Position numbers and translations under genes: made by a program
The notes under the pieces: generated by a model
What the model saw: the letters and a program-made list of their open reading frames with translations, nothing else
The model's database searches: none
What the model was told of the DNA's origin: nothing
Source: an uncultured bacterium
Lineage (GTDB): Bacteria > Krumholzibacteriota > Krumholzibacteriia > G020349025
Assembly: GCA_964567755.1 (NCBI GenBank)
Contig: CAZMNW010000061.1
Location: 4,890 to 68,889 of the forward strand
Length of the DNA stretch: 64,000 bases
Reading direction: 5' to 3'
In this document: in pieces, positions 1 through 64,000 of the stretch
How positions within the stretch are numbered: position 1 is the first letter of the stretch
How the letters are laid out: each line of letters begins with the position of its first letter

Positions 1-70
1 CAACTCAAGTCCGGAAGCTGAACCAGCTGGTCTCCTGCGCGCGTTCGGCGGAGCGCCGACCGCGCGGCGC

Positions 71-389
71 GTGACACGCGACACCGTCCGCTGCAACTTG
101 TTGCTCTGCGTGCAGCAGATCGTGCCAGCACGATGGAAGCCGAGGTACACTGGTAACGAGGCAAGTGGAGCTGGGCGGAATGATTCGCGTCATCGAGGAG
201 TCGGGAGAGCACTGCTTGTATCCGACCCCGATGCTCGTCGCGACCAACATTTCGCAGCGGGTCGCAAGGGCCTTCAAGAAATGGAGCTCGCCGCAACGGT
301 GCGGCGTGAGCGACCGGGTCGCGACGGAGTCACTCCCGTCCAACAGAGATGCACTGATCACAGGTGACAGACCTGTTGGGATGACTTGA
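71..389 (+). pseudogene. Probable decayed or frameshifted small hypothetical protein of the RVIDESGEDYLYP type often found beside TA modules
   Basis: Frame of ORF 165..389 gives MIRVIEESGEHCLYP. The matching N-terminal part (LLCVQQIVPARWKPRY) is in the frame of ORF 71..367, so a frameshift is implied. Confidence 0.35.
338..381 (+). repeat. Short imperfect palindrome resembling a degenerate integron attC site
   Basis: GTCCAAC (RYYYAAC) at 338-344. CCAACAG pairs with CTGTTGG. Inner CACTG/CAGGTG has an extra base. It is shorter than typical attC sites. Confidence 0.3.
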
Positions 390-420
390 AATCGCAGCAC
401 TGGGGTGAGAGAATCTTGTC

Positions 421-648
421 ATGATTCGAAATACGCTGGCAGAATTGTTGAAACTCCCCGTCGACCAGCGGGTGGAACTCGCCCTCGCACTGTGGGAAAG
501 CCTCGACGACAAGGAGTGCGAAGCCGAGCTCGTGCTTTCCCCAGAGCAGGAAGCGGAGCTGGATCGTCGTCTCGCAGAGCACCTGGCTAGTCCTGGGTCT
601 TCCATCCCATGGGAAGAGGTCCGGCGCAAGCTCATGGGTGGCGCATGA
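421..648 (+). CDS. Putative addiction module antitoxin (TIGR02574-like)
   Basis: 75 aa, LLKLPVDQRVELALALWESL...ELDRRL...IPWEEVRRKL pattern. ATGA overlap with the downstream toxin. Confidence 0.9.
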   Translation: MIRNTLAELLKLPVDQRVELALALWESLDDKECEAELVLSPEQEAELDRRLAEHLASPGSSIPWEEVRRKLMGGA

Positions 649-941
649 GCCTGTGGCTCGTCGTTCGGCCCGAAGCTGAGGCGGAGTTTCTCGAAGCGCA
701 AGTCTGGTACGAGTCCCGTCGCGAAGGTCTCGGTGCGAGATTTGCCGTAGCCGTCGATGCGAGCGTGGCGAAAGTTCTTGCGGCTCCGCTTGCATTTCCT
801 CGAGTCCGTGGTGACATCCGGCGCTCGCTCATCATGACTTTTCCCTACGCGATGTACTACCAGATCGTGGCGAACGAGGTAGTGATCTTGGCAATCATGC
901 ATGGTCGCAGACATCCTCGGCTGTGGCGTTCTCGGCGTTGA
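645..941 (+). CDS. RelE/ParE family type II toxin
   Basis: RPEAEAEFLEAQVWYE...FPYAMYY...VILAIMHGRRHP pattern. ATG at 645 overlaps the antitoxin stop. Confidence 0.9.
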   Translation: MSLWLVVRPEAEAEFLEAQVWYESRREGLGARFAVAVDASVAKVLAAPLAFPRVRGDIRRSLIMTFPYAMYYQIVANEVVILAIMHGRRHPRLWRSRR

Positions 942-943
942 AG

Positions 944-1020
944 GTCTAACGTGCTGCACCTGCGGAGCACCGCAGGTTGGCGGGGCAGTAGCACCACACG
1001 TTGTCGTGGCCGGACAAGTG
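944..1020 (+). repeat. attC-like imperfect palindrome just after the toxin stop, truncated at its right end
   Basis: GTCTAAC begins 3 nt after the stop codon. CACCTGCGG can pair with CCG-GA-CAAGTG (1010-1020). No terminal GTTRRRY is seen. Confidence 0.35.
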
Positions 1021-3057
1021 TCAGGCCTCGAACAACTCTGGTCGCCATTCGACGCCGAGCGCGCTCGGTGGCGCCATGTAACCGAGGAGCGCTGACGCCG
1101 CGACCACGGCGGGGCTGGCGAGATAGCCTTCGCCGCCAAAGCCCATGCGGTTCTGCCAATTGCGATTGAACGAGGTGATGGCGCGCTGCCCCGGTTGCAG
1201 CGCGTCCGGTCCTTGGCCGAAGCATGGCCCGCACCATGAATCGCGGATCTTCCCGCCCACGGAGCGTAAGACGTCGGCGACGGATTCGCCGCCCAAGCGA
1301 TCCTCTGCCTTTTCGATCAGCTGCTTGACGCCGCCCGAGCCTGGGAAGACGACGAAGTCTCCGTGGACTTGGGAATGGCCGGTGGCGCGTGCCGCGGCGA
1401 TCACGAGTGCTGCGTGCAGCAGATCGGTGTAGCTGCCGTTGGTGCACGAGCCGATGTATGCCTTGTCGAAACGCAGGCGCTCCTTGGCGACATCCTCGGC
1501 GGGGAAGGCGTTGGCGGGGCTGTGTGGCTTGGCGATCATCGGCACGATGCCGGAGAGGTCGAGCGTCTCGTCGATGTCGAAGTTGGCATCCTCGCCCGGG
1601 CGGATGGCGGGATACGGCAACGACGTCATGCCCTTGGCGCGGAACCAGGCGTTGGTGATCTCGTCGGGCGCAAAGATTCCATTCAATGCCTCGCCCTCGG
1701 CCATCATGTTGGCGATGGTGTTGCGGAAGGCGATGGGCAGCTGGCGCTTCGCGTCCACGAACTCCACCGACATGCCTTGCGACTGCTTCGCCCCCCAACA
1801 TTCGAGCAGCTTGAGCACGATGTCTTTGCCCGTCACCCAAGGTTGCAGGCGACCGCTGAAAACGACGCGTCGGGCGCGCGCCAGCGTCATGTACACGTAG
1901 CCCGTGGACCAACCGAAGCCGAGCGTGGTCGAACCAACACCGATGCCGACGGCACCGTATGCGCCATAAGCACGGCTGTGTGAATCGGCGCCCGGAATGA
2001 ACTGCCCCGGGTACACGAGCCCCTGCTCGGGGAAGTAGAAGTGGAAGATGCCGTCGCCCGGCGTGGCGTAGTAGGGCTTCTTCATGCCCTGTTGCGCCGC
2101 GAAGGCACGGCCGATGGAAGTCTGCTTGTCGTCGGCCTCCTTGCCAGTGAACACGAAGTGATCGTTGGCGACAGCGGCCTGGCGCGGGAAGATGCGCCCG
2201 CCGGTGATCTGGTTGAAGGTGTGGATGGCGAACGGGGCGGTGCCGTCGGAAGCCGGCAACAGGTCGGCGTAGATGCGCAACGTCGCTCCTGGCTTCACTG
2301 CGTCGTTCTTGTCGACGCGGTGTGCCCAGACGATCTGCTCCGTCGTGGTGAGCAAACGCGCCGTCTTTTCGTCGGGCCACTCGATCCGTGGAGCGGTTTC
2401 GACGGATCGCCGCAGCTCGCGCCGGCCGATTTCGAAGACGCCGCCGCTGCGACGGATCTCGTCTTCCTTCGCCGTCAACGGCTTGGGCGCGTAGGTCTTG
2501 GTCCGGGTCTCGTTGGTGAGCTGCCGCGTCACCGGTTCGAAAGCGAAAGCATCGCCGTCCTGCGCGTCCTCGACAGCCTCCTTGCATTGCACAACCTGCA
2601 AACCCAAGTTGAGCGCGTTGCGCCGGAAGATGTCGCCCATGTTGTCGCCGCACACGATCACCATCTGCAGATGTGCTTCCTCGGCGACCGCTTTGAGACC
2701 CGCTGGACTCATCTCACGCGACGAGCCGATGGCGAAGCGATCGCCGGCGATCAAGAAGGTCTCGCCGCGGTGCACGCGGTCTCTGAAATCGGGCATGAGA
2801 AAGCGGAAGGAACCGGCCTTCCAGCGTTCGTCCAGCGTTTCCAAACTTTCGGAGACGCAGTCCGACGCCGGTGTGATCTGATCGGTGTCGATGGCATCGA
2901 GCTTGTGGCCCGGCCGCTTCGGATCCCAAAACACGAGGGCACGCCCGCGGATGACATGTGCCGCATCCGGCGCGGCCGCGGCGCCGGAGGATTCGAGATC
3001 CGTCGCGGTCACACCCGGCTTCAGTCGTGCAGGCTGGATCGTGTGCATCGCTTGCAT
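1021..3057 (-). CDS. Aconitase-superfamily [4Fe-4S] dehydratase/isomerase; LeuD-like swivel domain fused N-terminal to a LeuC/homoaconitase-like domain
   Basis: N-terminal IDTDQITP and FAIGSSRE; then GADSHS, cluster ligands GSCTNG and CGPC, and TSFNRNW...YLASPAVVAASA. Confidence 0.9.
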   Translation of the reverse strand: MQAMHTIQPARLKPGVTATDLESSGAAAAPDAAHVIRGRALVFWDPKRPGHKLDAIDTDQITPASDCVSESLETLDERWKAGSFRFLMPDFRDRVHRGETFLIAGDRFAIGSSREMSPAGLKAVAEEAHLQMVIVCGDNMGDIFRRNALNLGLQVVQCKEAVEDAQDGDAFAFEPVTRQLTNETRTKTYAPKPLTAKEDEIRRSGGVFEIGRRELRRSVETAPRIEWPDEKTARLLTTTEQIVWAHRVDKNDAVKPGATLRIYADLLPASDGTAPFAIHTFNQITGGRIFPRQAAVANDHFVFTGKEADDKQTSIGRAFAAQQGMKKPYYATPGDGIFHFYFPEQGLVYPGQFIPGADSHSRAYGAYGAVGIGVGSTTLGFGWSTGYVYMTLARARRVVFSGRLQPWVTGKDIVLKLLECWGAKQSQGMSVEFVDAKRQLPIAFRNTIANMMAEGEALNGIFAPDEITNAWFRAKGMTSLPYPAIRPGEDANFDIDETLDLSGIVPMIAKPHSPANAFPAEDVAKERLRFDKAYIGSCTNGSYTDLLHAALVIAAARATGHSQVHGDFVVFPGSGGVKQLIEKAEDRLGGESVADVLRSVGGKIRDSWCGPCFGQGPDALQPGQRAITSFNRNWQNRMGFGGEGYLASPAVVAASALLGYMAPPSALGVEWRPELFEA

Positions 3058-3210
3058 TCCTGTGGTGAGACTGATGTCGAGTTCGCATGAGTACGGTGAA
3101 CGTCGAGAAGCTGCCAGATTGCCGGGAGTTCTGCAAGCGCCCCAGAATCAGAGGGCTCATATTGCCCGCGATCTTTGCGAGATGCGATGTCGAAGTGGCG
3201 GAAGGGCTGA

Positions 3211-4098
3211 TCATCGCAGCGCGGCGGTCACCGCGCGCAGGTGCTCGGGCGTCGTGCCGCAGCAGCCGCCGATGAGCCGGGCGCCGAGGGTGCGCCACGT
3301 TGCGGCGATGCGGCCGTACTCGACGGGCGGCGTCCGTGTGTCGGGCGCCCAGTCGCCCGCGGGCGTTTCGTGGCCGAAGTTGGCGTAGGCGCCGATGGGT
3401 CGCTTGTCGGCGGGCCAATGCATGCGCTCGAGGGCCAGAGTCACCACGTGCGGCGGCGAGCAGTTGACCAGGAAGCCGGCCACGGGCAGCGGGCGGATGT
3501 GCGCCCATGCGACATCGAGATCCTCGCCCGAGAGGAGGTCGCCCTCGCCTGCGGGATCGAGGATCAAACTGACGAGTACGGGGAGACCGGTTTCGAGCGC
3601 GACGAGCGCTGCGTCGTGCGCTTCGCGAGCGGTGTTCATCGTCTCGACGAGAAGGAGATCCACGCCCGCGGCCTGCAAATGCCGTGCGTGCAGCGTGTGC
3701 TCGCGAAGCAGCACGTCGCCGGGCGGCACACGCTCGGGATGGAAGCAATCTTCGAGCGGGGCCATGCAGCCGGCCACGAGACCGCGACCCGCATGCGTGC
3801 ACGCACGGCGCGCGAGGGCAACGGTGCGCCGCGTGAGCTCCTGGGCGTCCGCTTCGCGGCCGAGCTTGCGCAACGTGTACGGCGTCGAGCGAAATGTATT
3901 GGCCGTCAGGATATCGGCGCCAGCGAGCAAGTAGTCGCTGTGGATTTTTTCCAACACATCGGGTGCGATCGTCGCTGCTTCCGCAGTCCAGAGCGGTGGC
4001 TGCGCCGGCACACCACGCCGTTGCAACTCCGTCCCGATGGCGCCGTCCAAGAACACGACATCGCGGGATGCCAAGAGGTTTTCGAACGCACTGGCCAT
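3211..4098 (-). CDS. Homocysteine S-methyltransferase family protein (stand-alone)
   Basis: LDGAIGTELQRRG, GADILTANTF, LVNCS and IGGCCGTTPEH zinc motifs. Start re-picked at ATG 4098. Confidence 0.92.
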   Translation of the reverse strand: MASAFENLLASRDVVFLDGAIGTELQRRGVPAQPPLWTAEAATIAPDVLEKIHSDYLLAGADILTANTFRSTPYTLRKLGREADAQELTRRTVALARRACTHAGRGLVAGCMAPLEDCFHPERVPPGDVLLREHTLHARHLQAAGVDLLLVETMNTAREAHDAALVALETGLPVLVSLILDPAGEGDLLSGEDLDVAWAHIRPLPVAGFLVNCSPPHVVTLALERMHWPADKRPIGAYANFGHETPAGDWAPDTRTPPVEYGRIAATWRTLGARLIGGCCGTTPEHLRAVTAALR

Positions 4099-4297
4099 GT
4101 CACGCTCCGGATGCGCGCTGCGAGTCGATTCTGCCAGGGACCAGACGGCGGCGCCACCGCGGCGCCGGTTGCGTGCTATCTCTTGTTCGGCTAGGGTCTT
4201 CGGCTGGCGAGGCCACCGGGAAAACAGGGTGCAGCGAGCCGGGACGGCGTTGCCCAACGCGACCCCGAATCGCCGGCGAAACAAGCAGGAGATCTCG

Positions 4298-5455
4298 TTG
4301 GCCGTTGCGACCGTCGACAAGCTGCTGCAGGACGCCGCCGCTGGGCGCCGTCTCTCGACCGACGATGCCTTGCGCTTGTACCACGACGCCAATCTGCTCG
4401 ACCTCGGGCAAGCGGCACGCGCGGCGCGCTTCCGCCACGTTCCCGATCGCCGGGTCACTTACCTCGTCGACCGCAACATCAACTACACCAACGTTTGCAT
4501 CACCGACTGCCACTTCTGCGCTTTCTACCGCCCCAGCGAGTCTCATCCCGAGGCGTACACGTTGTCGCGCGCCGAGATCGCGGCGAAAATGAACGAGCTG
4601 CTCGATGCCGGCGGCACGCGCGTTCTCATGCAGGGTGGCCACAACCCGCGCCTGCCACTCGCGTGGTACGAAGATCTGCTGCGCTGGCTGCGTGCGGAGT
4701 ATCCCGAGATCGAATTGAACTGCTTTTCGCCTTCCGAAATCGACCATATCGCAGGGGTCGAAGGTTGCACGATGGAAGATGTCCTAGTGCGCCTGCAAGC
4801 GGCCGGGCTCGCCGGTCTCCCGGGCGGTGGCGCCGAGATGCTCGACGACGCGGTGCGCGGGCGCGTGAGCCCGAAGAAACAGAGCGCCACAGGTTGGTTG
4901 GAAGCGATGCGGATTGCCCAGGGGTTGGGACTCGTGACGACGGCCACCATGGTCATCGGCTTCGGTGAAACGCTCGCCCAGCGCTTGGGTCACCTGCAGA
5001 AGATTCGCGACTTGCAGGACGAGAGCCAGCGCGCGCATGGCAACGGCTTCGCCGCCTTCATCGCTTGGACCCTGCAGATCGAGAACACGTCCCTCGGCGG
5101 CAGCAAGGAACGCGAGCGCTACGGCACGAGCGCCCACGAGTACCTGCGGCTGGTCGCCATGGCACGACTCTTCCTCGACAACTTCGATCACATCCAGGCG
5201 TCGTGGCCGACGCAGGGACCGCAGCTCGCGCAGGTGGCGCTCGAGTTCGGCTGCGACGATTTCGGCAGCACGATGATGGAAGAGAATGTGGTATCCGCTG
5301 CGGGAACGAGTCTGTGCTCCGTGGCCGAGGTCTCGTTGCAGCGCCATATCCAGGACGCCGGCTATCTGCCGGCGCAACGCGATTCCCGCTACGACATCGT
5401 GCGCGTCATCCATCGAGTTCCGGACCCTGCCTCGCCCCGGCGTCACCGCGTATGA
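4298..5455 (+). CDS. mqnC: Cyclic dehypoxanthinyl futalosine synthase (radical SAM; futalosine menaquinone pathway)
   Basis: DRNINYTNVCITDCHFCAFYR (CxxxCxxC), MQGGHNP, LPGGGAE and DFGSTMMEENVVSAAG. TTG start after AGGAG. Confidence 0.88.
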   Translation: MAVATVDKLLQDAAAGRRLSTDDALRLYHDANLLDLGQAARAARFRHVPDRRVTYLVDRNINYTNVCITDCHFCAFYRPSESHPEAYTLSRAEIAAKMNELLDAGGTRVLMQGGHNPRLPLAWYEDLLRWLRAEYPEIELNCFSPSEIDHIAGVEGCTMEDVLVRLQAAGLAGLPGGGAEMLDDAVRGRVSPKKQSATGWLEAMRIAQGLGLVTTATMVIGFGETLAQRLGHLQKIRDLQDESQRAHGNGFAAFIAWTLQIENTSLGGSKERERYGTSAHEYLRLVAMARLFLDNFDHIQASWPTQGPQLAQVALEFGCDDFGSTMMEENVVSAAGTSLCSVAEVSLQRHIQDAGYLPAQRDSRYDIVRVIHRVPDPASPRRHRV

Positions 5456-5482
5456 AACAACACGCGACAAAAGGCGGACGGC

Positions 5483-6385
5483 GTGCAGAAGCAGCGGCCG
5501 CATAGGGCACCGCGTTCCCGAGGTCTCGATTTCACCCTGCATCGCCTGCAGACGGTGCTGGCGCAGATCCTGTGCTTGCTCCTCCTCGCGAGCGCGTTGT
5601 GGCTCGCGCCGGGTCTGGGTGTGCCGGTTGCGCTCGGCCAGAGCGAGACCGATACCGTGCGCGTGCGTCAGAAGAAGCTGACGCTGGAAGAGATCATCGA
5701 ACGCTGCGTGCAAGGCGAGAAAACGAAACTGGCCGGGCACCGGGACATGCGCTACACGCTCAATATTCGCGTGATGTTGTACTGGGAGAAGAAGAAGGAA
5801 ACACGCGACATCGTGTACCGTGTCTACACTGACGACACTGGCTTCAGCCGCTCCGTCCAGGCCGGAGAGGTGGTACAACGGCACGAGCTCCGCGACAGCG
5901 TCTGGGTCGAAAGCAAGGATCAGGAGGAGGACTCGAACGTCCAGGTGGAGGCGGATGGAGGATTCGGCGATTTCGTCGAGCTGCCGTTCTTTCTCGAGGA
6001 GCAGAACGAGTTTCATTTCACGTTGCTCGACCGCACCGTGGAACAAGATCACGTGATTTTCAAGATCGGCTTCGTGCCCAAATCCGAGTTCAAGGCCCTG
6101 CCGTCCGGCATCGTCTATGTCGACACCGATGCCTACCGGATCGTGCACGAGGAGTTCGACTTCGAGACCAATCCGTTTCCGTTGCTGCTGAAGGACATCA
6201 AGGGGTTTTCCCGCCATTGGGAAGAGCTTCCCGGAGGCGAGTGGGTCTTCACGCGCATCCTGATGGAGGTCGAGTTGCGCAACCTGGCATTCGGCCGCCT
6301 GCCACGCCGCGCCGCCGCCGCGATTTCGCGCCAACATTTCGAGTTCGACAAGGGTTACGACGCCCGCATCTTTGGGGAGCGTTGA
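5483..6385 (+). CDS. Exported hypothetical protein resembling the N-terminal/periplasmic part of DUF5686-type proteins
   Basis: Hydrophobic signal segment; KIGFVPKSEFKALPSGIVYVDTDAYRIVHEEF pattern. Confidence 0.6.
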   Translation: MQKQRPHRAPRSRGLDFTLHRLQTVLAQILCLLLLASALWLAPGLGVPVALGQSETDTVRVRQKKLTLEEIIERCVQGEKTKLAGHRDMRYTLNIRVMLYWEKKKETRDIVYRVYTDDTGFSRSVQAGEVVQRHELRDSVWVESKDQEEDSNVQVEADGGFGDFVELPFFLEEQNEFHFTLLDRTVEQDHVIFKIGFVPKSEFKALPSGIVYVDTDAYRIVHEEFDFETNPFPLLLKDIKGFSRHWEELPGGEWVFTRILMEVELRNLAFGRLPRRAAAAISRQHFEFDKGYDARIFGER

Positions 6386-6387
6386 GG

Positions 6388-7695
6388 ATGCGATTCCGCG
6401 TTTCAATGCTGGCCTGGAGTGTGGCGGTCATCGGCCTCGCCAGTGGGTTCGAGCCGGTTGCCGCCCAGAATCCCGGCCAGGGTGCGGCCGCCGACAGCGT
6501 GGGCGAAAGTCTGCACGAACGCCTGCAACGCGAAGGCGCTCAACGGTTCGATCCCGAGTTGCTCGAATCCAATCGCTCCTTCCAGGACTCGGTCCTCGCC
6601 AGCCTCGACTCACTGGGACTCGAGGCGCAAAAGAAGAAAACGCGCTTCCGTCTTGGTGTCGATTTCAATCTCGGCGAGCGACTGTGGAACTACAATCGCG
6701 TCGAGGGCTTGGTCGCCGCCGCTGGCATTGGCCTGAAGCGGGGACGTGACGACGAACCCTGGGCCACGTTTCAGGGCGGCTATGCTTTCGGCAGCGAGAA
6801 ATTCCGCCACCTCGAGACTCTCGAGATCCCGATCGGTCCCGAGACTTGGGGCCTCGCTACCGCCGCATCCTTCGGCGAGCGCGTCGTGCCCTACGGCTCG
6901 AACCGCCCGCGCTGGAACAGCCTGCGCGCGTTCGTGGGCGGAGAAGATGCGCAAGAATACCTCGGCAGCCGCGGCGGCGGCGCTTTTCTGCACTGGCGCA
7001 AGTGGCGGAGCGTGCGGCTGTCAGCAGGTTACGAGGCGGCCGAAGAAACGAGCGTCGCAGCAACAACCGAGTTCGCTTTGTTCGGCGACATGGCCCCGGT
7101 CAACATCCCGGTTCAAGACGGAACCGACCGCGCCATCGTCGCCCGGCTCCATCTCGGCTCGCTCGCGCGCCACATGGTGCGCCTCGACGCCGAGCATCGC
7201 GTCGCCGGCGGCGACATAGGCGGCAGCTTCACTTACAATCGCACCGATCTCGATCTCACATTGCGACGCTATTTCTGGCGCCAGGAGCTGGTGCTGCAAA
7301 CGCACTATGTGCACACGGGCGGCGATGCACCCGTGCAGCGTCTTGCGGATATCGGTGGCGTGAGCACGGTGCGCGGCTGGAAGCAGCGCGCACAGGTCGG
7401 GGAGTCGTCGCTCGCCGCGCGGCTGGAGTATCTCATTCCGTATGACCTCTTCGAGCGAGCGCGAATCCCCATCTTGTGGCGATTGCAGCTCCAGCTCGTG
7501 CCCTGGGCCGACGCGGGGCGAACCTGGGATGGTGCCGCGGATGTCTGGATCACGTCCGCAGGCCTGGGTGTCCAACATTTCCTGGGGGATTTTGGCGCGC
7601 CGACCTCTCTCCGCTTCGACGTGGCGCTGCCCATGGGCCCGGACCGCTCGCGTGACGTGCGGCTCGAGCTACACTTCGTCCGCGGTGTATTCTGA
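6388..7695 (+). CDS. Outer-membrane beta-barrel protein (DUF5686 C-terminal/Omp85-like barrel)
   Basis: Signal peptide, WNYNRVEG motif, amphipathic strands and C-terminal Phe (RLELHFVRGVF). Confidence 0.7.
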   Translation: MRFRVSMLAWSVAVIGLASGFEPVAAQNPGQGAAADSVGESLHERLQREGAQRFDPELLESNRSFQDSVLASLDSLGLEAQKKKTRFRLGVDFNLGERLWNYNRVEGLVAAAGIGLKRGRDDEPWATFQGGYAFGSEKFRHLETLEIPIGPETWGLATAASFGERVVPYGSNRPRWNSLRAFVGGEDAQEYLGSRGGGAFLHWRKWRSVRLSAGYEAAEETSVAATTEFALFGDMAPVNIPVQDGTDRAIVARLHLGSLARHMVRLDAEHRVAGGDIGGSFTYNRTDLDLTLRRYFWRQELVLQTHYVHTGGDAPVQRLADIGGVSTVRGWKQRAQVGESSLAARLEYLIPYDLFERARIPILWRLQLQLVPWADAGRTWDGAADVWITSAGLGVQHFLGDFGAPTSLRFDVALPMGPDRSRDVRLELHFVRGVF

Positions 7696-7729
7696 GGGCG
7701 GAGTGCAGCCGAAACATACAGGTGGATGC

Positions 7730-10447
7730 ATGGCCGAGGGAATGATCTCGCGCTACCAGATCCTCGACCGCCTCGGGGCGGGTGGCATGGGCGAGGTGTA
7801 CAAGGCGCTCGATACCAAGATGCGGCGCGAGGTAGCGCTCAAGCTGTTGCCGCCGGCGTACGTGCAGGATGCAGAGCGAGTCGCGCGCTTCAAGCAAGAA
7901 GCGTTCGCCACCTCGGCGCTCAATCATCCCAACATCACCACGATCTTCGAAATCGACGAAGCAGACGGCCATCACTTCATCAGTCTCGAGTACATCACCG
8001 GGCACGCGCTGCGGGTCCTGATTCGCGACGGCAAGCTCGAGCTGCGCCAGATTCTCGAGATCGCCGTGCAGGTGGCCGAAGGGCTGCATGCGGCACACGA
8101 AGCCGGCGTCGTGCATCGTGACCTCAAGCCCGAGAACATCATGGTGCGTCCGGATGGCATCGCCAAGATCCTCGACTTTGGTCTCGCCAAGCTCGGAAGC
8201 GCCCCGGAACCGCCGAGCCTGAGTGACGAAACACTCGTGCAAAGCTCGATGGGCGCCGCGGGACTGACGCAGCCGGGAATGGTTCTCGGCACCGTGGCCT
8301 ATATGTCTCCCGAGCAGGCGCGCGGTATGGAGACGGATCGCAGGTCCGACATCTTCACCTTCGGCAGCATTCTTCTGGAAATGCTGACGCGCAAGCAACC
8401 GTTCCATGCGCCGTCGAGCGTGGAGGTGATGCACGCCATCATTCACGACGCGCCGCGGTCGCTGCAGGAGCTCAGTGGCGGCATTCCGGTCGAGCTGCAT
8501 CGAATCGTGCGCAAAGCGATGGCGAAGGACCCGGGCGAGCGCTATCAGACAGCCAAAGATCTGGCGATCGACATGCGCGCGCTGCAGCGCGAGCTCGAGT
8601 CGGGCAGTGTGAGCGCGGTGCATGCGGCGTTCGCTACGGCACCCGCAGCGGGCACGGCAAAGTCGGCCGCGAGGCGCTCGCTGCGTTGGGTCGCTGGCTT
8701 GGCAACGTTCGCGGTCGTTGGGAGCCTCGTCGTGGTCGTGTTGATGAACCGCAGCTCGCGCGCGCCGGCGCCGGCGCCAGCGCTGCCGCTCGCGATCTCC
8801 AAGATCACCAATACGGGGAAGGCATCGGCGCCCGTGTTTGCACCCCGGGGCCAATTCCTCGCCTACACCAACACGGAGAACGATCAGGTGGCGATCCGGG
8901 TTCGACAGCTCGTCACCGGTACGGAAGTCGAGGCGGTGCCGGCCAAGCCGGACGTGGGTCTCGGCAACATGGCATTTTCTCCCGACGGCAATTGGTTGTT
9001 GTACACCACACGGAAACGCACGGAAGCGATGCGCACGCTGTGGCAAGTGTCTCCCCTCGGCGGCACGCCGCGCGAAGTCATGAAGGATGTCGACGGCGCC
9101 CCATCGTTCTTCTCTGACGGCACGCGTTTCGTTTTTCAACGTGCCAACGAGCAACGGCAGATGCGGTTTTTCATTGCGCCATTCGGCACTGCCGGGGAGC
9201 TGCAGGAGATCCACTCGGCCCCCGAGGGCGCCGTCGGGATTTCGACTCCCATGCTCTCACCCGACGGCGGCGAGATTCTCTATGCCCAGGTCAACGGCGA
9301 CGACGTTCTGCACCCAAGGCTGATGATCAAGACGCTGGATGGAGGTGCGTTGCGTCCCGTGCCTGGCCCGCTGTGGATGCTGCTTGTTGGCTACTGTTGG
9401 GCGCAGGATGGCAAGGGTGTTTATGTTGCCGGCTCGAGTTCCTGGATGGCGCGTCCTCAGATCTGGTACATCGGACTCGCCGAGGACGTCGTGCGCCGGG
9501 TGACGCAGGACCTCGAGGAGCACTCCCAGATCGTGCTGCGTGGCGATGGCAATGCGCTCGCTTCGGTGCGCACCACGGTCGCCGCACAGCTTTGGCACGT
9601 GCCAGTCGAAGGCACGCCGGCCGAGAATGGCGCCCGCGCGCACCAGATCACACGCGGCACTGGCCTCATGGGTTGGCCTCAGGTATCACCGGATGGCAAA
9701 ACTGTGGCGTTGGTTTCCGAAGCGAGCGGCCACATGGACCTGTGGGCGATGGACGTGGATGGATCCAATCTTCGCCAGCTCACGTTCGGCGCGGCGCAGG
9801 ACTTCGGTCAGAGTTGGTCTCCGGATGGCCGCCAGCTCGCATTCGCTTCCGAGAGCGAAGGCAACCTGCAAGTGTGGGTCGTGGACGCGGATGGTCACAA
9901 CCCGCGCCAGCTGACGCAGCTGGGCACGACGAACTATGCGCCTTCCTGGTCTCCGGACGGCCGGTGGATTGCCTTCATTGCATCCGTCGCGGACAGCGCC
10001 TTCCTGTGCAAGATCCCAGCCGAAGGTGGCGATCCCATCTTCATGAGTCGACGCGATCTCGCCATGATTCTGACCCGCTGGTCTCCCAACGGAACTTTCA
10101 TCGCCACCTGGCTGCAGCCGGAAAAGCCGACACCGCAGATCGCGGTGGGGCTCTTTCCCGCAGCCGGTGGCGAGATTCACAAGCTCCCGCTCTTGCCGCG
10201 CAGCCGCTGGACCTTGCTCAGTTTGCACTGGACCCCCGATGGCGACGCGCTCTCTCTCGTCGATCAAGTGCAGGGTGCCTGGGTGGTGCAGCGTGTGCCG
10301 CTCGATGGCAGCGAGCGCACGACCGTGGCTTCTTTCACCGAAGACCAGACGCTCTTCAACTTCGATTGGGTACCGGGTGGCCGCGCTCTCATTGCTCAAC
10401 GCGGGACCATCAGTTCCGACATCGTGTTGCTCGAGAACCTGCCGTAA
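7730..10447 (+). CDS. Hanks-type Ser/Thr kinase with a TM helix and extracytoplasmic TolB/PD40 beta-propellers
   Basis: LGAGGMGEVY, VALK, HRDLKPEN, DFGLAK and GTVAYMSPEQ; one TM helix; repeated FSPDG/WSPDG. Confidence 0.95.
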   Translation: MAEGMISRYQILDRLGAGGMGEVYKALDTKMRREVALKLLPPAYVQDAERVARFKQEAFATSALNHPNITTIFEIDEADGHHFISLEYITGHALRVLIRDGKLELRQILEIAVQVAEGLHAAHEAGVVHRDLKPENIMVRPDGIAKILDFGLAKLGSAPEPPSLSDETLVQSSMGAAGLTQPGMVLGTVAYMSPEQARGMETDRRSDIFTFGSILLEMLTRKQPFHAPSSVEVMHAIIHDAPRSLQELSGGIPVELHRIVRKAMAKDPGERYQTAKDLAIDMRALQRELESGSVSAVHAAFATAPAAGTAKSAARRSLRWVAGLATFAVVGSLVVVVLMNRSSRAPAPAPALPLAISKITNTGKASAPVFAPRGQFLAYTNTENDQVAIRVRQLVTGTEVEAVPAKPDVGLGNMAFSPDGNWLLYTTRKRTEAMRTLWQVSPLGGTPREVMKDVDGAPSFFSDGTRFVFQRANEQRQMRFFIAPFGTAGELQEIHSAPEGAVGISTPMLSPDGGEILYAQVNGDDVLHPRLMIKTLDGGALRPVPGPLWMLLVGYCWAQDGKGVYVAGSSSWMARPQIWYIGLAEDVVRRVTQDLEEHSQIVLRGDGNALASVRTTVAAQLWHVPVEGTPAENGARAHQITRGTGLMGWPQVSPDGKTVALVSEASGHMDLWAMDVDGSNLRQLTFGAAQDFGQSWSPDGRQLAFASESEGNLQVWVVDADGHNPRQLTQLGTTNYAPSWSPDGRWIAFIASVADSAFLCKIPAEGGDPIFMSRRDLAMILTRWSPNGTFIATWLQPEKPTPQIAVGLFPAAGGEIHKLPLLPRSRWTLLSLHWTPDGDALSLVDQVQGAWVVQRVPLDGSERTTVASFTEDQTLFNFDWVPGGRALIAQRGTISSDIVLLENLP

Positions 10448-10512
10448 AGGCGCCGCCGCATCCGACAGGTCGGTGGACCGAGTCGCACGGGTGTCGGCGC
10501 CGAGAGAAGAGA

Positions 10513-11190
10513 ATGAACCGCTGGTTGCCAGAGAACGCTTCGAGCTACGGCGCGCGCATCGACGGCGTGATCGATCTCGTGTTCTGGATCGTCGGCGCCT
10601 GGTTCGTGCTCGTCATGGGCGTCCTGCTCGTTTTTGCGATTCGCTATCACCACCGTTGGCATGAGCGTGCGGCTTATGTCCCGGCGCGGACCTTGCGCGG
10701 CATGGCCATCGTGCTCGTGCCCACCGCGGTCATCTTGCTCTTCGACCTCGTGATCGAAGCCGCGAGCACGCGCGTGTGGGATCGCGTCAAGATCGACATG
10801 CCGCCGGCGGCGCAAACGGTGCGCGTGATTGCCAAACAATACACGTGGACGATCGTGCATCCGGGAGCTGACAACCAGCTGGACACGCCGGACGATATCA
10901 CCGAGCTCAACGTCATGCACGTTCCCAAAGGCGAAGTCGTGCATTTCGAGCTTCTGTCCGAGGATGTGATCCACAGCTTCTTCTTGCCGAATCTGCGCCT
11001 GAAGCAAGATGCGGTTCCTGGCCGCACCATCCGTGGGTGGTTCGAGGCGACGCGCCCAGGCACGTATCAGCTCGTGTGTGCGGAGCTGTGCGGCTTGGGG
11101 CACACCAACATGCGCGGTCGGTTGGTGGTGCACGATGCGGAGGGCTATCGTGCTTGGCTGGGATCGGCGTCAGCGGCCGGAGGACGATAG
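10513..11190 (+). CDS. coxB: Cytochrome c oxidase subunit II (CuA), without a fused cytochrome c
   Basis: Two TM helices; DVIHSFF and CAELCGLGHTNM CuA ligands. Confidence 0.95.
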   Translation: MNRWLPENASSYGARIDGVIDLVFWIVGAWFVLVMGVLLVFAIRYHHRWHERAAYVPARTLRGMAIVLVPTAVILLFDLVIEAASTRVWDRVKIDMPPAAQTVRVIAKQYTWTIVHPGADNQLDTPDDITELNVMHVPKGEVVHFELLSEDVIHSFFLPNLRLKQDAVPGRTIRGWFEATRPGTYQLVCAELCGLGHTNMRGRLVVHDAEGYRAWLGSASAAGGR

Positions 11191-12897
11191 ATGCAGCACG
11201 GAGCAAACGGGCCTCGGGGTTTCTGGAGACGCTGGGTCTTCTCCCTCGATCACAAGACCATTGCCAAGCAATACCTGGTGACTGGGCTCGTCATGGCGAT
11301 CGTCGGCGGCTGGCTTGCCCAGGGAATGCGGGTGCAGCTGGCGTGGCCGTATCGAGATTTCCCGTTCTTCGGTCTCATCGAGCCCGGGCGCTACAACGCG
11401 CTCGTGACCATGCATGGCACCATCATGCTGTTCTGGGTGGCGATGCCGATCTTGCTCGGTGCGTTCGGGAACTTCCTCATCCCGCTCATGATCGGCGCGC
11501 GCGACATGGCGTTTCCGCGCCTCAACATGCTGTCCTTCTGGACCTTTCTGCTCAGTACGCTGGTCCTGCTGGCGTCGTTTTTCGTCGAATCCGGGCCGGC
11601 GGCCGGCGGCTGGACCGCGTATCCGCCTCTGTCGGCCGTGCCCGGCTACACCGGCGTCGATGTTGGCACCGATCTATGGATCGTTGCGGTGGCGCTCGAG
11701 TTTATTTCAGTGTTGATGGGCGGCGTCAACTTCCTGACCACGGCCGTCAACCTGCGCGCCCGCGGGCTCCGCATGATGGACCTGCCGCTCGTGGTTTGGA
11801 TGCTGCTCGTGTCCTCGGTGCTGTTCATGTTGTCGGTGGGCCCATTGATCGCCGGTGCCGCCATGCTCTTCCTCGATCGCAACGCCGGCAGTGGTTTCTT
11901 CGATCCGGCCAAGGGCGGTGACCCGCTGCTGTGGCAGCATCTCTTCTGGTTCTTCGGCCATCCCGAGGTGTACGTCATCCTGCTGCCAGGGCTCGGGATC
12001 GTGGCGGAAGTTCTCACGGCGGGTGCGCGAAAGACCCTCTTCGGCTACACCATGATCGTGTGGGCAGTGATCGTGTCGGGGCTGCTCAGCTTCTTGGTGT
12101 GGTCGCACCATCAGTTCGTGAGCGGGCTCGATCCCCGCTTCGCCATGCCTTTCGCGCTCACCACGATTCTCATCTCCGTGCCGTTCGCCGTGCAGTTGTT
12201 CGCGCTCATCGCCACGCTGTGGCGCGGTTCCATTCGATACTCGCCGGCGATGCTGTTCGCCGTCGGCACCATCGCCACATTTCTCGTCGGCGGCACCACG
12301 GGGATTGTTCTGGGTGCAGCTGCCGCCGACATCTATTTCCACGACACCTATTTCGTCGTCGCACACTTTCATTACACACTTTTCCCCGCGGTCATTCTCG
12401 CCATGCACGCCGGGATCTACCACTGGTTCCCGAAAATGTTCGGGCGTTTGATGAATGCCAGATTGGGGCATGTACACTTTTGGCTGACCTTCGTTTTCTT
12501 CCAGTTGACGTTCATCCCGCAGTTCTTGCTCGGACTCGCGGGGCACCCGCGTCGCGTCGCGGATCCCCTGCAGTTCGATCTGTTGTTGTCCGGGATGCAG
12601 CCATACAACATCGTGTCCACCATCGGCGCGCTGGGCCTGTTCGCGGCGCAAGTGCCGTTCCTGATCAATTTCTGTTGGAGTCTCTGGCGCGGGAAGCATG
12701 CCGGCGCCAATCCCTGGCAGGCCACCACGATCGAGTGGCTGGCTTCTTCGCCACCTCCGCACGACAACTTCCCAGGCGAGGTCGTGGCGGTGCGCGGGCC
12801 CTACGAGTACAGCACTCCCGGAAGTGACCGCGATTGGCTGCCCCAGGGGGAGCTGGAAGGTGCGGATTTGGCAGCGCCCACGGTAGCAGCGCCATGA
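11191..12897 (+). CDS. coxA: Cytochrome c oxidase subunit I (A1-type haem-copper oxidase)
   Basis: DHKTI, TMHGTIM, WFFGHPEVY, WSHHQF and VAHFHYT. Confidence 0.97.
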   Translation: MQHGANGPRGFWRRWVFSLDHKTIAKQYLVTGLVMAIVGGWLAQGMRVQLAWPYRDFPFFGLIEPGRYNALVTMHGTIMLFWVAMPILLGAFGNFLIPLMIGARDMAFPRLNMLSFWTFLLSTLVLLASFFVESGPAAGGWTAYPPLSAVPGYTGVDVGTDLWIVAVALEFISVLMGGVNFLTTAVNLRARGLRMMDLPLVVWMLLVSSVLFMLSVGPLIAGAAMLFLDRNAGSGFFDPAKGGDPLLWQHLFWFFGHPEVYVILLPGLGIVAEVLTAGARKTLFGYTMIVWAVIVSGLLSFLVWSHHQFVSGLDPRFAMPFALTTILISVPFAVQLFALIATLWRGSIRYSPAMLFAVGTIATFLVGGTTGIVLGAAAADIYFHDTYFVVAHFHYTLFPAVILAMHAGIYHWFPKMFGRLMNARLGHVHFWLTFVFFQLTFIPQFLLGLAGHPRRVADPLQFDLLLSGMQPYNIVSTIGALGLFAAQVPFLINFCWSLWRGKHAGANPWQATTIEWLASSPPPHDNFPGEVVAVRGPYEYSTPGSDRDWLPQGELEGADLAAPTVAAP

Positions 12898-13496
12898 AGG
12901 AAGGCAGTCGGACGATGTCGGCGAATGTCGCGCCACTCGCAGAGGGACGAGCCTCCACACGTGTTCCCACCGGACGGCTCGGAATGTGGTGGTTCCTCGG
13001 TTCGGAGTTCACACTCTTCGCCGGGATGATGCTGATTTATGTCGTGAACCGCGTCCGGCATCCGGACTGGGCGAGCGTCGCGTCAAACACCTGGATCGCA
13101 CTCGGCGTGGCGGGCACGGCGGCGCTGCTCGCCAGCATTTTCACCGTGGGGCGCGCGCAAGTGGCAGCGAAGCGAAACCAGGCCGTGACTGCGGCGCGTT
13201 GGCTGTTCGCCACGGCTGTACTGGGCGCGGCGTTTCTCGTTTGCCAGGCACTCGAGTACGCACGGGCCCTTGGCGCCGGGCTGGATCCGTCCGCGCATCT
13301 CTTCTGGGCGTATTACTTCCTCATGACCGGGATGCATGCGACGCGAATCTTGGGCGGCGTGGTGGCGTTGACGGCGGTGCTTCCCGCCGCAGCCCGCGGG
13401 AACCACATGCGCCGCGTCGGAACAGTCGGATTGTATTGGCGATTCGTTTGCATCGTTTGGTTGGTGTACTTCATGCTGTTGTACGTCGTGCGTTGA
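12894..13496 (+). CDS. coxC: Cytochrome c oxidase subunit III-like protein, copy 1
   Basis: GMWWFLGSEFTLF and YWRFVCIVWLVYF; ATGA overlap with coxA. Confidence 0.85.
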   Translation: MKEGSRTMSANVAPLAEGRASTRVPTGRLGMWWFLGSEFTLFAGMMLIYVVNRVRHPDWASVASNTWIALGVAGTAALLASIFTVGRAQVAAKRNQAVTAARWLFATAVLGAAFLVCQALEYARALGAGLDPSAHLFWAYYFLMTGMHATRILGGVVALTAVLPAAARGNHMRRVGTVGLYWRFVCIVWLVYFMLLYVVR

Positions 13497-13554
13497 AGAG
13501 CGAGAACCGAGCTCGGCCGAAGCGCCGTCGCCGAGGCCAAGGAGGCAGCCGACC

Positions 13555-14127
13555 GTGTCGACGCGCATCGATTCGCTTCGACCCTGGCCCGTGACACACG
13601 AGCCCCCGGTTTCCAATGCGGTGCTGGGGACGGCGATCTACGTCGCCACCGCGCTCATGTTCTTTGGTGGCTTGATGAGCGCCACCTTGGTCCTGCGCGC
13701 CGGAGCGCCCCCGTGGCCGCCTCCGGGTGTGCCACGCTTGCCGGCCCTCGTCACCGAATTGAACATGGCAGTGCTGTGCGCAAGCGGAGCCATGGTGTGG
13801 TGGGCTTGGCACGCGCGCGCACGGGAATCTCGGTTGCGCGCCTTGCTCGCGGCCGTCCTTTTGGGCACGATGTTCGTCGGCGTGCAAGGAGCCGAATGGG
13901 CACGGCTGCTGGCGCATGGCGTGCGCGTCTCGTCGGGGCAGCATGCCGCCACGTTCTACACCCTGGTGGGGGCGCACGCCCTGCATGTCGTGGGAGGTCT
14001 CGCAGTGCTCGTCGTCACCTGGCGCCGCGTGCGCCGAGGCCGCGGCGATCTCGCCGCCTGCGCGCTGTACTGGGGTTTCGTCGTCCTATTGTGGCCGGTG
14101 CTCTATGTTCTCGTCTACTCGGGTTGA
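13555..14127 (+). CDS. Cytochrome c oxidase subunit III-like protein, copy 2
   Basis: FYTLVGAHALHVVGG and YWGFVVLLWPVLY; GTG start. Confidence 0.82.
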   Translation: MSTRIDSLRPWPVTHEPPVSNAVLGTAIYVATALMFFGGLMSATLVLRAGAPPWPPPGVPRLPALVTELNMAVLCASGAMVWWAWHARARESRLRALLAAVLLGTMFVGVQGAEWARLLAHGVRVSSGQHAATFYTLVGAHALHVVGGLAVLVVTWRRVRRGRGDLAACALYWGFVVLLWPVLYVLVYSG

Positions 14128-14140
14128 CCACGCGCCTTGC

Positions 14141-14485
14141 ATGGGCTGCGCGCGCATCATCCGCCGGTGGGTTGGTGAGCGTCGGCGCTCCATCGGCAGC
14201 AGGCGCAGTGCCGGCGCATGGACGCTGCTCGCGTTTGCCATGAGCCTCGTGCTGATGCCGGGTCTGCTCCATGCCTGTCCTGCATGTGCCCCGGGTGACG
14301 GGAAAACGCAGGGGTTGTACATAGTGAGCACGGCCACCCTCTCGCTGTTGCCACTTTGCATCGTGGGTTTCGGCGCTTGGTTCCTGCGCCGCGCCGCTCG
14401 CCTGGCGAATGGCGGTGACGCGGCCCGCACACATGCGGTCCTCGACACGACAACAGCCGCCAGCGGTTCAGAGCCGCAGCCCTAG
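14141..14485 (+). CDS. Small membrane protein with CxxC at the end of the cox operon
   Basis: Signal-like segment, then ACPAC and one TM helix. Start uncertain. Confidence 0.55.
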   Translation: MGCARIIRRWVGERRRSIGSRRSAGAWTLLAFAMSLVLMPGLLHACPACAPGDGKTQGLYIVSTATLSLLPLCIVGFGAWFLRRAARLANGGDAARTHAVLDTTTAASGSEPQP

Positions 14486-14576
14486 CGAAAATAGAATGTC
14501 CCAACGGCCGAACGAACGACAGAAACGCCGGGACGTCTCCCGGCGTTTCTGTCGCGTCATTCCAGCGCGGGATCTC

Positions 14577-16178
14577 TCAGTTGCGCTCCAAGCCGATGCC
14601 GAAGTGGATCCGCAGCAAGTGGTTGCCTGGCACGGTCGGCAGCACGATCTCCACCGGGTTGGGTGTCGTGTGCCCCAGGAACATCGGCATCGTCTGCATG
14701 ACCCCGGTCACCGGGCAGATGCGTACTACATCGGGATCGAAGCGATAGTAGCCGTCCGCATTCGTCCTCGCGGCGAGGAACACGTCGCAAGGTGACATGA
14801 GCTGCAGCTCGACGAAGGCGATCCCCGTGTCGACGCTGTCGCGAACGCCATTGTGATTGTAGTCGGCGAACACGAAACCTTCGATGGTGACGTTGACGGG
14901 GTGAGTTGAATCCTCTGTCGCGATGCCGAAATCGACATGGAACCGATCGCTGTTCGGCGGCCGCTGTTCGAGGATCATCTGCTCGGGCGTGGTGCCGATG
15001 AATCCGGGAACGGGCAGGCGTTGCACGATCCATGGGAGCGGGCAGCGAATGCTGCTGCCGGGGATGGCGTAGTGTCCGAGCCCGTCGGTGTAGACAATGG
15101 CCGCGCCCGGATTGAGGCAGAGGAGTCCGCTGGCGCCGATGCCGGCGCCGGCATAGCCTTCGTCTCCACGATCCCGCTGGCCATTCCGGTTGTGATCCAC
15201 GAACACGACGCCTTCGATGAAGAGTTCCTCTGGCGGAGCGGTTTTCACCAGACCGAAATCGGCGTGCAAGAAACCGGAAAGCGAGCCGTCCGGACGGCGC
15301 ACGATGAGGACCTGCAATTCTTCGGGTGTGGTGGCGCGGGCGCCGTCCGGAATCGTCAGGTCCAGTGTGTACAACCCAGGGTCCTGGACTTCGAACACGT
15401 AGCGACCGAGTTCGTCGGTCACCTGGATGCGCACGAGATCCGGCATCACGAGGCCGACACCGACGCCGGCGATGCCTGGCTCCTCGAGATCACGCTGTCC
15501 GTTCTCGTTGTGGTCTTCGAAGACGACGCCGGAAATGACGCCATCCTGTGGCGCGGGCTCCGTCACCAGCCGGGCGTGAAACGCGAAGCTGTCGCCACCG
15601 GTGCCGGTGAAGATCCATTCGACGGCGGCGGAGGTTTCACCTGCGGCCAGCATTCCATCGTCGCCGTAGGTGCCGCGATGGTCGAAGAAGCACCCGCCGG
15701 GGAATGGGATCGGAGGCAGGGGTGTGACCGTGGAGTCGCCAGGGACCGGTAGCGGCCAAGGCAACGGCGGCCACGGTTCGGTGGAGTCGGCGGGGATCGG
15801 CACCGGGCAATCGGTGTTCACCGGAGTGACCCAGAACGGTTGGAAGTGAGACACGAGCACGCCCGCGGGTCCCGGGACGGATTCGCTGCCATCATTGCGA
15901 ATAGAGACGTTGACGTGCAGAAGATCGTTCGCGTCGAGAATAATCCCACTCGCGACGAGGCGCATGGACACTCCCGGCGGCGATTCGACCGCGAACTCCA
16001 TTTCCCCCGAACCCGAGTCGTAATTGCCCGAAAAATCCGTGTCGCCGTTCGGGGCCGGGTCGGGAGTCACGTGCTCCGCGCAGCTTTGGAGAAGGAACAT
16101 GACGGGGAATGCCAGGAGCGCGCCGAAATGCGCACGCACGTCCCGGAGCCTGGTACTGAAGAAGTGCATCCGATTCAT
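14577..16178 (-). CDS. Lipoprotein with three SdrD B-like (Cna-B) repeats
   Basis: Lipobox LLQSC; three GxVFxDxNxNGxRD repeats; AAGGAGA RBS before ATG 16178. Confidence 0.85.
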   Translation of the reverse strand: MNRMHFFSTRLRDVRAHFGALLAFPVMFLLQSCAEHVTPDPAPNGDTDFSGNYDSGSGEMEFAVESPPGVSMRLVASGIILDANDLLHVNVSIRNDGSESVPGPAGVLVSHFQPFWVTPVNTDCPVPIPADSTEPWPPLPWPLPVPGDSTVTPLPPIPFPGGCFFDHRGTYGDDGMLAAGETSAAVEWIFTGTGGDSFAFHARLVTEPAPQDGVISGVVFEDHNENGQRDLEEPGIAGVGVGLVMPDLVRIQVTDELGRYVFEVQDPGLYTLDLTIPDGARATTPEELQVLIVRRPDGSLSGFLHADFGLVKTAPPEELFIEGVVFVDHNRNGQRDRGDEGYAGAGIGASGLLCLNPGAAIVYTDGLGHYAIPGSSIRCPLPWIVQRLPVPGFIGTTPEQMILEQRPPNSDRFHVDFGIATEDSTHPVNVTIEGFVFADYNHNGVRDSVDTGIAFVELQLMSPCDVFLAARTNADGYYRFDPDVVRICPVTGVMQTMPMFLGHTTPNPVEIVLPTVPGNHLLRIHFGIGLERN

Positions 16179-16328
16179 CGCTCTCGATTCTCCTTGGTGG
16201 ACCGCGAAACGGCCGCGTGCGGGGAGGCGCGGGCTCGCGGCGTACGCCACGTAGCGAAGGGACGTGACCAGGAGGCAATATTCAATATACGCCCCTTCCG
16301 CCTAGGCCGCAACGAAGGAAACGTCCGC

Positions 16329-17405
16329 TCACTTTTGGGGCGGAGCCGAGGACGGGCGGGTGCCGTGCGTCCAATCGGTCCAGCCGACGTTCTTTCCAGG
16401 CTCGGTCGGTGTGCCATCCCAGAAACTCGTGGCGTAATAGTGGTCGATCAAAGGGGATAGCCAGGTATCGTCCCCTGTGGGCGGATAGTTCGCTTCGTCT
16501 CGAAGCCAGGCGAAGGCCCGGAGGAGGGCGCGGTCCTGCCACTCCCAGACGTCGTAGCCCGCGCGGTGCAAGATGACGGCTTGAGCGAGCGCACCCTGCA
16601 GTGCGCCGTACACATAGTTCTCCTGTGGCGGTGGCCAGGCGAAGCCTCCTGCGCGGCGTTGGTCGTCCGGGAGCACACCATCGATGGAGTGCCCGTCACG
16701 CGTCGCCCCTTTGGGATTGATTCCCACAAGTTGCCGTGAATCGGATTGCCATGCGCGCTCGCCAAACTCGAAGCCGGACCACGATTGCGCGTCGCCGAGC
16801 CAGCCTTTGAAGACCTGTGCCGTCCGCTTCATTTCGCTGTCATCGCCCAGGTAGGCGGCGATGGCAGCTCGACTGGCACCGGCATGGGTTCCCCAATTAT
16901 TCGGACGCTCTTCGTGTGTGGAGCGAAGCGACTGGCCGTGCAGCTTCGTATCGAGAAGCGCACGCAACCAGGTGCGAAACCGGGCATCCTCTTCCGGTGG
17001 CAGGCGGACGAGATCGGCGGCGATGATGTAGGCGATCAGCTTGCGTCCGACAGCGAGGGTGCGCGCACCCTTTTCGGTGCCGATGACGGCGTGGACGGCA
17101 TCGATCACTTGGTAGCGTAGATCCCCGTCCCCCGTGCGCGCAGCCACCAGGGCCTTCGCCAGGATGCGCACGTTGGTGCGCTCGTCCTGATCCGAGAGGT
17201 CCGGTGCTTCTGCATCGAGCTGTGCTTCCCGCACCATGCCTTCCCAGGCCGGGCCTTCCATGGGCAGCGCAGCAAGCTCCGCTCGCGCCAGCCAGATGCC
17301 GTCGAGATTCAGAGTCCCGGCGCTCTCGGTCTCGCAGCTGAGAAGCACTCCACCGGCGACGGCGAGGGCGGTTGCCGCATGTCTTTGCATTCGTCGAGAC
17401 CGCAT
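16329..17405 (-). CDS. Alginate lyase-like (alpha/alpha toroid) exported protein, probable lipoprotein
   Basis: Lipobox-like LLSC; RPNNWGTHAGAS motif; aromatic-rich helical C-terminal half. Confidence 0.65.
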   Translation of the reverse strand: MRSRRMQRHAATALAVAGGVLLSCETESAGTLNLDGIWLARAELAALPMEGPAWEGMVREAQLDAEAPDLSDQDERTNVRILAKALVAARTGDGDLRYQVIDAVHAVIGTEKGARTLAVGRKLIAYIIAADLVRLPPEEDARFRTWLRALLDTKLHGQSLRSTHEERPNNWGTHAGASRAAIAAYLGDDSEMKRTAQVFKGWLGDAQSWSGFEFGERAWQSDSRQLVGINPKGATRDGHSIDGVLPDDQRRAGGFAWPPPQENYVYGALQGALAQAVILHRAGYDVWEWQDRALLRAFAWLRDEANYPPTGDDTWLSPLIDHYYATSFWDGTPTEPGKNVGWTDWTHGTRPSSAPPQK

Positions 17406-17727
17406 CGGTCGTCCTCCCGTGCTCAGCGCCGTCGCAGTGTATGAACGGGAAGGCCATCCGGCAACGACGGCGCGAGGCCGACGCAGACTGGATCTCCTCG
17501 TGACCCGTGCGGGTCGAGCCCCCAGCAGGCGGAGGGAGGACGCAACTCCTCGCGACCCGAGGGGCAAGCCGCTGTGCGCAGGCTCGAGGGTCTGCAGACC
17601 GGTCTTGATGCGTGTCGGGCTCGCATGTGACAGTGCGCGCGCGTAAGGTGATGACTCTCGATCGCAGGTCACGGAGCAGCCTTTGAAGTTCAACTGGTTC
17701 TTGAAACAAACCGAGATCAGTCACCCG

Positions 17728-18921
17728 GTGAGTGACCTAACCTGGGACAGCCGTCCGCTCGTGGTCCACGTGATCAATAACTTGGGCGTCGGGGGCGCCG
17801 AGCGTTTTCTGGTGCAGTTGATGCACGCACAGCTCGCGCGCGGCTGGCGTGTCGGAGTGGCGACGCTCGTCGAGCCCAACCCTTTGACGCACGACATTTA
17901 TGGCAGTGGCATCCTGTACCGTGGTTGTAATCGGCCGCGCCTCAACGATCCGCGCTTGCTTTTCGACTTGATCGCCATCCTGCAGCGTCTGCGTCCCGAC
18001 GTCGTGCACACGCATCTTTTCTACGCCGACATTTTCGGTGCCGCGGCCGCGCGCCTCACGGGCATCCGCGCCATCCTCAGCACCGAACACAGCACCGAGG
18101 GTTGGGCGCTGAGCCGGAAGCGCCGTCTGGCCATGCGCTGCAGCGCGCGATTGGGGCGGCGGATCGTGGCGGTTTCGGATGCGGTGCGCGCACGTACGGC
18201 CGAACGACTGCGAGTGCCGGTGCAGCAGATCGACGTCATTCCAAACGGCATCGACCTCGAGCCGTTCGCTCAGGCTGCACCGCTGTCACGTCCCGATCTA
18301 GGTCTCGCGGCCGACGAGTGTGTCGTCGGTTGCGTCGGCAGGATGGTGGAATCCAAGGGATACGCCGTGTTGTTGCGCGCTCTGGCGCGGCTCGGCGCCA
18401 CGGGGGCTGACATGTCGCAGCCGCCTCTGCGTCTGCTCATGGTCGGTGATGGTCCGGAGCGAAGTGCGCTGCAGGCACAAGCCGAAGAATTGGGTTTGGG
18501 GTCGAAGGTTCAGTGGTTGGGTTTCCGCAACGATGTCGCGCGACTCTTGAAAACGCTCGATGTCTTCGTCATGCCCTCGGCGTACGAGGGGCATTCGATC
18601 GCGCTACTGGAAGCCATGGCGGCAGGCTGCGCTTGTCTCGTGAGCGATCTGCCGGAAATCGCCGAGACGATCGGTGAAGCCGCCGTCCGCGTTCCAGCCG
18701 GCGACGACGTCGCGATTGCGGCCGCGCTGCGAGCTCTGGCGGAAAATCCATCGCGACGTCAGGCACTGGGTGCCGAGGCTCGAGGTGTCGCACGGCGATT
18801 CTCCATCGCGGCGGCCGCCGAGAGCTATCTTCGGCTGTACGCCCGAATCCTCGATGACACCGCGTCGCGCTCCTCGAGCGCCAATCGGCGCCGTGCAGCT
18901 GCCGATTCAGGCTCGATGTGA
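17728..18921 (+). CDS. Glycosyltransferase family 4 (GT-B)
   Basis: VGGAER, PDVVHTH, IPNGID, VGRMVESKG and PSAYEGHSIALLEAMA. Confidence 0.93.
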   Translation: MSDLTWDSRPLVVHVINNLGVGGAERFLVQLMHAQLARGWRVGVATLVEPNPLTHDIYGSGILYRGCNRPRLNDPRLLFDLIAILQRLRPDVVHTHLFYADIFGAAAARLTGIRAILSTEHSTEGWALSRKRRLAMRCSARLGRRIVAVSDAVRARTAERLRVPVQQIDVIPNGIDLEPFAQAAPLSRPDLGLAADECVVGCVGRMVESKGYAVLLRALARLGATGADMSQPPLRLLMVGDGPERSALQAQAEELGLGSKVQWLGFRNDVARLLKTLDVFVMPSAYEGHSIALLEAMAAGCACLVSDLPEIAETIGEAAVRVPAGDDVAIAAALRALAENPSRRQALGAEARGVARRFSIAAAAESYLRLYARILDDTASRSSSANRRRAAADSGSM

Positions 18922-18958
18922 AGCGGTCGAGGCATGGATCTTCTGCTATCCTTTCGGC

Positions 18959-19768
18959 ATGGAGAAGCGATCCTCGACACCCATCATGGTCGTAGTTGGT
19001 CTCGTCCTTCTCGTTGCCCTTGCGGCCGCTGCACTGCATGCGCAGGGGTTGGTGGGCAAACGTGTGCGTGGCTTTCCTTCTCCTGGCGACAAGCCCGAAG
19101 GTCTGGCCTGGGATGGGCAGTTCCTGTGGTGCAACAACTTCAACGGCGGCTCGCTGCACAAGCTGGATCCATCCGACGGCCGTGTGATCGCCCACTATCA
19201 GGGCGTCGGCTTGCCGGCCAACCCTGAAGGTTTGGCGTGGGACGGTGAGCATCTGTGGACCTGCGATTGGCACGCCGGCATCATCGTCAAAATTCGCCCG
19301 ACATCCGAGGGCATCCAAGTCGTGGCCAATTACTCAAAACCGGATTCCTCGGGCCCGAACGTCGGACTTGAGTGGGACGGGACGTCGTTGTGGCTCAGTT
19401 GCTGGCCAGATGTGTCCAAGGGGCTGGGGTTCGGTCAACTCTTTCGTCTGCACCCGGCGACACTCGCGGTGCAGCAGAGGCTCATCCTGCCGGTGCATTT
19501 CATCGAGGACCTGGCCTGGGATGGGCGCTATCTTTGGAGCAGCGATTGGTTGAACGGTATCGGCTTTGCCATCGACCCGGCGACTGGAGACACGTTACAT
19601 ACCTATCGGACGCCGGGTCCGAATCCCGTCGGCAGTGCCTGGGATGGCACGTCGCTCTGGATCACGGACACGGATCGTGATTCCATCTGGGCGCTCGACA
19701 TCGATGGTGCGACGCCTGCGACTGCGAACTCGTGGAGTCAGGTGAAACGCCTGTTCCGCGGGCGTTGA
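18959..19768 (+). CDS. Secreted beta-propeller protein (glutaminyl cyclase/YncE-like repeats) with C-terminal W-x-x-V-K-x-L-F tail
   Basis: Signal peptide; repeated GLAWDG units; ends TPATANSWSQVKRLFRGR. Confidence 0.8.
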   Translation: MEKRSSTPIMVVVGLVLLVALAAAALHAQGLVGKRVRGFPSPGDKPEGLAWDGQFLWCNNFNGGSLHKLDPSDGRVIAHYQGVGLPANPEGLAWDGEHLWTCDWHAGIIVKIRPTSEGIQVVANYSKPDSSGPNVGLEWDGTSLWLSCWPDVSKGLGFGQLFRLHPATLAVQQRLILPVHFIEDLAWDGRYLWSSDWLNGIGFAIDPATGDTLHTYRTPGPNPVGSAWDGTSLWITDTDRDSIWALDIDGATPATANSWSQVKRLFRGR

Positions 19769-19794
19769 TGGCCTCGCACCGAGAGGAATCATCG

Positions 19795-20472
19795 ATGGAT
19801 GCCAAGGAGCGCGCTGCTCGTTCGGCGGTCGGAGAGGTGCAGAGCGGGCAAGTTCTCGGGCTCGGCACCGGCTCGACGGCGATGAAGGCCCTGTACGTTC
19901 TCGCCGAGCGCATCCGCAACGAGGGCTTGGATGTCATCGGCGTTCCCACCTCGGTGGCGACGCAGGCGGAAGCCGAGAAGCTCGGCATCCCACTCACGAC
20001 TCTCTCGGCGCATCCGGAGATCGATCTCGCCTTCGATGGCGCCGATCAAGTGGATGCAACCTTGGCGGTCATCAAAGGTTATGGCGGCGCCTTGCTGCGC
20101 GAGAAAATCGTGGCGCGATGCGCCAAGCGTTTCCTCGTCATGGTGGACACCTCGAAACTGGCGCAGATATTGTGCATCGCCGTTCCCGTCGAGGTCCTGC
20201 CCTTCGGAGTCGGCGCTGCCAAGCGGCATCTGGAATCCCTGGGCGGCCAGGTGCGGCAGCGGCTTGGCCCAGACGCGCCCTACGTCTCGGATAACGGCAA
20301 TCACATTCTCGACGTCGACTTCGGTTCCATCCTGGACCCGGCGGCGCTCGCGGCGCGGCTCGACGCCATCCCGGGTGTCATGGATCACGGTCTCTTCGTC
20401 GGGATGGTGGATGCGCTGCACGTCGGAGAGTCCACCGCGGCCCGCATCGTGCATCGCCCCGCGCCGCGCTGA
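19795..20472 (+). CDS. rpiA: Ribose-5-phosphate isomerase A
   Basis: GLGTGST, DGAD, KGYGGALLREK and SDNGNHILD. Confidence 0.96.
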   Translation: MDAKERAARSAVGEVQSGQVLGLGTGSTAMKALYVLAERIRNEGLDVIGVPTSVATQAEAEKLGIPLTTLSAHPEIDLAFDGADQVDATLAVIKGYGGALLREKIVARCAKRFLVMVDTSKLAQILCIAVPVEVLPFGVGAAKRHLESLGGQVRQRLGPDAPYVSDNGNHILDVDFGSILDPAALAARLDAIPGVMDHGLFVGMVDALHVGESTAARIVHRPAPR

Positions 20473-20614
20473 ACACGCCCTGGTGTAGTGTCTCAGAAAA
20501 ATAATGTCGGCTGTTCTCGGCAGCTTGCCGGCATGCCCCCGTACGACGAAGCAGGCTGAGTTGACGGGCCCGACGGCATCGGTTGGCACGACTCGGTCTG
20601 TGCAGGTTCATTTG

Positions 20615-21295
20615 TTATGCGTTCGCCTCGGCCTCGGGAAAGTTGGGCGCAGTTTGCCGTTCCCGCTCCTGGAGAGCGGCGTCGAGCTGTGCGGCCAGTT
20701 CGCCTTCCTGAATCGTTCGGAGCTGCTTTGGCAACTCAGGCCGAGACGCCGGATAGACGCCATGCTTGGCGAGCGCGGACCGCGCGAGGAACGTCAGATA
20801 CGAGACATTGAGTTCGTTTGCGGCGGCCTGGTCGCCCGATTCGCGCACCGCCATGAGGTGCCTGAAGACCGCTGCCGCCATCTTCTGTGCAAGATCTGGG
20901 TCCGGAAGCGGTACGTGATCGCGCAATTCTGCCACCAGCTTTGCCCACGTTCCGTCTCGGTCGAATACCACCTTCCCGAATTTGACAGCCCACCCAAGCA
21001 GAAGATGACCCCCGACCACGTCGTCGCGCGCCGCTGCAAGCGCGAAGGCTCGGACATCCACCTCGATCGGGGCTTTGTATTGAAACCGATCGCACTCTTT
21101 GCATAGAACCACCAAGTCTAGATCATCGCTTCGTACTGCACTCCTTATGGTGGAGCCGACCGCGACTACTGCGACCACATTGACGTCTGTGGCGATGACG
21201 CTCAAGAAATCCACAAGCCACTTACGCGAGGTCTGCGTAGGCCAGCGAAGAATGATGCCGTCCAAGCGGTCGATGTCGTCGGTTTTGCTGCTCAA
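20615..21295 (-). CDS. Minimal nucleotidyltransferase (MNT)-like protein with a C-terminal helical extension
   Basis: GSTIR...SDDLDL (GS-x-DxD) motif; TTG start overlapping the upstream HEPN gene stop. Confidence 0.75.
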   Translation of the reverse strand: MSSKTDDIDRLDGIILRWPTQTSRKWLVDFLSVIATDVNVVAVVAVGSTIRSAVRSDDLDLVVLCKECDRFQYKAPIEVDVRAFALAAARDDVVGGHLLLGWAVKFGKVVFDRDGTWAKLVAELRDHVPLPDPDLAQKMAAAVFRHLMAVRESGDQAAANELNVSYLTFLARSALAKHGVYPASRPELPKQLRTIQEGELAAQLDAALQERERQTAPNFPEAEANA

Positions 21296-21675
21296 GGGTT
21301 TCCGCCTTTGGGACTGACAAGTGCGGATACGGCGTCTACGAACTCTTCAATTGCCCCTGCGACACTCTCCGCGTCAAGCTTGGGAGCTGCAACGTCACCG
21401 TACGCTTCGCTTTTGCGAACTTCGTTCAGATCTCTGAGCAACTCGGCCACATCGGGAAGCCCCCACTTGGTGTGAAGCGTCTTCGCAACTGCTACACGTT
21501 GTGCGTGGACGGCCGTTATCGGTTGTTTCAGGTGTAGTGCAGCCGCATCGACCGCGGCCTCGAGAGAGTAGAAGCCATAGAGGGAGAGATCCGCCCATTC
21601 TGGTGGATCCCAGGCTACTTGTACCCTCCTGAGGTGTTTCCTCGCGAGGTGCAGCTTCTCCAGCGCCGTTGGCAT
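21292..21675 (-). CDS. HEPN domain protein
   Basis: Helical 127 aa with YSLEAAVDA, an H-containing segment and RKSEAYG (R-x4-Y). Confidence 0.7.
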   Translation of the reverse strand: MPTALEKLHLARKHLRRVQVAWDPPEWADLSLYGFYSLEAAVDAAALHLKQPITAVHAQRVAVAKTLHTKWGLPDVAELLRDLNEVRKSEAYGDVAAPKLDAESVAGAIEEFVDAVSALVSPKGGNP

Positions 21676-21917
21676 AACGCGCTTCCTCAGAGGTCACCAA
21701 AACTATTGAGCACCGGAGTGCGCGATCCGACATGATCCTAGCATAGCATGCGCGAAGCAGGCAACTTTGCGTGCGGCCTTGCGATGACCGAAGAGTTGAA
21801 AATGAGGTACTTCGTGAGCGGCTTTTTCACCTTGTCGTGGGACGAATGGCGATCGGATCCGCGAAGTCCCACCGAGAACTGCCAGCATTGTCTATGGCAC
21901 CGAGCTCTGCACTAGAA

Positions 21918-22937
21918 CTAGAACAGCTCCTGCTGCAACTTCGGGCGCGTGAACGTCCCCGTTCGGATGTGGATTTCACCATTACGGCCCGCGGCGAACC
22001 CGAGTCGGCGCGTGTGCAGTTCCCACTGGCGCTCGATCATGTCCCAGTAGATTCCCTCGCCGCGCTGGCGCGCGAAGAAGCGCGAATCATCGAGCTTGCC
22101 GGCGCGGACGTCATGGATCCGGTTCTCGATCCGGGCCGCGCGCCCGGGCAGAGCCGCGCGCAGACGCGCGAGGAACACGTCGCGCACATTTCCCGGCAGC
22201 CGCAAAAGCACGCACTGCGCATAAAGAGCCCCCGCGTCGTGTGCGCGCTCGAGGATGCGTGGAATGTCTTCATCGTTCAGGCCGGGGATGAGCGGAGCCA
22301 CCGAGACACCGGTCGGGATTCCGGCGGCCGCCAGACGCCGGATGGCTTCGAAGCGACGGGACACCGGCGCCACACGCGGCTCGATCGCACGTCCGATGGC
22401 GTCATCCGCAAAGGCGATGCTGGCGAACACGCGCACGCTGGCATGCCGATGCAGCTCCAGCAGCAGATCGATGTCCCGTTCGATCAGCGGCGATTTCGTG
22501 ATGATGCCGACGGGATTCCGAAACTCGCGGCACACCTCGAGGCAACGGCGGGTCAATCGCCAGGAGCTCTCGAGCGGCTGGTAGCAGTCGGTGTTGCCGG
22601 AAAAGACGACGAGCTCTCCGCTCCATGACGAGCGCAGAAATGCCGCGCGCAGGAGCTCCGGCGCCCGAGGTTTGACCACGATCTTGGTGTCGAAGTCGGT
22701 TCCGGCACCGAATCCGAGGTACTCGTGCGTGGCGCGCGCATAGCAATAGGCACATGCATGTGCACAGCCGCGGTAGGGGTTGACGCTCCAGCGGAACGGC
22801 AAATCAGGGCTCGTGTTCGCGCTCAGAATCTCGCGGCTCGAATCCTCGAACACCTGGAGCTCGGCGGGTGGTGGCTCGTCGAGCCACTCGCGATCGATCG
22901 CGGCAAAAGGGTTGGGAGGATTGTCGACCCGGCGCAT
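21918..22937 (-). CDS. PA0069/Rv2578c-family radical SAM protein (SplB-like)
   Basis: SVNPYRGCAHACAYCYAR, SGNTDCYQPLE and ITKSPLIERDIDLL. Confidence 0.92.
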   Translation of the reverse strand: MRRVDNPPNPFAAIDREWLDEPPPAELQVFEDSSREILSANTSPDLPFRWSVNPYRGCAHACAYCYARATHEYLGFGAGTDFDTKIVVKPRAPELLRAAFLRSSWSGELVVFSGNTDCYQPLESSWRLTRRCLEVCREFRNPVGIITKSPLIERDIDLLLELHRHASVRVFASIAFADDAIGRAIEPRVAPVSRRFEAIRRLAAAGIPTGVSVAPLIPGLNDEDIPRILERAHDAGALYAQCVLLRLPGNVRDVFLARLRAALPGRAARIENRIHDVRAGKLDDSRFFARQRGEGIYWDMIERQWELHTRRLGFAAGRNGEIHIRTGTFTRPKLQQELF

Positions 22938-23043
22938 GCAGACCCCCACGTGAACGTGTGTCCGGCGGAGGGCATCGCAACCGGTGGCGCCGAGAGTAGG
23001 GTGAAAGTCCTTCGCAATCAAGCCCTTGGCGTGCGCTTCGGTT

Positions 23044-24525
23044 TCAGCGCTGTGCGAGGCGTGTGGCGATGGCCTCGGCTTCCTTGATGCAAGCATTCAT
23101 CGCGATGCCGCGATAGGAATTGCCCGAAAGATGCAGACCGATGTGCCGTTGGAGAGCGGTGTCGATGCGCGCCAACGTGCGCGCATGACCCACAGGGTAT
23201 TGAGGAATGCCTCGCGGATGACGGATGACGCCAAGGACCTCGGGGTCGCCGTGCAGATTCAAGAGCCGATGCAGCGTGGTGAGCGCGCGCTGCGTGAGCT
23301 GGGCGTCGGTTTCCTCGACAGCGCCGGGGTCGCGTGCACCTCCAATCATCGTGCGCAGCAGCACCTGCCCGTCTCGTGCACGGCCCGGAAAGACCCAGGA
23401 GTCGAAGAGCGTGCCGAGAATCGGCAGTTTCTCGCAGGCTGGTACCAGGAAGCCGAAGCCACGGCTCACATGCTGCAAATCCTGGGCGCGGAAATCGAGG
23501 CACACTACCGCCACCGGGGCTGAAGGGATGCTGACTACCGCGCTCGCCAACTCGGCGTCGAGCGGATGCAGCAGTGCCGCGGCTTTCCATGCCGGGCCTG
23601 CGATCACCACGTCCGTGGCTTCGACACTCTCGCCATCAGGAATCGTCAATCGCCAGCGCGGCTCGCCAAGGTGTGATGCCCCCCGTGCGCCCCCCACAGG
23701 GGCAGGGTCTCCGATCGGCGCAATCGCATCGACCGGTGTGTCCAAGTGCAACCGCGGGCCGAGAGCCTGCACCAAAGCGCGAACGAGCGTTTCCATGCCA
23801 TCGACGAAGGAAGTGAGCGTGCCACCTGGCCCGATGGGACCGCCCGCCGCGCCACGACGATCTCCTTCTCCCCGCGCACCGGCAGTCATGGTCGCGTCCG
23901 GCTCGTCTCTGCTGGCCCGAAGTTCCCGGCGCCGGGCAATCATGGCCTTGAACAAGCCACCGCAACGGCGCTCCATTTCACGCATGCGCGGGAACGCGCA
24001 CTCGAGGCTCAGCGTTCTCGAGTCCCCGGCATAGATCCCGGTCACCATCGCATCGACCAAGACCTCGGCAGCCTCACGGCCGATGCGTCGTGCGGCGAAA
24101 TCGAAAACGGATTCGTCGGCATCTTCCCGTCGCGGGGGTTGCGCCCATTCCAGGAGTACGCGAGCCCTACCGCGCAGGCTCAAGACATCGCTGGTGAGGA
24201 ACTGCGCCGGACGTTGCGGCAGCGCGCGCAAGGCACCGGCGCGCACGATCCAACGAGTGCTCGCGTCACTGCTCGCCTGCACCACCTGAGGCTGCAGTCC
24301 CAGGAACTCGATCAGGCGCGTGGTGGCCGGCTCGTTGTCGAGCCAACCGTTCGGACCCCATTCACACAAGGTGCCGCTACGTCGCTCGCTCCGAATGTTG
24401 CCGCCCGCACGCCCATGGGTCTCGAACACCTGGACGTCGATCCCCAGCCGTTGGAGGTGAAACCCCAAGGCCAAGCCGGAAATGCCGCCGCCCACTACGG
24501 CAACTCGAGTCCGGAGCGTGGCCAT
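23044..24525 (-). CDS. hemG: Protoporphyrinogen oxidase (HemY-type flavoprotein)
   Basis: VGGGISGL FAD motif, EWGPNG, GIYAGD and GNSYRGIAMNACI. Confidence 0.93.
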   Translation of the reverse strand: MATLRTRVAVVGGGISGLALGFHLQRLGIDVQVFETHGRAGGNIRSERRSGTLCEWGPNGWLDNEPATTRLIEFLGLQPQVVQASSDASTRWIVRAGALRALPQRPAQFLTSDVLSLRGRARVLLEWAQPPRREDADESVFDFAARRIGREAAEVLVDAMVTGIYAGDSRTLSLECAFPRMREMERRCGGLFKAMIARRRELRASRDEPDATMTAGARGEGDRRGAAGGPIGPGGTLTSFVDGMETLVRALVQALGPRLHLDTPVDAIAPIGDPAPVGGARGASHLGEPRWRLTIPDGESVEATDVVIAGPAWKAAALLHPLDAELASAVVSIPSAPVAVVCLDFRAQDLQHVSRGFGFLVPACEKLPILGTLFDSWVFPGRARDGQVLLRTMIGGARDPGAVEETDAQLTQRALTTLHRLLNLHGDPEVLGVIRHPRGIPQYPVGHARTLARIDTALQRHIGLHLSGNSYRGIAMNACIKEAEAIATRLAQR

Positions 24526-24579
24526 GCGAACCACCTGCCGAGGTGCGGCGCCAATGCCCTGGGGCTCGTGGCGGCGCGA

Positions 24580-25980
24580 TCAGATCGTGCGGGAAAACGT
24601 CTTCTCGGTGTCCTTATCCTTCAAGTACCGATCGAACGTCATGGCGATGTTGCGGATGAAGACCCGACCCACGCGGGTGACGGCGATCGTTGCAACATCG
24701 AGATGCAGAAAGCCGCTCTGCTCATGTGCGCGCAGGCCTTCGAGTTCGGCGGCGAAATAGGTGCCGAAGTCGAGTCCGAAGCGCCGCTCGACGTCCTGGA
24801 GATCGAGATGGAAGTTGCACATGATCTGAGTGATCACGTGCCGGCGAATGGCGTCGTCCGACGACAGCAGCACGCCACGCAGCACCGGCAGGCGATCGGC
24901 GCGCAACGAATCGTAATAGGAATCTTGGTTCTTGTGGTTCTGGATGTAGGCGCCCTGAAGGTCGCCGATGCCGGAAACACCGAAAGCGATGGCATCGGTC
25001 GCGGGCTTGACCGTGTAGCCCATGAAGTTGCGGTGCAGCACCCGGTTCTGCAAGGCGCGGGCCATCTCGTCGCTGGGCAACGCGAAGTGATCCATGCCGA
25101 TCTGCACGTAGCCGGCATCCGTGAACTTGCGCACGCCGAGGAGGTAGAGCTCCACCTTCAGCTCCGGCGGCGGCAGCATGTCTTCGGTCATGACGTTCTG
25201 GTTGCCGGATTTCCATGGTACGAAGGCGAAGCTGTACATCGCCACGCGCTCGGGACGCATGCCGAGGACCGAGTCGAGCGTGCGCTCGAACGTGACGCAG
25301 GTCTGCAGCGGCAAACCATAGATGAGATCGACGTTGATGCTGTCGAAGCCCTGGCGGCGACTGTAGTCGAAGAGCTCGCGCGTGCCGGGCTCGTCCTGAT
25401 AGCGGCTGATGATGGCTTGCACCTCGGGGGTGAAGTCCTGCACCCCCATGCTGAGCCGGTTGAAACCGAACTCGCGCAAGACATCGATATGCTCCTGCGT
25501 GGTGACGCGTGGATCGACCTCGATGGCGACCTCGGCCTCGGGAAGGATCTCGAAGCGGTCGAGGACGGTTTGATGCAACTGGCGCATTTCCGCCGGTGAG
25601 TAATAGGTGGGTGTGCCCCCGCCCCAGTGGTACTGCGCCACCTGGCGCCGGTGCGGCAGATGCTTGCTCACGAGGTCGATCTCGCGCTGGAGGTATCCCA
25701 GGTACTCGAGTGCGCGCTCGCGTTTCTTGGTGATGACTACGTGGCAGCCGCAGAAGGTGCAACGCTCGTGACAGAAGGGCAGGTGAAAATACAGCGACAG
25801 CGGTTCGTTCGCGTGCGTGTCCGCCTCGGCGAGCTTGCCCTGGTAATCGGCTTCGCCTACGCCGGCATGAAACTCCACCGCTGTGGGATAGGACGTGTAG
25901 CGCGGCCCTGGCCGATCGAACCTGCGGATCAGCTCCGCTGTCAGCTCGGGCTCTGGAGGATGCGCCTGCGAGGGTCTCAT
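24580..25980 (-). CDS. hemN: Oxygen-independent coproporphyrinogen III oxidase
   Basis: GPRYTSYPTA, HLPFCHERCTFCGC, WGGGTPT and RNFMGY. Confidence 0.96.
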   Translation of the reverse strand: MRPSQAHPPEPELTAELIRRFDRPGPRYTSYPTAVEFHAGVGEADYQGKLAEADTHANEPLSLYFHLPFCHERCTFCGCHVVITKKRERALEYLGYLQREIDLVSKHLPHRRQVAQYHWGGGTPTYYSPAEMRQLHQTVLDRFEILPEAEVAIEVDPRVTTQEHIDVLREFGFNRLSMGVQDFTPEVQAIISRYQDEPGTRELFDYSRRQGFDSINVDLIYGLPLQTCVTFERTLDSVLGMRPERVAMYSFAFVPWKSGNQNVMTEDMLPPPELKVELYLLGVRKFTDAGYVQIGMDHFALPSDEMARALQNRVLHRNFMGYTVKPATDAIAFGVSGIGDLQGAYIQNHKNQDSYYDSLRADRLPVLRGVLLSSDDAIRRHVITQIMCNFHLDLQDVERRFGLDFGTYFAAELEGLRAHEQSGFLHLDVATIAVTRVGRVFIRNIAMTFDRYLKDKDTEKTFSRTI

Positions 25981-26098
25981 GGATGTCACGGCTTCTTTGC
26001 GATCCGGGTGAGCACACTGGAGCAACTCTCAGATGGAATATACGGACCCGGCTTGCCGACGACCACCCCGTGAGGGGTGCGGGTGCGGGCTCTGGCCC

Positions 26099-26136
26099 AA
26101 AAAAGCCAGAGGCCCCGTCTGCACGGGGCCCCTGGT
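26099..26136 (-). terminator. Rho-independent terminator of the PEP-CTERM gene
   Basis: On the minus strand, CCAGGGGCCCCGT-GCAG-ACGGGGCCTCTGG is followed by CTTTTTT. Confidence 0.8.
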
Positions 26137-26159
26137 TTCTTGCTCGATGAGGGAAGGGG

Positions 26160-26885
26160 TTACGACCTACGACGGCGTTTGCGCGCCAGGCCGGCGCTCG
26201 CCATGCCCACGCCCAAGAGGACGAGAGTCGTGGGTTCGGGGACGGCGTGTTCTGCGTCGTGCGAGAACGGTGCGAAGGCGTTGACGAGATCCTTGTCCGT
26301 GCCGGTGGCCGTGGGATCGAACGTGCCATCGCCTCTGGTGACGAACAGATCCATATGGATCCCGGTCACTGACGCGTCCAGGGAATTGATGGTGAAGTCG
26401 AACGCCTCGGCGTAGCCATCGCCAGGATCGCCGCCAGGAGGCTGGGTATTGAAAATGGTCTGCACAGAGCCGTCGAACTGGAACTCATAGATCTCGAAAT
26501 AGGTGTCGAAGATTCCGTGCGGCGCGAGAGAATTGTTGTCCTGGATCGGTGGATTGCCGAACCCCGAAGTAAACAGGGACAATGCGCCGCCATCGTTTTC
26601 GACGCTGACATCGAAACCATCGAAGTTGATCATGGGCACTGCCGAGACCACGAGATAGGCGTTCCGCGTCGCGGCGCCAGCCGCCTCCCACGCGAAATCA
26701 CCGTTGCCGGGTGACGCGTTCGCATAGGCGAATAGGCTGAACGGATTCGTGTTGGTGAACCAGGTCTGGCTTCCCACGTTATACGACCACGAACCGACAC
26801 CTGGACCCAACTGCAGTGACGGCAAGGCGTACGCCGAACCGCCGAACGTTCCCAGGAGGACGAGAGTGACGATTAGTCTTTTCAT
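26160..26885 (-). CDS. PEP-CTERM surface protein (passenger resembles choice-of-anchor N type)
   Basis: Signal peptide; C-terminal AVPEPTTLVLLGVGMASAGL-ARKRRRRS. Confidence 0.92.
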   Translation of the reverse strand: MKRLIVTLVLLGTFGGSAYALPSLQLGPGVGSWSYNVGSQTWFTNTNPFSLFAYANASPGNGDFAWEAAGAATRNAYLVVSAVPMINFDGFDVSVENDGGALSLFTSGFGNPPIQDNNSLAPHGIFDTYFEIYEFQFDGSVQTIFNTQPPGGDPGDGYAEAFDFTINSLDASVTGIHMDLFVTRGDGTFDPTATGTDKDLVNAFAPFSHDAEHAVPEPTTLVLLGVGMASAGLARKRRRRS

Positions 26886-26923
26886 GATTTCCCTCCGATA
26901 GTCTTTTCATGATTTCCCTCCGA
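26874..26923. repeat. Perfect 25-bp tandem duplication covering the RBS and first four codons of the PEP-CTERM gene
   Basis: TAGTCTTTTCATGATTTCCCTCCGA occurs at 26874-26898 and again at 26899-26923. Confidence 0.95.
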
Positions 26924-26959
26924 GCAAGATCAGGACATGGTAACCCTTGTTCTCCACGC

Positions 26960-26975
26960 AGCAATGACGGTGCCG
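26960..26975 (-). promoter_or_regulatory. Putative sigma54 (-24/-12) promoter of the PEP-CTERM gene
   Basis: Minus strand reads CGGCAC-CGTCA-TTGCT, versus consensus TGGCAC-N5-TTGCW. Confidence 0.7.
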
Positions 26976-27287
26976 TCTTGTAACTGCATGTTTTTGTGCT
27001 GTTTAACAAAAACGCATCAGGTTATTTGTAAAGAGTTCCAACACCTGATCGGGGGGCGCCCTCTGTCCACCTCAGGGTCCACCCGCGAGTGGCTCTCAGG
27101 GCCCTCTGCGGGCGGCTCTGCGAGGCGAGCTCCCAAGTCTCCATGGATGCCAGAAAATGTCGGGTGTAAGGACTGGGCGAACTGCCGACATCGCGAGGAA
27201 TACGGAGTCGGCGTCACAAAACAGCATAAGATTATTTATTACAGCAATTTATATCGATACCGACGCCAGTGAGACGCTGCCGGATGG

Positions 27288-27305
27288 GTGTCGTCTTTCT
27301 GACAC
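27288..27305. promoter_or_regulatory. Putative enhancer (UAS) palindrome for a sigma54 activator
   Basis: GTGTC-N8-GACAC (TGT-N10-ACA), about 310 bp upstream of the -24 box, with AT-rich tracts in between. Confidence 0.45.
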
Positions 27306-27356
27306 ATTCAGGCAGAGTCTGCGCCCCCGGCTTCTGTGCGCCGGCCGCCAGTCCCG

Positions 27357-28679
27357 TCAAAGACGCCGTAAGAGGTGATGTCCGATGAGGGGGCGACCCT
27401 TCGAATCCCTGACGTGCACCAAGTCCTCGGGGACGAGGTCCAGCTTCTCGAACAAGGCAGTCAGGGCGTCGTCGCTGTAGCGCCGGGTGAAGAGCATGGT
27501 GCGAATCCGCTGCTGCATTTTCTCTTCCTGGATGACCAGGTCGTGACAAAAGTTCACACTGCCCGGAACCTTGCAGCTGTCGTCCCCACCATCATAGCGC
27601 TGCAAGGTCACGCGCAAGTTCACTTCGCGCGGCAGCCGTCCCTGCGAGACTTCCCACACGCGATACGGCATCTCGAGGAGCGTTGCGCGGGTGGATTCTT
27701 CCGCCGTGCGCTCGCCTTTCGACACCGTCATCGGGTAGACGGGGTCGCTTTCGATGGGATCGAGCTTGCGGGCGACTTCGATCCAGACTAAGTCGCCGGG
27801 GCGTGTGAGGCGGTGGAGTGTGTGCCGAATGAAGGATTCCTCGTCGCGCACGTTGCCGAGGATGTTGCCAAGAACGAGAACGATGCGGCACCCATCGGTC
27901 CGTTGATCCCCGGCCAAGCGCGACACGAAGTCGAGCTTCCCGTACTCGAAATCGGCGCACACGGGGATCATCTGCCGCATTCCGGCACCGCGAGCCACCC
28001 ACAGGTTCGGTTCCGACAACGCCCGCTTCGCCGCTTTGAGGAGCAAGGGCATGGAGAGATCCACCGGCATGTAGGTGAGCCAGGCGAAGGGGCGGTGCAA
28101 CTGCTGTTCGCGCTGCACGACCTTGCGCAGGATGCGAGATTCCTTCTCGCCTTCTCCCGGACCCAGGCTTATGACCTCGACCCCTTGGCCCTCGCGCAGG
28201 GACCCCAACCATTTTTCGGCGCAGCGCTCGACGCCATGCAGCCATTCTTCCTGGCCGTAGCCGCGCTTGATCAGATTCTCCCAGGCGAGCGCGCAGTGCG
28301 GGTCGTAGTAGAGGAACCGGTGCCCAAGGTAGGAATCGTGATGGTACTTGTCACCGAACTGACGCAGTAGCTCCGAAGGCCCCGCCCCTTCTTCCACCTC
28401 CAGCCTGACCGACGTCGAATTCGGGTCGACGGAGTGCGTCTGCGCCAAAATGGAACCCAGATGCGCCGCCAAGGCGCGTTTCACCCCTTCGAGCGTCACG
28501 AGCTTGAGGTTCTCGCCGAGCCCCTTCTTCCAGTTCTTGACCTGCTCGCGGGAGACGCCGACCAGATCGGCGATCTCCTGATCGTCGGTGATGCGCAAGA
28601 CGCCGAGCAGGTGCAGCAGCAAGTCGATGACTTGGCTAGATGGAGCGCCACGGATCTCCCTTTCGGCCTTTTTGGTCAT
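27357..28679 (-). CDS. N-terminal HTH domain fused to an EgtD-like (L-histidine N-alpha-methyltransferase family) SAM-binding domain
   Basis: DQEIADLVGVSREQVKNWKKG HTH; ISLGPGEGEKE, VDLSMPLL, CADFE, LGNILGN and PGD methyltransferase motifs. Confidence 0.72.
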   Translation of the reverse strand: MTKKAEREIRGAPSSQVIDLLLHLLGVLRITDDQEIADLVGVSREQVKNWKKGLGENLKLVTLEGVKRALAAHLGSILAQTHSVDPNSTSVRLEVEEGAGPSELLRQFGDKYHHDSYLGHRFLYYDPHCALAWENLIKRGYGQEEWLHGVERCAEKWLGSLREGQGVEVISLGPGEGEKESRILRKVVQREQQLHRPFAWLTYMPVDLSMPLLLKAAKRALSEPNLWVARGAGMRQMIPVCADFEYGKLDFVSRLAGDQRTDGCRIVLVLGNILGNVRDEESFIRHTLHRLTRPGDLVWIEVARKLDPIESDPVYPMTVSKGERTAEESTRATLLEMPYRVWEVSQGRLPREVNLRVTLQRYDGGDDSCKVPGSVNFCHDLVIQEEKMQQRIRTMLFTRRYSDDALTALFEKLDLVPEDLVHVRDSKGRPLIGHHLLRRL

Positions 28680-28792
28680 CCCGCGCCTTCTTTCGCCTCG
28701 GGGCACCCTTTTTTCGCGCTGGCCGATTGCTTTTCCAGTTGGGAACGGATCGGGGCCTGCATACGCTTGGTTGTAGCGAGAGTCCAGACCGC

Positions 28793-28891
28793 TTCGACGA
28801 TCTCAACGGGGTCTCTCGGTGGGGACAGCCTCCAGCTCGCGGAGGATACAGCGCCGCCGAGGAGCACGCCAAGCAGAGACCCCGTGTCGAA
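28793..28891. other. Candidate structured RNA or cis-element in the divergent intergenic region
   Basis: Nested helices TTCGAC/GTCGAA, ACGGGGTCTCT/AGAGACCCCGT, CGGTGG/CCGCCG and CCTCC/GGAGG. Confidence 0.4.
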
Positions 28892-28968
28892 ACGAACACT
28901 CCCGCGGTCCAGCGGACAACGCCAGAGCAGGCCGGGCTGACCGGCCCCGGTGAGAAAGGAAGAGAGCC

Positions 28969-30249
28969 ATGCGTCCACTCGTCCTCGCAACGCTCCTGGT
29001 TGCATCGTTGAGCTCGGCCCCCCGGTCCGCGATGGCGGACCACGGCGACGTGATCTTCGTCGACTTTCCGGAGCTGGCCGAGTTCGGATACCTCGTGGTG
29101 ATCGATGGGGCGGAGTATTGGGCGCCGCACGCGTTTCGCTACGAAGGCAACTGGGCGCCGTACGCGCGCGGCTACCTCTACGAGGATCCGGCCGAGGGCC
29201 TCGTCTGGGTGTCCTCCGATCCCTGGGGATTCATCACCGAACACTACGGGTACTGGCGTCATCACGATCAGTACGGTTACGTGTGGCGCCCGCTCTATCC
29301 GTTGCAATGGCGGCCGTACGTCGCATCGGTGTTCCACAATCAACGCGGCGCTATCATCGGCTGGAGCCCGTTCTATACGGAGGCGTGGGACCATGGATTC
29401 TATCGCGTCGGTTACGGCTTCGACGATAGCTTCTGGGCGCCGTATTGGGGTCGGGTCCATTACGGGGATTTCTACTACCACCACTACCAGCGCTTCTCCG
29501 GCTGGTACGTGGGAGTGACGTTGTACGATTACGACGTCTATTATCGCGACGCCCCCGATCATTGCTATCGGCGCGACTGGGAATACCGCGAGCGGCACGA
29601 GCGCAAGCGCCACGACTCCGGGTCAGCGGCATACGGGTTCCGGGACCGGCGGGAAGCCAAGCGTACTGAACAATCCACCGTGCGGCGGCGCGAGGATGCT
29701 CCGGCACCGGCGGCGGAATTGCGCGGGGCGGTGTCCATGCCAGCGCGAAACTTGGAGGTCGCACGCGAGACTCGGGAGAATCGTCAGCGCACCTTCGCGC
29801 AGAGGTTCGACACGAGCCGGGTGAAGTCGAGCGATGTGCAGCGGCCGGCCGCCACCCGGGCCGCGGCTCCTGCACGTCCGGCGGCGCAGTCTCCGGCGGA
29901 AAGGGCGCTGGACGTGGTGCAACCGCAACAAGCCGCAAGCTCGCGCAACGCGGAGCCCGTAGCGCATGCACGATCGCAGGCCACGGTCGAGCCGCGCCGT
30001 GTGTCGTTGGAACCGCGGCAACCGCGTGCAGAATCGCGCCGTGCACCCGAGGTGCGGGAGTCGCAACCCTCGCGCCCGGCGCGCGAGGTGCAGGTGACAC
30101 AGCCTTCGCGTCAGGTCGACCGCGGACGCGCGGAGCCTGCCCGATCGAGCCAGGTCGAGGCGAGCCGGTCGCGGCCGAGCAACCCACCGGCGGAGCGCGT
30201 CAAGGCTGCCTTCGAGTCGCGCTCGAAGGACCGAAAGGGGCGAGATTAG
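28969..30249 (+). CDS. Secreted DUF6600-like aromatic-rich protein with a long R/S/P/A-rich disordered tail
   Basis: Signal peptide; WAPYARG...WVSSDPWGFITEHYGYW motif; low-complexity C-terminal half. Confidence 0.75.
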   Translation: MRPLVLATLLVASLSSAPRSAMADHGDVIFVDFPELAEFGYLVVIDGAEYWAPHAFRYEGNWAPYARGYLYEDPAEGLVWVSSDPWGFITEHYGYWRHHDQYGYVWRPLYPLQWRPYVASVFHNQRGAIIGWSPFYTEAWDHGFYRVGYGFDDSFWAPYWGRVHYGDFYYHHYQRFSGWYVGVTLYDYDVYYRDAPDHCYRRDWEYRERHERKRHDSGSAAYGFRDRREAKRTEQSTVRRREDAPAPAAELRGAVSMPARNLEVARETRENRQRTFAQRFDTSRVKSSDVQRPAATRAAAPARPAAQSPAERALDVVQPQQAASSRNAEPVAHARSQATVEPRRVSLEPRQPRAESRRAPEVRESQPSRPAREVQVTQPSRQVDRGRAEPARSSQVEASRSRPSNPPAERVKAAFESRSKDRKGRD

Positions 30250-30410
30250 TCGATCGCCCCTTCGGGCGAGCCGAGGCCCGCGAGAGGATCGCTCGCCGTG
30301 ACTGGAATGGGTGATGCAGGACGCGCATGGTAATCTAGAGTTGGTCCGCCGCGGATTGAGTACCAGCGTTGCCTCCGCGCGCGGTGAGAGCGTCGAGCGC
30401 GGGTGGATGC

Positions 30411-31850
30411 ATGAACCTCGAGCTGCGCCAGCACGTCGGTCTTCTCGTCCTGAGCATCGTCACTGCCACGGCCCTCTCGGGCTGTGGCGACGACGAACCG
30501 CTCATCCCGCCGGAACCCCCTTCGCTGGAGATGCTCGATCTCTCGCTCGAGGTATCGTCCACGTCCGTTCTCATTTCCGACCTGGTCACCGCGAGGATTC
30601 GCGTGGCGGGAGGAGATGCCCGTGGCGAGCTTGCGTCTGCCGTCATCAGCTGGGGTTGGCTCGAAGAATACACGTACCTGTTCGATGATTTAGGTCGTAC
30701 GGAGCTCGATCTGCAGTTTTTCGCTCTCGGCGAGCAGGAGGTTCGCGTCCGCATCCAGCGCAACGGCCAGGAACGCCTGCTGTCGCGCCGGGTCGACGTT
30801 CGGGGTGGTTCGAGCGACGGCTCTTTGGAGATGATCCCGGTCGCCGAAGGACAGTTCCTGCGCGGCGATACCCAAAGCGCGTTCTCGTTTCAGCAGCCAC
30901 AACGGCAAATCCATGTCTCGGAGTTCGCGCTCGCGCGTACCGAGATGACGAACGCGACCTTCGCGCGCGCGATCGATTGGGCAGCTGGGCTCGGGCGTGT
31001 CGAAGCCGCGCCCACCCCGCGCTACCTGGTATGGACGCCGGTCCCCGCAGGCCAGTTGCAAATCATCCTGGATTTCTCCAAGACGGATCTGTCCTGGAAC
31101 GGCTCGGGCGTGTCCGTCGTTCCCGGACGAGAATTCCATCCGATGACAGGCGTTCGATGGTATGGGATGGCCGCTGTCTGCAATTGGCTGAGCGAAATGG
31201 AGGGCCTCGAGCCGTGCTACTCCATCACTCCTTCCGATCCTCTACATCTCTATCTCGTGACCGGCGATTTCAGCCGCAACGGCTACCGGCTGCCGACCGA
31301 GGCCGAGTGGGAGAAGGCGGCGCGCGGTGGGCTGATGCTGCCTGCAGGGGCGAACGACAATCCCGAACGCGACTATCCGTGGGGCGATGAAGATCTCTAT
31401 TTCCCGATCAACGACGAGCTTGCCGACTCCATTCCCACGAGATCGGTGTACGGCTCGCTGCGAGCCAACGTGGCGGCTCCATTTCTGGCAACCAGGCCTC
31501 TCGACCAGTTGATCTTCGGCGGCACACTCCCCGTCGGCAGCTTCCTGCGCGGCCGCGGCCCGTACGGACACGACGATCTGATGGGCAACGTGGCCGAATG
31601 GTGCCACGATTGGTTCGGGGCCGGTTACTACGGTGCTTCTCCCGACGTGGATCCAACGGGGCCGACCGAGTTCTATCCGAGCGTGGATGACTTCAAGGTG
31701 CTGCGGGGCGACAGCTGGTTTGGATCTTACATCCCGGAGTGGAACGCCTTCTCGATCGAAGAGGGTTGTTCCAAACGTCGCTGGGCTGCGTACCACTACG
31801 ATGCGACCTTCGTCGGGTTCCGCGTCGCAAGGTCGCTGCCATCCCCGTGA
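30411..31850 (+). CDS. Lipoprotein with an FGE-sulfatase (SUMF1-like) domain
   Basis: Lipobox LSGC; EMTNATF, YRLPTEAEWEKAARGG, DLMGNVAEW, RGDSW and GFRVAR. Confidence 0.9.
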   Translation: MNLELRQHVGLLVLSIVTATALSGCGDDEPLIPPEPPSLEMLDLSLEVSSTSVLISDLVTARIRVAGGDARGELASAVISWGWLEEYTYLFDDLGRTELDLQFFALGEQEVRVRIQRNGQERLLSRRVDVRGGSSDGSLEMIPVAEGQFLRGDTQSAFSFQQPQRQIHVSEFALARTEMTNATFARAIDWAAGLGRVEAAPTPRYLVWTPVPAGQLQIILDFSKTDLSWNGSGVSVVPGREFHPMTGVRWYGMAAVCNWLSEMEGLEPCYSITPSDPLHLYLVTGDFSRNGYRLPTEAEWEKAARGGLMLPAGANDNPERDYPWGDEDLYFPINDELADSIPTRSVYGSLRANVAAPFLATRPLDQLIFGGTLPVGSFLRGRGPYGHDDLMGNVAEWCHDWFGAGYYGASPDVDPTGPTEFYPSVDDFKVLRGDSWFGSYIPEWNAFSIEEGCSKRRWAAYHYDATFVGFRVARSLPSP

Positions 31851-32833
31851 CTTCAACGCATAACGGATTCGCGGCGCTCGTCGTGATGACACTCGCTGTG
31901 AGTGTGGCGGCGCCATGCTCTGCTGCAGCGGCGGCGCAGCGTGGGGCGAAGATGGACGCGCTCGGACGAACACCCTACGTGGTGGTCCTCGGCATCGCAC
32001 AGGATGGTGGAGTTCCGCAAGCGGGAAGCCGGGAGCATCCAGGCTGGAAGGAACCGTTGGCGCGACGGCGTGTCGTCTGTCTCGCGATCGTGGATCCGGA
32101 ATCTTCCCGACGTTGGATGATCGAAGCGACGCCGGATTTCCCGCAGCAGCTGCAAGCGTTGGATACGCTGGCGGCAGTGACGGCGAAGCCGGGCCTCGAT
32201 GGCATCTTCCTCACCCACGCGCATGTTGGACATTACGCCGGGCTGCTGCATCTGGGGCACGAGGTCATGGGAGCGCGCGCGGTCCCGGTCTATGCCATGC
32301 CGCGGATGCTGGAGTTTCTGCGCACGAACGGGCCGTGGGAGATGCTCACCCAGAGGGGCAACATCGAGCTGCGCGCGCTACAAGAAAGTGAGGCCGTGGA
32401 GTTGACGGCGGACATCCGTGTCGCGCCGTTTCGTGTGCCACATCGACAGGAATACTCCGAAGTCGTGGGCTTCCGCATCCAGGGGCCGCGACGAGCGATC
32501 CTTTTTCTGCCCGACATCGATCGCTGGGAAGACCTGGACGCGATGGGAGTTCGCATCGAGGACCTCATCCGGGGCGTCGACGTCGCCTACCTCGACGCGA
32601 CGTTCTACAGCGATGGCGAGATCCCCGGTCGCGACATGAGCGGGTTCCCGCACCCCTTCATCACGAGAAGCATGGAACGATTCGCCGCACTTCCTGGCCC
32701 GGAGCGCGACAAGATCCGCTTCATTCATCTCAACCACACCAACCCGGTGCTCGACCCCCAAAGCGACGCCCGCCACACCATCGAGTCCCAAGGCTTCCAC
32801 GTCGCGGACGAAATGGAACGCCAGGATCTCTAA
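31847..32833 (+). CDS. Exported MBL-fold metallo-hydrolase, PqqB-like
   Basis: LGIAQDGGVPQ, FLTHAHVGH, VPHR and HLNHTNP; GTGA overlap with the upstream gene. Confidence 0.85.
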   Translation: MTSTHNGFAALVVMTLAVSVAAPCSAAAAAQRGAKMDALGRTPYVVVLGIAQDGGVPQAGSREHPGWKEPLARRRVVCLAIVDPESSRRWMIEATPDFPQQLQALDTLAAVTAKPGLDGIFLTHAHVGHYAGLLHLGHEVMGARAVPVYAMPRMLEFLRTNGPWEMLTQRGNIELRALQESEAVELTADIRVAPFRVPHRQEYSEVVGFRIQGPRRAILFLPDIDRWEDLDAMGVRIEDLIRGVDVAYLDATFYSDGEIPGRDMSGFPHPFITRSMERFAALPGPERDKIRFIHLNHTNPVLDPQSDARHTIESQGFHVADEMERQDL

Positions 32834-32914
32834 GGCCGTGACCCCCGTTTTGGCGCGTGTGTCATGAATGAGTGCCTGGCTCGAAAGGCACCGGACTCAC
32901 GCATGGGGACGCGT

Positions 32915-35656
32915 TCAAGGAGTGTGCGCGGGGGCTGCAGTCGTTGCTTTCGCCTGGGCGAAGGCGCGCCGGATCAGGAACATCCCCGGCTGTTCCGAAA
33001 AGGGCCAGCTCATCGTCGAGGCGTTGGGCACCGCGAAGGCACGCGGCAGCGCGGCGGTGACGTTGGCGTCGTACCAGCCCATGGCACGCTGCAATCCCTC
33101 GCGTTCGAAGACGTCGCAGAAAGCGTAGATCTGCTGCCCGAGTAGCACGTGCGAGCGCAACGGCCCGGCGGGAGTCTGACGCGCGACGTGTTGCAACGCC
33201 GCGACGAGCTCGGAACCGACGAAGAAACGCGGCGGTTGTTGACGCTGCACTCGCGGCGCGTGATCTGCCAGCCACGGCCGGTCGAGAGTCATGATCGGGA
33301 TGTTGGGGGGCAACGCCGGGCGCACGGGGCCGACGAGAAACAACGCCACGCCGGACGGATCGCGCAAGAGCGGTTCGCGCAACTCGGGAACGGCTCCGAG
33401 CTCGCGGCAGCGTTGCGCCAAGATGTTCGCATCTGGTCCGAGCTGCGAGCCCCCGGCCGACGATGATTCTACAATCGCGGTGTCCCCGGTGCCGCGCGGT
33501 GCTGATGTTTGCCAGCCGATGAGAGCGACACCCGGGTTGGCGGGTTGGAAGTCGGCGATGGCCAGCCAGGCGTTTGGGAACACAGTGCAGAAAGTGGTCG
33601 CGATTCCCCAGAAACCTCGTGCGTCGAGCTGGAAGAGCGGCAGCCACTGCGCGAAGATCCCACCGGGCCGCAGGTGTGCCGCGACCGCCTCGAAGTGCTC
33701 TCGCGCGTACAGATTCGCGACTCCGGATCGCCAGGGCACGAAGAGATCGGCTACCACGACATCGAACTGCTCGCGCGTGGCGCGAAAGTACATCCGGCCA
33801 TCTTCGACGACGGTGCGCGCTCGCGGGTGACTGCACAAATCGACGTTCCAGTCGCGAAAGTGCTCACAGGCGAGCTGCATGGTCTGGGCCGAGAGCTCGA
33901 TGGCGGTCAGCGATTCGAGGCGCGGGTCGCGCAGCGCCGCGCTCGCCGTGATGCCGGTGGCCGCACCGATGAAGGCAACTCGCCGCGGTTGCGGATGCAA
34001 AAGGAGTGGCAGATACCCCATCCGTGCCTGCTGCGCGGCGTTGGCGCTGCCTCCGAGCGAATACGTGTTGTTCCACTTGATGCGCCGATCGTGCGCTTGT
34101 TCGATCACGGCGGAAACACCGGCGGAACCGGATCGCCAAGCGACGATGCGCTCGCCGGGATCCAGGTGCGCTGCGGGGAGCGACCACGGTGCGGCAAGAG
34201 TCAACAAGACGACCGCAGCTCCGGCCAAACCGAACAGGAACAATCGCGGTCGCCGGTCGGGCAATCGCGCGGTCGTGACGACGCCCGCCGCGAGAATCAA
34301 CAAACACCACGCTGCGAGCGATCCCCAGAGTCCAAGTCCCGGCATTGCCAAGTGATTGGCGCAGAGGAGACCGAGAAGCGCACCGGCTGCATTCATGCCC
34401 AGAAGCCGTCCCCATGTCGTGCCGATCGAATCGGCAGCCTCGTGCACCGAAGGCCGGGACGCAGCGCGCGCGGTCGAAGGACCAATGGCGCGAAGCTGTG
34501 CCGCACCGGCGCCTGCGAGCACGAGGGGGAACACCCAGCCCGCGAGCACGAAGGGCGGGCCGAGGACGAGGGCGGCGCTGCCGAGCACGCGCGCAATGTA
34601 GATCCAGAAACCGCCGGCGCCACCGCCGAAGGGAGTCATGCCCCCGGTGCTCATGACGAAAAAGCGCGACAGGATCGCCGTACTGCAAGCAGCAAGCAGC
34701 AGGACCAGCGCCAGTTGCTGCCAAGCACGGCGTTCATCGATGACGGAGCGCTGCGTCACGAGGGCGCCCACGGACAGGGCCGCGATGACGACGACCAAGA
34801 CGCTCGCGAACGTGTAGCTCGAGTTGTGCAGCACTTGGCTGAAGAGATGCAGAGCGAGGATCTCGTATCCCAGAACGATGAAACCAGACAGCAGTGCGAT
34901 CCAACTCCAAGCACCGACCCCCGGTGTCCAAGATGCGGTGCACTCGTTTCCAGGGTCGAGCGGCTTCTTTTCCCCGCGCCCGCGCGGGGAGGCGGTACGA
35001 CCTGCCGCTGGCTGCGCTGCAGTGGCGGCTGCAACGCCGTGCGCGATCCGCGGTTTCCTTCCAATGCGAAGCCCGAGCACGGCCAACACGAGACTGAATG
35101 CCATGAGGGCCAGGAATGCACCCCGTAAGCCGAGTGCCGGGATGAAGGCAAAGGTGGTGACGAGGATTCCCGCCGCGCCTCCCAACGTGTTGACACCATA
35201 GATCGCGTTGCCTTCGCGCCCGAGCCGGCCCGCGACGACGGCAGCTTGCCCGAGCGCCGGCAGCGTGCCCCCCATGAAGAACGAGGGAGGGCCGACGAAG
35301 ACGACCGCGAGCAGAGCTTTCACGGCAATTCCGGCGCGCGGATGCAGGAGCACCGGGCCGAAGGCTTGTGCCAAGAACCCCGAGATGTGCTCACCGAAAA
35401 AAGACGGAAGGATCGCGAGCAAGATGCCGAGCTCCAGCAAACCATAGAGACGCCATGGCGAAGCATGGCGTGACACGCGCGGGCCGATCCACACGGCGCC
35501 GGCTGCGAGTGCGAGGAAAAACACGCCGACGACGAGACTGGAAGCGAGTGCCGTGGCGCCGATGATATCCGCGAGCCGCCGCGCCCACAGGATCTCGTAC
35601 CCGAGAGCGACGAAGCCGGACAACAAGGAGACGAACGTGGCGAGCCGCAAGCGCAT
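32915..35656 (-). CDS. Multi-TM membrane protein fused to a spermidine-synthase-like domain
   Basis: SGFVALGYEILWAR repeated TM units; EDGR, FDVVVADLFVPW, LYAREHF and PGGIFAQWLP. Confidence 0.88.
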   Translation of the reverse strand: MRLRLATFVSLLSGFVALGYEILWARRLADIIGATALASSLVVGVFFLALAAGAVWIGPRVSRHASPWRLYGLLELGILLAILPSFFGEHISGFLAQAFGPVLLHPRAGIAVKALLAVVFVGPPSFFMGGTLPALGQAAVVAGRLGREGNAIYGVNTLGGAAGILVTTFAFIPALGLRGAFLALMAFSLVLAVLGLRIGRKPRIAHGVAAATAAQPAAGRTASPRGRGEKKPLDPGNECTASWTPGVGAWSWIALLSGFIVLGYEILALHLFSQVLHNSSYTFASVLVVVIAALSVGALVTQRSVIDERRAWQQLALVLLLAACSTAILSRFFVMSTGGMTPFGGGAGGFWIYIARVLGSAALVLGPPFVLAGWVFPLVLAGAGAAQLRAIGPSTARAASRPSVHEAADSIGTTWGRLLGMNAAGALLGLLCANHLAMPGLGLWGSLAAWCLLILAAGVVTTARLPDRRPRLFLFGLAGAAVVLLTLAAPWSLPAAHLDPGERIVAWRSGSAGVSAVIEQAHDRRIKWNNTYSLGGSANAAQQARMGYLPLLLHPQPRRVAFIGAATGITASAALRDPRLESLTAIELSAQTMQLACEHFRDWNVDLCSHPRARTVVEDGRMYFRATREQFDVVVADLFVPWRSGVANLYAREHFEAVAAHLRPGGIFAQWLPLFQLDARGFWGIATTFCTVFPNAWLAIADFQPANPGVALIGWQTSAPRGTGDTAIVESSSAGGSQLGPDANILAQRCRELGAVPELREPLLRDPSGVALFLVGPVRPALPPNIPIMTLDRPWLADHAPRVQRQQPPRFFVGSELVAALQHVARQTPAGPLRSHVLLGQQIYAFCDVFEREGLQRAMGWYDANVTAALPRAFAVPNASTMSWPFSEQPGMFLIRRAFAQAKATTAAPAHTP

Positions 35657-35746
35657 CGGGCCAGTTTACCCCAAGCGGAGGATCACCGGCGTCGCGCGTG
35701 AGATGAGGTGGAGCAGCGACGGTGAACCGAGGCCGTGGCGAAGGTC

Positions 35747-36802
35747 TCATTCCTCGCGCGGGCGCCACGAGTGCACGTGCTCGACCAGGCGGCGCACATT
35801 GTCCACGGGTGTTTCGGGAAGAATCCCATGACCGAGATTGAAGATGTGTCCGGGAGCATTCCCGGCACGCTCGAGCACGCGGTCGGCGCGCTCGCGCAGC
35901 GCCGGCCACGGCGCGAACAGCGTCGCCGGATCGAGGTTGCCTTGGACGGCGAAGTCGGGGCCGAGGGTGCGGCGAGCCAGATCGAGAGGCACGCGCCAAT
36001 CGAGGCTCAGCACGTCGGCGCCGCAGAGGCGCAAGTGATCGGCCGCGCCCCAAGCGTCGCGGGCGAAATAGATGATGGGCGCTGCACCCGCAGTGGCGCT
36101 GTGGACGTCGGCGATCATCTGTTGCACGTGCGGCAACGCCCAGCGCGCGAAATCATCCGGGTCGAGCAGACCCGCCCAGGTGTCGAAGATCTGCACGGCC
36201 TGGGCGCCGGCTTCGATCTGCGCCACGAGGTACGCCGCGTTGGTCGCCGCGAGCTTTTGCAGCAATCGCTCTCCCGTCACCGGATCCTCGTACAGGAGGC
36301 GCTTCATGCGCGTGAACTCTTTGGCACCACCGCCCTCGACGAGATAGTTGGCGAGCGTCCACGGCGCGCCACAAAAGCCGATGAGCGCCGTCTCGGGCGC
36401 GAGCTCGCTGCGCAAGCGGCGCAGGGCTTCGAGGACGTAGGGCACCGAGGCCTGCGGATCGGGAATGCGCAAGGACTCGACCTGAGCGCGCGTACGCACG
36501 GGGTCGGGGATCAGCGGACCCGGAGCGAATTCGATGTGCACGCCCATGCCTTCGACGGGGACCAAGATGTCGCTGAACAGAATCGCCGCATCGACGCCGA
36601 GAGCGCGCACGGGCTGCAACGTCACCTCGACCGCGAGATCCGGGTTCTTGCACATGTCGAGGAAGCCGTGGCGCTCCCGGATGGCGCGGTACTCCGGCAT
36701 GTAGCGCCCGGCCTGGCGCATGAACCACACGGGCCGGTGTGACGTCGGGAGTCGGCCGCACGCGCGCAGGAACGGGACCTCGCGCTCCGGTTGGGTGCTC
36801 AT
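35747..36802 (-). CDS. hemE: Uroporphyrinogen decarboxylase
   Basis: PVWFMRQAGRYMPEY, FSDIL, QGNLDP and NLGHGI. Confidence 0.97.
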   Translation of the reverse strand: MSTQPEREVPFLRACGRLPTSHRPVWFMRQAGRYMPEYRAIRERHGFLDMCKNPDLAVEVTLQPVRALGVDAAILFSDILVPVEGMGVHIEFAPGPLIPDPVRTRAQVESLRIPDPQASVPYVLEALRRLRSELAPETALIGFCGAPWTLANYLVEGGGAKEFTRMKRLLYEDPVTGERLLQKLAATNAAYLVAQIEAGAQAVQIFDTWAGLLDPDDFARWALPHVQQMIADVHSATAGAAPIIYFARDAWGAADHLRLCGADVLSLDWRVPLDLARRTLGPDFAVQGNLDPATLFAPWPALRERADRVLERAGNAPGHIFNLGHGILPETPVDNVRRLVEHVHSWRPREE

Positions 36803-38109
36803 GCGTGGATCTCCTCGAGGGCAGCGCCGATGGCGCGCACAGTCTCGTCGACCACGGGCTCATCGTGGGCGGCACTCAAGAAACACGCTTCGAACTGCGA
36901 AGGCGCGAGCAAGACGCCGCGGCGCAACAAGGCTTGGTGAAAGCGGGCGAACAGCTTGGTGTCGCAGCGCGCGGCCTCGACCCAGCTGCGCACGGGCCCG
37001 GCGTGGAAGAACAACGTCCACATCGACCCGATGTGCTGCACGCAAGCGTGGAATCCGAGGCGTTGCAGGTGCGCTTCGATGCCGGTCACGAGCCGCTGCG
37101 TCCGCGCCTCGAGACGCGTGTAGAGATCCGGGGTCGCCGCAATGAGCTCGAGCATGGCCAGGCCGGCGGCGACAGCGACCGGATTCCCCGACAGCGTGCC
37201 GGCTTGGTAGACCGGGCCGCTGGGGGCGATCATCTCCATGAGCTCGCGCCGCCCGCCGTAAGCACCGATCGGCAACCCGCCGCCGATGATCTTGCCGAAG
37301 GTGACGAGATCGGCGCGAATGCCGAGCCGCTCCTGCGCTCCTCCGGCTGCGAGACGGAACCCGGTCATCACCTCGTCGAAAAGAAGCAAAGCCTCGTTGG
37401 CGTCGCACAGCTCGCGCAGTTTCTGCAAGAAAAGCCGTCTCGGCAGCACGACACCCATGTTGCCGACGACGGGCTCGACGATGACCGCGGCGATGGCGCC
37501 ATGGTTGGCGTCGAAGTACTCGGCGACGAGATCGGCGTCGTTGAATTCGGCGACCAGCGTATCCGCGGCCACTCCGGTCGGCACACCGGGGCTGTCGGGG
37601 AGCCCGAGCGTCACCACGCCGGACCCGGCCTTGATGAGGAAGGAATCGGCGTGACCGTGATAGCAACCGGCGAACTTCACGATCTTGGAACGGCCGGTGT
37701 AGGCGCGGGCCAGGCGAATGGCGGACATCGTGGCCTCGGTGCCGGAGTTCACCAACCGGACCATGTCGACGCCGGGGACCATGGCGCAGATGCGTTCGGC
37801 GATCTCGATCTCGGCTGCGGTGGGTATGCCGAAGCTGGTGCCGCGCGCAGAGGCGGACCGCACGGCTTCGACGATGCGCGGGTGCGCGTGACCGAAGAGG
37901 AGAGGTCCCCAGGAGCCGATGTAGTCGATGTAGCGCCGCCCGTCTTCGTCCCAGATGGTAGAGCCTTCGCCTCGAGCGGCGAAGATCGCTTCACCACCGA
38001 CGGCGCGGAAGGCGCGCACGGGAGAATTCACGCCTCCTGGAATCCAGTGGAGCGCGCGGTTCATGAGCTCGCGACTGCGCGGGCCGGTAGTGTCGTCCAC
38101 GGCAACCAT
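36799..38109 (-). CDS. hemL: Glutamate-1-semialdehyde 2,1-aminomutase
   Basis: PGGVNSPVRAF, NSGTEA, FDEVMTGFR, GKIIGGG and QAGTLSGNP. Confidence 0.97.
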   Translation of the reverse strand: MVAVDDTTGPRSRELMNRALHWIPGGVNSPVRAFRAVGGEAIFAARGEGSTIWDEDGRRYIDYIGSWGPLLFGHAHPRIVEAVRSASARGTSFGIPTAAEIEIAERICAMVPGVDMVRLVNSGTEATMSAIRLARAYTGRSKIVKFAGCYHGHADSFLIKAGSGVVTLGLPDSPGVPTGVAADTLVAEFNDADLVAEYFDANHGAIAAVIVEPVVGNMGVVLPRRLFLQKLRELCDANEALLLFDEVMTGFRLAAGGAQERLGIRADLVTFGKIIGGGLPIGAYGGRRELMEMIAPSGPVYQAGTLSGNPVAVAAGLAMLELIAATPDLYTRLEARTQRLVTGIEAHLQRLGFHACVQHIGSMWTLFFHAGPVRSWVEAARCDTKLFARFHQALLRRGVLLAPSQFEACFLSAAHDEPVVDETVRAIGAALEEIHA

Positions 38110-38234
38110 CCCATTGCGCCAACGCGCGTGCATCGTTCGCGGCCAGAGGCCGGTTCACCCGCGCGTGCAGTCGGAATCTATCACAGGATCTCGAGTACCG
38201 GGAGGTCAGAGCGGGGTGTGCCGGCCGGCGTTCT

Positions 38235-40055
38235 TCATTTCAACACGATGAGCTTGCGCGTTTCGCGTTCGACATGGCCGGGCTGGTCGAGGAAGGCAGC
38301 CTGCAAACGCAGATAGTAGGCGCCCGACGGCACGCCGTGGCCGCCATCGTCCAGGCCGTTCCACTCGATCGAGTAACTGGTGGCCTGCAACGGTTCGGAA
38401 AGCAACGCGCGCACGAGCCGGCCGCGAACGTCGAAGAGATGCAGGGTCACGTGCGCCGGTGCGGGCAGCTCGATGCGAATCGGTGTCGAGGGCACAAGGG
38501 GATAGGGGTTGGGCACGATGCGAGCGGTTCGGCCACCGAACGGCGGTGGCTCGGGACCCAAGTCGCGGAGCGCACGGTATGCCGCGAACGCATCGACGAT
38601 GCCCCACCCTTGGTAACGATCGGGTGCCGCGGCGCGGCTCGCGGTGGAACGCAAGGCATCGCGGATCTGCAGCGGTGTTGCGTCGGGGAAGGCGGAGATC
38701 AGCAGTGCCGCCACTCCGGCGACCAGTGGACATGCAGCCGACGTGCCGCCACCCGCGCCGTAGACCATGGGGTTGTCCGCTTGCGCCATGATGGTGCCGA
38801 TGCCTTCGGCGAGAACGTCCGGTTTGGTGCGTCCATCGGCGGTCGGCCCGTAGGAGCTGAGGATGGAGTAGACGCCGTTCCGATCGACGGCGCCGACGCC
38901 GATGACGGAATCGCCGTCGGCCGGTGCGAAGAGAGTATTGGGTGCGGTGAAGATTCCCTCGTTGCCGGCTGCATTCACCACGACGATTCCACGCGCCACG
39001 GCCATGTCGGCGGCACGGGTGATGACAGTCGTGTTGCCATCCATGTCTTCCCAGCCGTGATCGAATCGAGGATCGTCGAAAGTGCGGTAACCGACGGACG
39101 AGCTCACGACGTCAGCGCCAATGCTATCCGCCCATTCCACTGCCGCGACCCACAGGTCCTCCTCGAGCGGAGATTCGACGGCGTCGTTCTCGGTGCGTGC
39201 CAGGAGGAAGTCGGCTTCGAAGGCGGGTCCGATGAGCTTCCCGGGTTTGTATCCAGCCAGAATCGACAGTGTTTCCAACCCATGCGACGAGCACACCTGC
39301 CCCGCAGGGCAGGGAGCGGGGTCGGGATTTTCTTCATCGAGGACGAAGTCCCAGGTGGCATGGATACGCAGGTTCGCCATGGATTCGTGCGACAGCTGAC
39401 GATAGCCATTGTCGAAGTGGGCGATGAGGACGCCGCTTCCGGTCAGCCCCATGCGATGCAGGTCGACGACGCCGATTTGGTTCAGCTGGTTGAACGATGG
39501 GCCATACGGAAACGGTGACGGTGGCGTATCCAGTAAACCGGAGTCGGCCTGCCGCCGCATATCCGCGGCGGATGGCGTCGCGGCCTTGGATGCGGACGAG
39601 GGATCCGGGGCTCGTCGCGCCAAAGGTTGAATGCCACGCACGCACGGCAGCGCGCGCAACGCCGCCAGTTGCGCCGGTGTGGCGTCGACGCTCACCGCAT
39701 TGAGCCACTTCGAGAGCTGCCGCAGCCGCTGCACCCGTGCAGCAACCGCCGCCACATAAGATGGCTCGAGCCGCAGATCGCCGCCATCGATCACCTGTTG
39801 TGGCTCGCGCACCTTGAGCCGGCGCCGGAGCGATCGCTCGGAAACGAGCGTCTGCGCCACCGATGGCTTGGCCGTGCTCTGTGGACCCTTGTCACGGAAG
39901 AAAACCCAGGCGCGGAGGACGAGGCCAGGTTTGGGCTCGCTGTCCTCTGCGCGCGCAGCGCTTGTTCCGGGACTCCAAGACACGCCGAGGAGACTCCCCG
40001 CAATGCACAGCATCCGGAGTCGAGTGAGGAGATTGGCTCGGCGTGACAACGGCAT
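38235..40055 (-). CDS. Secreted S8 (subtilase) serine peptidase with a C-terminal FlgD-Ig/T9SS-CTD-like domain
   Basis: Triad FDNG, SHG and GTSAACP; tail PNPY...LFDVRGRLVR...EWNGLDDGG..VPSGAYYLRL...KLIVLK. Confidence 0.92.
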   Translation of the reverse strand: MPLSRRANLLTRLRMLCIAGSLLGVSWSPGTSAARAEDSEPKPGLVLRAWVFFRDKGPQSTAKPSVAQTLVSERSLRRRLKVREPQQVIDGGDLRLEPSYVAAVAARVQRLRQLSKWLNAVSVDATPAQLAALRALPCVRGIQPLARRAPDPSSASKAATPSAADMRRQADSGLLDTPPSPFPYGPSFNQLNQIGVVDLHRMGLTGSGVLIAHFDNGYRQLSHESMANLRIHATWDFVLDEENPDPAPCPAGQVCSSHGLETLSILAGYKPGKLIGPAFEADFLLARTENDAVESPLEEDLWVAAVEWADSIGADVVSSSVGYRTFDDPRFDHGWEDMDGNTTVITRAADMAVARGIVVVNAAGNEGIFTAPNTLFAPADGDSVIGVGAVDRNGVYSILSSYGPTADGRTKPDVLAEGIGTIMAQADNPMVYGAGGGTSAACPLVAGVAALLISAFPDATPLQIRDALRSTASRAAAPDRYQGWGIVDAFAAYRALRDLGPEPPPFGGRTARIVPNPYPLVPSTPIRIELPAPAHVTLHLFDVRGRLVRALLSEPLQATSYSIEWNGLDDGGHGVPSGAYYLRLQAAFLDQPGHVERETRKLIVLK

Positions 40056-40103
40056 GCACCCTCGGCGGAACGGGCTTCATCATTATAGCATCCGACCGGC
40101 GGA

Positions 40104-41099
40104 TTACCCCGCCCATCCCTGCAAGTGCTGCATGACGATCTCCACCAGAGCGGTGACGTGATCGGAGCGATCGTTGAGCGCCGGGATGTAGCGCAAGCGC
40201 TGGCCACCGGACTGCAAGAAGCCCTGTCGGCTGCGAATGGCGATCTCTTCGAGCGTCTCGAGACAATCGACGGCGAAGCCCGGGCAAATGACGTCGACGC
40301 TCGCGACCCCCTTGCGCGCCCACTCTTGGAGTGTCGGATCGGTATACGGTTGCAGCCATTCCTCGCGCCCGAAGCGCGACTGATATGCGAGCGCAAAGCG
40401 GTGCGCATCGAGGCCCAGAGCCGTGGCGAGACGCGCCGCAGTCTGCTCGCACTGGCCGCGGTAGGGGTCGCCGGCCGCGTCGTAGCGTTTGGGTAAGCCA
40501 TGGAACGAGACGAGCAGGCGATCGGAAGCGCCGTGCTGCTCCCAGAACTCACGCACGCTGCGCGCGAGAGCCTCGATGTATCGACCCTGATCGTGGTAGC
40601 CAAAGATCGTGCGCATTTCCGGCACACGCCGCCAACCCGCGAGCGCTCGCGTCACGGCGTCGAACGCGGAGCCCGTGGTCGGGGACGAGTACTGTGGAAA
40701 CAGCGGCAGCACGATCAGGTGCTGGCAGCCGGCTGCACGCAACTGTTCGAGTGCGCGCGCCATGCTCGGATTGCCGTACCCCATGCCGATGGCGACTTCG
40801 ACCGGGTTGGTGACCTGGAGGCGCAGCGCGCCGGCGAGCGCGGTGGCGAGATCCTGCATGATGCAGAGGAGCGGCGACCCCTCGTTGGTCCAGATGCTGG
40901 CATACGCGTGCGCCGAGCGCCGCGGTCGCAATGGCAAAATGATCAGATACAGGATGGGAAGCCAAATGGCGCGTGGCAGGTCGACGACACGCCGGTCGGA
41001 AAGGAACTGCCGCAGATAACGTCGGACCGCCGCGGCCGTGGGTGCGTCCGGCGTTCCGACGTTGGTGAGCAGGACGCCAATTCGAGCCTGCATTCTCAT
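40104..41099 (-). CDS. hemH: Ferrochelatase
   Basis: LTNVGTPD, LFPQYS, SFHGLP, YQSRFG, WLQPYT and DCLETLEEI. Confidence 0.96.
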   Translation of the reverse strand: MRMQARIGVLLTNVGTPDAPTAAAVRRYLRQFLSDRRVVDLPRAIWLPILYLIILPLRPRRSAHAYASIWTNEGSPLLCIMQDLATALAGALRLQVTNPVEVAIGMGYGNPSMARALEQLRAAGCQHLIVLPLFPQYSSPTTGSAFDAVTRALAGWRRVPEMRTIFGYHDQGRYIEALARSVREFWEQHGASDRLLVSFHGLPKRYDAAGDPYRGQCEQTAARLATALGLDAHRFALAYQSRFGREEWLQPYTDPTLQEWARKGVASVDVICPGFAVDCLETLEEIAIRSRQGFLQSGGQRLRYIPALNDRSDHVTALVEIVMQHLQGWAG

Positions 41100-41306
41100 C
41101 TCCCACCGTGACGTTCCGGGGCCCCCGCGCCTGCGCCGCCACCCGACCGAGCGGGCGTCGACACGATTGGCGGGCGGCTTCGCCACCGCCGGGCATTCTC
41201 GCACATGGGGGGTGTCCCTTGACGGCCCCAGATTCGTGCCGTTTACTCGCTCCTCGAAATGCCGGCGAGATCGGACCGCACATTCATCGATTTCAAGGAG
41301 TCGTTC

Positions 41307-42383
41307 GTGAACCAGCAAGGCCGCGATTCACATTTTCTGCGGCGCCGCGGGCCAGCCGTGTTGGCGGCGATGGCGCTGTGGAACGCGTGCGCCAGCGGCG
41401 CCGGGGCAGAGGACCCGCCTGACCGCAAGGAAACGCATCTTCGTAACGTTCGCCAACTCACTTTCGGCGGCGAGAATGCCGAGGCCTACTGGTCACACGA
41501 TGGCAAGCAGCTCATCCTGCAATCGACCCGCGACAGCCTCGGGTGCGATCAGATCTTCGTCATGAACCCGGAGGGTTCGAACACGCGCATGGTGTCCACG
41601 GGCAAAGGACGCACGACGTGCGCCTATTTCTTCCCGAACGGCAAGCGCATCCTGTATGCATCGACCCATGCCGCGAGCCCCGACTGCCCGCCAGCCCCGG
41701 ACTTCTCCAAGGGTTACGTGTGGAAGCTGTACCCGACGTATGATTTGTACGCTGCCGATCCTGACGGGACCAATCTCTTGCGTCTCACCACGACCGAGGG
41801 CTACGACGCCGAAGCGACGATTGCCCCCGATGGCAGCCGTGTCATCTTCACCTCCGAGCGCGACGGCGATCTCGACCTCTACACCATGCGGCTCGACGGC
41901 ACCGACGTCCGCCGGCTCACCACCGAGCTGGGCTACGATGGCGGCGCGTTCTTCTCGCCCGACAGCAAGAAGATCGTCTGGCGCGCATCGAGACCACGCA
42001 GCGCCGAGGACAAGGCGGCGTATACCGCGCTGCTGCACGACCACACCATTCGCCCGGGGGCGCTGGAGATTTTCACCGCCAACGCCGATGGCAGCGCTGC
42101 GCGCCAGTTGACGCAGAATGACGCTGCCAATTTCTGCCCGTTCTTCTTCCCGGACGGGAAGCGAATCATCTTCGCCTCCAACATGGCGAATCCCCAGGGC
42201 CGGAACTTCGACCTGTGGATGATGAACGTCGACGGCTCGGGCCTCGAGCAAGTGACATTCGATCCGACCTTCGACGGGTTCCCCATGTTCAGTCCGGATG
42301 GTAAGCGGTTGGTGTTCGCCAGCAACCGCAACTCGAAGGGTCGCACCGACACGAACGTCTTCCTCGCCGATTGGGTCGAGTGA
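41307..42383 (+). CDS. Secreted TolB-like PD40-repeat protein
   Basis: GTG after AAGGAG; signal peptide; ENAEAYWS, YDAEAT and repeated FSPDG. Confidence 0.88.
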   Translation: MNQQGRDSHFLRRRGPAVLAAMALWNACASGAGAEDPPDRKETHLRNVRQLTFGGENAEAYWSHDGKQLILQSTRDSLGCDQIFVMNPEGSNTRMVSTGKGRTTCAYFFPNGKRILYASTHAASPDCPPAPDFSKGYVWKLYPTYDLYAADPDGTNLLRLTTTEGYDAEATIAPDGSRVIFTSERDGDLDLYTMRLDGTDVRRLTTELGYDGGAFFSPDSKKIVWRASRPRSAEDKAAYTALLHDHTIRPGALEIFTANADGSAARQLTQNDAANFCPFFFPDGKRIIFASNMANPQGRNFDLWMMNVDGSGLEQVTFDPTFDGFPMFSPDGKRLVFASNRNSKGRTDTNVFLADWVE

Positions 42384-42388
42384 ATTCC

Positions 42389-43189
42389 ATGCGCAGACTC
42401 GCGATCATCGGCGGAGGTTTCATGGGCGCCGCGCTCGCCGAAGGGCTCGTGGCCTCCGGGTGGGAGCGCGATGCGATCGTGGTCTCGGGGCGAAGAGAGT
42501 CGCGGCGGCGCGCCTTGCACGAGCGCCTCGGTCTCGAAACCACGGACGATTCGGCCGCTGCTGCGGCCAGCGCGCCGACGGTGCTGTTCGCGGTCAAACC
42601 GCAGGACATGAAAGCGGCGCTGGCGCAAGTGGCGCCGCAATACACCCGCGACAAGCTCGCGATCAGCATCGCGGCGGGGATTCCCATCGCGCGGCTCGAG
42701 ACCGCGTTGAATGGGTGTCCGGTGATTCGCGCCATGCCCAACACACCGGCCGCCATCGGCATGGGTGTCACGGCCGTCGCCAAGGGCCGCTACGCCACCG
42801 ACACGCATCTGGTGACCGCGCTCAACATCTTCGGGTACGTGGGCAAGACGGTGATCGTCGAGGAACCGCAGATGGATGCAGTTACCGCGGTGAGCGGCAC
42901 CGGTCCAGCTTACTTGTTCCTGCTCGCCGAGGCCCTGATTCAAGCAGCAATCCGCGAGGGGCTCAGCAAGGAACAGGCATATGCGCTCACCTATCAAACG
43001 CTCGCAGGTGCCTCACGTTTGCTGACGCACGACCCGGCCGATCCCGCCGAGCTGCGGGCACGGGTGACATCGCCGAATGGCACCACGCACGCCGCCATGA
43101 AGCACTTGGAAGGCGAGCACTGGACGCGCACCTTCGTCGAGGCCGTGCACGCTGCGCGCCAACGCTCGGAAGAGCTGGGTCGTGGATGA
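42389..43189 (+). CDS. proC: Pyrroline-5-carboxylate reductase
   Basis: IGGGFMG, AVKPQ, RAMPNTP, TAVSGTGPAY and VTSPNGTT. Confidence 0.96.
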   Translation: MRRLAIIGGGFMGAALAEGLVASGWERDAIVVSGRRESRRRALHERLGLETTDDSAAAAASAPTVLFAVKPQDMKAALAQVAPQYTRDKLAISIAAGIPIARLETALNGCPVIRAMPNTPAAIGMGVTAVAKGRYATDTHLVTALNIFGYVGKTVIVEEPQMDAVTAVSGTGPAYLFLLAEALIQAAIREGLSKEQAYALTYQTLAGASRLLTHDPADPAELRARVTSPNGTTHAAMKHLEGEHWTRTFVEAVHAARQRSEELGRG

Positions 43190-44322
43190 GGGCGAGCGCT
43201 CGGTCTCGATCGCCGCGGAATTTTGCGCATCCGATCACGCCGCACACCGCCGCAAGCTGGCGAGTGATGATCCTCAGCGCGGTGGTCGGTCTGCTGGGGC
43301 CGATGGCAGCATCACCCTCTGGCGCTCTGGACGTCGATCTGGTTCACGTCGCCCCCGGGGTGCATGCGGCGCTGCAAGCGCCGGATAAGCGCTTCAACGA
43401 TTGCAATTCCGTCGTCATCGTGGGCGCGGCGGACGTCCTCGTCGTCGATGCGCAGGCGAGTGCGGCGTACGTGCAGGGACTGATCGCGCGCATCCGCGCG
43501 CTCACCGACAAGCCGGTGCGGACGTTGGTGCATACCCATTGGCATGCGGACCACACGCAGAACGCCGGTCTGTACACGGACGCCTTCGGAGACTCGCTCG
43601 AGATCATTGGCCATGTGTCGCTTGGCGACGACATTCGCGCGCGCGCCATCCCACAGCTCCTCGGTGAGGTGGATGAGCTGGAGGCGGCGATCGTGGCTGC
43701 CAAGGAGCGACTCGAACACGGGATGGCGCGCGACGGCAGCCTGCTCGACGCCGCGGGCAAGGCGACGCTGGCGGCGCAGATCGAGGCCGCGGGTGTCACG
43801 CTGGCCGAGAAACGTACGCCGCGTTTTCCCGAACCCACGCGAACGGTGACGCAAGAACTCGCTCTGCAAGACGGCGAACACACGATTCGATTGCTGCACT
43901 TCCGCGCCCACACACGTGGCGATCTGATTGTTTTCTTGCCGGCCGAGAAGGTGCTCGTGACCGGCGATGTGCTCGACGATCTGCCGTTTGGCGGTCATGG
44001 CTACCCGCGCGAATGGATCGCGGCGCTCTCGGCTCTCGAGCGCCTCGACTTCGACACCATCGTTCCCGGACATGGGCAGATCCGGCACGGCAAGGAGCAC
44101 CTGCGGCGCGTGCGCGATTTCTTCACCGCGATCGTCGAGCAGGTCGATGCAGCAGTGCGCGAGGGCAAGTCGCTGGCGGACACGCAGGCTGCGATCGACT
44201 GGACCTCCTGGCGCACAGCACTCGCCGGGAACGACGCCCGGGCGCAGCGCGCCTTCGACACCTTCGCGCCGGCCGCGGTCGAGCGCGCCTGGCTCGAAGC
44301 TCGCGCCGAGCTTCCCGACTGA
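43186..44322 (+). CDS. Exported MBL-fold metallo-hydrolase (cyclase/glyoxalase II-like)
   Basis: HTHWHADH, AHTRGD, TGD and VPGHG; ATGA overlap with proC. Confidence 0.9.
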   Translation: MRASARSRSPRNFAHPITPHTAASWRVMILSAVVGLLGPMAASPSGALDVDLVHVAPGVHAALQAPDKRFNDCNSVVIVGAADVLVVDAQASAAYVQGLIARIRALTDKPVRTLVHTHWHADHTQNAGLYTDAFGDSLEIIGHVSLGDDIRARAIPQLLGEVDELEAAIVAAKERLEHGMARDGSLLDAAGKATLAAQIEAAGVTLAEKRTPRFPEPTRTVTQELALQDGEHTIRLLHFRAHTRGDLIVFLPAEKVLVTGDVLDDLPFGGHGYPREWIAALSALERLDFDTIVPGHGQIRHGKEHLRRVRDFFTAIVEQVDAAVREGKSLADTQAAIDWTSWRTALAGNDARAQRAFDTFAPAAVERAWLEARAELPD

Positions 44323-44393
44323 ATCGATTCGGCGCTTCTCAGGGCGACTGCTCGTGGTCGCCTTCACAGGTTCCCACACCCGCCTGCGGTTCG

Positions 44394-45074
44394 TCAGACA
44401 CCCAGGAACAGCAAATCCACCGCGAGGCGAAACACCGGCCGGAAGATGCTGCCGAAGATGCGCCAGACGATGAGCATTCCCATCATCGCGACCATCGGTT
44501 GCGCGAAGATCTCCTGCACGCGGGCGCTGTAGTCGCGGCCGAGGAGGAGCGGCAGCACGCCGCTGCCGTCGAGGGGTGGAAAGGGCAGAATGTTGAGAAC
44601 GAAAAGGAGGAGATTCATCGAGAAGAGCACGCACACGATGAGCGCGACGCTTTCCCATCCCGGCCAACCATTCACCAGATGCGCGATGCTCGCCTCACCC
44701 GGCATGAACCATCCGGCGCCGAGCCCCAAGCGGATCAGCAACGCGGCCACGAGTGCCAAGGTCAGGTTCGCCGCCGGCCCGGCAAGCGACATGAGCGCTG
44801 ATCGCTTCGGGTAACGTCGTGCCCACTGCGGATCGTAGGGGGCGCTGGCGAAACCCATCGGCCAGCCGGAAAGGAACACCGAGAGCAATGGTAAGATCAC
44901 CATACCGAACGGTTCTCGACGAATGTGCGGCAGTGGATTGATCGACACCTGCCCGCCGCGATACGCAGTGAGATCGCCGCCGAGCATGCCGACCCAGGCG
45001 TGGGCTGCTTCGTGCAGCGTGGTCGAGAGCAAGAAAACGACGTAGAACACGACAGCTTCGAAAGGGTGGGCCAC
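44394..45074 (-). CDS. Site-2 protease (M50) family membrane metalloprotease
   Basis: LHEAAH, LAGPAAN and NILPFPPLDG. Start uncertain. Confidence 0.9.
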   Translation of the reverse strand: MAHPFEAVVFYVVFLLSTTLHEAAHAWVGMLGGDLTAYRGGQVSINPLPHIRREPFGMVILPLLSVFLSGWPMGFASAPYDPQWARRYPKRSALMSLAGPAANLTLALVAALLIRLGLGAGWFMPGEASIAHLVNGWPGWESVALIVCVLFSMNLLLFVLNILPFPPLDGSGVLPLLLGRDYSARVQEIFAQPMVAMMGMLIVWRIFGSIFRPVFRLAVDLLFLGV

Positions 45075-45195
45075 GCGAAGACCTCTCGGATTCCAAGACC
45101 CGCGCACCATATCACGCCAGGGGATCCGCCGGCACGGTTTCGGGCGCAGTGGTGTCACACTTCGATCCAGCCCGAAAGGCCGTCACGCGCGTTGG

Positions 45196-46338
45196 ATGGG
45201 TACGAGCCTGCGTGTGGTCGGGAGCACCGCGCGCAGCTTCGCGCTTGCTGCAGGTTTCACGGCGCACGCCCTCGCTCAGACCTCTGAACCGCCAGCGAAA
45301 CCGCCGAGCAACCAGTCACAGCTTTTCCCGCCCAAGTTGGCGCTCGCTGGCGCTTTCATTCTGCCGACAATCTCCTACTCGCAGGAGATTGGCTTTGGCG
45401 TCGGGGCTGAAGTGTTGTTCCCATTCCTGCTTTCCGCCAGCGAAACGGCGCATCCATCGGAGGTGCGCGTTAAGGGACTCGTGACCTTCAAAGGCCAGAC
45501 CCGGCTCGACGTTTCCACCGCGCTCTACTTTCGCGATGGCGCCCACTTCCTGAAGGCGAGGGTGTCGCATCGGGGGACCTCCGAACGCTTCTACGGCATC
45601 GGTCCCTCTACACCCGTGAGCCACGAGGAGATCTACCGGCCGCGGCGCTTCTTGGCCTACATCGAAGGTTTTCATCAGGTCTCGCCATATTTCAAGGCTG
45701 GGTTGCGAGCGGAAATGGAGTTCTTCGAGTTCCTCGAGCGCGAGGTTGGCGGCCAGCTCGAGGACCCGACGTATGCGAACACCAGCGGCGAAACCGCCTT
45801 GGGTCTCGGCGTGGCGCTCGAATGGGATACGCGCGACCGGCGCTACGGTCCCACACGCGGTCTCTACTACCAGGTGTTCGGCATGCTCTTCGACGATGCC
45901 CTCGGCAGCGATTTCGACTTCAACAACTACAACATCGATCTGCGCAACTACTTCTCGCTCGGGCCGGAGCATGTCTTGGCCACGCAACTGTTCCTCTATG
46001 GCGCCACCGACAGTCCGCCATTCTGGCGTCTGGCGTCACTCGGCGGCCGCGTGCACACACGCGGCTATCGTCGCGATCGATTTCTCGACCAGGTGTTGGT
46101 GGCGGTGCAGGGCGAGTATCGAGCCCCGGTGGTGTGGCGACTGAGCGCCAGCGTGTTCGGCGGCGTGGCCACCGTGGCCCCCGCGATCGCCACGCTGGAG
46201 TTTCAGTACTTGCACCCGACGATCGGGTTCGGGCTCAACATGCATTACAAAGCCAACAAGGCCATCGTCGCCCGACTCGACAACGGGTTCGGCGAAGATG
46301 GGATCCGCATCGACTTCGGGATCAGCGAGTCCTTCTGA
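45196..46338 (+). CDS. BamA/TamA (Omp85)-family barrel-only outer-membrane protein
   Basis: Signal peptide; WDTRD, LGG...RGY..RF motifs; C-terminal Phe; no POTRA domains evident. Confidence 0.85.
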   Translation: MGTSLRVVGSTARSFALAAGFTAHALAQTSEPPAKPPSNQSQLFPPKLALAGAFILPTISYSQEIGFGVGAEVLFPFLLSASETAHPSEVRVKGLVTFKGQTRLDVSTALYFRDGAHFLKARVSHRGTSERFYGIGPSTPVSHEEIYRPRRFLAYIEGFHQVSPYFKAGLRAEMEFFEFLEREVGGQLEDPTYANTSGETALGLGVALEWDTRDRRYGPTRGLYYQVFGMLFDDALGSDFDFNNYNIDLRNYFSLGPEHVLATQLFLYGATDSPPFWRLASLGGRVHTRGYRRDRFLDQVLVAVQGEYRAPVVWRLSASVFGGVATVAPAIATLEFQYLHPTIGFGLNMHYKANKAIVARLDNGFGEDGIRIDFGISESF

Positions 46339-46345
46339 CCGGTGG

Positions 46346-47362
46346 TTATTCCAAGCGCAACGCGTCGAAATAGAGGCTGACTGGTTGCGGGGGATCGACA
46401 GTGAAGATCACGATCCGGGCGATGTGCGTCAGGTCCATTTCGCGGCCTCGAGGCGTTCGGCGCACGTCCGCGAGCGGAATGCGGAACAGATTGGCGCCCG
46501 GGGAGACGGTCAAAGGCCGGTTGAAACGGTCGTCGTATTGCTGGTTGTGCACGGCGTCGTCGATCCGGAGCACAATCTCGACCGGCGTCTCGAGTTGCGA
46601 AAAGACTTCGAAGACCAAAGCTTGTTGACGGCTCCAATCGCGCACCGGTTCCTTGAGGGCGAAGCACGGATAGTTGCCGCCGCGAAATGTCATATGGCCC
46701 ACCATGTCGTCGGTTTGCCCTGATTCCCAACCGGAGGGTCGCGGCGTGCGCTCGAGATCCGAGTCCCTCATTTGGACGAAGTACGTTTCCCAGCGTGCAT
46801 CGAAATCACATAGACGGGGGAAAGCGGCATCACGTTGCATAGTGGCCACGACTACGGCGCCGACGGGCGCGAAGGCCAACACGTACAGCAGCATCGCGCT
46901 CCCGAGCAGCGCGGTGCGTGCACCGCGCCGACGCACGAGGTGACCGCCCGCATCACGGACGCAGGCCCACTCGGCCGACAGCATCCCCGCGGCACCAAGA
47001 CCATTGCGCACCAGATCGCCGAGACTGGCGTCGCGCGGCAAGATGATCTGCACCATCTCGATGCCAAGCCCGCACGCCATGGTGAAACCGAAGGCCCAAA
47101 GTGAGGCGCGCAACGGCGAACAGGCGCCCCCAGTCCACGCCAGGATCAGTTGCAAGAACACGAGCGCGAGGTACCCGGAGACCACGGCATGGCCGGCATC
47201 GAAGAGCGATTTCCATAACATCGTCTCGGCGGGGGGGCGCAGCAATGCCACCAGAGCCACGAGGGCGCCGGCGGAGGCGATCCAAAACAGAACGCGCTCG
47301 GGTTGCTTCGGCCCAAGAGTCACGAGTGCTGGGCCTCCCGCAGCAACCCCAGGTTTCTGCAT
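46346..47362 (-). CDS. VanZ-like membrane protein with a C-terminal carbohydrate-binding-like beta-sandwich
   Basis: DAGHA, GLGIEMVQIILPRDASLGDLVRNGLG; C-terminal DWS..ALVFEV...LRIDD...YFDALRLE. Confidence 0.7.
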   Translation of the reverse strand: MQKPGVAAGGPALVTLGPKQPERVLFWIASAGALVALVALLRPPAETMLWKSLFDAGHAVVSGYLALVFLQLILAWTGGACSPLRASLWAFGFTMACGLGIEMVQIILPRDASLGDLVRNGLGAAGMLSAEWACVRDAGGHLVRRRGARTALLGSAMLLYVLAFAPVGAVVVATMQRDAAFPRLCDFDARWETYFVQMRDSDLERTPRPSGWESGQTDDMVGHMTFRGGNYPCFALKEPVRDWSRQQALVFEVFSQLETPVEIVLRIDDAVHNQQYDDRFNRPLTVSPGANLFRIPLADVRRTPRGREMDLTHIARIVIFTVDPPQPVSLYFDALRLE

Positions 47363-47375
47363 TCCTGAAACGGTG

Positions 47376-48782
47376 TCACGGGTTCGGCAGAGATCTGATC
47401 TTCTTCTCGAGGCCGGCCACGGTGCTCTCGCTGTACTGGCCGGGGGGGAGCGACTGGGCCAGCTGCAGCGCGTCTTGCAATGTCGAGCGCGCGGCGCCCA
47501 ACTCTCCCTTGCTGCGGTAGAGGTCGGCGAGAGTTTGCAAGACGCGCAGCTTTCGTGGTCCGTAGATCCTGTCGAGAGCACGACGCGATGCGGCAATGCC
47601 TTTGTCCCAATGCTGCAGCTCCTTGTATGTGACCGCGAGTCGTGCGGGCGGGTTGTAATCATCCGGGAAGTCACGTTCCGATGCTTCCAGCATTGGAATG
47701 GCCCGCGCGGGTTCTCCGAGGGCGATGTACGCCGAAAGTCGGTGCGCGTCGAACACGGTGCGTCCCTCGGCTGTCTTGGCGAGCGCCGCTTCGTGCTCGA
47801 GGAAGCGCGCCCACCGGCTGGCCATGTCGCGGGCTCCGAGGCTGTCGTTGGCATCCGTGCGCGCGTCGACCAACACGGCATAGAGTCCGGAACGGTCGTC
47901 GGCGGCCACGGAAACCTGCGCGTCGTCCACGACCGCACGCGCAGCCGATTCGAACTCCGCGACCAGCGCGGCGCGGTGCGCGTCCTCATGCGGCAACGAC
48001 AGCGCCGCATCCAGGCCGATGGCGGCGACGTTCACCGCCGAGGCGGTCGAGCGCAGTTTCGGCATTGCCGCACGCGCGGTCTCGGTACAGGTCGCGTAGT
48101 CGCGGCTTTCGAATGCGGCGAAGAGGAGGGATTCCGTGGCGCGGGCGTACGCGGGCCAGCCGCGCGGCGCTTTCGCGACCGCCTGACGATAGAACGCCAC
48201 CGCATCATGGTTCTTGCCCTCGCCATACAAGTCGTCCGCGCGCGCGAGGAGTGCGTCGGCGCTCATCCCGGCATCCAGCTTCGCAGCGTCGGGCGCAGTG
48301 CTCGGAACAGGCGGGGTTCCCTGCCGGTGTTGCAGGAGCGCGGCGTGACTTTCGTCGAGCATCGCGTTCAGCTGGGTCACGGTCGCACCCCCCACCCAGC
48401 GCAGGACGACCGTTTCACGATCGGGATCGACAATGAAAAAGGAAGGCAGCGCCTGCACGGCGTACTGCTGGCGGAAGAAAGCGTTCTCGCGCTTCTCAGT
48501 GTCGATCTCGAGCCAGACGAACCGCCCGGCCTGTCGAGACAGGCCGGCATCGGTGAAGACGAAGGCCCGCATCGAACGGCAGGTGTGTCACCAGGGCGCC
48601 CACGCCTCGATGAAGAGCGGCAGCTTGGCCGCCCGGGCTCGTGCCAGGGCGCCTGCATAGTCGTCCTGGATGAACGGCAGCACTTTTTTTGCCGCGCCCG
48701 CCGGTTGCGGCGCGCCGGCTGCCGTTCCCTGACTCGCGAACAACACCAGAAGCAGCGACAGCGATCGCTGGATCCGTGTCAT
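47376..48782 (-). CDS. Exported thioredoxin-fold/TPR protein, probable selenoprotein (UHTC)
   Basis: ORFs 48588..48782 and 47376..48572 are in frame and separated only by TGA 48588-48590 in WAPW-TGA-HTC. Signal peptide; TPR-like helical C-terminus. Confidence 0.8.
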
Positions 48783-48847
48783 GCAGCATGCTACCAGTCT
48801 TCTGCTCACGCAACCAGCCCGCGCTCGGGAGGCGATCGCGCCTGGCT

Positions 48848-49498
48848 TCAAGGCCTGGCGAAGAGCGCCTTGACCTCACCCCAGGTCATCGTTTCCACGG
48901 GCACGGTCGGAGGATCCAGGTCGAACGAAATGAACCAGAAGCCCCCCAGATTCGAGGTCGAAGTCACCGAGCCCGACTGGAAACTAGCCGCGCCGAAGAC
49001 GATGTCCTCAGGCGCATCCGGCAGATCGTGTCCGTTGAGGAGTGTGAACGGCGATTCTTCGTCACTGAACTCGATTGCCAGGATGCCGGTCTCCAAATTT
49101 CCCGGGAAGTTGACCGTCGTGTTCGAGAATCCTGCGAAGTCGAGATAGTCACCGGCACACACACTGTCACACGTGCTCACGCCCAGCAGGTCAGTTGTCC
49201 AAACATGTGATTCGATGGTGATGGTGAACTGGTGCGTGCTTCCGAGGGGAAAGATGAAGCTGCGCTCCGAAGGCCCCGTTTCCACCTCGGTGGCCGCGGT
49301 GGGTACGTACGTGACCCGGCCGCTCACCTGGCTGCCGATGCTGATCCCCGACGGCGGGGATGCCCCGAATCCGCCGACATCGTTGACCGTTCCGGTGAAG
49401 GTGAGCACGACTTCGGCATTGGCCGGCCCCAAAGCGAGAGTTCCGGCGAGCAACGCGCCGGTAAGAAGGAACCAAGAGCGCATTCGCAGTGGTTTCAT
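48848..49498 (-). CDS. Secreted beta-rich protein with C-terminal TWGEVKALF tail
   Basis: AAAGGA RBS; signal peptide; ends PTVPVETMTWGEVKALFARP. Confidence 0.8.
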   Translation of the reverse strand: MKPLRMRSWFLLTGALLAGTLALGPANAEVVLTFTGTVNDVGGFGASPPSGISIGSQVSGRVTYVPTAATEVETGPSERSFIFPLGSTHQFTITIESHVWTTDLLGVSTCDSVCAGDYLDFAGFSNTTVNFPGNLETGILAIEFSDEESPFTLLNGHDLPDAPEDIVFGAASFQSGSVTSTSNLGGFWFISFDLDPPTVPVETMTWGEVKALFARP

Positions 49499-49753
49499 TT
49501 CGGTCCTTTCTGTGGCGTCGACCGTGGCGACCACGAAGATGGAGATTCTCAAACTCTAGCAGAAGGCAATTCCGGCTGGCGTTTCGTCGCCGCCGCTCGC
49601 GAAGTCGCGGTCTTGCGGCCTCATGTCGGCATCGTGATGGTGCGAAAGTGAGCACTTTGCCCCAAGTGAATCCGCCGGCGCGGCGAGACGCAGGTGCCGA
49701 GGAGTCTGCGCCTCGAGACACGCGACGTCCAGGATCAGCGCGAATAGTGAGCC

Positions 49754-51340
49754 TCAGGGTGGCGCGTGGGAGGAATCGCGCGGAACGAAAACTTCGGCGA
49801 ACCCGGGAGTCACGAACCGAGTCTCGTGTCCAGCGATGCGTGCACGCACATCAAAAGACCCCTGCAGCTGGAGAAAGACCTGTTCCTCGGGTTGGCGCAT
49901 TCGGCTCGAGGCGACGTGGTGGACATCGAGCCGCACGTCGATCCGATCACGCTCGGCCGGGTTCAAGTGAGTGGTCCCGGATTCGGACGTGGCTGCAAGC
50001 GTCATCGCCGTCGGCGCGTGCGGGGCGCCACCGGCTGGTGCTTCGCTCCAGTCATATTGCGTCGCTTGCGGCCGAAAGAGTGCGAGCGTGCCCCCACGTT
50101 GCCCAGCGCTGCGGGCTTGCGCCAGGAGCAAGAAGATGCCGGCGCCAGCCGCGCCGGGGCTGTGTGTCGGATGTTCCACCCGGCCATACAAGAGCGCGTG
50201 CTCCGCGCTGCTCGCGGTTCCCCATTCCCAACTGACGCCGCGCCAAGTGCCCCAGTTGTGATCGTGATAGCCGGGAACTTCGCGCAATGTGAGCGTGACC
50301 CCCGGGGCCCGAATGGTGCCCGAAACCCAGGTGCGCAATGCCGGCACGGTGTAGCCCGAGATCCACCGTTCGCTGTCCTGGATGAGCACCGGAGGATAGT
50401 AAAGATCCAGCAGCGGACGAACCGTGAGATCGGCGTACACAGGTCCCCGTGGATCGGTCCACTCCAGATGCAATTGGTAAGCCCCATCGCGAAAGGTGGC
50501 GGTCGTGTGCGCGCCGAAACGCAGATCGACTCCTGCGAGCGAAATGCCGTCGGCTGCGAGCGGCATCTCCGTCCGCAGCTCATGGGCTGGTTCGCCGGGG
50601 CTCACGATCTGCAGGAGTGAAGTCGCGCGACCTTGACCGGCCTCGATGTCGCCGCTCGCGATCAAGCTCACAGTGCCGAAGACACCAGTCGCGGGATCGG
50701 TGAAGTTGAAGTACAGCCATTCTGCCCAGCGGTCGAGGTCGGGGAGAGTGCGCGGCGGCAAGTGGAAGCGATCCATGTCGTTGTACAGCGAGTCGACAGG
50801 TGGATCCACCCACATACGATCCGCGTCATGGTCACGCCAGACGATGCCCTGGCGCACAAATGCCGCCGTCGGGCCGCCGGCCGCGACATCGAGGCTCGGG
50901 ATGAAACCGTGCGCCAGAACCTCGAGAGGGGCCGCCGGCGTGCCTGCAGGCACGGCTAGCCGCGCATACATCACTTTCTCCACCAGCCCCGGCGAGGCGG
51001 CGGCGAATGGAAGGTCGGCATAATCCGGCGTCACGGGCGCGAAGGTCGCCGCGAAGCGCGGTCCCGAGAGCACTTGCCGGAACAGGAAGCGCGCATTGGC
51101 GAGCATGGAGTACATCCCCGTCGGGCCACCGATCTTCATGACCTCGACATCGATGCCGGCGGGAAGGAGCAGGAGGTCGCCGCCGCCGACCAGGTCCTTG
51201 TCGGTGGCTTGCACGAGAACCGCCTCGCCAATGGAGAGCAGGGTGATCATGACACCGACGGCGATGCCGAGACCCAAGAGCAGCATCGCCGTGCGGCGAG
51301 GACGATCGCTCAACGTGCGCAACGCCAACATCCCGATCAT
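49754..51340 (-). CDS. MacB/LolE-type permease N-terminal segment fused to a lipocalin/AttH(CrtC)-like domain
   Basis: RTAMLLLGLGIAVGVMITLLSIG TM1, then a soluble region with AEWLYFNF and GYHDHNWG. No C-terminal TM bundle. Confidence 0.65.
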   Translation of the reverse strand: MIGMLALRTLSDRPRRTAMLLLGLGIAVGVMITLLSIGEAVLVQATDKDLVGGGDLLLLPAGIDVEVMKIGGPTGMYSMLANARFLFRQVLSGPRFAATFAPVTPDYADLPFAAASPGLVEKVMYARLAVPAGTPAAPLEVLAHGFIPSLDVAAGGPTAAFVRQGIVWRDHDADRMWVDPPVDSLYNDMDRFHLPPRTLPDLDRWAEWLYFNFTDPATGVFGTVSLIASGDIEAGQGRATSLLQIVSPGEPAHELRTEMPLAADGISLAGVDLRFGAHTTATFRDGAYQLHLEWTDPRGPVYADLTVRPLLDLYYPPVLIQDSERWISGYTVPALRTWVSGTIRAPGVTLTLREVPGYHDHNWGTWRGVSWEWGTASSAEHALLYGRVEHPTHSPGAAGAGIFLLLAQARSAGQRGGTLALFRPQATQYDWSEAPAGGAPHAPTAMTLAATSESGTTHLNPAERDRIDVRLDVHHVASSRMRQPEEQVFLQLQGSFDVRARIAGHETRFVTPGFAEVFVPRDSSHAPP

Positions 51341-52023
51341 GATTCCGCCTCGATGTGCCCGTCACGCATGCGCAGTCGACGCGATGCGCGCGCCGCGAGC
51401 TCGGGATTGTGGGTCACGAGGACGATGGCGACACCAGCCGCATGCAGTGTCTCCAGCAAGGCAGCGATCTGTGCCCCCGTGGCCTCATCGAGCTCTCCCG
51501 TGGGTTCGTCGGCGAGCAACAGCTGCGGCCGGTTGACCAGGGCGCGCGCGATCGCCACGCGCTGCTGTTCGCCGCCGGAGAGCTGTCCCGGCTTGTGCCG
51601 CAGCCGGTGTGCGAGCCCGACGGTGGTCAGAACCTCGCGGACACGGGCTTCGCGCTCCGCCTTGGGCAAGCGGGCTTCGAGTGCCGGCAACGCCACGTTC
51701 TCGCCCGCGGTCAACATGGGCAGCAGGAAGAAGCGTTGGAAGACGAAACCAAGGGTGCGCAGTCGCAGTTCGGTGCGCATGGCATCGGACGCACCGATCA
51801 TGTCGCGCCCAAAGAGCCGGAGCTCGCCGGAGGTCGGTACGTCGACCGCGCCCAGGAGGTGCAGCAGCGTCGACTTGCCACATCCAGAGGGTCCCATGAT
51901 GGAAACGAACTCGCCCGGCTGCACGCTCAAGTTCACCGCGCGCAGCGCGTGAATGTCATGACCGTCCAGGACATAATCCTTGCGCAAGTCCCGTGCGACG
52001 ACGATCGGATCCGCTGGCTTCAT
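51337..52023 (-). CDS. ABC transporter ATP-binding protein (LolD/MacB-like)
   Basis: GPSGCGKST, LSGGEQQRVAIARAL, LADEPTGELD and VTH. Confidence 0.96.
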   Translation of the reverse strand: MKPADPIVVARDLRKDYVLDGHDIHALRAVNLSVQPGEFVSIMGPSGCGKSTLLHLLGAVDVPTSGELRLFGRDMIGASDAMRTELRLRTLGFVFQRFFLLPMLTAGENVALPALEARLPKAEREARVREVLTTVGLAHRLRHKPGQLSGGEQQRVAIARALVNRPQLLLADEPTGELDEATGAQIAALLETLHAAGVAIVLVTHNPELAARASRRLRMRDGHIEAES

Positions 52024-53225
52024 CCGATCACCTCGCGATGCAACGTCGGCGCAATGCGCAAGCGCGCGACAAGAAACGCCGGATATAAACCGGCCAGCGC
52101 ACCGCACAGCAACAACAGCACGAAGGTTCGCAGCACAGCCCGTGGTGTGAGAACGAAGAAGCTCAAGTCGACGGGAATGCTGGGGGCGCGGGTCAAGATG
52201 GCGTCGAGCCAGAGCGCGATGGCGAGTCCCGCCCCGAAGGTGATCGGGAGCGACAGAACCACCAGGCTCAGACTTTCCAAGAACACCAACGACACCAGGC
52301 GGCGGCGCCGCAATCCGACGGCACGCAAGATCGCGAGCTCGCCCAGTCGTTCGCCGAGAGACAACGCCACCAACGTGCCAACGAGCAACACACATACGAT
52401 CATGCTCACGGTGCCGAGAACGAGAGAAAAAAGGTTGAAATAGGTAAGCTGCCCTTGCACGGTGTCGAGTGCTTCGGCCATCGAGTACGCCTCCACTTCG
52501 GGAAACGTCGAGCGAATCCACGCCGACATCGCTTCACCCGTGCCGGCCGTGCCGGAGCCCTCGTCACGCAAGGCCACGGCGATGAGCGACAAACCATCGC
52601 GTGCCGCTTCGCCGCGCAGGAGCTGTGCCTGCCGCGTGCCGACAGCCAAGCTGCGCTGCGCGCGCAGATCGAAATGGAAGCTCGCGATGCCGCACACCGC
52701 GTAGCTTCGTGGCGAATGGAGCATGCCGACTTGGCTGGTGTACTCGGCGGCCACGAAGACCGTGTCTCCCGGAGCGATCTCGAGGGCATTCGCCAATGCG
52801 CGGCTCACGACTGCTTGCGTGCTGTCGGCGAGATCGGCGCCCTCGACCACGCGCCACAACGCGACCGAGGGCGGGTTCATGCCATAGACGAAGGCGGCCA
52901 CGGGGACACCATTCGGCCTGGCGGCGTACACCGTGCCGCCGACGATGGGCGCCACGTGCGCGACGCGCGCGTCGCCGGCGATCGCGGCCGCGATGCGATG
53001 TCCGTCGGGAAACGTGGCGTCGGTCTCGAACGGCAATGTGCCGCGTGGGGTCACCCGCACTTCGTAGCCGATGTTCTCGAGAATCCGGCGTAAGCTCGCT
53101 TGCAGGCCGCGCGACAGCATTTGCATGTCGAGCAGCAACGCGCCCGCGACGCCGACGCCGACAATGCCGAGCAGCGTGCGCGCACGGTGGCGAAACAAAC
53201 CACGCAGCACCAGGAAGCCGATCAC
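52020..53225 (-). CDS. FtsX/MacB-type ABC permease (complete 4-TM)
   Basis: N-terminal TM, periplasmic domain, ERLGELAILRAVG and three C-terminal TMs. Confidence 0.9.
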   Translation of the reverse strand: MIGFLVLRGLFRHRARTLLGIVGVGVAGALLLDMQMLSRGLQASLRRILENIGYEVRVTPRGTLPFETDATFPDGHRIAAAIAGDARVAHVAPIVGGTVYAARPNGVPVAAFVYGMNPPSVALWRVVEGADLADSTQAVVSRALANALEIAPGDTVFVAAEYTSQVGMLHSPRSYAVCGIASFHFDLRAQRSLAVGTRQAQLLRGEAARDGLSLIAVALRDEGSGTAGTGEAMSAWIRSTFPEVEAYSMAEALDTVQGQLTYFNLFSLVLGTVSMIVCVLLVGTLVALSLGERLGELAILRAVGLRRRRLVSLVFLESLSLVVLSLPITFGAGLAIALWLDAILTRAPSIPVDLSFFVLTPRAVLRTFVLLLLCGALAGLYPAFLVARLRIAPTLHREVIG

Positions 53226-53242
53226 GGGTCACCTGCCAACGG

Positions 53243-54082
53243 TCAGCGGCCGACGCAATCCAACGGATCGCGTCCCACGATGTGCCGCGCCACCAATCCT
53301 CCGGCGAGCAAGCCGGCGACAATCGAAAGCCCGGCCGCGAGGATCACGATCTCCGGGGTGACGCGCGCGAAGACGAGATCGGTGTCGTACCGGGCGCGTG
53401 ACGCCGGGTTGATGATGGCCACGGCGAGGTGCGCCAGACCCATCCCGGCGATGCTGCCCAACAAGGAGACGAGGGCCGAGATGAGAACCACACCACGCAC
53501 GATGGTGCGTCGAGAAATCCCGATGAGGCGCAGCACTCCGAGTTCGCGTCGCAACGATTCCACTTTGAGCACCATGATGGCGACGAGGAACACCAGACCG
53601 GCCAGCATCGACACCAAGCCGATGGCCTTGTGGAACTGTGAAATGACCACGAACGTGGAGGAATTCCGTGCCGCGACCTCACGCGCGCTGTAGGCGCCGA
53701 TGCCGATGCCCATGCCGTTGATCTCGCTGGCGACTCGCTCGGCTTGCAGGGGATCCCGCAGGCGCACTGCGAAACGGTCGACACGATCCATGCTTCCCGT
53801 CAAGCGCTCCAGGTCCGGAAGATGCATCGTCACGTGCAACTGTTCGAAGCCCACCTCGAAAGGATCCGGCGAGGGTCGGACGATGCCGCCGACGACGAAG
53901 CGGCGTGTGTTGCGCATGGCGGCGTCGGCGGCGATCTCCAACGTATCCCCTAGCCCCGCGCCGAGCGCGTCGGCCGTGCGGTCGCTCAAGACCACATCCG
54001 AGAGCGGCATCGTGGCCGGGGCGCTCGCGATGCAGACGCGAGCCATGAGAATGAAAACGAAGAAGATCGCGGCACGGCACAT
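53243..54082 (-). CDS. FtsX/MacB-type ABC permease lacking the N-terminal half
   Basis: Signal-like N-terminus (VCIASA), partial periplasmic domain, RRELGVLRLIG and three TMs. Confidence 0.75.
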   Translation of the reverse strand: MCRAAIFFVFILMARVCIASAPATMPLSDVVLSDRTADALGAGLGDTLEIAADAAMRNTRRFVVGGIVRPSPDPFEVGFEQLHVTMHLPDLERLTGSMDRVDRFAVRLRDPLQAERVASEINGMGIGIGAYSAREVAARNSSTFVVISQFHKAIGLVSMLAGLVFLVAIMVLKVESLRRELGVLRLIGISRRTIVRGVVLISALVSLLGSIAGMGLAHLAVAIINPASRARYDTDLVFARVTPEIVILAAGLSIVAGLLAGGLVARHIVGRDPLDCVGR

Positions 54083-54167
54083 GAGCGTAGCGTACCCGCC
54101 GAGCGAGAGCTGGTGCAACGCCGAGCGGACTTGGGCTCGTGCCCGGCGCTGCAGCGGTTGCAGAGCC

Positions 54168-54941
54168 TCACGCCGTGTGCGTCGACTGGCCGTTGCGCGC
54201 GCCGGCGACCCAAAGGGCGCGGTCGAGATCGATGGCGATCCAGCGCGGGCGCGGCAAGCGATCGACGAAGGCGCGCACGGCGCCACCGACGAGTGCCGCG
54301 GCGGCAGCGGCTGCGTGTGTCGCGGCCTGGTCGGCGCAATCGCCGGCTGCGGCGAGGGCGTCATCGGAGAGCGACGCTTCGTAGACGGAGACATCCTCCG
54401 GATCCGATGGCTGCACCTCGTGCAGGCGCACGAGACCGCGTCCGATGCGCAGATCCAGCACCAGCAAAATGCCTGCATCTCCGCGCAAGCGTTCCCACAG
54501 TTGCCGGCGTGTGGCCATGGTGTCGACGGCGAGCACCACGATCGGCGAGCGCCGCTGCTGTGGGCTCGCGATAAAACTCTCTGCATGCATCTCCACCCGG
54601 CAGCCAGGAACGATGGTCTGCAGCAGACCACGCAGCGCTTTCACCTTCTGCCGCCCCGCCGCCACGTCGCGCCGGCGATACAGCTGCAGACCCTGATTCT
54701 CGGCTCCCAGTCGGTCGCCGTCGTAGAGTCGCAGTTGCAGTCCCAGCATCGCCAGGACGAGAGCGATCTGCGACCCAGAGCGTCCGACTCCGACGATGGT
54801 GACTTCGACATCCGTCAGGTGCAAGGCGTCGAACCCGGCGTCATCCAGCGTCATGAGCTTCTGGGAACGCTCGCGATTCTGCCCCGGCGTGGACGGAACA
54901 TCACCGGGTGAAGTCGTGGATAGTGCGATTCGTTGCGTCAT
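54168..54941 (-). CDS. ThiF/E1-like ubiquitin-like-protein activating enzyme
   Basis: GVGRSGS, YDGDRL..EN...Q.Y, QKVKAL and AVDT..TRR; a single Cys in GDCADQ; no Zn CxxC pairs; GGAGG RBS. Confidence 0.88.
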   Translation of the reverse strand: MTQRIALSTTSPGDVPSTPGQNRERSQKLMTLDDAGFDALHLTDVEVTIVGVGRSGSQIALVLAMLGLQLRLYDGDRLGAENQGLQLYRRRDVAAGRQKVKALRGLLQTIVPGCRVEMHAESFIASPQQRRSPIVVLAVDTMATRRQLWERLRGDAGILLVLDLRIGRGLVRLHEVQPSDPEDVSVYEASLSDDALAAAGDCADQAATHAAAAAAALVGGAVRAFVDRLPRPRWIAIDLDRALWVAGARNGQSTHTA

Positions 54942-55791
54942 CGATTGCCACCTCCGTTGCATCCGGGACATCGAGCCACAGCGACAATCCTTGCGGCACT
55001 TTCCCTTGCCGATCGCCGCGCAGCACCGGGCGCCATTCTTTCGGGCAGGCGTCGAGAGGGACACCGATCACCCGCCGCGACGTTTCCGCCGCGACTTGGG
55101 CGATGAAACCGATTCGCGGCATCAATCGCGGCGGCGCGACGAGGACGACTTCTCGCGCGCTGGTGGCGAGCAGCCCGGCGAGCAGCACCACTTCGCTCCA
55201 TGAGAGAGTCTCGAGGCGCCACAGGCCGTGCTGGCCAAGGCGCCAGAATGGACCTCCACGTTCGCCACGGCATGGCAGATCGAGCCCGCGTTCGCCGATC
55301 CAACGCTCGCGTTGCGGACCCTGAGCATGCAGCACCGGGGGGACGAAGAACGCCTCGCCCAAGCTGCGCAGCCGCGGCGAATGAATGGCTGCCACAGCGG
55401 CGAGGCCCTTCCAAGATCGATCCGGTGCGGCGCCATCCTCGAGCGCCAGATAGGCGCAGGATCGTCCACGCAGATTCGCTTCGTAGAGAAACACACAGGG
55501 ACGGAAGATTGGGAGCAGTGCGTCGAGTGTGTCGGTCGCGCGTCGAGCCTGCGCGAAGCAAGCTGCGGCCAGCGCGGTCTCGAGACAGACAAGATGCTGC
55601 GGGGCGCTATTCGACAGGCCAGGTGCGGCGTGAGATTCCGCCGCCAGACATGCCCCGTGCAATGCTCTCTGTTGAATCTCCACGGCTGCCGCGTCGAATC
55701 GGCCGCAGCTCCACTCGTCCTGGGTTTCGGGTGCGACGAGCATGTCCTGCAATGGCAGGTGAAAATTTCGCCAGAACTCGCGCCACGGCAT
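54901..55791 (-). CDS. Hypothetical protein in the Ubl/E1 operon
   Basis: About 296 aa; starts 19 nt after the upstream stop and overlaps the E1 start by 41 nt. No family recognised. Confidence 0.6.
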   Translation of the reverse strand: MPWREFWRNFHLPLQDMLVAPETQDEWSCGRFDAAAVEIQQRALHGACLAAESHAAPGLSNSAPQHLVCLETALAAACFAQARRATDTLDALLPIFRPCVFLYEANLRGRSCAYLALEDGAAPDRSWKGLAAVAAIHSPRLRSLGEAFFVPPVLHAQGPQRERWIGERGLDLPCRGERGGPFWRLGQHGLWRLETLSWSEVVLLAGLLATSAREVVLVAPPRLMPRIGFIAQVAAETSRRVIGVPLDACPKEWRPVLRGDRQGKVPQGLSLWLDVPDATEVAIDDATNRTIHDFTR

Positions 55792-55810
55792 GGTTGTCCC
55801 CCCCACGGCT

Positions 55811-56383
55811 TCAGTTCTCTCGCAGATACGCGATGGTGGTCAGAAACAGCGTGCGCAGATCCAAGCGATTGAGCGCCCATCCCATGTAGGCGAAGCCGGC
55901 GTCCCCATAGCAGCGTGGCATTGCATCCTTGGTCTGGGATGGATTCGATGCGTCCAGCTCCTGAATCTGAATGCGCCGGCGGCGCAACCCTTCGGGTAGC
56001 AAGAGGATGCGGAGATTGCGGTCCTGGACCTGGCTCGGAGCCACACGCGCTCCCAAACGATCGCGCGCAAACTCGAGAGCGGTCAAAGATCCACCCACGA
56101 GCGGCAACAATGCCTCGAGGCAGCGCGCCGCCTCGGCCAGGGGATCGCGCGTCACCCGACCGAAGAATGCGAGCAACGTCTCGGCGCGTTCGAGATCGAC
56201 GGACATCATCCGTGATGGTTCTCTGGAAGGATCGCGACGCAGAGCCAGGAAGTACTCCCGCCGCTGCCTGACATCCTGAAGTGCAAGCGACGCCTGACAG
56301 GTCAGGATTTGGCCAAGGCTCGCAAGAGCCTGCTGTCGCTTCGGCGGTGGCGGATTGCTTTCGCACACGGTCAAGGTGAACAT
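55811..56383 (-). CDS. Putative prokaryotic E2 (UBC-fold)-like protein with a helical N-terminus
   Basis: AAGGAAGGA RBS; C-terminal strands, then NPS..PRCYGDAG and helix WAL.RLDL..L...IAYL.EN. Family call is inference. Confidence 0.5.
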   Translation of the reverse strand: MFTLTVCESNPPPPKRQQALASLGQILTCQASLALQDVRQRREYFLALRRDPSREPSRMMSVDLERAETLLAFFGRVTRDPLAEAARCLEALLPLVGGSLTALEFARDRLGARVAPSQVQDRNLRILLLPEGLRRRRIQIQELDASNPSQTKDAMPRCYGDAGFAYMGWALNRLDLRTLFLTTIAYLREN

Positions 56384-56480
56384 CGACAGGTCCTTCCTTC
56401 GTAGCCACGGGCCCGAGAGGCCGAGATGCGCAGGCCCAGTACCCACGCGCCGGACGAACTGGCGCGGTGATGAACTGCCG

Positions 56481-56520
56481 GGCGGCGGCGGCGCTGCAGC
56501 GTGGCTGTCGCGCCGCCGCC
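56481..56520. other. GC-rich intergenic hairpin between the Ubl and E2-like genes, no U-tract
   Basis: GGCGGCGGCG (56481-90) pairs with CGCCGCCGCC (56511-20), with an inner GCAGC/GCTGT helix. Confidence 0.6.
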
Positions 56521-56536
56521 ACTCCGGACCTGTCGG

Positions 56537-56764
56537 TCAACCGCCGCGGATGTGCGGCATGAGCAAAGTCTCGGTGCCAGGCTGCACGATGGGATCGCCC
56601 ACCACGGGCGACCCGTTCATGAACAGCTGGCCGTTGCGGTTCGAGATCCCCAGCCCCTCCAGCATTTCCGACAGCCGAATGGAGCTCGTTTCCGGCAAGG
56701 GCACTTCGTATTCGCCCTCCGCCAAAATGACGACACGAGCCGATGGTTTGGCGCTGGTCTGCAT
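56537..56764 (-). CDS. Ubiquitin-like beta-grasp protein ending in Gly-Gly
   Basis: 75 aa after GGAGGA; ...QLFMNGSPVVGDPIVQPGTETLLMPHIRGG-stop. Confidence 0.85.
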   Translation of the reverse strand: MQTSAKPSARVVILAEGEYEVPLPETSSIRLSEMLEGLGISNRNGQLFMNGSPVVGDPIVQPGTETLLMPHIRGG

Positions 56765-57129
56765 CCTCATTCCTCCCAAATTTGCGCGGCGTGTTTTTCG
56801 GCACACTTGCGAGTGCGTGTGCAAACAACTCTGACGGCTCCATCATGCATGCCAGCGCGCTCGAATCCTCTTTCTCAGATTGGCTCTCAAGAAAACTCAG
56901 AAGTGCGCGATCTGGTGTCCCGAAAAAAGGACGTGTAGACATGACACACTCGGTGTCGATACACACCGGCGCTGTGGAAATCTGCCCACGAACACGAGTC
57001 AATGCACACAAACGCGGGGACTTCGCGGTGCTCTTGATCGACGGCGAGTCTTCTGGTAAACAAAGCAAGCGCGGCCCGCGCACGGAGACATTGCAATGCG
57101 TATGTACGCTTCGGCGAAGGGGCTTGGTC

Positions 57130-58203
57130 ATGCCGTCCGTCCACACCTTCAACCAGAGAACGCGCACCACCCACAAGTCGCTGGAAGAACTACTGAAGCT
57201 GCACGAAAAGGTGACACCGATGCAGCTGGCCGCGAAGCTCTATCCCGAAGAGGCGGCGCTCTTGGAGGAGATCGTGGCGTTCTTGGACTCGGTTCCTGAT
57301 GCGATCCAAAGGCTGCAGCCCGACGACTTGAAGCTCCTGCGCGCGATCGCCGAAGAGCTCGAAAACGGGCGACGCCGCAGTCGCCCGCTCAAGATTCTCG
57401 CGCGCAAGATCCTGTGCGCACCCAGCAGCGACTTCCAGGTGGAAAAAGCGCACGCCGCGCGCCTGAGGGATCTCTTCGAACAAGCTCTGGTGCAGGACGT
57501 GCAAACGCGCGTGCATGAGCTGCGCCTGCAGCTGCCGACACTGGGGACCGACGACCATGGACAGACGCTCACGGTGTCACGGTCGCCCTATCGTCTGCTG
57601 CGCGTCGATTGGACCTTGAGCGACGAGGACATGGTGGCCCTCGAAGCCGTGTATCCGATGTTCGACCGCCAAGCGTGGAAGGGCCCGCCGAGTTACATGG
57701 AAACCAAGGCGTTTCGCCTGGCGCAGGAGCGCCTGCGTTTCGCGCTCGCGACCGGCATGATCCTGGCGGATGACGGCACGCCGCTGCTGCAGCAGGGTGT
57801 GCGCAAGTGTTCGCTCAGCACCGCCGTGCGCGACCAGCTCGACTGGGTCGTCGAGGTGAGCGACAAGATGCAGCAGATTTTCGAAATCTTCTATGCTCCA
57901 TGCGCCACGGCGTGGGAACGCGATCGTTTCTATGCCCTGGCGGAATGGGCCGAACCGCACGCGGTGGACATCGTGCGTTTCATCTTGGCGTGCCGAAACG
58001 AGATCTTGCGGGTGATGAATGCCTTCTTCACCAGCATCGGCCAGAAGCCGTGGCCGGCGGTGCAGGGTCACGACTTCCCCCAACGGCTGGTGCCGCCCGG
58101 GAGGATTCCACAGCAGCCGTTCCTGGTCCTGCGCGACGACCTGCTGGCGATGCACCGGCGGCTGCGCGAGATCGGCGTCAATTACTTGTCGCGCGCGGCG
58201 TGA
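57130..58203 (+). CDS. Hypothetical helical protein divergent from the Ubl operon
   Basis: About 357 aa with protein-like composition; no motif recognised. Confidence 0.65.
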   Translation: MPSVHTFNQRTRTTHKSLEELLKLHEKVTPMQLAAKLYPEEAALLEEIVAFLDSVPDAIQRLQPDDLKLLRAIAEELENGRRRSRPLKILARKILCAPSSDFQVEKAHAARLRDLFEQALVQDVQTRVHELRLQLPTLGTDDHGQTLTVSRSPYRLLRVDWTLSDEDMVALEAVYPMFDRQAWKGPPSYMETKAFRLAQERLRFALATGMILADDGTPLLQQGVRKCSLSTAVRDQLDWVVEVSDKMQQIFEIFYAPCATAWERDRFYALAEWAEPHAVDIVRFILACRNEILRVMNAFFTSIGQKPWPAVQGHDFPQRLVPPGRIPQQPFLVLRDDLLAMHRRLREIGVNYLSRAA

Positions 58204-58303
58204 GCGCGGGGGCGAACCACCTCGGTCTCGGCTCCTGTTTCGCCAGCGAGAGTCGCGCACGCTACAGTGAATGCAGCCACCGGCGACGCGACGAGGAGAA
58301 CCG

Positions 58304-58999
58304 ATGCGCATGCACGTGGGCACGAGTGGCTACTCCTACAAGGAGTGGAAGCCGGCGTTCTATCCGCAAGAGCTCGCCTCGACTGCGATGCTGCGCTTCT
58401 ATGCCGAGCGGCTCGACACCGTCGAGATCAACAACACCTTCTACCGCATGCCGTCGAAGAAGGTCTTGCAAGGTTGGTGCGCCGAGGTTCCGCCATTTTT
58501 CCGTTTCGCGGTGAAGGCGACGCGGCGCGTCACGCACTTCAAGCGTCTGCGCGATGTGGGCAGCGAGCTGGATTTTCTCTTCGGGAATCTGGCGGCGCTC
58601 GAAGGCCGACTGGGGCCGGTGCTGTTCCAGCTGCCGCCGAATCTCGGCATCGACATGCCGCTGTTACAGGACTTCCTGGCCCAGGTGCCGCCCCACATCC
58701 AGAGCGTGCTGGAGTTTCGCGAGCCGTCCTGGTTCGACGACACGGTGTTTTCTTTGTTGCGGCAGAACGGTGTCGCCTTGTGTGCGATGGAGGAAGAGGA
58801 GGCGGAGGCGCGCGTCGTCCCGACCACCAATTTCGGCTACTTCCGCCTGCGGCGCGAGCGCTATTCCGCCGCGGAGCTCGAATCCTGGGTGGACCGCATC
58901 CGTGCCCAGCCGTGGGACGAAACTTTTGTCTACTTCAAACACGACACCGCCGCCCCGAACCTCGCCTTGGATTTCGTGCGCGCAACGCGCGGCGAATGA
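58304..58999 (+). CDS. DUF72 family protein
   Basis: VGTSGYSYKEW, VEINNTFYRMP, LFQLPP and EFR..SW. Confidence 0.95.
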   Translation: MRMHVGTSGYSYKEWKPAFYPQELASTAMLRFYAERLDTVEINNTFYRMPSKKVLQGWCAEVPPFFRFAVKATRRVTHFKRLRDVGSELDFLFGNLAALEGRLGPVLFQLPPNLGIDMPLLQDFLAQVPPHIQSVLEFREPSWFDDTVFSLLRQNGVALCAMEEEEAEARVVPTTNFGYFRLRRERYSAAELESWVDRIRAQPWDETFVYFKHDTAAPNLALDFVRATRGE

Positions 59000-59028
59000 T
59001 GCGATGTCGCGCAGCTCGACCCGGAGCC

Positions 59029-59057
59029 TTGACCGGTGAGTGCTGCGGCGGCATGAT
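59029..59057 (+). promoter_or_regulatory. Putative sigma70 promoter of the disulfide oxidoreductase gene
   Basis: TTGACC-17 bp-CATGAT, 21 nt upstream of the ATG. Confidence 0.55.
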
Positions 59058-59078
59058 GCAGTCAGAGGTGCGAAGATC

Positions 59079-59729
59079 ATGATGCTACAGGAACGAGATC
59101 GTCAAGCGGTGCGCCAGCGGCTCGCGGACTTGGCCAAGCCCGTGCGACTCGTCAATTTCACCCAGGAACTGGAGTGCGAGTTCTGCAGGGAGACGCGGAC
59201 GCTGCTCGAGGAAGTCGTATCCCTCTCGGACAAAGTGAGCTTGGAGGTTTACAACTTCCAGACCGACCGCGATCAACGCGATGCCTACGGCATCGACAAG
59301 ATTCCTGCCACGGTGGTGATGAGCGAGAATGACCTAGGGATCCGTTTCTACGGCATTCCTTCCGGTTACGAGTTCGCCTCGCTCCTGGACACGATGTTGT
59401 TGGTCGCAAGCGGCGACAGTGGTTTGGCGCCGGAAACACGCACGCGACTGGCCCAGCACCAGAAGCCGCTGCATCTCGAGGTGTTCGTCACTCCGACTTG
59501 ACCGCACTGTCCGCGAGCCGTGCTGCTCGCCAACGCCTTCGCGATCGAAAGCATGCTCGTGCGCGTCGACTGCATCGAGGCCACGGAATTCCCGCACCTG
59601 GCGCAGCGCCATCGCGTCATGGGTGTGCCGAAGACAGTGGTGAACGCCACCGGCGGTGTCGAAGGTGCCATGCCCGAGTCGCATTACCTCGACGCCGTGC
59701 TCGCCGCCGCCGAAGCGCAAGCCTCCTGA
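59079..59729 (+). CDS. Two-domain glutaredoxin-like protein disulfide oxidoreductase (PDO/AhpF-NTD-like), probable selenoprotein (UPHC)
   Basis: CEFC in domain 1. In-frame TGA 59499-59501 in FVTPT-TGA-PHC, continuing to GVPKTVVN. GIPSGYEF motif. Confidence 0.88.
59513..59530 (+). promoter_or_regulatory. Candidate bacterial SECIS hairpin
   Basis: GCGAGC-CGTGCT-GCTCGC; loop begins 17 nt after the UGA, with G then U near its 5' side. Confidence 0.6.
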
Positions 59730-59793
59730 TCCAAGCCCCGGATCGGGGTGGGGTCGAAACGGGAGTGCTTGCGGCGCCAACGGGGCTCGCTTT

Positions 59794-60723
59794 TCACTTC
59801 TTCCATGCACGAATCTTTGTCGAAATCACGGCGTCAGCCGCCGCGTCGCGCAACTCGTCTCCGAGACCGGTCGCGCAACCGGCGTAGGATTTTTCCTCGA
59901 CAATCTCGACGCGCGAGAACCCCGCGTCGCGGACCATCTGGACGTAGTCGTCGCGGAGTGCGGCTCCTGCGACGCAGCCGACGTAGGCCTCGACGGAGGC
60001 CTTCACCGCCGGCGGCAGCGGGCGCAGGAGCACGAGATCGCTCACCACCAGTCGGCCGCCGGAGCGCAACACGCGCAGGGACTCGCGAAAGACCTGCGGC
60101 TTGTCCGGAGACAAGTTGATGACGCAGTTCGAGATGATGACGTCGACGCTGGAGTCGGCCACTGGCAGATGCTCGATCTCGCCGAGACGGAACTCGATGT
60201 TGTCGATTCCCACCTTGCGCGCATTCAGCCGCGCGCGTTCGATCATGTCGGGTGTCATGTCGACGCCGAGAACGCGACCCGAGGGCCCGACCTCGCGGGC
60301 GGCGAGGAACGCATCCATCCCTGCCCCGGAGCCCAAGTCGAGCACGGTCTCGCCGGCGCCGAGGTGCGCGTGTGCCAGGGGATTGCCGCAGCCGAGCCCG
60401 AGGTTGGCACCCTCGGGGATGGCCCGAGCCTGTTCGGGGCTGTAGCCCAACTGCTCCGGATTCTCGACCACGCTGGTGCCGCAGCAGCCAGGGGACTCGG
60501 CGCGCGCAATCTGAGCGTACCTGTCGCGGACCAGACGATGGATGTCCATCTCCGAGGTCAGCGCGATCTCTTGTCCAGGCGCCGGGGCAGAGGCGTCGCA
60601 ACAAGCCGACGCCGTATCTTTGGTGACGGCTGGCGCATCCGTAGTGTCGCTGCAACATGTTGGGGCGCAACAAGACTCGTTGGCGTCCGTCGTGTCCTTC
60701 ACGTGTGAATTCGTCGCATCCAT
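59794..60723 (-). CDS. arsM: Arsenite S-adenosylmethionine methyltransferase with a Cys-pair-rich N-terminal extension
   Basis: GCCG, ANLGLGCGNP, LDLGSGAG, IISNCVINL and YVGCVAGA. Confidence 0.93.
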   Translation of the reverse strand: MDATNSHVKDTTDANESCCAPTCCSDTTDAPAVTKDTASACCDASAPAPGQEIALTSEMDIHRLVRDRYAQIARAESPGCCGTSVVENPEQLGYSPEQARAIPEGANLGLGCGNPLAHAHLGAGETVLDLGSGAGMDAFLAAREVGPSGRVLGVDMTPDMIERARLNARKVGIDNIEFRLGEIEHLPVADSSVDVIISNCVINLSPDKPQVFRESLRVLRSGGRLVVSDLVLLRPLPPAVKASVEAYVGCVAGAALRDDYVQMVRDAGFSRVEIVEEKSYAGCATGLGDELRDAAADAVISTKIRAWKK

Positions 60724-60738
60724 GATTCTTCCTCCTTC

Positions 60739-61056
60739 TCAGAGTTCCTCGATGAGTGCCTGCAGCCGGCGGACGGTGGCGTCGTCGAGGCAGTAGCACA
60801 CGTGCGGCGGTTCCACTTCGCCGCGGATGAGACCCGCTTCCTTGAGCACCTTGAGATGCTGCGACACCGTGGACTGTGCCCGGGGTAGCTCATCGACCAA
60901 GTCGCCGCAGACGCACTCACCCCGCTGGCGCAGCGTGCGCAGGATTCGCAGTCGCAACGGATGTGCGATCCCGCGGGCGAGGCGCGCCAACTCCAGCTCC
61001 TCGCTGCTCCAACCGCTGGCGCGGCGAGCCGGTGTGTCTGGTCGCGAACGGCCCAT
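60739..61056 (-). CDS. arsR: ArsR/SmtB metalloregulator
   Basis: [34 protein letters not shown] and CYC. Confidence 0.93.
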
Positions 61057-61077
61057 GTGGCCACCCCCTTCAATCGT

Positions 61078-61114
61078 CAATCGTAAATATACGATTGGAT
61101 GCCGCGTGGGTCAA
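61078..61114 (-). promoter_or_regulatory. sigma70 promoter of arsR-arsM with overlapping palindromic operator
   Basis: Minus strand TTGACC-17-TATATT. CAATCGTA-AATA-TACGATTG (61078-61097) overlaps the -10 box. Confidence 0.8.
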
Positions 61115-61227
61115 GGGCTCGAAAGCGAGACTGGTCTCTCAATCGTCGGGCGCTAGCCGCTGGAATCATGGGGGCGGCGGATCGCCTGCCCCATGGTGGG
61201 CCCGATCCGACGACATCGGATGAACGC

Positions 61228-62544
61228 TCAACGCGCGCGGTAGAGTTCTTTCAGGTCGCCCCAGCCGGTGTCGCGCACCGCGGTGGGATTGCGGCGAATG
61301 CGATAAATGCTTCCCCCGTAGGAACAAACATAGACCCCATCCGGGCCCGTTTCCATGTCGGTGATGGTGCCGAAGCCACTGCCGATGCGGAAGGCGTTGC
61401 GCTCGGCGACACTGTCGGCGATGCGGTCGGACGTCTCGGGCGTTGGCATGATGAGGCTGGCACGATCTGCGCTCAGCTCGAAGCGATACAGAGTGCCCGT
61501 GTTGTTGTCGCCGACCAAGAGATCCTGCGCGTACTCCGGTCCGAGCACGCCGCCGCGCACGAAGTGCATGGCGGCGACGCCGACCGGCGCGCGCCATGAA
61601 AACTGCGGATCTTCGTAGCGGGATCCCGTCGCCACCCACAAATCGCCGAGACCTTGCGGATCCTCCGCATCAGGACCCATGATCTGTTCCCAACCGCTGT
61701 TGAAACCCGGGAGCACACGGTTGATCTCGTCGAAGACGGTCGGGCCGTTCTCGGTATCCCAGAGAACGGCGGTCGCGGGGTCGAAGTCGAGGCCGAAGCT
61801 GTTGCGGACCCCGTAGGCATAGACCTTGGCCATGTTGCCGCCGAGGCCGAAGAAGGGGTTGTCCGTGGGTGGGGAGCCATCGTCATTGACGCGAAACAGG
61901 ATCCCGGAATCGTCGGGGGCCGGGCCGGTCGGGTAATTCTCCAACTGGCCGTTGCGATTCAAGTCGCCAACCGCACCGTACAGCATGCCATCGGGCCCGA
62001 AGAGGATGACGCCGCCATCGTGGTTCGGACCCGGCGTGGCCGGCAGCGCCAGGATGAGCGTCGGCGCCGACAGACCGCCTCCATCCCAGACGTAGCGCTC
62101 TACCCGATGCGCGGCAACGGAGTTCTGGTCCGCATTGTCGATGGCTGTGCTGCTTGCGGAGTAGTAGACGTACACAGAATGGTTGCTCGCAAACGCCGGA
62201 TGCAAGGCGATCCCCAGTAAACCCCGCTCGCTACGGCTGTTCACCGCCAGGTCGAGCGCTGTGCCGACGATCATGCTGCCGCGAACGTGCATGACCCGGC
62301 CGGTTGCTTTCTCGCACACAAGGAACTCGAGCGGCTGCGCCGCCAGGCCCGGCAGCAGTGCCATGCTCGTGGGTTCCGCCAACGACGAGACTTGCAGTAT
62401 GACCTCGAGCGCAGGATCGACGACGGTTTGTGCCTGCGCCTTCGCCGCGAACACAGCAAACGCCGCCAAACTCAGGCGAAAAACCCACAGTGTCGAGAAC
62501 GGGAAGACACCATGGACGTGATGCGATCGCGTCGGTCGGATCAT
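61228..62544 (-). CDS. Secreted PQQ-dependent glucose/sorbosone dehydrogenase-family propeller with C-terminal W-G-x-L-K-x-L-Y tail
   Basis: ERGLLGIALHP, HDGG, YGVRNSFG, ENGP..FDEIN and GWEQIMG; ends PTAVRDTGWGDLKELYRAR. Confidence 0.9.
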   Translation of the reverse strand: MIRPTRSHHVHGVFPFSTLWVFRLSLAAFAVFAAKAQAQTVVDPALEVILQVSSLAEPTSMALLPGLAAQPLEFLVCEKATGRVMHVRGSMIVGTALDLAVNSRSERGLLGIALHPAFASNHSVYVYYSASSTAIDNADQNSVAAHRVERYVWDGGGLSAPTLILALPATPGPNHDGGVILFGPDGMLYGAVGDLNRNGQLENYPTGPAPDDSGILFRVNDDGSPPTDNPFFGLGGNMAKVYAYGVRNSFGLDFDPATAVLWDTENGPTVFDEINRVLPGFNSGWEQIMGPDAEDPQGLGDLWVATGSRYEDPQFSWRAPVGVAAMHFVRGGVLGPEYAQDLLVGDNNTGTLYRFELSADRASLIMPTPETSDRIADSVAERNAFRIGSGFGTITDMETGPDGVYVCSYGGSIYRIRRNPTAVRDTGWGDLKELYRAR

Positions 62545-62633
62545 GGTGTGGCGAGTCTAACCAAAACACAGCGGCGCGGCCACCGCAGGGTTGGCCGCGC
62601 CGCAGCAGGAGGTGTAGCGCCGTTGCGTGCTGG

Positions 62634-63305
62634 CTACTGGTAGAGGTGCTTGATCGTGCTCCAAGTCGCTTCGGTCAGCGCGACGAAGCCACATGAAGTG
62701 CCCGCGCACGTCGCGCTGTTCACGGCCGAAGTGAACGCCGCCGGTTCCTGCCCGCCGAGCGCCGGGTCGCCCTGCTGATAGGTCAAGCACACCTGCGTGA
62801 ACGCAGGCGCATCGCAGAGTTGCACCGAAGGGCACATGAACGATGGGTTGACCGGTGTATCGGTGCGCCGCACCACGAGCTGATGCTCGGTCGTCATCCC
62901 GAGCACGTGCACCGAGCCGAGGAGGACCTTGTCGCCCGCGAGGCCGGTCTGCGTCTGGCAGCTGCCGAACGACAGGTAGAGCCCGCCGCCGCTGCCGTTG
63001 TCCATGGGATCCCCGTTGGAGACGGAGACGCCACCAGCGGGATTCCAGCTGAAGTTGACGCCCGGGGCCGCAGGCTCGACGGACACTTTGAACTCGGCAC
63101 CGGTGACCCCGGCCGCCGTCGCGCCGCCGGTGACGGCGAAGATGTACAAGCGGCCATTGCCGGCGGCATTCATGGTGACACAACAGGCCGTGCCGGCGGC
63201 GTCACCGAACGCGCCGATATAGCCATTGTTGGGTGGTGCAGCGGCAGCGCTCCCCACGAGCGCCGAGCACAGGCCCACGAGGGCCAAGAACGACGAGCGA
63301 AGCAT
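62634..63305 (-). CDS. Secreted Cys-rich beta-sandwich protein with C-terminal TWSTIKHLY tail
   Basis: GGAGGT RBS; signal peptide; eight Cys; ends VALTEATWSTIKHLYQ. Confidence 0.8.
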   Translation of the reverse strand: MLRSSFLALVGLCSALVGSAAAAPPNNGYIGAFGDAAGTACCVTMNAAGNGRLYIFAVTGGATAAGVTGAEFKVSVEPAAPGVNFSWNPAGGVSVSNGDPMDNGSGGGLYLSFGSCQTQTGLAGDKVLLGSVHVLGMTTEHQLVVRRTDTPVNPSFMCPSVQLCDAPAFTQVCLTYQQGDPALGGQEPAAFTSAVNSATCAGTSCGFVALTEATWSTIKHLYQ

Positions 63306-63505
63306 CAACGCGACCTCCCTGTCGAACGGACGAGTTTCCAGACGCAGCACGAGCCCGTCGAGCTCGCACTCGACAACTGCTGAACAATCAGCGTGCCGGA
63401 TGACCTCGAGGAATGGGGAGTGACGCGGAGGAATCGAACACCGCGATGAGATCATATGCAGTGAATGCTTTTCGCAGCCGGGGAAGAAGATCGTGCATGG
63501 AACGG

Positions 63506-64000
63506 TCAGGGCTGGCAGTCGTTGCGCAGCAGGAGCGATAGGCCAAAGACCAGGCGTTGTTCGGCGAAATTCGCCACGGGATCTCCGAAGAAACGATCGT
63601 CGCGGTACTCGAGCCGAATGCCGGCGCGATCCCCCAGAAGGATCCTCGCACCCAGGTGCAGACCGACCGGGAAGCTCCACTCTGAAGCTTCCTGCTCCTG
63701 AGGGTCGGCAACACCAAGGACGTCATCGACAACGACGTTGGTCGTGATCCGGCCTTCGCGCTGTCGTGCGTGATGGCCAGGAAGCCGTGGCGCGTTTGAT
63801 GGCCGCGAAAGGGGTAAACTAATGGCCAGGTCCGGGCAACCACATTGGGGTTGCCCGCACCGCGGACGGATGGCGCGGTTCACCACCGAATGGCCGCGAT
63901 CGCCACCGGATAGTGCCACGTTCGCCGCCGCATGATCGCCACCGGAATGGCGTCGAACGGCGCCGATTCGCTGGTGGTTCGATGAAGGAGCCGCGTCATG
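63506..64000 (-). CDS. Possible 3' part of an outer-membrane beta-barrel protein running off the window edge
   Basis: Frame is open to the window end. The last ~70 aa (GLHLGARILLGDRAGIRLEYRD...LVFGLSLLL) look like barrel strands; the upstream part is unconvincing. Confidence 0.35.
   Translation of the reverse strand, partial: HDAAPSSNHQRIGAVRRHSGGDHAAANVALSGGDRGHSVVNRAIRPRCGQPQCGCPDLAISLPLSRPSNAPRLPGHHARQREGRITTNVVVDDVLGVADPQEQEASEWSFPVGLHLGARILLGDRAGIRLEYRDDRFFGDPVANFAEQRLVFGLSLLLRNDCQP

What the first reader, a model, noticed from the sequence alone, without database searches (positions are those of the whole stretch)
54168..56764. Compact bacterial ubiquitin-like conjugation operon: Ubl(GG), E2-like, unknown protein, E1, with no JAB peptidase
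Seen: four co-directional, tightly spaced genes. They are a 75-aa beta-grasp-like protein ending exactly at IRGG, a 190-aa protein with a lone C-terminal-domain PRCYG motif, a ~296-aa unknown, and a ThiF/E1 with intact adenylation motifs, one candidate catalytic Cys (GDCADQ) and no Zn-binding CxxC pairs. Established: ThiS/MoaD-ThiF sulfur relays normally sit with thiG, moaE or thiouridine enzymes, whereas Ubl-E1-E2 operons (Bil, CBASS Cap2, PRTRC) conjugate the Ubl to proteins and usually carry a JAB peptidase. Inference: no sulfur-acceptor gene and no JAB gene is in the window, and the Ubl needs no processing. This may be a variant protein-conjugation system, possibly defensive, with the unknown gene as target or ligase.
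Basis: partly seen in the sequence, partly recalled or inferred. Interest (0 to 1): 0.9.

Follow-up and report, generated by a model that had tools for sequence, protein, structure and literature searches.

The report
Rare five-gene bacterial ubiquitin-like cassette
A very rare, conserved five-gene unit in uncultured Krumholzibacteria/Latescibacteria-type bacteria encodes a small ubiquitin-like protein with a ready-made Gly-Gly end, a minimal activating enzyme and three proteins unlike anything catalogued; it probably attaches the small protein to something, but this is inferred, not shown.

Summary
The four genes exist as described, on the minus strand. They are a 75-aa ThiS/MoaD-like protein ending IRGG-stop, a 190-aa protein with an invariant Cys (PRCYG), a 296-aa orphan protein, and a minimal ThiF-type E1 with one invariant Cys and no CxxC.

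The same order recurs in about 17 independent loci. It is divergently transcribed and present in all 11 loci that reach that far, including distant ones with different flanks.

The 190-aa family has only 16 representatives among 1.84 billion sequence clusters. It, p296 and div match no Pfam, NCBIfam, PADLOC or PHROG model.

A confident AlphaFold model of the 190-aa protein shows a helical bundle followed by a helix, five strands and two helices, with the Cys between the last strand and a helix. That is an E2/RWD-like topology. Foldseek finds no significant match, so "E2" remains an inference.

No JAB peptidase and no thiamine, Moco or tRNA-thiolation gene lies near any locus. Flanks are ordinary, syntenic chromosomal genes, so a defence role is unsupported.

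Best reading: a new Cys-dependent Ubl activation and transfer pathway. A sulfur-carrier role is the main rival.

The parts
56537..56764 (-). Ubl: a 75-aa ThiS/MoaD/SAMP-like small protein ending IRGG directly before the stop codon. Gly75 codon is at 56542-56540.
   Evidence: Weak Pfam SAMP2 hit, E=0.003, below the family cutoff. Orthologues in 11 loci all end (R/Y)GG-stop. The beta-grasp fold is inferred from the sequence pattern and was not modelled.
56482..56522 (-). GC-rich stem-loop (12-13 bp stem) starting 15 nt after the Ubl stop, inside the 153-nt Ubl-p190 spacer. Probably a leaky terminator or an mRNA-stabilising hairpin that sets Ubl in excess over the enzymes.
   Evidence: a comparable long stem follows the Ubl stop in all 8 loci folded, with different sequences; in 7 of 12 loci the stem beats at least 95% of dinucleotide shuffles. 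The function is inferred.
55811..56383 (-). p190: orphan 190-aa protein. It has an N-terminal three-helix region (residues 13-95), then five strands (100-155), then two helices (161-189). The invariant Cys158 (codon 55912-55910) lies in the strand-to-helix loop. It is the candidate Ubl carrier (E2-like).
   Evidence: AF2 model: pLDDT 87.9, pTM 0.84. Invariant residues: C158, G160, R125, R137, N190. Only 16 representatives in 1.84e9 clusters. No family hits. Foldseek not significant.
54901..55791 (-). p296: orphan protein with a variable, partly low-complexity N-terminal half and a conserved C-terminal half (motif ERGGPFWRLGxxxLWRLDVLxW). No invariant Cys, His, Ser or Lys. Probably a non-catalytic partner or adaptor of E1.
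   Evidence: Alignments. The gene overlaps E1 by 1-41 nt in 6 loci. The AF2 model failed (pLDDT 49.5), so its fold is unknown. No family or PDB hit.
54168..54941 (-). Minimal ThiF-type E1 (257 aa from 54941, or 227 aa from 54851). Gly-rich loop GVGRSGS, YDGD, GRQKV, AVDTM. Invariant Cys202 (codon 54338-54336) at the crossover-loop position of ThiF C184 / MoeB C187. No Zn-binding CxxC pairs.
   Evidence: Pfam ThiF 2.6e-12, above cutoff. All NCBIfam equivalogs are far below their cutoffs. PDB profile hits: PaaA 3.9e-5, UBA5 1.7e-4, TcdA, Cap2, covering the Rossmann part only. Family alignment.
57130..58203 (+). div: fifth conserved gene, about 357 aa, divergently transcribed from the Ubl operon. 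Orphan family. Invariant R, Y, E, S and N residues but no invariant Cys or His. Role unknown: regulator, adaptor/E3-like factor or substrate.
   Evidence: Present upstream in 11 of 11 loci that reach that far, including L011 (31% identity) and L012 (24% identity, different wider context). No Pfam, NCBIfam, PADLOC or PHROG hit. One weak, untrusted CadC wHTH hit, E=0.019.
56765..57129 (.). 365-bp divergent intergenic region, the presumed promoter region for both div and the Ubl operon. It contains a GC-rich near-palindrome (about 57066-57083).
   Evidence: No sigma-70-type consensus was found. Similar 12-mers occur in L001, L007, L009 and L014, but this may be chance in GC-rich DNA.

Best explanation
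This is a lineage-restricted, chromosomally inherited Ubl activation and transfer pathway built on two cysteines. All steps below are inferred, not shown.

1. The minimal ThiF-type E1 adenylates the pre-exposed C-terminal Gly75 of the 75-aa Ubl. E1 probably works as a complex with the translationally coupled p296, which could supply the Arg contacts that E1 itself lacks.
2. The acyl-adenylate is attacked by E1 Cys202 in the crossover loop, giving a thioester.
3. The Ubl passes to the invariant Cys158 of p190. This Cys sits between the last beta-strand and a helix of a small alpha/beta domain, as the catalytic Cys does in E2 enzymes.
4. The Ubl is discharged onto an amine of an unknown target.

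p296 and/or div would act as adaptor, E3-like specificity factor, regulator or substrate. A hairpin after the Ubl gene probably keeps Ubl in excess over the enzymes. The stable chromosomal context suggests a housekeeping, regulatory or stress role rather than phage defence.
For: Conserved five-gene synteny in about 17 loci across 25-90% identity and two clades with different flanks.

All Ubls end GG-stop.

E1 passes the Pfam ThiF threshold and keeps the Gly loop, the ribose Asp, the phosphate Lys and the Mg Asp. It has one invariant Cys at the ThiF C184 / MoeB C187 position.

p190 has exactly one invariant Cys in 21 of 21 members. A confident model (pLDDT 87.9) gives helix, five strands, a loop carrying the Cys, then two helices.

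The two best Foldseek hits are the same chain (K) of two independent KMN-network structures (probability 0.72 and 0.66). A Dwarf Ndc80 Tetramer chain (5tcs_D) also appears at rank 33. From my own knowledge, these are coiled-coil plus RWD proteins, and RWD is a UBC-like fold.

p296 and E1 overlap in 6 loci.

No sulfur-acceptor enzyme and no JAB peptidase near any locus.
Against: There is no biochemical evidence.

p190 has no sequence match to any E2, RWD or UFC1 family. Its Foldseek matches are not significant (E 0.18, TM 0.37).

The folds of p296 and div are unknown.

E1 lacks the Arg of NxxRQ and an N-terminal Arg finger, so its adenylation competence is assumed.

No invariant Lys in any cassette protein marks a built-in target.

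The Ubl and E1 are closest, though weakly, to sulfur-carrier families (ThiF PRK08644 2.9e-12; SAMP2 0.003).
Confidence: 0.45

Rival explanations
1. Sulfur-carrier pathway. E1 adenylates the Ubl, which is converted to a C-terminal thiocarboxylate through a persulfide relay using E1 Cys202 and/or p190 Cys158. p296 and div would be novel enzymes that use this sulfur to make a lineage-specific thio-metabolite, cofactor or modified RNA.
For: The best family hits are sulfur-relay enzymes: ThiF PRK08644 2.9e-12, thiF_fam2 and MoeB, with SAMP2 0.003 for the Ubl. The Ubl has the ThiS/MoaD-like ...PG.E....P..RGG tail. Vertical inheritance in a housekeeping context fits a metabolic function. Dual-function Ubls (SAMPs, TtuB) exist; this is from established knowledge.
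Against: All equivalog scores are far below cutoff, for example 46.7 against 159 bits. No ThiG, MoaE, CysM, PP-loop (TtuA/NcsA), rhodanese or cysteine desulfurase lies in the module or within about 10 kb in any locus. The MoeB/ThiF Zn-binding CxxC pairs are absent. p296 and div have no invariant Cys or His and no recognisable cofactor motif. p190's motif is not rhodanese-like.
Confidence: 0.25
2. Anti-phage defence system of the Bil/Bub/CBASS-Cap2 kind. The Ubl would be conjugated to a phage or host protein on infection.
For: All characterised bacterial Ubl-E1-E2 conjugation systems have been linked to phage defence (10.1101/2024.11.21.623953). E1 weakly matches PADLOC Cap2 E1-E2 models at about 1e-9, in the Rossmann part only.
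Against: p190, p296 and div have no PADLOC hits and no PHROG hits. The chromosomal position is conserved, next to DUF72, nuo genes and a MacB-type ABC transporter in one clade, and next to MatE/p352 genes in another. No integrase, transposase, tRNA or defence gene is nearby. Codon GC3 is like that of neighbouring genes. There is no JAB peptidase and no CapW/CapH-CapP regulator.
Confidence: 0.08
3. Peptide natural-product (RiPP-like) pathway. The ThiF-like enzyme would modify the C-terminus of the 75-aa protein as a precursor, as MccB and PaaA do.
For: The best PDB hit of E1 is PaaA, at 3.9e-5. One clade has a small HExxH membrane protease directly after E1 (L019/L020).
Against: The PaaA match covers only the generic Rossmann region. 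E1 has no RRE or peptide-clamp domain. The 75-aa protein is conserved along its whole length with a ThiS/MoaD-like pattern, rather than showing leader/core organisation. No transporter or immunity gene is conserved with the module, and the M50-like gene is not conserved across loci.
Confidence: 0.04

Closest known systems
Bil systems (BilA Ubl, BilB E2, BilC JAB, BilD E1), types I and II
   Same: Separate Ubl, Cys-bearing carrier and Cys-bearing E1 genes in one operon. The expected chemistry is adenylate, then E1~Cys, then carrier~Cys, then target.
   Different: There is no JAB peptidase. E1 is a single 220-260-aa adenylation domain, not IAD-AAD-CYS. p190 does not match UBC by sequence or by Foldseek. 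There are two extra orphan genes (p296, div). The Ubl is a single small ThiS-like domain with a free GG end. The genomic context is not a defence context.
Bub systems (6E/DUF6527), types I and II
   Same: A diverged bacterial Ubl-E1-E2 pathway. Type II usually lacks a JAB peptidase. It includes an extra family-specific protein.
   Different: Bub works through Tyr/Ser oxyesters and lacks catalytic Cys, whereas here both E1 and p190 have an invariant Cys. Bub proteins are fused (Ubl-E2, JAB-E1 or E2-E1) and always carry DUF6527 BubE. There is no DUF6527 hit here.
ThiS-ThiF / MoaD-MoeB sulfur relays and the archaeal SAMP-UbaA system
   Same: A small GG-ended beta-grasp-type protein plus a minimal ThiF-family E1 with a crossover-loop Cys. 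These give the closest sequence hits.
   Different: Scores are far below the equivalog cutoffs. There is no Zn site, no Arg of NxxRQ and no ThiG, MoaE or thiolation partner. Three additional conserved orphan genes are present, one with an invariant Cys.
UFM1-UBA5-UFC1
   Same: E1 is a minimal single-domain enzyme whose second-best PDB relatives are UBA5. The candidate carrier has N-terminal helices in front of its alpha/beta core, as UFC1 has (from my knowledge). The Ubl tail G(S/T)E...P..R.G resembles the UFM1 tail.
   Different: hhalign of the Ubl against UFM1 gives probability 2.6%. There is no Pfam Ufm1 or UFC1 hit. No Zn site. The resemblance is an unproven lead only.
PRTRC cassette and CBASS Cap2/Cap3
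   Same: ThiF-family E1 in a multi-gene cassette. Weak E1 hits: PRTRC_ThiF 3.7e-8, Cap2 models about 1e-9.
   Different: There are no hits to PRTRC proteins A-F or ParB. There is no fused E2-E1, CD-NTase or JAB/Cap3.

Membership tests
ThiF/E1 superfamily (Pfam PF00899) | Rossmann-type adenylation domain scoring above the Pfam gathering threshold | tested here: met
   46.8 bits against a cutoff of 28.1, E=2.6e-12, residues 11-118 of the 227-aa form.
ThiF/E1 superfamily (Pfam PF00899) | Full set of ATP/Mg contacts: Gly loop, ribose Asp, Arg of NxxRQ, Lys, Mg Asp, N-terminal Arg finger | tested here: inconclusive
   The Gly loop, YDGD, GRxKV and AVDTM are invariant. The Arg of NxxRQ is an invariant Leu and there is no conserved N-terminal Arg.
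ThiF / MoeB equivalogs (sulfur relay) | Score above the NCBIfam equivalog cutoff; Zn-binding CxxC pairs; ThiS/ThiG or MoaD/MoaE partners nearby | tested here: not met
   Best score 46.7 bits against a cutoff of 159. No CxxC. No partner genes in any locus.
E2 / UBC-like superfamily (UQ_con, Prok-E2_A-E, UFC1, RWD) | Sequence match to an E2-like profile | tested here: not met
   No such Pfam hit at E<=10 in any of 21 members. The PDB profile search found nothing relevant.
E2 / UBC-like superfamily (UQ_con, Prok-E2_A-E, UFC1, RWD) | UBC/RWD fold: a helix, a 4-5-strand meander sheet, a loop carrying the catalytic Cys, then helices | tested here: inconclusive
   The secondary-structure order of the confident AF2 model fits, and Cys158 is in the equivalent loop. 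However, the best Foldseek hit has E=0.18 and TM 0.37 (KMN chain K), with nothing significant in PDB or BFVD. The C-terminal domain could not be searched on its own.
E2 / UBC-like superfamily (UQ_con, Prok-E2_A-E, UFC1, RWD) | Forms a Ubl~Cys thioester | not testable with these tools
   Needs biochemistry.
Bil system | JAB peptidase BilC plus a multi-domain E1 (IAD-AAD-CYS) | tested here: not met
   No JAB peptidase in the module or flanks of any locus. E1 is a single domain of 219-259 aa.
Bub system (6E/DUF6527) | DUF6527 BubE protease; fused Ubl-E2/JAB-E1 or E2-E1; no catalytic Cys | tested here: not met
   No DUF6527 hit. The genes are separate. E1 and p190 each have an invariant Cys.
CBASS/Pycsar/MBL Cap2-Cap3 | Fused E2-E1 Cap2, JAB Cap3 and an adjacent CD-NTase, cyclase or MBL | tested here: not met
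   PADLOC Cap2 models match only the E1 Rossmann part (E about 1e-9). No other component is present.
PRTRC cassette | TIGR03734-03742 proteins (ParB, A-F, ThiF) together | tested here: not met
   PRTRC_ThiF scores 33 bits against a cutoff of 144.75. p190, p296 and div have no hits to proteins A-F or ParB.
Ubiquitin-like beta-grasp (ThiS/MoaD/SAMP) | Beta-grasp fold with a C-terminal Gly-Gly | tested here: inconclusive
   GG-stop in all 11 orthologues. The SAMP2 hit scores 18.4 bits, below the cutoff of 27. No PDB sequence hit.

The most novel reading that the evidence does not exclude
This is a previously undescribed bacterial protein-tagging (or other amine-tagging) pathway. Its Ubl carrier is a structurally new, Cys-dependent enzyme: either convergent with E2s or diverged from them beyond detection. 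It would work with two further orphan proteins and without any protease, and it is inherited vertically as a housekeeping or regulatory system in Krumholzibacteria/Latescibacteria-type bacteria. That would make it closer in lifestyle to pupylation than to the phage-defence Ubl systems.
Probability: 0.3. Interest if true: 0.8.

Novelty: new variant of a known kind. Interest (0 to 1): 0.62.

Why it matters
Bacterial ubiquitin-like conjugation has so far been shown only for defence-linked systems: CBASS Cap2, Bil and Bub.

A conserved cassette with a ready-to-use GG-ended Ubl, a stripped-down E1, a Cys-bearing carrier that no profile or fold search recognises, two more orphan proteins and no deconjugating peptidase would add a new branch to this set. 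Its non-defence context would also raise the question of what an uncultured FCB-group lineage tags, and why.

If instead it is a sulfur relay, p190, p296 and div would be new sulfur-transfer or sulfur-insertion proteins.

Either way, three protein families would gain a first functional context, and the E1 shows how far the adenylation site can be reduced.

Tried and rejected
1. Pfam, NCBIfam, PADLOC and PHROG scans of p190, p296 and div from several loci, at lenient E-values, found nothing.

2. Profile searches of PDB sequences found nothing useful. p190 and p296 gave nothing. div gave only a weak CadC wHTH hit (E=0.019), which I do not trust. The Ubl gave nothing.

3. Foldseek of the p190 model against PDB and BFVD gave no significant match.

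4. The AF2 model of p296 from 8 sequences failed (pLDDT 49.5). Its Foldseek hits (RNase E and others) are meaningless and were discarded.

5. hhalign tests for hidden paralogy were all negative (probability below 1%): p296 against E1, div against p296, div against p190, and p296 against p190. Two local look-alike motifs were noted but are not significant.

6. The Ubl against UFM1 gave probability 2.6%.

7. Rfam, tRNA and promoter scans of the window or region found nothing relevant.

8. The M50-like protease next to E1 in L019/L020 was tested as a possible missing peptidase. It is not conserved in other loci and is not homologous to the window's M50 gene.

9. Compositional evidence for horizontal transfer: cassette GC3 is 0.70-0.80 against 0.75-0.83 in neighbours, so there is no clear anomaly.

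10. The source contig of the window could not be retrieved by exact-protein look-up.
Full report
**What is in the sequence**

The finding lies on the minus strand of a 64%-GC window. Reading 5' to 3' on that strand:

- Ubl, 56764..56537: 75 aa, with RBS GGGAGGA, ending PHIRGG directly before TGA.
- A 153-nt spacer.
- p190, 56383..55811: 190 aa.
- A 19-nt gap.
- p296, 55791..54901: 296 aa.
- The ThiF-type E1, ending at 54168.

An in-frame ATG at 54941 has GGAGGTGG six bases upstream. Its N-terminal peptide (M[TP]QRI..STTS) is shared with the closest relative, L007, and the gene called there has 259 aa. I therefore take 54941 as the start. E1 then overlaps p296 by 41 nt.

The descriptive claims hold. 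Cys158 (PRCYG) is the only Cys in the C-terminal half of p190. E1 has two Cys, of which only Cys202 (GDCADQ) is conserved, and no CxxC.

**The cassette is conserved, very rare, and has five genes**

A word-seeded search of 5.8 billion protein clusters found 10 relatives of p190, all exactly 190 aa, and 4 relatives of p296. A profile of p296 brought that to 8. An exhaustive HMMER profile search of 1.84 billion cluster representatives found only 16 p190-family representatives.

I collected 22 loci, about 17 of them independent, from contig look-ups and from genome and metagenome scans. HMM and tblastn mapping shows the order Ubl, p190, p296, E1 wherever the contig reaches.

A divergently transcribed gene of about 330-410 aa ("div"; window 57130-58203, + strand) lies upstream of the Ubl in 11 of 11 loci that extend that far. 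This includes L011 (31% identity), L012 (24%) and L019/L021, whose wider neighbourhoods are different. div evolves at about the same rate as p190 (47-50% identity where p190 is 48-52%).

The named genomes are two Candidatus Krumholzibacteriia MAGs and one complete Candidatus Latescibacterota MAG chromosome, CP070763.1.

**The Ubl**

All 11 orthologues end (R/Y)GG-stop, so no C-terminal processing is needed. The pattern V.L.EGEY.V....L..LL..LGI..R.GQLY.NG.P......V.PGSE....P.IRGG resembles ThiS, MoaD and SAMP. The only family hit is SAMP2 at E=0.003, below threshold, and no PDB sequence hit appears.

**The E1**

It passes the Pfam ThiF threshold (46.8 against 28.1 bits). It is far below every NCBIfam equivalog cutoff: ThiF PRK08644 46.7 against 159, PRTRC_ThiF 33 against 144.75, and MoeB, UbaA and TcdA weaker still. 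PADLOC Cap2 "E1-E2" models match only the Rossmann part. The best solved relatives are PaaA (3.9e-5), UBA5 (1.7e-4), TcdA and Cap2, again matching only about 90 N-terminal residues.

E1 is the most conserved protein of the cassette (57-82% identity). Invariant features are GxGRxGS, YDxDRLG, GRxKV and AVDTM. An invariant Cys sits in D/V/A-C-x-(D/E)-(E/Q), directly before HAAAAAAAL. By visual register, the Cys falls where ThiF C184 and MoeB C187 lie.

Two departures from the canonical site are invariant. The Arg of the NxxRQ motif is Leu (NQGLQ). No conserved Arg precedes the Gly loop where ThiF and MoeB have their Arg finger. "Intact adenylation motifs" is thus only partly right.

**p190, the proposed E2**

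AlphaFold2 on the 10-sequence alignment gave a confident model (pLDDT 87.9, pTM 0.84):

- a short strand;
- three long helices (13-50, 58-79, 81-95);
- five consecutive strands (100-155);
- a loop;
- two helices (161-172, 176-189).

Cys158 sits in the loop between the last strand and the next helix. Across 21 family members down to 26% identity, the invariant residues are M1, R125, R137, C158, G160, L171 and the (near-)C-terminal N190.

The order helix, beta-meander, Cys loop, helices is that of UBC/RWD domains, and the Cys is where an E2 catalytic Cys would be. But every formal test failed or was inconclusive:

- No UQ_con, Prok-E2, UFC1 or RWD hit, even at E<=10, in any of the 21 members.
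- No PDB sequence hit.
- Best Foldseek match E=0.18, TM 0.37: chain K of two human KMN-network structures. A Dwarf Ndc80 Tetramer chain (5tcs_D) also appears at rank 33. From my own knowledge these kinetochore subunits are coiled coil plus RWD, which is suggestive but not significant.
- Nothing in BFVD.

The long N-terminal helices probably dominate the whole-chain comparison. I could not search the C-terminal domain alone.

**p296 and div**

p296 has a variable, partly low-complexity N-terminal half and a conserved C-terminal half. The motif (E/D)xGGP(F/Y)WRLGxxxLWRLDVLxWxE is nearly invariant. Across 11 loci the invariant residues are Phe, Pro, Leu, Asp, Gly, Arg and Trp, with no Cys, His, Ser or Lys. 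This argues against a JAB, Cys or Ser peptidase and for a binding or scaffold role. Its AF2 model failed (pLDDT 49.5), so the Foldseek output was disregarded.

div has invariant R, Y, E, S and N residues and also no invariant Cys or His.

Neither protein matches any profile library. Neither matches the other cassette proteins in hhalign.

The p296 and E1 genes overlap by 1-41 nt in the window and in L003, L004, L006, L007 and L019. This suggests translational coupling and a p296-E1 complex. Since E1 lacks its own Arg finger, p296 may supply it, as the inactive subunit does in heterodimeric eukaryotic E1s. This is a hypothesis only.

**Regulatory anatomy**

The Ubl-p190 spacer (60-230 nt) carries a strong GC-rich hairpin shortly after the Ubl stop. 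It appears in all eight loci folded, with different sequences. With a crude perfect-stem metric, 7 of 12 loci exceed at least 95% of dinucleotide shuffles. I read it as a leaky terminator or a stabiliser that keeps Ubl mRNA in excess over the enzyme genes. No Rfam family, tRNA or sigma-70 consensus was found.

**Context and the defence question**

In the window the cassette lies between a MacB-type ABC transporter on one side and div, DUF72, a thioredoxin-like gene and ArsR/ArsM on the other. The rest of the window is ordinary chromosome: aconitase, cytochrome oxidase, heme synthesis genes, RpiA and P5CR.

The same DUF72 and ABC flanks recur in related loci, where flanking proteins are 65-84% identical. 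In the complete Latescibacterota chromosome the flanks are nuo genes, DUF72, a cupin, a surface protein and an ATP-grasp gene. A second clade (L012, L019-L021) shares a different set of flanks.

Cassette GC3 resembles that of its neighbours. No integrase, tRNA, defence gene, JAB peptidase or sulfur-cofactor gene appears near any locus.

This pattern indicates vertical inheritance at a fixed chromosomal site, not a mobile defence island.

**Mechanism**

The most economical reading is a two-cysteine Ubl relay:

1. E1, probably with p296, adenylates Gly75.
2. Cys202 takes the Ubl as a thioester.
3. Cys158 of p190 receives it.
4. It is discharged to an amine on an unknown target.

div and/or p296 would act as adaptor, regulator or substrate. 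Nothing in this chain is shown. It rests on motif conservation, two single invariant cysteines in the expected places, gene coupling and the absence of sulfur-acceptor enzymes. I put it at about 0.45.

The main rival, at about 0.25, is a thiocarboxylate sulfur-carrier pathway in which the orphan proteins are new sulfur-handling enzymes. The closest, though weak, sequence relatives and the housekeeping context favour it. The absence of every known partner enzyme, and of cofactor-like invariant residues, counts against it. A defence role (about 0.08) and a RiPP-type role (about 0.04) are less likely.

**Comparison with known systems**

The known bacterial Ubl systems, as summarised in 10.1101/2024.11.21.623953, are:

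- Bil I/II: Ubl, UBC-type E2, JAB peptidase, multi-domain E1.
- Bub I/II: fused proteins, DUF6527 protease, oxyester chemistry without Cys.
- CBASS/Pycsar/MBL: Cap2-Cap3.

The present cassette fails the defining features of each, and of PRTRC and the ThiF/MoeB equivalogs (see the membership table). It shares with them only the E1 superfamily, a GG-ended small protein and, probably, the logic of a Cys relay.

Full-text searches found no description of it. A search for Krumholzibacteria together with ubiquitin gave zero papers.

I class it as a new variant of a known kind: a bacterial Ubl-E1-carrier pathway in which three of the five proteins are orphan families.

Noticed in passing
window 56482-56522 (- strand); equivalent spacers in L001, L004, L007, L009-L012, L014, L019, L021: A strong GC-rich hairpin follows the Ubl stop codon in every locus folded, inside a conserved 60-230-nt Ubl-p190 spacer. 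The stem sequences differ between loci. It is probably an attenuator or stabiliser that sets Ubl in excess over the enzymes.
   Followed up: partly
window 54901-54941; L003 1273; L004 4417-4420; L006 1864-1870; L007 2374-2414; L019 11436-11439: The p296 and E1 reading frames overlap by 1-41 nt in six loci, which suggests translational coupling and a p296-E1 complex. E1 lacks the usual Arg of NxxRQ and an N-terminal Arg finger, so p296 might supply them.
   Followed up: partly
window ~57066-57083 (intergenic, ~50 nt upstream of div): A GC-rich near-palindrome, GCGCGGGCCGCGC. Similar 12-mers (at most 2 mismatches) occur in the div-Ubl intergenic regions of L001, L007, L009 and L014. It could be an operator, or chance in GC-rich DNA.
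   Followed up: partly
L007 1571-2408; proteins P0018/P0019 on one 9634-nt contig: p296 is split or frameshifted in two metagenomic contigs. This is either an assembly or sequencing error, or decay of this gene in some populations.
   Followed up: no
protein P0031 (208 aa): A representative with a formiminotransferase N-terminal domain (FTCD_N, 3e-51) joined to the last ~80 residues of the p190 family. It is probably a chimeric contig or gene call rather than a real fusion.
   Followed up: no
window 58271-58999 (+); L001 1958-2580; L004 2-145; L009 6987-7826: A DUF72 gene lies next to div in all four clade-A loci that reach that far, but not in the second clade (L012, L019-L021). This is probably inherited synteny rather than a functional link.
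   Followed up: partly
L019 12143-12832 / L020 7550-8239; window 44394-45158 (-): A small HExxH membrane protease (M50/daptide-protease-like, 7e-6) follows E1 directly in one clade. The window has an M50 peptidase 9 kb away. The two are not detectably homologous by BLAST, and the adjacency is not conserved.
   Followed up: yes
p296 residues ~96-140 vs E1 ~185-225; p296 ~171-195 vs p190 ~155-176: Two local look-alikes: FRP..LYEANL...LED.AAP...GLAAVAAI against VRP....VYEASL..D....DCAD.A.HAAAAAAAL, and LDPPxRxERGGPFWRLG..LWRLDVL against MPRCYGDxGxAY.GWALNRLDL. hhalign probabilities are below 1%, so they are probably chance.
   Followed up: yes
window 49754-54100 (-): An operon with two FtsX/MacB-type permeases, an ABC ATPase and a 528-aa orphan protein lies directly downstream of E1. 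It is conserved in L004, L006 and L007 at 65-84% identity.
   Followed up: partly
window 59794-61080 (-): A pair consisting of an ArsR-family regulator and an arsenite-methyltransferase-like SAM methyltransferase, next to a thioredoxin-fold gene (59082-59501, +).
   Followed up: no

Follow-up and report, generated by a model that had tools for sequence, protein, structure and literature searches.

A candidate E2-like carrier of a ubiquitin-like protein in a compact five-gene locus of Krumholzibacteriia

Four genes transcribed in one direction and a fifth, divergent one are encoded at the studied locus, which lies within a 64,000-nt stretch of DNA from an uncultured bacterium of the class Krumholzibacteriia (hereafter, the window; Table 1). 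The four genes of the block encode a ubiquitin-like protein (Ubl), a protein with a single conserved cysteine, named here Cys-190, a protein of no recognized family, named here gene 3, and a minimal ThiF-type E1; the divergent gene encodes a helical protein. Promoters presumably lie in the intergenic DNA that separates the helical gene from the Ubl operon. A preliminary description of this DNA had singled out the Cys-190 frame as a divergent E2/UBC-like candidate, and both the ORF and the sequence of its C-terminal half were found as given there.

Table 1. Genes and other features of the five-gene locus (positions in the window)
Feature	Coordinates	Strand	Description
Minimal ThiF-type E1	54168..54854	minus	core of ~215–228 aa; matches in Pfam, PADLOC, NCBIfam and PDB
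Gene 3	54901..55791	minus	296 aa; no family found; always between Cys-190 and E1
Cys-190 gene	55811..56383	minus	190 aa; putative E2-like Ubl carrier; evidence: ORF, alignments, model, dN/dS, Shine-Dalgarno, metatranscriptome contig
Ubl	56537..56764	minus	75 aa; ThiS/SAMP2-type beta-grasp; ends in ...HIRGG-stop
Divergent intergenic region	56765..57129		365 bp, flanked by the helical gene and the Ubl operon
Helical protein	57130..58203	plus	~357 aa; divergently transcribed; no family found

The Cys-190 frame is a real gene and not a chance ORF. Its dN/dS values in comparisons with two orthologs are 0.35 and 0.39, with dS of about 1, and the gene is under purifying selection. An alternative, longer frame would start from GTG at 56446 and encode 211 aa; the ATG at 56383 is favored, since each of the ten close homologs has a length of exactly 190 aa and the N-terminus MF(D/T)L. 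Moreover, a Shine-Dalgarno sequence, AGGAAGGA, is located 8 nt upstream of this ATG. A freshwater/sediment metatranscriptome contig of 179 nt matches positions 56106–56279 without a mismatch; this is weak evidence for expression, since such contigs are strandless and DNA carry-over is possible. The protein contains 25 arginines, two lysines and no histidine. This arginine-rich and lysine-poor makeup may be a composition effect of the GC-rich (64%) genome; the scarcity of lysines would also shield an enzyme handling a Ubl from self-modification.

The family is very small: when 1.84 billion (1.84e9) protein cluster representatives were searched exhaustively with an HMMER profile (cut-off E<=1e-3), 16 were retrieved, all of which reach E<=1e-10. 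Among 185,579 species represented by one genome each, three loci have been identified, one in each of two Krumholzibacteriia MAGs and the third in a “Latescibacterota” MAG, and in the phylum of the window the gene is present in 5 out of 208 genomes, all of them from one family (five of its seven genomes). The module is rare, and it is found in sediment bacteria. No relatives were found among PLSDB plasmids, INPHARED phages and IMG/VR contigs, and an association with phages or mobile elements was rejected on these grounds. The clean alignment of the family comprises 18 sequences with identity down to 26%; all alignments used here are shallow (9–18 sequences), and all source organisms are uncultured. 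One chimeric sequence, P0022 (208 aa, from a 1036-nt contig), combines the N-terminus of a formiminotransferase (FTCD_N) with 80 residues from the C-terminus of the Cys-190 family and is most likely an assembly or gene-call artefact. Weak matches in genomes of the same class and to formiminotransferases, obtained with a profile that contained this sequence, were discarded as artefacts, the genome matches having disappeared when the clean profile was used.

The gene order is well conserved. The block is comprised of genes encoding the Ubl (75–92 aa), Cys-190, gene 3 (280–380 aa) and the ThiF protein (~220–250 aa), with the helical protein (~330–420 aa) transcribed divergently upstream of it, and Cys-190 is always encoded by the second gene of the block, between the Ubl ending in GG and gene 3. 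This order is retained in the window and in L001, L003, L005 and L007, that is, in all five loci with enough sequence at approximately 50% identity, and the divergent loci L025 and L027/28 (32–37% identity) have it as well; short contigs L009–L011 and L029 contain as much of the block as their length allows. The Ubl gene is adjacent to the Cys-190 gene at every locus examined, the E1 gene is present wherever the contig reaches that far, and the helical gene adjoins the Ubl gene in every locus that extends to it, including the most distant ones. The genes outside the block vary by locus and encode a MacB-type ABC transporter, peptidase M1, ISL3 transposase, an alanine-racemase-like protein or MatE. 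As the flanking genes differ between loci, we consider the five genes to be a self-contained module. No JAB peptidase or other recognizable deubiquitinase (DUB) is encoded in it, as judged by comparison with Pfam, PADLOC and NCBIfam.

The Ubl ends with GG-stop in all nine orthologs, and, the di-glycine being free, no processing is needed. Pfam SAMP2 is matched by six out of eight Ubl orthologs (best E-value 5e-5), and ThiS, by four out of eight; SAMP2 is also the best profile match in PDB (E 0.037, full length).

The E1 has intact adenylation motifs: GxGRxGS, D45/D47...N53-Q54...R60, K70 and D111. Its invariant Cys173 (within DCxD in close orthologs) immediately precedes the conserved THAAAAAAAL helix, and by analogy with ThiF, MoeB and UBA5 it appears to occupy the crossover-loop position of the catalytic cysteine. 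Neither zinc-binding CxxC pairs, nor a rhodanese domain, nor an inserted CYS domain is present. The protein matches Pfam ThiF (2.5e-12), the E1 region of Cap2 in PADLOC (5e-9) and, in NCBIfam, the ThiS adenylyltransferase model of ThiF (3.5e-12, the best match there), as well as PRTRC_ThiF (6.6e-8). Its best solved relatives in PDB are UBA5 (3e-5) and Cap2 (4e-4), both of which are E1s that pass their cargo to an E2. With all adenylation residues and an invariant loop cysteine in place, a thioester relay is possible. Two other ThiF-family genes of the same genome score 272 and 102 bits, compared to 47 bits for the E1 of the module, and are likely the housekeeping MoeB/ThiF. The true start of the E1 is uncertain: the frame is open for 70 codons upstream, to 55064 (54854–55064), overlapping the end of gene 3, and the start codons available are ATG at 54944, which yields an overlap of ~44 nt with gene 3, and ATG at 54854, which leaves a 46-nt gap and is supported by orthologs.

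The two remaining proteins have no match in Pfam, NCBIfam, PADLOC or PDB. The invariant residues of gene 3 are mostly Trp, Arg, Asp, Gly and Pro, and the alignments of both gene 3 and the helical protein lack an invariant Cys, His, Ser or Lys. For this reason gene 3 is neither a JAB nor a Cys/Ser protease, and the two proteins are unlikely to be peptidases. Gene 3 may be an adaptor, an E3-like factor or a target, and the helical protein, to which a metatranscriptome contig matches at 57658–57818, may be a partner, a regulator or a target. Two other candidate roles of gene 3 were rejected by profile-profile comparison with hhalign, a degenerate adenylation-domain partner of the E1 (0.1%) and a relative of Cys-190 (1%).

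In the 18 sequences of the Cys-190 family, the invariant columns are M1, A85, L93, R125, R137, C158, G160, L171 and N190. Cys158, the cysteine of the PRCYG motif put forward earlier as the candidate active site, is conserved in 18 out of 18 sequences, down to 26% identity, and is the only one of the four cysteines of the protein to be so; together with Gly160 (also 18 out of 18) it reproduces one characteristic feature of the UBC/E2 superfamily, an invariant cysteine in the loop that leads from the last strand to the next helix. Another feature, HPN or its equivalent 8–10 residues before the cysteine, is not conserved in the 18 sequences. The triplet NPS, suggested in the preliminary description as its counterpart, does not hold up in the alignment: N147 is present in two, P148 in twelve and S149 in one out of 18 sequences, Pro148 alone being semi-conserved. 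No conserved His or Asn precedes Cys158 anywhere in this alignment, the window protein having no histidine at all, and no lysine is conserved, both lysines of the window protein being outside the invariant columns. Asn190, invariant and usually the last residue, had brought up the idea of an MccB-like modification of the C-terminus; this was rejected, as five out of 18 members have residues beyond this asparagine and a canonical Ubl substrate with GG is present. As for HPN, this motif is not universal among accepted E2s, since the class 6d bacterial E2s are bona fide E2s lacking its histidine (PMC1779556).

Searches with sequences and profiles lend no support to placing Cys-190 in any of the known E2 families. 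At E<=1, the window protein matches nothing in Pfam, none of the 18 family members matches E2, UEV or RWD Pfam models even at E<=10, and no matches were observed in NCBIfam and PADLOC, nor among PDB sequences scanned with phmmer and hmmsearch. Comparison by hhalign with Prok-E2_D (PRTRC protein B; the alignment was built from a genome of the same class as the window), the sole E2 family compared profile-to-profile, yielded a probability of 0.2%. The link to prokaryotic E2 families, for which a profile search had been proposed, was accordingly not recovered in Pfam, NCBIfam, PADLOC or this comparison.

The AlphaFold2 model, built on an alignment of ten sequences, is a confident single domain (pLDDT 87.9, pTM 0.84). 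According to DSSP, it starts with a short strand (residues 4–6) and helices 13–50, 58–79 and 81–95, followed by strands 100–105, 110–114, 124–131 and 135–144, a variable segment of low confidence (145–157), Cys158, and helices 161–172 and 176–189. The order of elements suggested earlier is thus reproduced by the model, with a helical N-terminal part of ~95 aa, strands, Cys158-x-Gly160 and two helices ending with AYLREN. From helix 81–95 onward, the predicted order fits the UBC/RWD core, in which an N-terminal helix is followed by a four-stranded antiparallel meander and by C-terminal helices, and the cysteine has the position known from E2s. Cys158 is placed three residues before helix 161–172 and ~14 residues after strand 135–144, in a loop where the confidence of the full model is lowest (pLDDT ~59); the catalytic cysteine of UbcH5 is likewise located ~14 residues past the fourth strand.

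Fold searches have been less conclusive. Foldseek found no PDB neighbor of the full-length model at E<=1e-3, the best matches being chain K of two kinetochore KMN-network entries (8q5h_K and 8ppr_K; E 0.18 and 0.34, TM 0.37–0.39), and a search of BFVD yielded nothing. Residues 78–190 were also modeled alone, to keep the N-terminal helices from dominating the search. The confidence then falls to pLDDT 59, and Foldseek again finds no significant neighbor; non-significant matches (E ~1–2) are the RWD domains of Spc24/Spc25, CENP-P and the E2 Atg10. RWD is a fold of the UBC superfamily, and the recurrence of RWD and Atg10 among these non-significant results is suggestive only, as a pointer to a UBC-superfamily fold. 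Hence, of the expectation that the predicted structure be UBC-like, the order of elements and the cysteine loop stand, whereas a significant Foldseek neighbor was not obtained (best E 0.18). The collapse of confidence in the isolated C-terminal part also bears on the N-terminal half, for which a role of a substrate or membrane adaptor had been considered: as residues 78–190 alone model poorly, the N-terminal helices are part of one fold and not a separable adaptor, and the protein is not an adaptor joined to an independent UBC domain. A membrane adaptor is contradicted by the absence of any hydrophobic segment, the maximum Kyte–Doolittle mean over 19 residues being 1.41.

What makes an E2-like function plausible is the invariable position of Cys-190 between a Ubl with GG and a ThiF-type E1 with a loop cysteine. 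We suggest that Cys-190 is the E2-like middle enzyme of a compact, DUB-less bacterial system of Ubl conjugation, in which a thioester would be relayed from the E1 to Cys158, and give this reading about even chances. All of the chemistry, as well as the targets and the role as an E2, is inferred, as follows. The minimal ThiF-type E1 would adenylate the free C-terminal Gly-Gly of the SAMP2/ThiS-like Ubl, and the Ubl would move onto the crossover-loop Cys173 of the E1 as a thioester. The E1 would then hand it over to Cys158 of Cys-190, located in the loop that connects the beta-meander with the first of the two C-terminal helices; E2 enzymes have their catalytic cysteine in the same position. Finally, Cys-190 would discharge the Ubl onto a target, and the non-catalytic gene 3 and/or the helical protein may assist as scaffolds that confer specificity. 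The role of the asparagine in the E2 HPN motif could be taken by Asn190, which is invariant and C-terminal. Against the E2 reading, the module has no DUB and no target has been identified. Moreover, an E2 is not required by the chemistry, as Ubls of the SAMP, Urm1 and TtuB types are conjugated without any E2.

By function, the module most resembles the non-canonical eukaryotic cascades, such as UBA5–UFC1–UFL1 or Atg7–Atg10. The UFM1 (UBA5, UFC1 and the scaffold-type E3 UFL1) and Atg7/Atg10/Atg3 pathways likewise feature a minimal non-canonical E1 with a crossover-loop cysteine and no inserted Cys domain, and E2s lacking HPN occur in both. UBA5 is the best solved relative of the E1, Atg10 is among the weak, non-significant fold matches, and gene 3 and the helical protein could be the non-catalytic scaffold partners. 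These pathways, however, are eukaryotic, there is no sequence relation to them outside the Rossmann core of the E1, and the fold match is non-significant.

By the list of parts and their local order, the closest system is PRTRC, with a small Ubl, a helical protein of ~360–370 aa without a Pfam family, a cysteine protein, a protein of 220–280 aa and a short, single-domain ThiF. PRTRC loci encode Prok_Ub, a helical protein of ~373 aa, Prok-E2_D, DUF2016/JAB and ThiF, beside ParB. They correspond to class “6d”, in which a Ubl is combined with a helical protein that has conserved charged residues, a His-less E2, JAB and a short ThiF (Iyer et al., 2006; PMC1779556); the classical histidine is thus missing from the 6d E2, as it is from Cys-190. 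The E1s of the two systems are homologous (hhalign 94%; NCBIfam PRTRC_ThiF 6.6e-8). In contrast, hhalign relates neither Cys-190 to Prok-E2_D (the 0.2% above), nor gene 3 to the JAB protein (0.3%), nor the two helical proteins (0.6%), nor the Ubl to Prok_Ub (0.06%), and NCBIfam PRTRC models are not matched by any module protein other than the E1. Neither a JAB motif, nor ParB, nor a mobile-element context is present, and the Ubl terminus is GG in the module, compared to ...KTNG in PRTRC. A diverged PRTRC system was, consequently, ruled out for all components except the E1 (hhalign <=0.6%).

The Ubl is closest to SAMP2/ThiS, and the module shares a Ubl with a free GG and a single ThiF-type E1 with a cysteine with the archaeal SAMP/UbaA and Thermus TtuB/TtuC systems. 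These systems, however, have no E2-like partner and lack dedicated operon genes comparable to those for Cys-190, gene 3 and the helical protein, and they serve also as sulfur carriers. Bacterial operons uniting E1 and E2 functions are known from Bil (BilABCD), Bub/6E and Type II CBASS (Cap2/Cap3), of which Bil and Bub also have a Ubl (PMC11601596). Bil encodes a two-domain (IAD-AAD-CYS) E1 along with a JAB peptidase, Bub has the DUF6527 serine protease and Cys-less E1 and E2 acting via oxyesters, and Type II CBASS has an E1–E2 fusion, JAB and CD-NTase (PMC11601596). None of these features occurs in the module: no peptidase family and no E2 recognizable by Pfam or PADLOC is found in it, its E1 has a single domain, and PADLOC matches are confined to the E1 core.

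A Ubl with GG, resembling ThiS and SAMP2, together with a ThiF-type E1 is also what ThiS/MoaD pathways contain, and the best NCBIfam match of the E1 is the ThiS adenylyltransferase model. The module could then be a biosynthetic one, in which the E1 would adenylate the Ubl for conversion to a thiocarboxylate, Cys158 would bear a persulfide or pass sulfur on in another way, and gene 3 and/or the helical protein, the two proteins of no known family, would be novel enzymes building a sulfur metabolite, possibly exported by the MacB-type transporter. Such a pathway would need no JAB peptidase, the GG being already free. We consider it unlikely. No sulfur donor (rhodanese or cysteine desulfurase), no acceptor enzyme such as ThiG, MoaE or CysM, and no PP-loop or YcaO/TfuA family was identified in the module with Pfam and NCBIfam. 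Invariant Cys, His, Lys or Ser residues are missing from gene 3 and the helical protein, and the strands of the Cys-190 model form an antiparallel meander, unlike those of rhodanese, TusA or DsrE-type folds. Separate, stronger ThiF/MoeB homologs are present in the genome as well. As to the transporter, a MacB/FtsX-type one (permeases and ATPase) is encoded on the same strand after the E1 in the window (49754–54082, minus), L003 (5409–6984) and L005 (2772–6259), and is absent beside the module in L001, L025 and L027; where present, it could reflect a functional link (export) or merely retained synteny. If sulfur relay is the function nevertheless, the module points to an unknown thio-metabolite pathway.

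Conjugation could also proceed without an E2, as in SAMP/Urm1-like systems, with Cys-190 being a dedicated target, a regulator, or an effector switched by attachment or binding of the Ubl. SAMP2-like Ubls are conjugated by the E1 alone in archaea (UbaA/SAMP), and the lack of a family tie between Cys-190 and E2s, as well as the large helical part integral to its fold, would agree with such a role. Speaking against it, Cys-190 has no conserved lysine (neither of the two in the window protein is invariant), and its single invariant nucleophile is a cysteine in an exposed-loop context beside an invariant glycine, a setting more in keeping with a catalyst or carrier than with a target; moreover, Cys-190 accompanies the Ubl at all loci examined and the E1 wherever the contig reaches it. 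This makes E2-independent conjugation distinctly unlikely. That Cys-190 is a novel cysteine peptidase replacing the missing JAB, as the absence of a recognizable DUB and the invariance of Cys158 and Asn190 might hint, is highly improbable, given that no invariant His or Asp is available for a dyad or triad, with histidine entirely absent from the window protein, that the Ubl requires no processing, and that no similarity to any peptidase family or fold was observed.

Returning to the E2-like reading, one may tentatively go further, to a proposal that we find possible and more doubtful: Cys-190 would be the founding member of an unrecognized, E2-type class of Ubl carriers, either independently invented or derived from a UBC relative diverged beyond detection. 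Joined by a SAMP2-like Ubl, a minimal UBA5/ThiF-like E1 and two partners that are novel and non-catalytic, it would constitute a DUB-less five-gene system confined to Krumholzibacteriia-like sediment bacteria. Three module proteins are invisible to every family library searched, and no description of this module was found in the libraries, structures and literature searched. Bacterial Ubl conjugation has been demonstrated recently for CBASS Cap2, Bil and Bub, with unexpected chemistry in each case. The present module would be the most stripped-down version yet, with a Ubl carrying a ready-made GG, a single-domain E1 and no deubiquitinase. If Cys-190 indeed carries the Ubl thioester, the sequence and structure space of the E2 function would be widened, and the module would bridge, in a simple form, the gap from E1-only sulfur-carrier/SAMP systems to full E1–E2 cascades, bearing on the evolution of ubiquitination.

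Several genes around these and related loci deserve mention. A complete PRTRC system (ParB, Prok_Ub, Prok-E2_D and DUF2016/JAB) is encoded in a genome of the same class (L034, G104 contig 11, 2274–14732), beside Mrr-like, N6/N4 methyltransferase and ResIII genes; this defence-island-like setting differs from the housekeeping-looking surroundings of the Cys-190 module. A DUF72-family gene is located just past the helical gene in the window (58271–58999, plus strand) and in L001 (1958–2580). In L025 the module is followed by genes encoding an ISL3 transposase and an AAA_14/DUF4143 ATPase (3347–5310), which hints that in some lineages the module resides near mobile DNA. Finally, in L027 and L028, which among the complete loci are the most divergent, the E1 is directly followed by a gene (8143–8832 and 7550–8239, respectively) for a protein of 229 aa that matches Peptidase_M50 faintly; this protein might be a protease that partners the module in this lineage.

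Follow-up and report, generated by a model that had tools for sequence, protein, structure and literature searches.

The 64-kb stretch of DNA analysed here (hereafter, the window) harbors a reading frame in which an in-frame TGA follows one redox motif and opens a second. Translation from the ATG at 59079 gives MMLQERD...ELECEFCRET...LEVFVTPT*PHCPRAVLLANAF...GVPKTVVN...AQAS* (asterisks, TGA codons), and past the internal TGA the frame continues as PHCPRAV...GVPKTVVN up to the terminal TGA (Table 1). The gene is thus continuous over both motifs, and the public gene calls divide it into products of 140 and 69 aa. The original prediction had proposed a hidden selenoprotein at this site; its coordinates for the gene, the TGA and a hairpin with the loop 17 nt after the UGA were all found to be correct, and the CEFC motif that it had noted is present. 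It had also anticipated that standard callers would report two fragments or a pseudogene, the public calls containing two fragments, and that the frame would run through the TGA into the second redox motif of PDO proteins, as was confirmed by the translation and by the match to the TIGR02187 profile.

Table 1. Features of the PDO locus, its neighbors and the second candidate gene (positions in the window).
Feature	Position	Strand	Remarks
Complete CDS of the predicted selenoprotein	59079..59729	+	216 codons including the predicted Sec141, then stop codon (translation)
N-terminal redox motif C33-E-F-C36	59175..59186	+	Codons 33-36; C33 and C36 invariant in a 20-sequence alignment
In-frame TGA/UGA, predicted U141 (T-P-T-U-P-H-C-P)	59499..59501	+	Aligns with the invariant C141 of Cys-form homologs
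C-terminal U-P-H-C motif	59499-59510	+	U141 is the first residue, C144 the last
SECIS-type hairpin GCGAGC-CGUGCU-GCUCGC	59513..59530	+	6-bp stem GCGAGC/GCUCGC, loop CGUGCU
True stop TGA	59727..59729	+	Same stop position in the relatives L004 and L007
Putative Shine-Dalgarno-like AGAGGTG	59064..59070	+	~10 nt 5' of the ATG; read off the sequence
Possible sigma-70-like promoter, TTGACC, 17-nt spacer, CATGAT	59029..59057	+	Weak match, 9/12 in a consensus scan
DUF72 gene	58271-58999	+	Upstream of the PDO gene, same strand
Arsenite methyltransferase (arsM)	59794-60723	minus	NF008823, 331.6 bits against a cutoff of 263; convergent to the PDO gene
ArsR/SmtB regulator	60739-61080	minus	Beyond arsM
Second UxxC candidate	48782-47376	minus	468 codons; signal peptide, Thioredoxin_7, C-terminal TPR repeats
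TGA of the second candidate	48590-48588	minus	...LPLFIEAWAPW-U-HTCRSMRAF...; Pfam Thioredoxin_7 spans the TGA

For the profile and structure-database searches, U was replaced by C in the protein sequence. The NCBIfam model TIGR02187 ("PDO_seleno_TRX") was matched with 270.2 bits (cutoff 185) over residues 5-209 of 216, and the Pfam families Thioredoxin_3 and DUF7088 were matched as well. Sequence search against solved structures identified PDB 1J08 (E 4.1e-43, residues 3-210) and 1A8L (E 4.6e-41), along with 2AYT, 2YWM and 2HLS over the full length, the matches to solved PDOs ranging from E 4e-43 to 1e-28. The N-terminal domains of AhpF (1HYU, 1ZYN and 4O5Q) were more distant (E 1e-10 to 1e-11). 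Two tandem thioredoxin folds are predicted from this whole-chain homology to solved PDO structures, which was detected at the level of sequence. The protein belongs to the PDO family, as U141-P-H-C144 aligns with the invariant C-P-Y-C and the N-terminal CxxC is also present; disulfide oxidoreductase activity is predicted accordingly from its sequence. This is in agreement with the "PDO/glutaredoxin-like" assignment of the original prediction, which is borne out by TIGR02187 and the structures 1J08 and 1A8L. Since no signal peptide was evident, the protein is taken to be cytoplasmic.

Two other identities were considered and rejected. AhpF does not fit a protein of 216 aa without the flavoprotein module, and the corresponding models scored far below their cutoffs (TIGR03140, 75.1 bits vs 502.9; TIGR03143, 99 vs 687.65). 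A classical glutaredoxin, i.e., a single Grx fold of ~80 aa, was likewise discarded (GRX_bact, 18.3 bits vs a cutoff of 90); the Pfam Glutaredoxin model gave a marginal, partial match (25.9 vs 22.9).

The homology to the PDOs of P. furiosus (1A8L), P. horikoshii (1J08), A. aeolicus (2AYT) and A. pernix (2HLS) extends over the full length and comprises two folds, each with a CxxC, and the active-site stretch FVTPTCP(Y/H)CP is common to the archaeal/Aquifex PDOs and the window protein. The archaeal/Aquifex proteins, in contrast, contain Cys instead of Sec and originate from hyperthermophiles. They depend on thioredoxin reductase. The N-terminal domain of AhpF is a homologous double fold in which the redox-active CxxC is likewise located in the second fold, relaying electrons to the peroxidase; however, AhpF is a fusion of ~520 aa with a FAD/NAD(P)H reductase module, and its first fold lacks the CxxC that is present as CEFC in the window protein. 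With the PDO_seleno_TRX family, the protein shares a profile score above the cutoff, the position of the UxxC in the second fold, the stand-alone length of ~215 aa and the location of the predicted SECIS directly 3' of the UGA, and it differs in lineage (probably Ca. Krumholzibacteria) and in having U-P-H-C as against the CPYC typical of the Cys forms. The PDO selenoproteins are described as a high-confidence predicted family with a UxxC motif in PMC9312934 and PMC13188914, both of which credit the prediction to Kryukov & Gladyshev 2004; the family is also among the known selenoprotein families listed in a 2007 paper. Hence, the gene at 59079-59729 is a member of a selenoprotein family predicted since 2004, and its identification is an annotation correction and not new biology.

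To the TGA codon corresponds an invariant Cys, the first of V-T-P-T-C-P-Y-C-P, in 19 full-length Cys-form homologs showing 52-61% identity. The TGA-bearing sequence occurs unchanged in three independent SRA assemblies (L001-L003), and the TGA is retained in four diverged relatives (L004, from MAG GCA_973527735.1, L006, L007 and L176). The protein identity with L004, L006 and L007 is 92-96% at a pS of 0.3-0.4. In these three, the codons flanking the TGA differ synonymously (ACT/ACG, TGT/TGC) and the downstream frame is open, ending at the same place in L004 and L007 and one codon earlier in L006. The frame downstream of the TGA is under purifying selection, with a dN/dS of 0.16-0.18 in most pairs (range 0.16-0.55), compared to 0.04-0.17 upstream.

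The alternation between TGA and Cys extends well beyond these relatives. Among the matches listed, the best genome contig was 61% identical to the PDO protein, and the codon of U141 was TGA in five of 80 species-representative loci, belonging to Acidobacteriota (L011), an unclassified bacterium (L016), Chloroflexota (L052), a MAG titled Ca. Puniceispirillum (L063) and Ignavibacteria (L083), the others having TGC or TGT. A TGA-specific degenerate pattern retrieved at least 120 TGA-bearing metagenome stretches. Together with the window and its relatives, at least 128 TGA-bearing loci have a frame that stays open for at least 50 codons past the TGA, and all of these translate to a recognisable C-terminal thioredoxin unit. 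A further hit, LTPF*PSCA in locus L077, was rejected because it lies in a non-coding frame and had matched by chance. One Sec-form homolog (JACXTT010566323.1) has an extra in-frame stop 26 codons past the UGA (...RATVI*ATEFPEL...), which may mark a genuine pseudogene or stem from a sequencing error; the Sec forms are otherwise intact.

The two forms also differ in the residue preceding the resolving Cys. U-P-H-C was found in 79 of 124 Sec forms (64%), whereas C-P-Y-C was found in 70 of 72 Cys-form loci (L008-L087) and in 108 of 114 Cys-form proteins with a readable motif (P0002-P0120), i.e., 95-97%, the phylogenetic relatedness of the sequences being left in all these counts. It thus appears from the alignments that His before the resolving Cys tracks selenium use.

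The hairpin downstream of the UGA was compared with the bacterial SECIS model, which, as quoted in PMC13188914, specifies an apical loop of 3-9 nt, a stem of 4-16 bp, a G in loop position 1-2 and a UGA-to-loop distance of 16-37 nt, in addition to minimum free energy. The stem begins 11 nt and the loop 17 nt past the UGA, and the element fits the constraints on loop (6 nt), stem (6 bp), G position and spacing given there. Similar to the SECIS of E. coli fdhF and the bSECIS consensus (bSECISearch), it is a stem-loop within the CDS starting 11 nt past the UGA, with a small apical loop, G-U at loop positions 2-3 and the loop at 17 nt (range 16-37). In contrast to the fdhF element, it has neither sequence similarity nor the bulged U, its stem is just 6 bp long, and no Rfam family was matched. 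The energy of the hairpin was estimated at -9.1 to -10.2 kcal/mol. When 59499-59560 was folded alone, a z-score of -1.12 was obtained and the 5' arm was paired elsewhere in the MFE structure. As the hairpin taken alone is within chance, comparative data were relied upon.

For this purpose, 124 distinct Sec-form and 72 distinct Cys-form sequences were compared in codon register from the U/C codon. In the best local hairpin, the apical loop started at +19 to +21 in 90 of 124 Sec forms vs 5 of 72 Cys forms (p 1e-20). A hairpin whose stem has 5 bp or more and whose 5' arm ends at +18 to +20 was present in 105 of 124 vs 22 of 72 (Fisher p 2.5e-14), and a G occupied loop position 1 or 2 in 88% of the Sec forms vs 44% of the Cys forms. 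The hairpin is thus enriched in the Sec forms. The frequent loops were CGUGC, CGUGCU, GGU and GGUC, and the stems varied by lineage (GCGAGC/GCUCGC, GCAAGC/GCUUGC, CGCCGGC/GCUGGCG, CCGGGC/GCCUGG and CCGGCCGC/GCGGCUGG). The 22 Cys-form genes (31%) form this hairpin, with 5 bp or more, at the place of the SECIS, +12 to +32 nt after TGC/TGT. Part of the signal hence comes from coding constraints or from vestiges of former SECIS elements; the Cys-form hairpins could date from a Sec-to-Cys conversion or arise incidentally from the C-P-x-A-V-x-L-A codons.

An RNAalifold run on all 124 ungapped Sec sequences returned no consensus because the loop length of 3-8 nt displaces the 3' arm. The sequences were then sorted by loop length, and the 6-nt-loop class of the window was analysed (31 sequences). 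Since this class was chosen for having the hairpin, covariation alone is informative there and not the 100% pairing. The pair 59515-59528 (alignment columns 17-30) was GC in 15, CG in 12 and AU in 4 of the 31 sequences and broken in none, and the pair at columns 18-29 showed AU/GU alternation; a double-sided change thus occurred in one of the six stem pairs of this hairpin-selected alignment. The pair 59515-59528 joins the middle base of codon 146 (Arg/Gln/Pro) to the third base of Leu150, where the changes are synonymous (CUC/CUU/CUG); judged from the aligned codons, this is the expected appearance of an RNA constraint acting over a coding sequence.

The genes for Sec decoding were searched for in the window. 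ARAGORN detected no tRNA or tRNA-Sec in the 64 kb, and Rfam models gave no match at gathering thresholds over the same stretch. The SelD (GxGCGCK) and SelB (GHVDHGKT) motifs were absent from the window and from 212 retrieved loci, and selA, selB, selD and tRNA-Sec were found neither in the window nor in the relative loci. We therefore infer the decoding capacity of the host indirectly; the second UxxC gene of the window (discussed below) would count toward it.

Considering these observations, 59079-59729 most likely constitutes one gene for a cytoplasmic, stand-alone PDO of the 'AhpF N-terminal domain homolog' family, with two folds, whose UGA at 59499-59501 is decoded as selenocysteine, with a probability of roughly 0.9. 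The original prediction had named the alignment of homologs as the check for Cys/TGA alternation, and this alternation was found in the five listed genome loci and the metagenome stretches. Its selenoprotein reading is supported by the TGA facing an invariant CxxC Cys, by the conservation of the TGA, by the purifying selection and by the Sec-enriched hairpin with its compensatory pair. Its SECIS-like hairpin has held up likewise, being Sec-enriched, having one covarying pair and fitting the loop, stem, G and spacing constraints quoted in PMC13188914.

The alternative that survives best, itself improbable, is that the UGA is read without selenium, either as Cys delivered by the Sec machinery (thiophosphate) under selenium limitation or, through a near-cognate or suppressor tRNA, as Trp or Cys. 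The lack of Sec machinery genes in the window would suit such a readthrough, and most lineages clearly have a functional enzyme of the Cys form. However, a covarying hairpin enriched in the UGA forms at the canonical 11-nt spacing makes sense only with recruitment of SelB. Most genes of the window also end in TGA (35 of 42 confident genes, including the PDO gene), and general suppression would be costly for this reason.

It is very unlikely that the locus is a pseudogene or a sequencing error, i.e., a Cys-type PDO truncated by a nonsense mutation or an assembly error, of which a 140-aa fragment or nothing would be made. The 140-aa and 69-aa gene calls and the Sec machinery not seen in the window would accord with truncation. 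This explanation is nevertheless largely refuted by the occurrence of the same sequence in three independent assemblies, the retention of the TGA in four diverged lineages at a pS of 0.3-0.4, the 75 downstream codons, which stay open under purifying selection, the more than 120 additional TGA forms with open downstream frames, and a hairpin specific to the Sec forms.

The public annotation, if taken literally, implies two products, a CEFC protein of one fold that terminates at TGA 59501, plus a C-terminal protein of 69 aa starting from GTG 59520. This interpretation carries a similarly slight likelihood, as the 69-aa ORF would encode a thioredoxin fold missing its first beta strand and its entire CxxC, and GTG 59520 sits within the hairpin. 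Solved PDOs and TIGR02187, moreover, cover both halves as a single chain, and none of the 19 aligned Cys-form homologs is split. A genome-wide reassignment of TGA to sense (code 4 or 25), to which nothing more than the in-frame TGA itself would point, is refuted by the stop-codon usage, as TGA ends 35 of 42 confident window genes; the genome is also 64% G+C, and the convincing in-frame TGAs are just two, both at UxxC motifs.

If the UGA is decoded as selenocysteine, SelB carrying Sec-tRNASec would bind the hairpin, UGA 59499-59501 would be decoded as Sec, and the ribosome would go on to the real stop at 59727. Sec141 would then replace the attacking (N-terminal) Cys of the C-terminal CxxC, with C144 as the resolving residue, and a U141-C144 selenenylsulfide would form during turnover. 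A likely function of the protein would be the transfer of reducing equivalents from a flavoprotein of the thioredoxin reductase type to disulfide or peroxide-detoxifying clients.

None of the genes for TrxR, peroxiredoxin or OsmC is placed next to the PDO gene in the window, and the redox partner is therefore extrapolated from other lineages, using neighbor counts drawn from genome contigs (loci L008-L087). There, a TrxR-like Pyr_redox_2 flavoprotein gene is found at a median of 6 nt downstream of the PDO gene in 21 Cys-form and 0 Sec-form loci. An OsmC-family gene adjoins the PDO homolog in 18 loci (9 Sec, 9 Cys), and the other recurrent neighbors are an ECF sigma factor (21 loci), a Redoxin/TlpA-like protein (16 loci) and a CsoR-like repressor (13 loci). 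By analogy, these neighborhoods suggest the electron path proposed above.

The adjacency of arsM to the PDO gene is kept in the four relatives L004, L006, L007 and L176, and arsM is also present beside the Cys-form homolog of an Ignavibacteriales MAG (L058). It was set aside as a sign of a dedicated partnership and is a weak lead only, being restricted to the lineage of the window and one Ignavibacteriales locus, with the genes in convergent orientation; arsM and the PDO gene are not co-transcribed owing to this orientation. Any functional link, e.g., reduction of an ArsM disulfide, would be speculative.

A second gene with an in-frame TGA at a UxxC motif was identified in the window (Table 1), and a relaxed scan revealed no further convincing in-frame TGA near C/S/T redox motifs in the window beyond these two. 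Among the best 120 database matches of the second candidate, 71 are full-length proteins with WAPW-C-HTC, the remaining 49 being mostly 377-407-aa fragments that start at a Met six residues past the U. Its TGA is kept in seven lineages (L208-L214), including the MAGs GCA_036505355.1 (Ca. Eisenbacteria) and GCA_041484665.1, and the Sec form is widespread. A long stem-loop follows the UGA in all seven lineages; the apical loop lies near +33 to +38, and the lower stem shows compensatory changes (GAGGG/CCCUC vs GAGAG/CUCUC). No curated NCBIfam selenoprotein model matches the second candidate, and searches of a 2026 selenoprotein review yielded no mention of PF13899, TPR or tetratricopeptide.

A limited full-text search of the literature on selenium use in the Krumholzibacteria phylum returned nothing relevant. 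It can be proposed, as a tentative combination of several ideas that is rather unlikely to hold in full, that a Krumholzibacteria-like lineage decodes Sec and employs two thioredoxin-fold selenoproteins, that the secreted Thioredoxin_7-TPR protein represents an uncatalogued family, and that selenium use and the residue ahead of the resolving Cys evolve together, retuning the redox potential. The current understanding of Sec decoding and of PDO-type oxidoreductases is unchanged by these results. The split public calls for this gene and its relatives hide an intact redox enzyme and understate selenium use in an uncultured lineage of the FCB group. The 124 Sec and 72 Cys sequences form a clean natural experiment, in which a SECIS stem appears to be upheld by a nonsynonymous position paired with the synonymous third base of a Leu codon and in which the preference of the Sec forms for U-P-H-C is also visible.

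Among the other genes of the window, translations read by eye indicated tetrapyrrole genes (HemY-like, HemN-like, HemE, HemL and HemH; 23044-26028 and 35747-41327, minus strand) and the cytochrome oxidase subunits I and III (11191-13496, + strand). The source is probably a Ca. Krumholzibacteria-like bacterium, on the single taxonomic clue obtained from the window: cytochrome oxidase subunit I (11191-12897, + strand) falls in a 90%-identity cluster shared with a protein of 'Candidatus Krumholzibacteria bacterium'.
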